DNA from: Eledone cirrhosa
Lineage: Eukaryota
NCBI GenBank assembly: GCA_964016885.1
Contig: OZ024762.1
Coordinates: 1 to 64,000 of the forward strand
DNA: 64,000 nucleotides
Direction: 5' to 3'
Shown: piece by piece, positions 1-64,000 of the stretch
How the letters are laid out: each line of letters starts with the position of its first letter
How positions within the stretch are numbered: the stretch's first letter is position 1
Made by a program: the position numbers and the translations under genes
The notes under the pieces: generated by a model
The model's input: the letters and a program-made list of their open reading frames with translations, nothing else
Databases searched by the model: none
Told to the model about the DNA's origin: nothing

Positions 1-124
1 TATATGTTATATATATGTTATATATATATATATATATATATGTTATATATATATATATATATGTTATATATATATATATATATGTTTTATATATATATAT
101 ATTATATATTTATATATATATATG

Positions 125-167
<43 letters not shown>

Positions 168-207
168 ATATATATATGTTATACATATATATATATATAT
201 ATATATG

Positions 208-250
<43 letters not shown>

Positions 251-302
251 ATATATATATATATATTTATATATATATGTTATATATATATATATATATA
301 TG

Positions 303-348
<46 letters not shown>

Positions 349-493
349 TATATATATAAATATATATGTGTTATATATATATATGTTATATGTATATATA
401 TATGTGATATATATATATATATGTTATATATATATATATATATGTTATATATATATATATACCTTATATATATATGTTATATATATATATATG

Positions 494-563
<70 letters not shown>

Positions 564-701
564 ATATATATATATATATACCTTATATATATATATATAT
601 ATACGTTATATATATATATATATACCTTATATATATATACATACCTTATATATATATATATATACCTTATATATATATATATACCTTATATATATATATA
701 T

Positions 702-745
<44 letters not shown>

Positions 746-865
746 ATATGTATATATATATATACCTTATATATATATATACAGTATATATACATATATA
801 TACCTTATATATATGTGTATATATATATACACACATACATACATTTATATATATATATATATATA
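1..865. repeat. (TA)n-rich microsatellite field
   Basis: Nearly pure TA dinucleotides with interspersed gt/cct variants; source of spurious YIYI ORFs. Confidence 0.95.
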
Positions 866-1036
866 AAATAAAATAAGAAAGTCAAATATGTAAAATTTGG
901 CTTTGTTTATCATAGATTATAGATGTACTACTACATATATTTTGGTGACAGCCATTATTGGCTGTGACCTCTTCAGGCAGTCCGAATTGGTGTGGAAAGA
1001 CAGGTGCACATGTTGTTGAAGTGGGTTTCACTCTGT

Positions 1037-1159
1037 CAATACATCGATATGTCCAGCTCCTGGGTGTGTTGTTAGTCCTCAGAGGACTAGCTGTCACCGA
1101 AATAGAGATAGCTCCGAGTGCTAACAACACACCCAGGAGCTGGACATATCGATGTATTG
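1037..1159. repeat. Perfect 39-bp inverted repeat with 45-bp spacer
   Basis: caatacatcgatatgtccagctcctgggtgtgttgttag (1037-1075) is the exact reverse complement of 1121-1159. Confidence 0.9.
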
Positions 1160-1179
1160 TACTCAGTTTCACCTTAGTA

Positions 1180-1302
1180 TACTGGAGCAACATGAAATGA
1201 AGTTTTTTGCTCAATAACACAACATGCAACCCATTCCAGGAATCGAACCCACGACATTATGATCGTAAGTCCAGCACTATTACTACCAGACCACAGGCAT
1301 CC
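1180..1302 (-). mobile_element. tRNA-derived SINE fragment (family B)
   Basis: Minus strand has A-box-like tggtctggtagt, B-box ggttcgattcc and ttgagcaa...atttcatgttgctcc, resembling the copies at 10575 and 29019. Confidence 0.65.
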
Positions 1303-1419
1303 ACAAAATATAATCTAAAACCACTTTCTTCCGATCACTTTTGCTTCACTTTACCCTTTAGTATTTACATTATTCTACATACACTATTGTATTTTCTGGG
1401 TAAACACTTTATCTCATAT

Positions 1420-1574
1420 AATATCTCACATATCGAATCTATAGGATTTTGATGTTATTCATTTTGAGAACAATACCTTCACATCAGTATGAGAGGCCGG
1501 TTACAGCTGGTTTGAACAGAAAGAGGTGAGAGAATTCTGGTCGGATACAACTGGTTTAAATGCTAAAGTGTTAA
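1420..1574 (-). mobile_element. Partial copy of the TTAA MITE seen at 43471
   Basis: Shares gaggtgagagaattctgg and ggtttaaatg(c/t)taaag in reverse orientation with 43471-43691; ends at ttaa. Confidence 0.55.
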
Positions 1575-1716
1575 TTAGTTCAGTTTTAATTGATTATATA
1601 TATTTATTTTCTTCCTTCTCTGGCCTCCTTTGTTCAATTGTTATCCATAAATTATCTTATTTCCCTATTTATTTCCTTATTTATTTATTTCTGTATTTAT
1701 TTGTCACCTTTGTCAG

Positions 1717-2165
1717 TTGCCGACCAAGACGGTGGAATGTTATCAGACACGTTTACACGAAGGACGGAAATCCGGACAGTTTTATATTCGTTAAACCATT
1801 CTGAATATCACGGTATGCAACCAACGGCAATAGTACAGCTGGAGAACCAACATGAAACTCCCAGACCACCGGAAATACATCCGAGTGCAAACACAAGGTC
1901 ATCTTTATTACAAACACAATCATCCGATGGCTGGTCGGATTACGGTTCGAGAGGCACTGCGTTGCCTGTCAGAAATATGATAGTTTCTGCCGTCGACACC
2001 ACAACAGCAACCACCACCACTACTACTACTACTACCACTACTGATGATACTACTAACAATACAGACTTAAACACTGAAAACAACATAAAACATTCCACTG
2101 TAAAGATTTCTTTGTGTTCGAATTCGTTGTTTAAGAAACAAGACGTTGGGGAAGTCGTCGTTTAA
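1717..2165 (+). CDS. Possible terminal coding exon of an upstream gene (unknown product)
   Basis: Long pyrimidine tract and tttgtcag acceptor (1716), then ~149 codons of non-microsatellite sequence with a Thr run ending ...KKQDVGEVVV*; AATAAA at 2335. Reading frame not certain. Confidence 0.4.
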
Positions 2166-2708
2166 GAAAGAATCTCTGAAAAGGAAAAAAAAAAAGAAAA
2201 AATAAGGAAAAATATAGAAAAATACAACACAAACATATTGAAAAATGTTTGAAAATAATTTCTTTCCTTTTTTTTCTTCTGTTTCGTCTTGAAGGATATT
2301 TTGTGATAAATTCAATAGATTAACATTTACAACAAATAAATCCAGGGACGCAACAGGAACAGCCAAGTACGCACAAACACATCAAGCATGCATACAATCA
2401 TTGTAGAGGTGGGAAGTGTTGGTGGAGGGATTAGAGTGTAGAATGAAATGGCTGTAAGTATATAGATGTATGTATGTGTGTATATATATCATCATCATCA
2501 TCATCATCGTTTAACGTCCGTGTTCCACGCTTGCATGGGTTTGGACGGGGGTTTTCCCACTTGAGGCAAGAGTGATTGTCTTGCTCGCATAGGACTGTCT
2601 GGCGGGTTTTCTACAGCTGGATGCCCTTCCTAACACCAACCACATTTATGTGTGTGTATGTATATATATACGTATATGTGTGTATGTATATACATACGTA
2701 TATGTGTG

Positions 2709-2739
<31 letters not shown>

Positions 2740-3036
2740 ATATATATATATTTATATACATATACATATATATATGTGTGTATATATATATATTTATATA
2801 CATATATATATATGTGTATATATATATATGTATATATACATATATATATAAATATATATATATGTATTTATATATATATAAGTATATATATATATATATG
2901 TATATGTACATGTATATATACACGTATATATATATGTACATGTATATATATATATAAGTATATATATATATGTATATGTACATGTATATATATATATGTA
3001 TATATATGTACATGTATATATATATGTATATATATG

Positions 3037-3076
<40 letters not shown>

Positions 3077-3741
3077 TTATTCTGGTTAACAGCACTCTGA
3101 GTTCAAATTCCGCCCAAGTTTACTTTGCTTTTAAACCCTTTTGGTGTCTATAAAACTAAGTCGTTGTCCAGGGCAATGTCTATATATTTAAGGCCTAGTC
3201 AAGGACCATGTCTATACAATTAAGGCCCACTCAAGGACAGTGTAATTAAGGCCCTCTTGAGAGCGGCAAATGGGTCAGAAGGCACGTGAGATGAATGTGT
3301 CTAACTTGTAGCATTTGGTCAGTTTCTTTACATTCTGGGTTCAATTCCCAGTATGTCCTACATGGGTGGCAGACTTAATAGGGCACCCAGTATAAAAATA
3401 CGCCCTACCAGATCATTGTGGGGCTTTTTGCAAGGATCACTCTGTTGCAAGCATATGGGTCAGGCCTTTTGTTTCAGGTTACCTCCTGCCTGTGCCCATA
3501 TCTATCATGGGGCTGCTGGAAAAAGGGTTCTGCAACTTAGACTACCCTTCCTGGCTAAACAATAAACAAAATCTGAATCAAAACAACTATAATTCAAACA
3601 GTTTTCATTCTATCCTCCATACATACGATGGACTGAGAGGTAAATATTAGAGGCATAGCACAATTTATTACCTGACCAAACCAGGCAGTGAAATTCTGAA
3701 TTACTTTTATATATATATATATATATGTATATGTATATATG

Positions 3742-3775
<34 letters not shown>

Positions 3776-4769
3776 AATGTATATATTTATATATAATAAC
3801 TAGAAATTGATTAACATATATATAAACATGAATAATCACAGGAGATAATTTTTACAAGTGTGTAACCACACATAGCTAGGTAGGTAACTAAATAAAGTTG
3901 ACCAGAACTTCAAAAATAGATACCTTATAATATGATTAATCTTCCCTGTATATATTCCATTAAAGAAATATATTTCACCAATTAATCGGATGGTAAACCA
4001 CGGAAGTGGAGATTTGGATTTTCAACAAGGAAGAAATTTCCAGCTATCCGCGCTTACACTTCAAGTTCAAATCTGCGACTGGCTATTACCACGTGTTGTA
4101 TTTACTATAAATACACACATCATATTAGCTTCGTCCCAGTGGCATCATGAATAGGGTTATCGACAACTAGAAACAGCAGTTGACTCCTTAATTGTAGAGC
4201 TAACTCTGTTGAAAGGACTCGACTGCTGTTTCTAGAATGAAGAATTTATTGATGCAGGAGTTTTACTAACACGTGTTTCATTACAGTTGCCTAATGGCCT
4301 GCAAATCCTAGATTGTGATGTAATCCACTATTGGCATATGTACATCATCAGTGTAACCGCTGATGTAATACATTGAACTCAACAATATGGTGAGCTGCAT
4401 ATTTTTCTTGTTTGGCACATCCATTGAACATTACATTTATATATTTGTCAGAAATTTCCCTTTCAGTGCGTCACAAATATATAAATATATAAATAAACAC
4501 ACATTAACTGTTATGATAGTTTAGACAGAGAATAATGGATTAAGTGTGTAGAAGAATGAAAGAATAAGAGAATATATAGGTGAATAAATAACAGATACTC
4601 CGGTTAATGAAATAATTCGTCAATTTTTATTTAAACTAAAAAAAGTCCATTACAGAGAATCGTTATTGAGTCTAAGATAAAAATATGAATAAAGAATGGC
4701 TGGATTTGGAGCTGGATTTTGTTTCAAGTTAGAACCAAATTGGTGAAGATTGTATTGGAGTTGTACCAT

Positions 4770-4855
4770 CTGAAAATATAGAAAAATATATAATCATTGC
4801 TGTGGTTGTAGTGGTGGTGGTGGTGGAGGAGGAGGTGTTTGGGGTAGTGTTGTTG

Positions 4856-4887
<32 letters not shown>

Positions 4888-4927
4888 GGTGGTGGTTGTT
4901 GCTAAATAATAAAAACAAAATATTTAC
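4770..4927 (-). other. Predicted 3'UTR intron of the long paralogue (158 nt)
   Basis: Donor AAAG|gtaaat 40 nt after the stop, acceptor ttttctatattttcag|; mirrored in the other arm; AATAAA at 4626-4631 (minus). Confidence 0.65.
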
Positions 4928-4967
4928 CTTTGATCACGCGAAACCATTCCTGGTGAAATCTAACATT

Positions 4968-6959
4968 TCAACGACCAATAATTCCGTTATCGTCAGTGTG
5001 GTGAGTAGGGGTACTCCAGCGCCAGTTGGGGGTACTTCTACGCCAGTCTGGGGTACTTCTACGCCAGTCTGGGGTACTTCTTCGCCAGTCTGGGGTACTC
5101 CACCGCCAGTTGGGGGTACTTCTACGCCAGTCTGGGGTACTCCAGCGCCAGTCTGGAGTACTTCTACGCCAGTCTGGGGTACTTCTACGCCAGTCTGGGG
5201 TACTTCTACGCCAGTCTGGGGTACTTCTTCGCCAGTCTGGGGTACTCCAACGCCAGTTGGGGGTACTTCTACGCCAGTCTGGGGTACTTCTACGCCAGTC
5301 TGGGGTACTTCTTCGCCAGTCTGGGGTACTCCACCGCCAGTTGGGGGTACTTCTACGCCAGTCTGGGGTACTTCTACGCCAGTCTGGGGTACTCCAGCGC
5401 CAGTTGGGGGTACTTCTTCGCCAGTCTGGGGTACTTCTACGCCAGTCTGGGGTACTTCTACGCCAGTCTGGGGTACTCCAGCGCCAGTTGGGGGTACTTC
5501 TGCGCCAGTCTGGGGTACTTCTACGCCAGTCTGGGGTACTCCAACGCCAGTTGGGTGTACTTCTTCGCCAGTCTGGGGTACTCCAGCGCCAGTTGGGGGT
5601 ACTTCTTCGCCAGTCTGGGGTACTCCAACGCCAGTTGGGGGTACTTCTACGCCAGTCTGGGGTACTTCTACGCCAGTCTGGGGTACTTCTTCGCCAGTCT
5701 GGGGTACTCCACCGCCAGTTGGGGGTACTTCTACGCCAGTCTGGGGTACTTCTACGCCAGTCTGGGGTACTCCAGCGCCAGTTGGGGGTACTTCTTCGCC
5801 AGTCTGGGGTACTTCTACGCCAGTCTGGGGTACTTCTACGCCAGTCTGGGGTACTCCAGCGCCAGTTGGGGGTACTTCTGCGCCAGTCTGGGGTACTTCT
5901 ACGCCAGTCTGGGGTACTCCAACGCCAGTTGGGTGTACTTCTTCGCCAGTCTGGGGTACTCCAGCGCCAGTTGGGGGTACTTCTGCGCCAGTCTGGGGTA
6001 CTCCAGCGCCACCATGGGGAGTCAGAAGTGTATCTTGGGTAGTAGGGTGTTGTACCCCATCTGGGATAATTAGGGGTTTGACAAGGTGTTGTACCCCATC
6101 TGGGGTAGTCTGTGTAGCGAGGTGTGGTCCCCCATCTGGGGTAAACTGTGTATCTCGGGTAGGAGGGTGTTGTACCCCATCTGGGATAATTAGGGGTTTG
6201 ACAAGGTGTTGTACCCCATCTGGTGTAGCGAGGTGTGGTCCCCCATCTGGGGTAAACTGTGTATCTCGGGTAGGAGGGTGTTGTACCCCATCTGGGATAA
6301 TTAGGGGTTTGACAAGGTGTTGTACCCCATCTGGGGTAGTCTGTGTAGCGAGGTGTGGTCCCCCATCTTGGGTAAACTGTGTATCTCGGGTAGGAGGGTG
6401 TTGTACCCCATCTGGGATAATTAGGTGTTTGACAAGGTGTGGTCCCCCATCTGGGGTAATCTGTGTATCTCGGGTAGGAGGGTGTTGTACCCCATCTGGG
6501 GTAGTCTGTGTATCTCGGGTAGCGAGGTGTGGTTCCCCATCTTGGGTAGTCTGTGTATCTCGGGTAGCGAGGTGTGGTTCCCCATCTTGGGTAGTCGGTG
6601 TATCTCGGGTAACCACGTGTGGTTCCCCATTTGGGGTAGTCGGTGTAACTAGGAGTGCTCCACCCCCATCTGCTGGGGGAATCAGAAGTGTACCTTGGGT
6701 AGCGAGGTGTGGTACCCCTTCTGTAGTAGTCGGTGCTCCAATGTCTATAAGCCGACCTCTTCGACTTAGCGGCAGCATCATTTGGAAGGGAGGTAACAAA
6801 GCTAGCTCCACTGTCTTTCTTTTCCTCTGACTCTTTCAATATCTGTCCAGTAGGTGGAGCTACGGTGATGGCTACTTTGGCTTCACTTCCATTGAAGGTG
6901 AAATAGCAGAGAAGGACCGTTAGCAGGGAAGCCCCGCACAAGTAGAAGGAAGGTCTCAT
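4968..6959 (-). CDS. Secreted Trp/Arg/Tyr-rich tandem-repeat protein, long paralogue (663 aa)
   Basis: ATG at 6959; signal peptide MRPSFYLCGASLLTVLLCYFTFNGSEA; KSKR processing site; 15 WGTT-containing Tyr-rich units (4 with CQTPN); 47 x 21-bp heptads STP[D/N]WR[R/W]. Much of the repeat variation is at synonymous Arg/Pro third positions in this frame. TATA and Inr upstream. Confidence 0.88.
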   Translation of the reverse strand: MRPSFYLCGASLLTVLLCYFTFNGSEAKVAITVAPPTGQILKESEEKKDSGASFVTSLPNDAAAKSKRSAYRHWSTDYYRRGTTPRYPRYTSDSPSRWGWSTPSYTDYPKWGTTRGYPRYTDYPRWGTTPRYPRYTDYPRWGTTPRYPRYTDYPRWGTTPSYPRYTDYPRWGTTPCQTPNYPRWGTTPSYPRYTVYPRWGTTPRYTDYPRWGTTPCQTPNYPRWGTTPSYPRYTVYPRWGTTPRYTRWGTTPCQTPNYPRWGTTPSYPRYTVYPRWGTTPRYTDYPRWGTTPCQTPNYPRWGTTPYYPRYTSDSPWWRWSTPDWRRSTPNWRWSTPDWRRSTPNWRWSTPDWRRSTPDWRRSTPNWRWSTPDWRRSTPDWRRSTPDWRRSTPNWRWSTPDWRRSTPDWRRSTPNWRWSTPDWRRSTPDWRRSTPDWRRSTPNWRWSTPDWRRSTPNWRWSTPDWRRSTPNWRWSTPDWRRSTPDWRRSTPNWRWSTPDWRRSTPDWRRSTPDWRRSTPNWRWSTPDWRRSTPDWRRSTPNWRWSTPDWRRSTPDWRRSTPDWRRSTPNWRWSTPDWRRSTPDWRRSTPDWRRSTPDWRRSTPDWRWSTPDWRRSTPNWRWSTPDWRRSTPDWRRSTPDWRRSTPNWRWSTPTHHTDDNGIIGR

Positions 6960-7008
6960 AGCTGCTGGCAGTGGTTGTGTGTCTTTTCCAGAACACACCG
7001 TAACCAGG

Positions 7009-7045
7009 AACTGACGAAATATACTCAGAAGTGAGTCCTTTTATA
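7009..7045 (-). promoter_or_regulatory. TATA box (7039-7045) and Inr TCAGTT (7009-7014) of the minus paralogue
   Basis: TATAAAA ~30 nt upstream of a TCAKTY-type initiator, ~50 nt before the ATG. Confidence 0.75.
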
Positions 7046-7395
7046 AGGCAGAGCTTCTATTGATCCTTGCAGTACATGCACGCAGGTGTAACTAACAACT
7101 AAATCTATGAAGGTATGTATGTTTACACATATGTAGATAAACACCAGATCAGGTATATATATATATACATACCTATATATATATATATAGGTATGTATGT
7201 ATATATATATATATACATACCTGATCTGGTGTTTATCTACATATATATATACCTATATATATATATAGGTATGTATATATATATATACCTGATCTGGTGT
7301 TTATCTACATATGTGTAAACATACATACCTTCATAGATTTAGTTGTTAGTTACACCTGCGTGCATGTACTGCAAGGATCAATAGAAGCTCTGCCT

Positions 7396-7432
7396 TATAA
7401 AAGGACTCACTTCTGAGTATATTTCGTCAGTT
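7396..7432 (+). promoter_or_regulatory. TATA box (7396-7402) and Inr TCAGTT (7427-7432) of the plus paralogue
   Basis: Exact mirror of the minus-strand promoter; E-box CACCTG at 7353-7358. Confidence 0.75.
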
Positions 7433-7481
7433 CCTGGTTACGGTGTGTTCTGGAAAAGACACACAACCACTGCCAGCAGCT

Positions 7482-8597
7482 ATGAGACCTTCCTTCTACT
7501 TGTGCGGGGCTTCCCTGCTAACGGTCCTTCTCTGCTATTTCACCTTCAATGGAAGTGAAGCCAAAGTAGCCATCACCGTAGCTCCACCTACTGGACAGAT
7601 ATTGAAAGAGTCAGAGGAAAAGAAAGACAGTGGAGCTAGCTTTGTTACCTCCCTTCCAAATGATGCTGCCGCTAAGTCGAAGAGGTCGGCTTATAGACAT
7701 TGGAGCACCGACTACTACAGAAGGGGTACCACACCTCGCTACCCAAGGTACACTTCTGATTCCCCCAGCAGATGGGGGTGGAGCACTCCTAGTTACACCG
7801 ACTACCCCAAATGGGGAACCACACGTGGTTACCCGAGATACACCGACTACCCCAGATGGGGGACCACACCTCGCTACCCGAGATACACAGACTACCCCAG
7901 ATGGGGAACCACACCTCGCTACCCGAGATACACAGACTACCCCAGATGGGGTACAACACCCTCCTACCCGAGATACACTTCTGACTCCCCATGGTGGCGC
8001 TGGAGTACCCCAGACTGGCGAAGGAGTACCCCTGACTGGCGAAGGAGTACCCCTGACTGGCGGTGGAGTACCCCTGACTGGCATAGGAGTACCCCTGACT
8101 GGCGGTGGAGTACCCCTGACTGGCGTAGAAGTACCCCAGACTGGCGAAGAAGTACCCCAGACTGGCGGTGGAGTACCCCAGACTGGCGAAGAAGTACCCC
8201 AGACTGGCGGTGGAGTACCCCAGACTGGCGTAGAAGTACCCCCCACTGGCGCTGGAGTACCCCAGACTGGCGCAGAAGTACCCCCAACTGGCGCTGGAGT
8301 ACCCCAGACTGGCGCAGAAGTACCCCCCACTGGCGCTGGAGTACTCCAGACTGGCGCAGAAGTACCCCCAACTGGCGCTGGAGTACCCCAGACTGGCGCA
8401 GAAGTACCCCCAACTGGCGCTGGAGTACCCCAGACTGGCGCAGAAGTACCCCCCACTGGCGCTGGAGTACCCCAGACTGGCGCAGAAGTACCCCCAACTG
8501 GCGCTGGAGTACCCCAGACTGGCGCAGAAGTACCCCCAACTGGCGCTGGAGTACTCCTACTCACCACACTGACGATAACAGAATTATTGGTCGTTGA
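7482..8597 (+). CDS. Secreted Trp/Arg/Tyr-rich tandem-repeat protein, short paralogue (371 aa)
   Basis: ATG at 7482; same signal peptide and KSKR site as the minus copy; 4 x 15-aa YTDYPRWGTTPRYPR-type units; 26 heptads STP[D/N/H]W[R/H][R/W]; C-terminal tail STPTHHTDDNRIIGR*. Confidence 0.88.
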   Translation: MRPSFYLCGASLLTVLLCYFTFNGSEAKVAITVAPPTGQILKESEEKKDSGASFVTSLPNDAAAKSKRSAYRHWSTDYYRRGTTPRYPRYTSDSPSRWGWSTPSYTDYPKWGTTRGYPRYTDYPRWGTTPRYPRYTDYPRWGTTPRYPRYTDYPRWGTTPSYPRYTSDSPWWRWSTPDWRRSTPDWRRSTPDWRWSTPDWHRSTPDWRWSTPDWRRSTPDWRRSTPDWRWSTPDWRRSTPDWRWSTPDWRRSTPHWRWSTPDWRRSTPNWRWSTPDWRRSTPHWRWSTPDWRRSTPNWRWSTPDWRRSTPNWRWSTPDWRRSTPHWRWSTPDWRRSTPNWRWSTPDWRRSTPNWRWSTPTHHTDDNRIIGR

Positions 8598-8637
8598 AAT
8601 GTCGGATTTCACCAGGAATGGTTTCACGTGATCAAAG

Positions 8638-9494
8638 GTAAATATTTTGTTTTTATTATTTAAGGGCGGCTGGGTGGTGGATTGGCAGTATCGGTAGAGG
8701 GTCGGATGACATGCTTTGCAGCATAGAGTTACGGCCCTTTATGATCTGAGTTCAAAGCCCGCCGACGTTAACTTTGCCTTTTATCCTTACGGGGGAGATG
8801 AAATAAAGTACCAGTAATGCACTGGTGTCGATTTCATTGACTTCCTTTCCCTCAAAATTGTTAGCCTTGTGCCTATATAAAAAAACCATTTGAGTTACGG
8901 CCCTTGCCATTCTGAGTTCAAATCCCGCCGAGGTTAACTTTGCCTTTCATCCTTACGGGGTCGATAAAATAAAGTACCAGTAATACTCTGGGTATTTGGT
9001 GGCCTTGTGCCAAAAGTAGAAACAATTATTTTTATTTTTACTCAAACGGATCACCTCCGCCATCATCACCACCACCACCATTATCCTCATTATCATCGCC
9101 ATCATCATCATCAGAATCACCACCACCACCACCACACACACACCACCGCTGCCCCCACCTCCAACAACAACAACAACAACAACACTACCATAATCACCAC
9201 CAATTCCGACACCATCACCATCACCACCACCAACAACAACAGCAACACCATAAACACCACCAATTCCAACACCACCAACACACCACCATTACTACACCAC
9301 CACCACCAACAACAACAACAACACCATAAACTCCACCAATTCCAACACCGCCACCTCAACCACCACCACCACCACTACCAACAACAACAACAACAACGCC
9401 ACCACCAACAACAGCACCGACAACACTACCCCAAACACCTCCACCACCACCACCACAACCACAGCAATGATTATATATTTTTCTATATTTTCAG
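8638..9494 (+). other. Predicted 3'UTR intron of the short paralogue (857 nt)
   Basis: AAAG|gtaaat donor 40 nt after the stop and ttttcag| acceptor at 9494; enlarged by a SINE and a CAC/CAA microsatellite; AATAAA at 9839-9844. Confidence 0.65.
8663..9030 (+). mobile_element. tRNA-derived SINE (family A), one full copy plus a partial tandem copy
   Basis: tggattggcagtatcggtagag A-box region, gagttcaaa B-box, core gcctttcatcctt..ggggtcgataaaataaagtaccagt, tail gtagaaacaattatt; absent from the left arm. Confidence 0.85.
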
Positions 9495-9602
9495 ATGGTA
9501 CAACTCCAATACAATCTTCACCAATTTGGTTCTAACTTGAAACAAAATCCAGCTCCAAATCCAGCCATTCTTTATTTATATTTTTATCTTAGACTCAATA
9601 AC

Positions 9603-9787
9603 TGTTTCTACTTTAGGCACAAGGCCAGCAATTACCCAGTGCATTACTGGTACTTTATTTTATCGACCTCGTAAGGATGAAAGGCAAAGTCAACCTCGGC
9701 GGGACTTGAACTCAGATTGTAAAGGGACGTAACTATGCTGGAAAGCATGGTGTCCGACCCTCTACCGATACTGCCAATCCACTGCCC
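9603..9787 (-). mobile_element. SINE family A insertion with 18-bp target-site duplication
   Basis: tatcttagactcaataac flanks it at 9585-9602 and 9788-9805; the left arm carries a single empty site (~4662-4679). Confidence 0.92.
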
Positions 9788-27982: not shown

Positions 27983-28899
27983 CACACACACCAACACACA
28001 CACAAACACACACACACATGCACACACACACACATGCACACACACACACACATATGATAAGATGGTCTGTGATATTTGTTCCGGGTTTCTGCTCTCCTGT
28101 CAAGGCATTAAAGCAGTGCCGCTTCTGCCAGGAATTAGAACCGATAAATAAGAATGAGATCAGAACGAGGAAAGACCAATGGAATCATAATTTCCTTAGT
28201 CCAGCTCGGAGGTTGGACCACAACTTTTAAATCGATTCATCTTTATAATGTAATGTTAGACATGATTGTAATTATAATGGTATATAAGTCTAAGTAGAAG
28301 ACTAAGTCTTCAAACTTTGACAATGATGTCAGTTGTGTTACAGTGAAAGAAGATATAGTCTCTCTTTGTAAACATATAAAGCTGGTATTATTGCATTACT
28401 CCATCAGAGCAACGGCGGACATTTTGACAACGGAAAATAAATAGAAAAGAAAACCGAACTTTCTAGACAGGAAATGAAAGAGCAGTAGGTAAGAAACTCA
28501 GTACATCATATAAATATGATATATATAACGAGGTTTTACAGAAATAAATCTGGGAAACCTACGAGAATGGATTCAAAGCTGATTATAAGAAGCTTCGAAA
28601 GTTTCTTGGAGTCCACCATTTTGATTCGTCTGCAATGAGGTACAGTATGCATGTTTGTGTGTGCATGTGTGTGAGTGTGTGTGCGTGTGTGCGTGTGTGT
28701 GTTTGTAGTATTGAAGTCAGCAGTTATAGTATATTTATTACATATACATTCGAGTTATATGTATACACCTTTGTAAATAAATACATACACGTATATATAC
28801 ATACGTACGTACATAAATAAATACATACATGCACACATATATATATATTATAAGAATCGGAACCCGACGGCTGAGCTCTTGCCGTTTCAACAGCTAGCT

Positions 28900-29235
<336 letters not shown>

Positions 29236-29727
29236 TTAAAAGATATATATACATATATATACATATATATATACATATATATATATATACATATCTGTGA
29301 GTGCGCTCTCTCTCTCTATCTCTATCTCTCTCTCTATATATATATATAAGCGTAGGATAAGAGAAAATTCTATAGTATTATTCAAAGAGGAGCTTATTGA
29401 AAGGCGAAGCATGATGAAAGAAATAGGAAGAAATGGCGTGTAAAAGTATTTATCACGTGTTTATCACGTGTTTACTCCACCGTGTAAATAGATAAACTGC
29501 TGATTACCTGTTAGAAATAAGGTTCACTGATGAATAACAATTAATAGCAATGTAACTTCTTACAAGCGGAAACCCGTTTTGTTAATATATCGATCTATCA
29601 ATAGATTTATCAATCGATCTATCTATATATCTCTCTCCCTTTCTCTCTCCCCCTCTTTCTCTCGCTATATACATATATATTTATATATATGTATATTATG
29701 GTCTCTTCGAATATAGACGTGTGAGGG

Positions 29728-29790
<63 letters not shown>

Positions 29791-30437
29791 TCACACATAT
29801 ATATATAAAAATATATATACATATATACATACATATAAATATATATATATATACATACTTATACACACACATATATATATATATATATGAATGGTAACTG
29901 AAGCCAGAGAAAGGAAAGTATCTATCAGCAGTCGTTGATATTTTTTGCTATTTATGTCTTTAGATGTGATAATATGATTAGTATACGGTTCATACAATCG
30001 TAGTGTGTGAGTGAGTCTGTGTGAGAGTGTGTGTGTGTGAGTGAGTGTGTGTGTGTGTCTGTCACTGTGTGTGTGTGAGGGTGTGCAATGGCTGTCACTA
30101 ATAACAGTTAGATAATCAGATAAGTCTATATTACGTTAACACAACAATGTTATAAAGGGGAGGTAATTGTGTTATATCTCACCTTATCGACATTCCACAA
30201 ACGATCTCTTGTCAAACTATATCAGGAATGTCACCGGTTTTATCTCACTTTCATCTGTTACTTACTGTCTGGATGTTTGTGTGTATGTGTGCGTGTGATT
30301 GTGTGTGTGAGAGAGTGTGTGTGTGGTTATGTCTGTGTGTGTATGTGAGTATATATATAGACAGATATATATAGATTGATTAGTTATTTATATGTATATA
30401 TATATATCAATATATATATATCAATATATATATATAA

Positions 30438-30533
<96 letters not shown>

Positions 30534-30746
30534 GTATGTGTGTGTATGTGCGCGTAGTTGTGCAGTACCAAGATCTACCGTCAATGGTCAACATATGTAA
30601 TCTAAATTATAAAAGAGAGGTTTTCGTGCCAAAAGAAGTTAAGACGAAAAGACTGAGAAAACCTAAAAATGGGTCTTGTACAGCATATGTCTGGTTTACG
30701 TTTGGTCACGTAAATATCACATACATATATATATATACATACATAC

Positions 30747-30873
<127 letters not shown>

Positions 30874-30904
30874 CACACACACACATACACATACATACAC
30901 ATAC

Positions 30905-30935
<31 letters not shown>

Positions 30936-31049
30936 CATATATATATATACATATATATATATACATATATATATGTATATATATATATATATATATATAC
31001 ACATACATATATATATATACATATATATGTATATATATATATACACATA

Positions 31050-31101
<52 letters not shown>

Positions 31102-31106
31102 GATAC

Positions 31107-31139
<33 letters not shown>

Positions 31140-31153
31140 TACAGATATATATG

Positions 31154-31204
<51 letters not shown>

Positions 31205-31290
31205 GTATATATATACGTTATTCCGGGTTGAATCGGAGGTAACCACAGTAAGTAAGGTACTCAATACATAGCAGAGTATAACAGTTTTAA

Positions 31291-31410
31291 TATAGATGAG
31301 ATTCTACAGGACTAGAACTGTTTCATTCATTTGAAATCATCAGGAATCTCTTGATTCCTGATGATTTCAAATGAATGAAACAGTTCTAGTCCTGTAGAAT
31401 CTCATCTATA
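31291..31410. repeat. ~58-bp-arm perfect fold-back hairpin (related copies at 52793-52885 and 41372-41420)
   Basis: atagatgagattctacaggactagaactgtttcattcatttgaaatcatcaggaatc, a tctt loop, then the exact reverse complement. Confidence 0.9.
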
Positions 31411-31452
<42 letters not shown>

Positions 31453-31470
31453 ATATATATATATACACAC

Positions 31471-31629
<159 letters not shown>

Positions 31630-31717
31630 CAGATATACATGTGTGTGTATGTATGGGTGTATATCGTGTACTCTGTTGAGTATGGTCTAACCAGTTTCTA
31701 ACTTAATCCGTCCTGAT

Positions 31718-31767
<50 letters not shown>

Positions 31768-31875
31768 TCACGCAAGAAATAGATCACCAATGTTCTACAA
31801 TAAATACATTATTTGATTTACATATGTTTCATTCTCTAAAGAGGAAAAAAAAGAAAAAAGTTAAGTGCTTCTTAC

Positions 31876-32551
31876 CGCCTCTCCAGATTGGTTTGACATT
31901 CTCGCGGGGTCCGTTTCTATAGGCTGGACGAGTTCTCGCAAGCTTCTTCTCCTTGTTAGCCGGGATCAACGGGAATCTCGTTGCTTGAGGACGCTGTTTC
32001 GGTTTCCACCAGGGGCGTTTCGTGGTCGTCATTGATTCTGCTCTTCCACTCGACCAATTTTTAGAAGTGCTCCTGCCGCCATTTTCTTTGTTACGACGGT
32101 AATAATAATAATAGTTATTACTACGATTATTACCACCTACACTACCTCCACCACCACGATTATTGTCATGATCATGATCATCATCGCCGTCATCACCAGT
32201 ACCGATTGATTTTCTATCATTATCAGATTTTCTCGCACCGGCCGCATCGCTGTTTCTTGGGGTCACCGTATCATTGCTACCAACGTTGTTATTACTTCCA
32301 ACTAACCAACTACAGTCGGCCTTCTTCGGCCAATCACATGTCTGGGTGACTGTATTAAAGTTTAGTTCATCTGGACAGAAGAACTGGTAAAGTTTGCCAC
32401 CCGTGCAACGTATGAAAAGGTTTGGTTTCGTCGGATGACAACGATATTTCGGATCATCTTTACAAGGGAGTCTAGCCCCGTAACTTAGTAACAGGGAAGC
32501 TGAGAAGTACACCAGATGAAACACTATCGCGTTTCTCATTGTTCCGTTCAT
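31876..32551 (-). CDS. Chitin deacetylase, exon 1 (signal peptide, CBM14/peritrophin-A domain, low-complexity linker)
   Basis: Hydrophobic N-terminus (start ATG at 32551 or 32539); CKDDPKYRCHPTKPNLFIRCTGGKLYQFFCPDELNFNTVTQTCDWPKKADC; phase-1 donor GGCG|gtaag joins in frame to exon 2, giving ~550 aa. Confidence 0.88.
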
Positions 32552-32870
32552 ATTTCTTCTTCGTCTTCTTCTATATTTCGGTCTTCTTCTTACTTCTGTC
32601 TCTCTTTCTTTCAGCTATAGGAATTCTTTACCTTCACTCTAAACCTGTCTTTCTCTCTCTCACTGTCTTTAGCAATGTATCAGGGTCTTTTGCTGTCGGT
32701 TTCTTTCTCAATGTATGTCCATTAGAAAGTAAAGTTCAGGAAATATATACAGACAGAGACAGAGACAGAGTCACAGAGACAGATATATATATATATACGT
32801 GTGTGTGTATCTTTGCAAAGTCTGTGTTTCCTTTCTTGTTCGTATATCTATAGGTATATGTGTCCGTACG

Positions 32871-32905
<35 letters not shown>

Positions 32906-33185
32906 ATATATATATGTATGTTATGTATTATATTATATTATATTATATTATAGTATATTATATTATATGAAGTATCACATCGAAGCTGAAGCCGCAATAG
33001 GGATGCTAAATCCAATGATAAGTTAGTGGTATTCTATATGTTACGATGTGTTACGACCAGTGTGTCGATGTTTCACGACCAGTCACGATCTCTTACGACG
33101 TGTTACGATCTCTTACGAACTGTTGCGATGGCGAACGACTGAGACCTCAAACGCTGATTGCCTTAAACTGAGGTGAAACTTTCAC

Positions 33186-33214
33186 TTTTATAGCCATCTG
33201 ATAGTATGACGTCA
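33186..33214 (-). promoter_or_regulatory. Candidate CDA promoter: TATAAAA plus perfect CRE (TGACGTCA)
   Basis: TATAAAA on the minus strand at 33186-33192 and CRE at 33207-33214, ~640 nt upstream of the ATG. Confidence 0.4.
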
Positions 33215-33350
33215 CAGCCATTGTCCCCAGATTTAAATAATTCGATTCCTAATCTCCCCCCAGCATTAGCCACGCAACCCCTCATTCACCCATCCATCCC
33301 CCGAGCCAAAAAAGGAACGGAGACTCCCCACTCCCCCAAATCAATAAAGT

Positions 33351-33416
<66 letters not shown>

Positions 33417-33537
33417 CGAGCGAATATGTGTGTATGTGCATACACACGTGCATATATACATATATATCTATATATATCCATACATATATATATATATATA
33501 TACACACACATATATATACACATAAATATGTATATAC

Positions 33538-33569
<32 letters not shown>

Positions 33570-33750
33570 ATGTGTATATATATATGTACATATATATATA
33601 TACATATATATATACATACATATATACATATATATATATACATATATACCTGTCTATGTGTGTATATTTGTATGTGTATATATGTGTGTATATATGTGTA
33701 TATATGTGTGTATATATGAGTATATATGTGTATATATGTCTGTGTATATG

Positions 33751-33787
<37 letters not shown>

Positions 33788-33838
33788 ATATATGTGTATG
33801 TATGTGTATATATGTGTATATATGTGTATATATGTCTG

Positions 33839-33898
<60 letters not shown>

Positions 33899-34048
33899 GA
33901 GCAGAGACACAGGACATGTTAAGGACTTTCACTAGATGACATTAATGATATACAGTGGTATAGTGTATGTTGGTACTTCAACACATGGTTAAATACACAC
34001 ACACACACGCGCACACACACACACATGCACACACACACACACACACAC

Positions 34049-34104
<56 letters not shown>

Positions 34105-36059
34105 TTGTGTGTGTGATTTAAATTCCAATGTTACACTTTCAAATGTAAATTTGCACACACATACATACAACACACTGGCGACATCAATACAAACACAAAC
34201 ATACATACATACACATATATACACACATATATACATACACACAACCATATACACAAACATATACATACACACACATATACACATACATGCATACACACAT
34301 ACATATATGCAAACATACATACATATTTACACGTATATATATATATATATATACATACATGCCCATATACACACATACATACATATATGCCCATGTACAC
34401 ACATACATATGTATACACACACACACATACACATATATATATATATATATATACATACATGCCCATATACACACACACACATACATATATGCCCATATAC
34501 ACACACACACACATACATATATGCCCATATACACACATATATACATATACACACGTATATACACACATACATACATATATACACATATACACACATATAC
34601 ACACATACATACATATATACACATATACACATATACATACATATATACACATATACACAGATACATTTGACCCTAAATTCTAGTTTAAACAAAGATGATC
34701 AAACATGGAATCTCCAGAAAACAAAGCTTCGCAATTTCTACATTTAACCCTACCCACCCTCCCCCAGCCCACCACCACCATTAATACCAACAACACCACC
34801 ATCACCACCATCACAACCACCACCACCACCACTTTCACCGCCACCGCCACCACCAATACCACCGCCACCACACCACACCTAACACCACCACACTACACCA
34901 AACTACACCACACCGCATTACACCATACCAAACACCTGAGTACACACTCCATCACACCCAACACACTACACCACAGCATACTACATTGCACTCCACCACA
35001 CCAAACAACACATCCTACTACACTACACCACATTACACACCTCCACAACCAAAACTCCACCACACTACATTACACTCCACCACACCATACCACACTACAC
35101 TCCACCACACAACACTACACCACACCACCACACCCTACCACACCACACTACATTACACTCCACCACACCACACTATACCACACCACATTACATTACATTA
35201 CAAATGTAATCACTAAATAAAAGGATTTGATATAAAAATAACCCGAACCCCGAATCCGGTCCTCATTCTAATCCCTAATCAACAAAACATAAAAGGTTTA
35301 AATACGGAGAAAAACTAGGAGAGAATTTCTGTAAGATTGCACAAACTAGAAAAGACGGACGTAACACAACCCAGGACAATATTGGAAAATTCCGAATTCG
35401 AAATATGTAAGGTATAAAAATATCTGGAGTTCTGGTGGTGGAGGTGTGTGGGGTTTAAACAATGGTGGCTGTGGTGTGGGTGTGTATGGGGGGAGGGGGG
35501 TAAATAGGGTCCTTACATAACCCCGTTGGTCACTGGTTCTGCTCACAACCCTCACATTAGACAACATATGAGATAAATGCGTTACACGACGCATTAAAAC
35601 ACTATCTAAGTGTGTTTTTCTACACTACACAACACATTAGATAAATATGTTTTACTATACTACACACTAGATAAATGAGTTTACAACATAAATGTAAATG
35701 TTGACACTACACAACACATTGTGTAAATGTGTTTTACAACACTACACAACAACAACAACAACAAGAACGGTAGCAATAACAGCAACAGCAGCAGCAATAG
35801 TAACAACATTAATAATAACAACTACAACAATAGCAATAACAACAGCGTTAACAACATCAACAACAACAGCAACAACATCAACAAGACCAATAACAACAGT
35901 AACAACAACAGTAACAACAACAGTAACAACAACAGTAATACCAGTAATGTTAAGTTAAACAACAACAGTAATGTTAAGTTAAAGAGTAAACCGGAAGCAG
36001 CTGAAATAACAGACAGGATTTAGAATAATTTGGCGGTCAACGTTAAAGGAATGGAGGGA

Positions 36060-36122
<63 letters not shown>

Positions 36123-36486
36123 TGTGTGGGTGGTGGTGGTGGTGGTAGGGTAGTTACAGAGTAAATATACATACTTTAAATACATTAAATAGAACTGGAG
36201 AAATAAACCTCAATGAGGCAGATGTGGATTTCTATAATGGCCGCCATTTCTATAATGTCCGCCATGTCAACAAATGTATTAATACAAAAAATAACATTGA
36301 ATTATCTAACAGTATAAATATCAAATAAAATAATAATGATGGTTTCTGGTTTAGGCACACGGCAAACCATTTTGGCGGGAGGGGAAAATCGATTAAACAA
36401 CTCCAGTGCATTTTGTTTTATCGATCGCGTGAAGATGAAAGGCAAAACTAACATTGATAATAATAATAATAATAATAATAATAATG

Positions 36487-36860
36487 TTTTCTTTATTAAC
36501 CACAAGGGTTTACACAAAGTAAACATTAAGGACAGTACAGGACAATACAGGACGGTACAAATGGGCATTTCTGCGTGTAAAAAAACCAAAAAAACAGAGG
36601 ATGTAATAATAGAACAATGAAAAATTCCCCAATAGGGGGGAGACTTCCGAGGGACATTTGTGGAGAAAGCCCATTAAAAGACCACAGTGACCCTGACCAC
36701 CAGGGAAAGTGCCCTCTCCCAGTTTTCCACCTTTAATTTACAGACACATACTCAGAGAAGGCCCATTCACTCGGGCCATACTTGCCTCTCTCACCCGTCT
36801 TTCAACAAAATGCTGGGAAGAGAGCACTTCTCTCTCTACCCTGATTTTCCTTTTCAAATG
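36487..36860 (-). mobile_element. Tx1/L1-clade LINE short 3' fragment in (TAA)n
   Basis: HLKRKIRVEREVLSS..RVNGPSL is homologous to the 20655 and 37274 ORFs; flanked by TAA repeats. Confidence 0.75.
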
Positions 36861-36923
<63 letters not shown>

Positions 36924-36978
36924 TGTTTCTACTTTTGGCACAAGGCCAGCCATTACCCAGTGTATTACTGGTAATAAT

Positions 36979-37946
36979 GATTTCTTTATTGGCCACAAGG
37001 GCTGACACCAAGAAAAACATTACAGACGGCACAGGACGGTACGATGTGAGTTTTGTGCGTGTAAAGATTTTTATTATTTATATAAGAAAAGAAAAAAAAA
37101 GGACATAGAAACGTATATATATATAAACAATAAAAATGAAAATTGAAACAATGAAAAAATTCTCCAATAGGGGGAAACCTCCGAGGGTTACTCGTAGCGA
37201 AAACCACACAAAAGACCACGGCCACCCTGACCACCAGGGCAAGCGCCCTCTCTCAATTTTTCCATTTCTCAAACTACAGGCGTATATTCAGAGCGGTCCC
37301 GTTCACTCGGACCATTCTCGCTACATTCCCCCACCTCTCAACAAACTTGCTAGAAGGCAGCACTTGCCTCTCCACCCTGATTTTCCTCTTCAAGTGAAAC
37401 TTGAAAAAGTTAATTAGGGATTCGCCGAAGCAGAAAGTGTCTGTCTTTAACCCTTTCAATCTTGTCCACCACACAATCTCTTTCGCCATGGCCACCAGGA
37501 AGATGAAAACCGCCTGCCCTTCCTCCTCGAAGGAAGACGGCGAGACCATCTGCACAATGGACTCAGTCGGTAACTGGATCAGTCCTACACGCGACAGCAA
37601 CTGTTCGACATAGCTCCACAAGTCAGCAATGCTCGGGCACTGAACGAGTGCGTGCACGACAGTTTCGTCGCTCTGCGCGCATCTCGGACAGGCTCGGCTG
37701 ACGGCACTTCCGTGCCTGTAGAGCTTATCTCGAACCGGCAACGCTCCCCGGTAGCACTGCAAGGCCAGAGATTTTTGGAAGTTATCCATAGGCCCTGGGC
37801 TGAAAGTTCTCCGGAAGAGAGCAAACAGCTGATCTTCTTCGACACCCAGGATCTCTCCGAGAACGTCGTCGCTCTTCCTCTCCACTAGTCCTCTATAGAA
37901 CGCCGAGGTGGATGTTCCACCGATACTGGTGCCCAGCTGGCAGAGG
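36979..37946 (-). mobile_element. Tx1/L1-clade LINE 3' fragment
   Basis: QCYRGALPVRDKLYRHG...CPRCAQSDETVVHALVQCP...LKRKIRVERQ (zf-RVT region). Confidence 0.85.
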
Positions 37947-37961
37947 GCAATAATAATAATA

Positions 37962-38215
37962 GTGATCACAATATTGCGGCAAAAAAATTTGACAAGCTAC
38001 GAAAGTATAAAAATCTGCTTATTGAAATTGAGAAGATGTGGCACCTCAAGGCTGTTACAATACCAGGGATTGTGGGAGGACTGGGAATGATCAAGAAAGG
38101 ATCAGAACAATATTTGCGAATGATTCCTGGTTTATCCTCTCTGCATCAGGTGCAAAAAATTGTTTTGACTGGTACTGCACACGTATTCAGAAGAGCACTA
38201 TCTCTGTAAGATTGA
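37962..38215 (+). mobile_element. R4/Dong-like RLE retrotransposon 3' fragment
   Basis: Translation IVGGLGMIKKGSEQYLRMIPGLSSLHQVQKIVLTGTAHVFRRALSL* resembles the R4/Dong C-terminus; adjoins a TAA repeat. Confidence 0.6.
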
Positions 38216-38599
38216 TAACCCTCCTTGTATTTACATATGCACGTGTGTATATATGTATACTGTTTTTTTTAAATTATAATCAAAGTGCTGTATTAACTGG
38301 CTTACCAATGCACACTGTGAATTTATTTGCCCTAGGCATATATCACACACACACATACATATACTCACACACACATATATACACTCACACACACATATAC
38401 ATATTACTGTAAATAAACTGCCTTAATGACTCCAATTGCATTGGCGGTGATGATGATGATAAAAATAATGGTGATGATAATGATGATGGTGATAGTGGTG
38501 GTGATGGTGATAGTGTTGGTGATGATGATGGTGATGATTTTAATGATGATGATGATGGTGGTGATGGTGATGGTGATAGTGGTGGTGATGGTAAAGATA

Positions 38600-38658
<59 letters not shown>

Positions 38659-38959
38659 GGTGCCGGGGTGATGATGATGATCAAAGGATCAACGAAGTAT
38701 TAACGGATGGTCTCTGATTCTACAATTGTCTCAGCTTTCATCTCTCGTCACGTTAATCTCTTTCTTACGTCCATCCAACTTCTTAAACACACGATTTCAT
38801 TTGATGAGAGATTTGAAAAGGAAAAACTCACTGAATTCTTAACAAAGGAGTGCTTTTCTTTACAGGTTTATGTCGTAGCTTAATTTACAGTGTCATTCTC
38901 TACAGAGATCTCCACGTGTCTGTGGTGAAGCCAGGCGAAGCAGCTTTGCTAATTAAATG

Positions 38960-39350
38960 GATTTGAAGGAAAGTCATTAGAGTTTTGGACAAATGTTGAG
39001 CATATTCGTTCCGACTCTTTACGTTTTGATTTCAAATCCCACCGAGGTTAGATTTTATCTTTCATCCTTATGGGGATCGATAAAATAAAGTACCAGTAAC
39101 ACACTGGGGTAGATTTAATGACTTTCCCCTCCCCAAAATTGCTGGCCTTCTGCTTAAATTAGGAACCATTTTACTAATGGATTTGGCAGGATCGTTAAGG
39201 CGTTGGACAAATATTTAGTATATTTATTTTGTCTCTTTACGTCCCGAGTTCAAACTCAGCCGAGGGCAAATATGCTTTTAATCCTTCCGAGGTCGATAAT
39301 ATATAGTACCAGTAACATACTCGCGCTAGCATAATCGACTTTCCATTTCC
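38960..39350 (+). mobile_element. Two degenerate tandem SINE family A copies
   Basis: ttcaaatcccaccgagg..ttcatcctt..gatcgataaaataaagtaccagt and gagttcaaactcagccgagg..atccttccgaggtcgataa..gtaccagt. Confidence 0.7.
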
Positions 39351-39953
39351 CATAAAGAAAAAGAATTCTATTATATTTATGCATCTTCCGTCGAATTCTA
39401 TTACTATTATTTCTTGTTCGTCCAAATGTACCAGCCGTGTCCTTAAACTATAGTGCACGTGACTGAGTATTCCACAGACACGAGTACCCTTAATGTTATC
39501 ATTAAAACGAAAGGTGTTACACAGTGGGATCGAAGCTGGACCCATGCAGTAAAAGAAAACGAACGCATTAACTTACACAGCCATTCCTATCTACAAAAAC
39601 GCGTAGATTCCCGTGAATAAAATCAACAGAGCGTAATATTTTAAAGATGTTAGCATATATTTACCAAATACCAACACCCCTCCTCCCAGATTCAAGCCTT
39701 CCCGAGCCTCCAGCTCCCAGCGATTTAATGCAATGCATTATTTCATATATGTGTGATGTGATGTAATCTTTTAATCCATTTTGTGCGGCCATTTTGAGTG
39801 GCCATTTTGTATGGCAGATATTTCGGTTAAGCTGTTTGAGAATGTCAGAATGGTGGAGTTGAATCTTGGTTGGCAGAGATTGCACTTTAACGTCACATTA
39901 ACCATTAATTGTTTGATGTAATATTTGATGATAATTACGTATACATACATACG

Positions 39954-40002
<49 letters not shown>

Positions 40003-40053
40003 TATATACATACATATATACGCATACATACATAAATACATGCACACACACAG

Positions 40054-40096
<43 letters not shown>

Positions 40097-40200
40097 CATA
40101 TATATGTGCATAGATATATACATGTATACATATACATATATATTTATACATATATAAATATATATATGTATAGAAACATATTTATACATATGTATATATT

Positions 40201-40320
<120 letters not shown>

Positions 40321-40676
40321 TGTGTTTGTAGTGTGTTTGTAGAGGGGTGTATGTATGTGTGTGAGTGTGTAAGTATGTTTGTGTATGTGTATGTGTATAT
40401 GTGTATGTGCGAGTGTGTGTCTGTCCTGAGGGAAGATATTCTACTTTACTGATGCCTTTCATAATAAAGGTCACCCATTATCGATTAAGAATCGAAATGC
40501 TAAATTAATAAATTCACACACATACCTACCTACCTCTCTCTGTATATATATATATATATATATATGGGTATATATATACATACATATATATATGTATCTA
40601 TGTATATTATATATATGCGAGTAAATGTGTACATGTATATATAAATATATATATATATATAAATACATATATATAA

Positions 40677-40753
<77 letters not shown>

Positions 40754-40766
40754 TATATATATATGT

Positions 40767-40859
<93 letters not shown>

Positions 40860-41147
40860 TATAAACATATATATATATACATATATATATATATATGTAC
40901 TTTGATAGAGAAGGGGGGGGGGGATATACTTCAAGGGTATCTAGAAGAGAAATACGAGCCATATTGTTGAAATAAATTAAATGAACTACAATCAAATATA
41001 TTAATTCGTGTTCACATCACTTGCACGTGATCAATGGAACAACAAACATACCCACACAACCCCTCCCTCCATTATTTATATATATACATATATATAATAT
41101 TTCTTCATAGTATTGTGTCGTTTGCTTTGCTATTTCTGTTTGCCGTT

Positions 41148-41211
<64 letters not shown>

Positions 41212-41302
41212 CATATATATATATATGAAGTATTTCCGTAGAAACGGTAAAGGAAATAAGAGTGCTCTATGTATAGTACAGAGCTATTTAATTATTTATT
41301 AA

Positions 41303-41344
<42 letters not shown>

Positions 41345-41439
41345 CTGCGTCATATTTTATATAGGAAGGTCTTCTACAGGATTACTTCATACGAATGAAA
41401 CTGTTCTAGTCCTGTAGAAACCCTTCTTCGTCTTATTTT

Positions 41440-41900
41440 TATTTGGCCACATATTCCTGAGAAGGTCGTGGGAGGGGCAGAGTCATCAAACATTCCTTCC
41501 AGTGGGTCCTGTCAGAAGCAACCGTCTCCAACTGATCCAGCTGGATCCTCCAAGTGAGACCAGCCAAGCTCATGGATGTTATCCAACCATCTTGCTCGCG
41601 GTTCACCCCTGGGTCTGCTGCTGGTTGGTTTTGCCTGTAAAATCTGTCCAGTGATTTTTTCCTGAGACATTCTAACCACATGTCCATAGTATCAGAGCTG
41701 TGATGTCTGAATTAGGGGAAGTAGCAGTTCTACAGGGAGTGATTCTCTGATCTCCGATCTACAAATCTGACCAGGGATTCTTTCCTGAGACATTCTAACC
41801 ATAGTAGCAGAGCCCTGATCTCTCAATTCAGAGAAGTAGCGGCTCTACCTGGAGTGACTCTCTCATCTTCTTGAAGAAAGAATCATGCCTACATTGTTAA
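41440..41900 (-). mobile_element. Degenerate RTE-like LINE fragment with internal duplication
   Basis: Frameshifted RTE-like C-terminal translation; the block ttcctgagacattctaacca..cagag..tgat is duplicated. Confidence 0.5.
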
Positions 41901-42081
41901 ACTTCAACACGATTCTTCTCGGGTGTCTCCTTTATTTGTAACTCCGTTGATTTTCTCTCATTTATAACTTTACTCCCATCTTTCATTGTCCATAAACCAC
42001 CAAAGAATATTTCCTAAAACTCACACACGGACACACACACACCACTTTATTGATTTCAACCAGTTTTCGTTTATATATACG

Positions 42082-42139
<58 letters not shown>

Positions 42140-42755
42140 TCTATTTTCTTTCATATACTTTAGTAAAAAACCGACTTTCACGGAGTCTCAGTGGTTGTCT
42201 CTTTATATATATATTTATTTACTGTTTGTTTGCGTGTAATTCTGGCTGATATTTCAGCTAAAGATGTAAAGATGTACTGATATTTCATCTAAAGATGTAA
42301 AGATGTACTCAATGGCTCATTTCAAGTTGTTGCTTTCTCCTCTTCCTCTATATCTTCTTCCTCTTCTTCATCTTCTTCCTCCTCTTTATCTTCTACTTCT
42401 TTATCTTCTTTCTCTTCATTCTCTTCTCCTTCTCCTTTATTTTGTTCTTTATCTTCTTCGTATTTTCTTATTTATCTTCATTTTCTTTATCCTCGTTTTC
42501 TTCTTATTAATATCATCATCATCATCATCATTTTCCAGTTAAATACCAATACCACCAACAATAATAATTGTTTCTACTTTTGGCACAAGGCCAGCAAATA
42601 ACCAGTGTATTACTGGTACTATAATAATAACAATCTGTTTTACTTCAAATATATATGGCGTCGCCAAGTGTTAAAATGGAGGACTGTGGTAAAACATCTG
42701 GGTATCTCTTGGATAACATGTTTTCTGTGAGTGAGTGTGACAAAAACACACACAC

Positions 42756-42829
<74 letters not shown>

Positions 42830-43036
42830 AAAACACTCTCTCTCTCCCTCTCTCTATTATATAAATAGATAAATAAATACCATTGTTAAATAATAAATAA
42901 ATCAACTAATACCTTAACACTTCACACAAAGTAAAACATTTCGTTTTAATCAGTTTCTAACCCAGAAAAGAGAGAGAGAGAAACAAAAAGGAAAAAAATA
43001 TTTTTTTCTTCCTAATAATCGTCTCTTTCTCCCTGT

Positions 43037-43097
<61 letters not shown>

Positions 43098-43470
43098 CAC
43101 ATGCATATATATATATTGAGCTTTCATACAACCAATGGACACCATTGGTACCATGAAACCACAGATGACTGGATGATATGATGAAAATGACTGCAGATCA
43201 GGAAAGGAAAAAGAGGTTACATTCAGTCACAAACGGAATTAAGGAGATTGCAGAAAAATTGAGAATACATTTTGAACAATATGGCGATTCTGCGACTGAA
43301 GCCGCCAAGAATTATGAATTTCTGTAACTGCTATTGATCAGTGAAGATAATGGCGGTGCCCTAGCATGGCCTCAGCCTGTTGACTGGAACACGTAATAGA
43401 CTAATGGAGTAATAACGAGAATGTTTTTGTTTATTTTGCCCACTGAAACGATCGTAAAACAATAGATTAA

Positions 43471-43691
43471 CCCTTTAACATTTAAACCGGCCACATCCGG
43501 CCAGAATTCTCTCACCTCTTTTTGTTCAAACCGGCCGTAACTGATCACTCATACTTATGTTGAGGTATTGTTCTCAAATAAATAACATCAAAATCTCATA
43601 GATTCGATATTATGTGGGATGATTATGTAAGATAAAGCTTTTACCATAAAAAAATGTTACTTATATATAGAGTAATGTAAACGCTAAAGGG
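43471..43691. mobile_element. piggyBac-type MITE
   Basis: TTAA on both sides (43467-43470, 43692-43695); termini CCCTTTAACATTTA...TAAACGCTAAAGGG form imperfect TIRs. Confidence 0.75.
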
Positions 43692-44160
43692 TTAATTAGC
43701 TGGTAAACCTGATCTTATTTGTTACATTGTTCAACATCTTTGAACCACCCGGTGATAGCCTGTTGCAATTCGAGCGGAGGTCTTTGTATTCATATGCCCT
43801 CTGGTTTAAATAGATGTGCACTCTAGCAAGTAATGCTCTGTTTGTATTACTAAGATGTACATTATCTGACAAACAATGTCGCTCGTGAGCTATTTCGAAA
43901 TTTGTGGTGTTAAAAACACATCATCTTACATAATGTTGGTTGAGTTTCTGAAGAAAAATACTTGAATGTACTGGAGTACCTGAAACGATAGAGAGAAGTA
44001 GCGAGAAGAAGCAAATGTACCGAGGTGTTGCACCTAACAATATGAGACACCCAGTACCTGAAGACCGGAGAACAGTAATGGCGCCTGAATATATATACAC
44101 ATACATACACATATACATACACTCACATACATATATACATACTCATATATATACATACAT

Positions 44161-44212
<52 letters not shown>

Positions 44213-44216
44213 TCTC

Positions 44217-44251
<35 letters not shown>

Positions 44252-44327
44252 TATATATATATATACACACATATATATAAACATACACACATATATATAT
44301 ATACGTAGACATATACACACACACGCG

Positions 44328-44387
<60 letters not shown>

Positions 44388-63745: not shown

Positions 63746-64000
63746 TGCATCTATGTGTTTGTATACCTATACGTACGTATGTATGCGCGTCTCTCTGTGT
63801 GTGTTTGTCTATGTCCATATATAGAGGTGTTTAATGGAGAGATGGTGTGGTGTATGTGTGGTATATGTGGTGTATGTGTGTGTGGTGTATGTGTGGTGTG
63901 TGTGTGTGAGTGGACGGCTTGGTTCAGTTAAGCCTCTTCCCAATAGTTAGAGTATATTGAAGTAGATTGTATGAAAGACAAGAAGCGTAAAATAATTAAT

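Follow-up and report, generated by a model that had tools for sequence, protein, structure and literature searches.

A likely secreted tryptophan/arginine heptad-repeat protein without recognised relative, encoded by an inverted gene pair of Eledone cirrhosa

What kind of protein is encoded by two neighbouring reading frames of Eledone cirrhosa that consist largely of heptads rich in tryptophan and arginine, and do the two form a family? In the window, the whole stretch of 64,000 nt analysed here, both intact open reading frames announced by the original prediction are present, encoding 663 and 371 aa with 47 and 26 heptads, respectively, of the pattern S-T-P-(D/N/H)-W-(R/H)-(R/W). Our analysis supports a real, likely secreted cephalopod protein without recognised relative (Table 1).

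Table 1. Features of the two gene copies, in window positions
Feature	Position	Strand	Basis and details
Copy A, left arm of inverted duplication	4234..7209	-	blastn, left vs right part of window
Copy A predicted 3'-UTR intron	4770..4927	-	GT..AG motifs, 40 nt past stop
Copy A CDS, one exon, 663 aa	4968..6959	-	ORF scan
Copy A Trp/Arg heptad array, 47 units	5016..6002	-	includes exact 18-unit internal duplication
Copy A Tyr/Arg/Pro block, 251 aa	6003..6755	-	Tyr 16%, 4 Cys
Copy A pro-region, Lys-Arg convertase-type site at end	6756..6878	-	putative cleavage
Copy A predicted signal peptide, ~residues 1-27	6879..6959	-	hydropathy
Copy A TATA box and Inr-like motif	7009..7045	-	motifs; TATA 7039, Inr-like 7009
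Palindrome centre, (AT)n tract with 68-bp tandem duplication	7154..7312	none	
Copy B, right arm of inverted duplication	7234..10238	+	blastn and arm alignment
Copy B TATA box and Inr-like motif	7396..7432	+	motifs; TATA 7396, Inr-like 7427
Copy B CDS, one exon, 371 aa	7482..8597	+	ORF scan
Copy B predicted signal peptide and pro-region	7482..7685	+	same as copy A's
Copy B Tyr/Arg/Pro block, 106 aa	7686..8003	+	Tyr 17%, 0 Cys
Copy B Trp/Arg heptad array, 26 units	8004..8549	+	
Copy B predicted 3'-UTR intron	8638..9494	+	GT..AG; larger via dispersed-repeat (SINE-like) insertions and CAC/CAA tract
SINE-like insertion with 18-bp target-site duplication, 3' UTR	9585..9805	+	copy B only
Copy B AATAAA candidates, n=2 (9839, 10222)	9839..10227	+	motif; copy A mirrors 4626, 4245

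Both frames lie within an inverted duplication, whose arms are 97.8-98.8% identical in their unique stretches (blastn within the window) and form a compact, palindromic, head-to-head gene pair with identical inner 536 nt and diverged outer parts. This arrangement was absent from the original prediction. As the frames are the arms of a single inverted duplication, they represent one gene in two copies and not yet a family. The term family was thus an overstatement, because the N-terminal homology check that had been suggested, run on the animal's own genome, recovered only the near-identical copies A and B (of 10 candidates, 2 scored), and other species yielded no match; the next 40 kb contain no further heptad copies. 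The second copy would have originated by local foldback duplication, with the repeat arrays then turning over independently. Array length is free to differ (47 vs 26 units), and the copies hold 8 and 12 heptad unit types with just 4 in common, the motif being retained.

With respect to copy number alone, it is unlikely that the arms are instead two alleles of one gene, mis-joined head to head near a scaffold end. Such an error would be in keeping with the window opening scaffold C23, whose initial 64 kb it covers, with the self-complementary AT tract at the centre, and with the 3'-UTR divergence between the arms, which at 9 differences in 573 nt could be allelic; furthermore, among 16 listed contig pieces (283 more exist), not one spans the left-arm junction at 4234, where one contig with copy-A letters continues into different sequence. 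However, the 4.2 kb past the left arm and the 94 kb past the right arm have only dispersed repeats in common and nothing collinear, the window lacks any N gap, and the copies differ widely in arrays and insertions.

The transcript signals listed in the original prediction, namely TATA box, Inr, intron and polyA signals, were all found as candidate sequence motifs, the intron being placed in the 3' UTR and the Inr-like TCAGTT beginning 31 nt after the TATA box (motif scan). Two sequencing runs from one sample, which may be the assembly's own, behaved as genomic DNA when mapped to 4150-5030, with no joints, a depth above 15,000 on a dispersed repeat, and zero cover at 4810-5030.

Selection on the proposed frame is supported by the variation between units. 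Minor heptad alleles are silent in 8 of 12 cases (expected 0.21, binomial p 7e-4), as are six of eight variants in the 8-codon Tyr-Pro-Arg-Trp-Gly core of the Tyr/Arg/Pro block (p 0.004); the open +1 frame gives 2/12 and 0/8, respectively. The antisense frame sharing the wobble base reaches 8/12 and 7/8, yet carries 38 and 16 stops (counts paired with this frame by hand). The claim that the variation is synonymous only in the proposed frame therefore holds among open frames and fails overall, since this closed antisense frame scores equally or higher. It is extremely improbable, and already largely refuted, that the repeats are a minisatellite or a dead gene left open by chance, or that the +1 frame (Val-Pro-Gln-Thr-Gly type, ORF 7660-8631) is the translated one. 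Although the +1 frame is open over 323 and 615 codons and GC-rich repeats easily remain open, the silent-site excess among open frames is confined to the proposed one, whose coding sequence starts at the first ATG past the TATA/Inr motifs, with none upstream, and leads into a predicted signal peptide. Likewise, 72 of 73 Arg codons keep their CpG, TGA occurs at the Arg/Trp codon in none of the 73 units, and the +1 ORF has neither signal peptide nor Pfam match.

In the proposed frame, the precursor comprises a signal peptide, a 41-aa pro-region, Lys-Arg, a cationic chain of 303-595 aa, and a 15-aa tail. The predicted signal peptide, called from hydropathy and by eye, agrees with the earlier claim: a basic start precedes a hydrophobic stretch, in which the Kyte-Doolittle mean over 9 residues reaches 2.5, and small residues near position 27 form a cleavage pattern. 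Equally, the pro-region (net charge -1 across residues 28-64) was correctly described as ending in KSKR, at residue 68. The mature chains have a pI of 11.4-11.5 and contain 19% Arg, 13.9 and 15.8% Trp, 21-22% aromatic residues, 42-43% Pro, Ser and Thr, and no Met; AlphaFold2 run on the single sequence, which is weak evidence, gave no fold (mean pLDDT 36). Calculated digestion with trypsin would release no more than 8-9 distinct peptides at least 7 aa long. Each heptad carries one or two Trp (19-21%) and a net charge of +1 in 67 of 73 units, 0 in six, and +2 in none. At position 7, Trp replaces Arg in 27/73 units and Lys never does, with position 4 co-varying, a charge coupling missed by the original prediction.

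The description of the protein as unrecognised withstood all searches, with no relative emerging from Pfam, PDB or the ESM Atlas, from three protein searches, or among the top 150 of the 733 representative matches. Pfam gave no family at E up to 0.1 for either copy, chitin-binding domains included, and Rfam gave no matches. Protein homologue searches were negative for whole copy B among targets of 204-650 aa (6508 candidates) and for residues 1-170 among targets of 30-203 aa (544 candidates) and 651-2000 aa (811 candidates). A representative-sequence search returned 733 matches at E up to 0.001; the best 150 matched by repeat composition only, none had its best stretch before residue 85, and their Trp content peaked at 10.4%. 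Eight of these, inspected individually, were rejected as unrelated repeats (ankyrin, peritrophin-like, others), as were eight PDB sequences (E 0.28-0.98) that matched by composition only, five of them the heptad tail of the RNA polymerase II large subunit. In the ESM Atlas, the top score of 0.76 belonged to a polysialoglycoprotein-like entry, which is a lead only, and residues 1-170 found no match. The literature covered, which includes few subscription journals, contained no description of this protein.

What, then, might this protein do? At slightly less than even confidence, we favour a disordered Arg/aromatic block copolymer, matured by a convertase and coacervating to form a cement or coat outside the cell. 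The two-block repeat protein, in which Arg, Trp, Tyr, Pro, Ser and Thr abound, would be secreted and trimmed at residue 68 by a furin-type convertase, which removes the pro-region; the chain would remain disordered and be condensed in seawater salt by cation-pi and pi-pi contacts. The heptad block may act as a chain of Arg/Trp stickers at regular spacing and the Tyr block may provide cross-links via Dopa or dityrosine, while Ser and Thr are probably O-glycosylated. In favour of this reading are the composition of the mature chains, the near-constant charge of the heptads, and the retention of the motif in arrays of freely differing length. Candidate sites are egg-string cement, chorion, sucker or gut cuticle, spermatophore, and mucus. 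For instance, egg cement is made by octopus oviducal glands (PMC8976471), and the assembly size of reflectins tracks the net charge density of their cationic linkers (PMC11931252). Mussel foot proteins offer a further parallel: a recombinant MFP-1 repeat self-coacervates at NaCl concentrations of at least 0.7 M via pi-cation contacts (PMC9999432), and adhesive precursors bear signal peptides, with modified Trp used by Pvfp-1 (PMC4275877). MFP-1, MFP-3 and Pvfp-1 resemble the heptad protein in being secreted and basic, with Tyr/Pro tandem repeats and pi-cation coacervation in MFP-1, hydroxy-Arg in MFP-3, and Trp and Thr modifications in Pvfp-1. In contrast, their repeat unit is another one, the heptad protein uses Arg instead of Lys, it has a single Trp-x-x-Trp C-mannosylation motif per chain, and there is no sequence match. 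Against a cement or coat, the Arg-Arg pairs (33 and 14) are possible convertase sites whose use would destroy the polymer, the Tyr and Trp content fits antimicrobial peptides equally well, and the Pfam search revealed no chitin-binding domain.

Those same pairs could point to a polyprotein that is cut at Arg-Arg into many Trp peptides of 5-12 residues acting as pheromones or local signals, which we consider distinctly unlikely. It would account for the predicted signal peptide, the Lys-Arg site, the tandem units and the Arg-Arg pairs, and in-silico cutting of copy A yields 17 plus 14 short units. Amidated neuropeptide precursors, such as the Wamide types, carry Gly before dibasic sites and Lys-Arg spacers. 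The mature chains, however, contain no Gly-dibasic site and hence permit no amidation, and they have no Lys-Arg, Arg-Lys or Lys-Lys; moreover, the Trp found in place of the second Arg in 27 of 73 units requires a two-base change, and the Tyr block is left unexplained. The coupled swaps at positions 4 and 7, which hold the net charge at +1 in most units, are better explained by tuning of charge and stickers than by conservation of cut sites, although the coupling may reflect just descent from two ancestral unit types.

A second alternative, still somewhat unlikely, is a secreted antimicrobial polycation or its precursor that would have converged on mussel myticalins A and D and on Trp/Arg-rich peptides; its Tyr/Arg/Pro block or proteolytic pieces would hit bacteria in mucus or egg coats. 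Myticalins are linear cationic antimicrobial peptides of Mytilus, and their mature regions have a pI above 11, more than 10% Arg and, in group A, Pro-Arg-Tyr repeats (PMC5577615). The heptad protein likewise is molluscan, with signal peptide, Lys-Arg site, matching pI and Arg content, and Pro-Arg-Tyr (15 in copy A, 8 in copy B) and Pro-Arg-Trp words (13 and 3), as in myticalin A and a Trp/Thr-rich subgroup (PMC5577615). These words were missed by the original prediction. In myticalins, though, a 23-42 aa peptide directly follows the signal peptide, then come Lys-Arg and an anionic extension of 35-75 aa, and the genes consist of three exons, one intron lying in the 5' UTR and another, of phase 1, within the extension (PMC5577615). 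Here, the order is reversed, the propeptide being N-terminal and near neutral without any anionic C-terminal extension; the cationic part (303-595 aa) is 10-20 times longer and bears a Trp/Arg heptad array, the gene has one coding exon and only a predicted 3'-UTR intron, and sequence match is absent. Furthermore, the Tyr block lacks an internal dibasic site across 100-245 aa, Arg-Arg cutting and trimming of the heptads would give neutral or acidic pieces, and none of seven tested myticalins inhibited Vibrio anguillarum, for which the authors partly blame salt (PMC5577615). Antibacterial action is partly compatible with a cement or coat, since the SepECPs combine a structural with an antibacterial role. 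SepECP1/2, egg-case proteins of cuttlefish, are also secreted, strongly cationic cephalopod proteins forming a pair with identical signal peptide; their charges are +70 and +42 (PMC4500399), compared to +71 and +32 for our mature chains. Yet SepECPs comprise three Cys-rich domains with 50-55 Cys, N-glycosylation sites and no repeats (PMC4500399), whereas the heptad protein is nearly all repeat, with four (copy A) or no (copy B) mature Cys, no Cys-Cys and no N-x-S/T.

A further alternative is an optical role as a Met-free secreted reflectin counterpart building high-index granules or layers, which we regard as very unlikely. Reflectins are defined by repeating Met-Asp-X5 motifs, a conserved N-terminal domain, Leu+Ile+Val below 2% and charged residues above 35% (PMC11931252). 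The heptad protein shares the cephalopod origin, the richness in Arg, Tyr and Trp, the near-zero Leu+Ile+Val (0.7-0.8%), 40-43% polarisable residues, and probable disorder and charge tuning, and its Arg-Arg-Ser-Thr units (32 and 13) could be charge-neutralising phosphosites. However, neither precursor contains Met-Asp motifs or the N-terminal domain, and charged residues amount to 27-28% (28-31% with His). As reflectin platelets are intracellular (iridophores, leucophores), the predicted signal peptide, which would direct the precursor into the secretory path, argues against a reflectin-type role. Squid histidine-rich beak proteins, which coacervate via aromatics, and suckerins are likewise modular low-complexity material proteins of cephalopods. 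The former have Gly-His-Gly-X-X pentapeptides and a pI of ~6, compared to no such pentapeptides, the far higher pI given above, 3% Gly and 1-2% His here; the latter alternate Pro-flanked Ala/Val/Thr/Ser/His modules with Gly/Leu/Tyr modules, and the heptad protein has no Ala/Val/His or Gly/Leu/Tyr modules, with 2.6-3.4% Gly and less than 1% Leu+Ile+Val. As initially claimed, the heptad protein thus lacks the defining motifs or compositions of all three.

Reflectins, beak proteins and suckerins have each given rise to a line of biomaterials research; no cephalopod material protein with an Arg/Trp heptad as its basis is named in the reviews and literature searched. Being only seven residues long, with 19-21% Trp and near-fixed charge, the unit could be synthesised and assayed at once for coacervation triggered by salt, for wet adhesion and refractive index, and for antibacterial effects; the protein is also a concrete candidate for a search in octopus egg cement and cuticles. 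A bolder version of the cement or coat, which we hold doubtful, would be an octopod-specific block copolymer whose heptads, with 1-2 Trp and a +1 charge fixed via Asp/Arg to Asn/Trp swaps, form a Met-free, Dopa-independent Arg/Trp coacervate in an octopus material (egg-string cement, cuticle, or extracellular high-index layer) that is also antimicrobial.

A chitin deacetylase gene lies 18 kb from the repeat-protein gene; we rejected this neighbour as support for a chitin role, as it is a matter of proximity only. A genome search for the chitin deacetylase family, which missed the neighbouring gene itself, returned five matches elsewhere.

Both copies of the Trp/Arg heptad gene carry an intact ORF, and their first 68 residues are the same. 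Each precursor starts with a predicted signal-peptide-like hydrophobic stretch (Kyte-Doolittle 9-residue mean up to 2.5), its pro-region closes with Lys-Ser-Lys-Arg, and a Tyr/Arg/Pro block (251 aa in copy A, 106 aa in copy B) is followed by 47 and 26 heptads, respectively, of the form S-T-P-(D/N/H)-W-(R/H)-(R/W), the layout of the original prediction, and then by a 15-aa tail. The gene signals named in that prediction are likewise present as motifs in both copies: a TATA box with an Inr-like motif 31 nt further, two AATAAA motifs, and a GT..AG intron (predicted from motifs only) lying 40 nt 3' of the stop. No upstream ATG occurs in either copy. An intron so near the stop would be expected to escape nonsense-mediated decay (50-55 nt rule).

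Coordinates of the two gene copies and of neighbouring or background features (L005 is a separate stretch with its own coordinates)
Feature	Position	Strand	Remarks
Copy A ORF	4968-6959	-	intact, 663 aa
Copy B ORF	7482-8597	+	intact, 371 aa
LINE-type fragment	12029-12805	+	no Pfam match
LINE-type fragments	15816-16694, 37274-37996	+, -	RVT_1 (E 1.4e-8) and zf-RVT (E 1.4e-7) matches
LINE-type fragment	20658-21152	-	similar to zf-RVT piece by eye
Chitin deacetylase, two-exon-looking	26705-32614	-	Pfam domains; 18 kb from copy B
Ankyrin-repeat ORF, single exon	L005:4099-5019	-	about 306 aa; Ank_2, E 3e-22

With every minor allele of a column counted a single time, the heptads had 8 silent alleles out of 12, against an expected share of 0.21 (binomial p 7e-4), and the 8-codon core of the Tyr block had 6 out of 8, against 0.25 (p 0.004); these p values are only a guide, because the units descend from each other. 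One of the 12 heptad alleles scored as a stop relative to the commonest codon; in real units it is always paired with a second change, giving Trp. TGA occurs in none of the 73 units, and the Arg-codon CpG is retained in 72. The variation had been called synonymous only in this frame, which holds against the +1 frame (2/12 and 0/8 silent, with 323 and 615 codons free of stops) but not against the antisense frame with the common wobble base, where 8/12 and 7/8 were silent, yet 38 and 16 stops occur. We consider it very improbable that the locus is non-coding or translated in another frame.

No relative of the repeat protein was found in Pfam, the PDB, the ESM Atlas or, with three length windows, among 5.8 billion protein clusters. 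In a search of 1.84 billion representatives, the best 150 of 733 matches were all centred on the repeats and included no relative; their Trp content reached at most 10.4%, and the Tyr-block core motif occurred in none (0/150). Gene callers often mask such repeats, and for this reason missing from protein sets does not mean missing from other cephalopods. The literature searched yielded no account of the protein, although cephalopod supplementary tables or subscription journals could already contain transcripts or peptides. Two representative matches, P0046 and P0112, are unrelated secreted proteins with Trp-bearing Thr-Pro repeats (one peritrophin-like, with two Cys-rich ends), and Trp/Thr/Pro repeats recur among other animals' secreted proteins.

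The mature chains, which would follow the Lys-Arg at residue 68, have a pI of 11.4-11.5 and a net charge of +71 (copy A) and +32 (copy B), and consist of 14-16% Trp (19-21% in the heptad blocks alone), 19% Arg, 42-43% Pro+Ser+Thr and <1% Leu+Ile+Val, with one Lys and neither Met nor Glu. Heptad positions 4 and 7 covary (Asp/Arg 46, Asn-or-His/Trp 22, Asp/Trp 5, Asn-or-His/Arg 0), and therefore the net charge is +1 in 67 of 73 units, 0 in six and +2 in none. A charge-tuned sticker polymer would show this pattern; common descent could also give it. AlphaFold2 on the single sequence predicted no fold (pLDDT 36), which is weakly consistent with disorder. A precursor cut into short peptides seems unlikely: the Arg-Arg pairs (33 in copy A, 14 in copy B) could serve as convertase sites, but they never alternate with Lys-Arg, have no Gly in front of them, and give way to Arg-Trp in 27 of the 73 units, a pattern that we infer to suit a cation-pi function better than processing.

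By analogy, we tentatively favour, as a quite possible reading, a disordered block copolymer, which would be secreted, then matured by a convertase, and would condense in seawater salt to form a cement or coat, in which the Tyr block would serve for cross-linking. Most plausibly, its mode of action resembles that of molluscan secreted cationic/aromatic repeat proteins. MFP-1 repeats are described as self-coacervating via pi-cation contacts at seawater salt (PMC9999432), reflectin assembly as tracking the charge density of linkers (PMC11931252), Pvfp-1 as using modified Trp and Thr (PMC4275877), and egg cement as a secretion of octopus oviducal glands (PMC8976471). The protein does not pass the defining tests of reflectins, nor those of beak proteins and suckerins, as originally predicted; an optical role appears decidedly unlikely. 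It also fails those of the cuttlefish SepECPs, cationic coat proteins described as structural and antibacterial together (PMC4500399), and of the myticalins. An antimicrobial polycation or precursor, a less likely reading, would resemble mussel myticalins A and D by convergence, not membership, because the order of parts in the precursor, its size and the structure of the gene are all different.

Copies A and B occupy the two arms of a single inverted duplication (4234-7209 versus 7234-10238), whose junction is an (AT)n tract containing a 68-bp duplication. The copies agree at every position over the inner 191 nt, which comprise promoter and 5' UTR, and over the first 345 nt of coding sequence, whereas in the 3' UTR 9 of 573 nt are different (Fisher p 0.004 against the identical inner part; p 0.12 with non-coding sites alone, 0/191), a hint of conversion or constraint close to the palindrome centre. 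Copy B carries SINE-like insertions, one flanked by an 18-bp target-site duplication; the copy A array contains an exact 18-unit duplication, and only 4 heptad unit types, out of 8 and 12, are common to both arrays. The locus lies at the beginning of a 30.8-Mb scaffold of a 3.0-Gb assembly. No contig among those listed bridges the left arm junction, and nothing collinear with the left flank turned up within the next 94 kb. In short-read contigs of one sample, which may be the assembly's own, one run shows the letters of copy A and the other those of copy B. Both variants therefore exist as DNA, and the arms are probably real paralogues, with a mis-joining of two alleles less likely. Only these two places in the genome match the N-terminal 114 residues (2 of 10 candidates). 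Thus, of the proposed new family, a cephalopod protein without a relative found stands, but "family" shrinks, so far, to a single gene present twice in one genome; what is new is the repeat unit and the architecture.

At the left arm's end lies a 71-nt near-perfect hairpin (4166-4236, -37.6 kcal/mol as RNA), likely a MITE-type element, at very high copy in short reads (depth 15,000-42,000 versus 5-7). By eye, another small structure resembling a foldback can be made out at 10946-11440, where two alike ORF pieces point in opposite directions on either side of an (AT)n tract. This locus is not the genome's only inverted duplication, since two hemocyanin gene clusters on another scaffold are mutually inverted (G000:C26:21933048-22016816); three further ones lie in tandem on scaffold C1.

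The genome bears coleoid marks, with 39 molluscan hemocyanin domain matches and, among the 150 of 255 candidates that were scored, no fewer than 121 matches of protocadherin type. Three hemocyanin clusters have seven units each; seven rather than eight we take to indicate an octopod. The neighbouring chitin deacetylase combines a signal-peptide-like start and a CBM_14 domain (31832-32551, E 1.4e-8) with a polysaccharide deacetylase domain (26708-27745, E 1.8e-5); its family has five more matches elsewhere in the genome, four of them clustered on C1.
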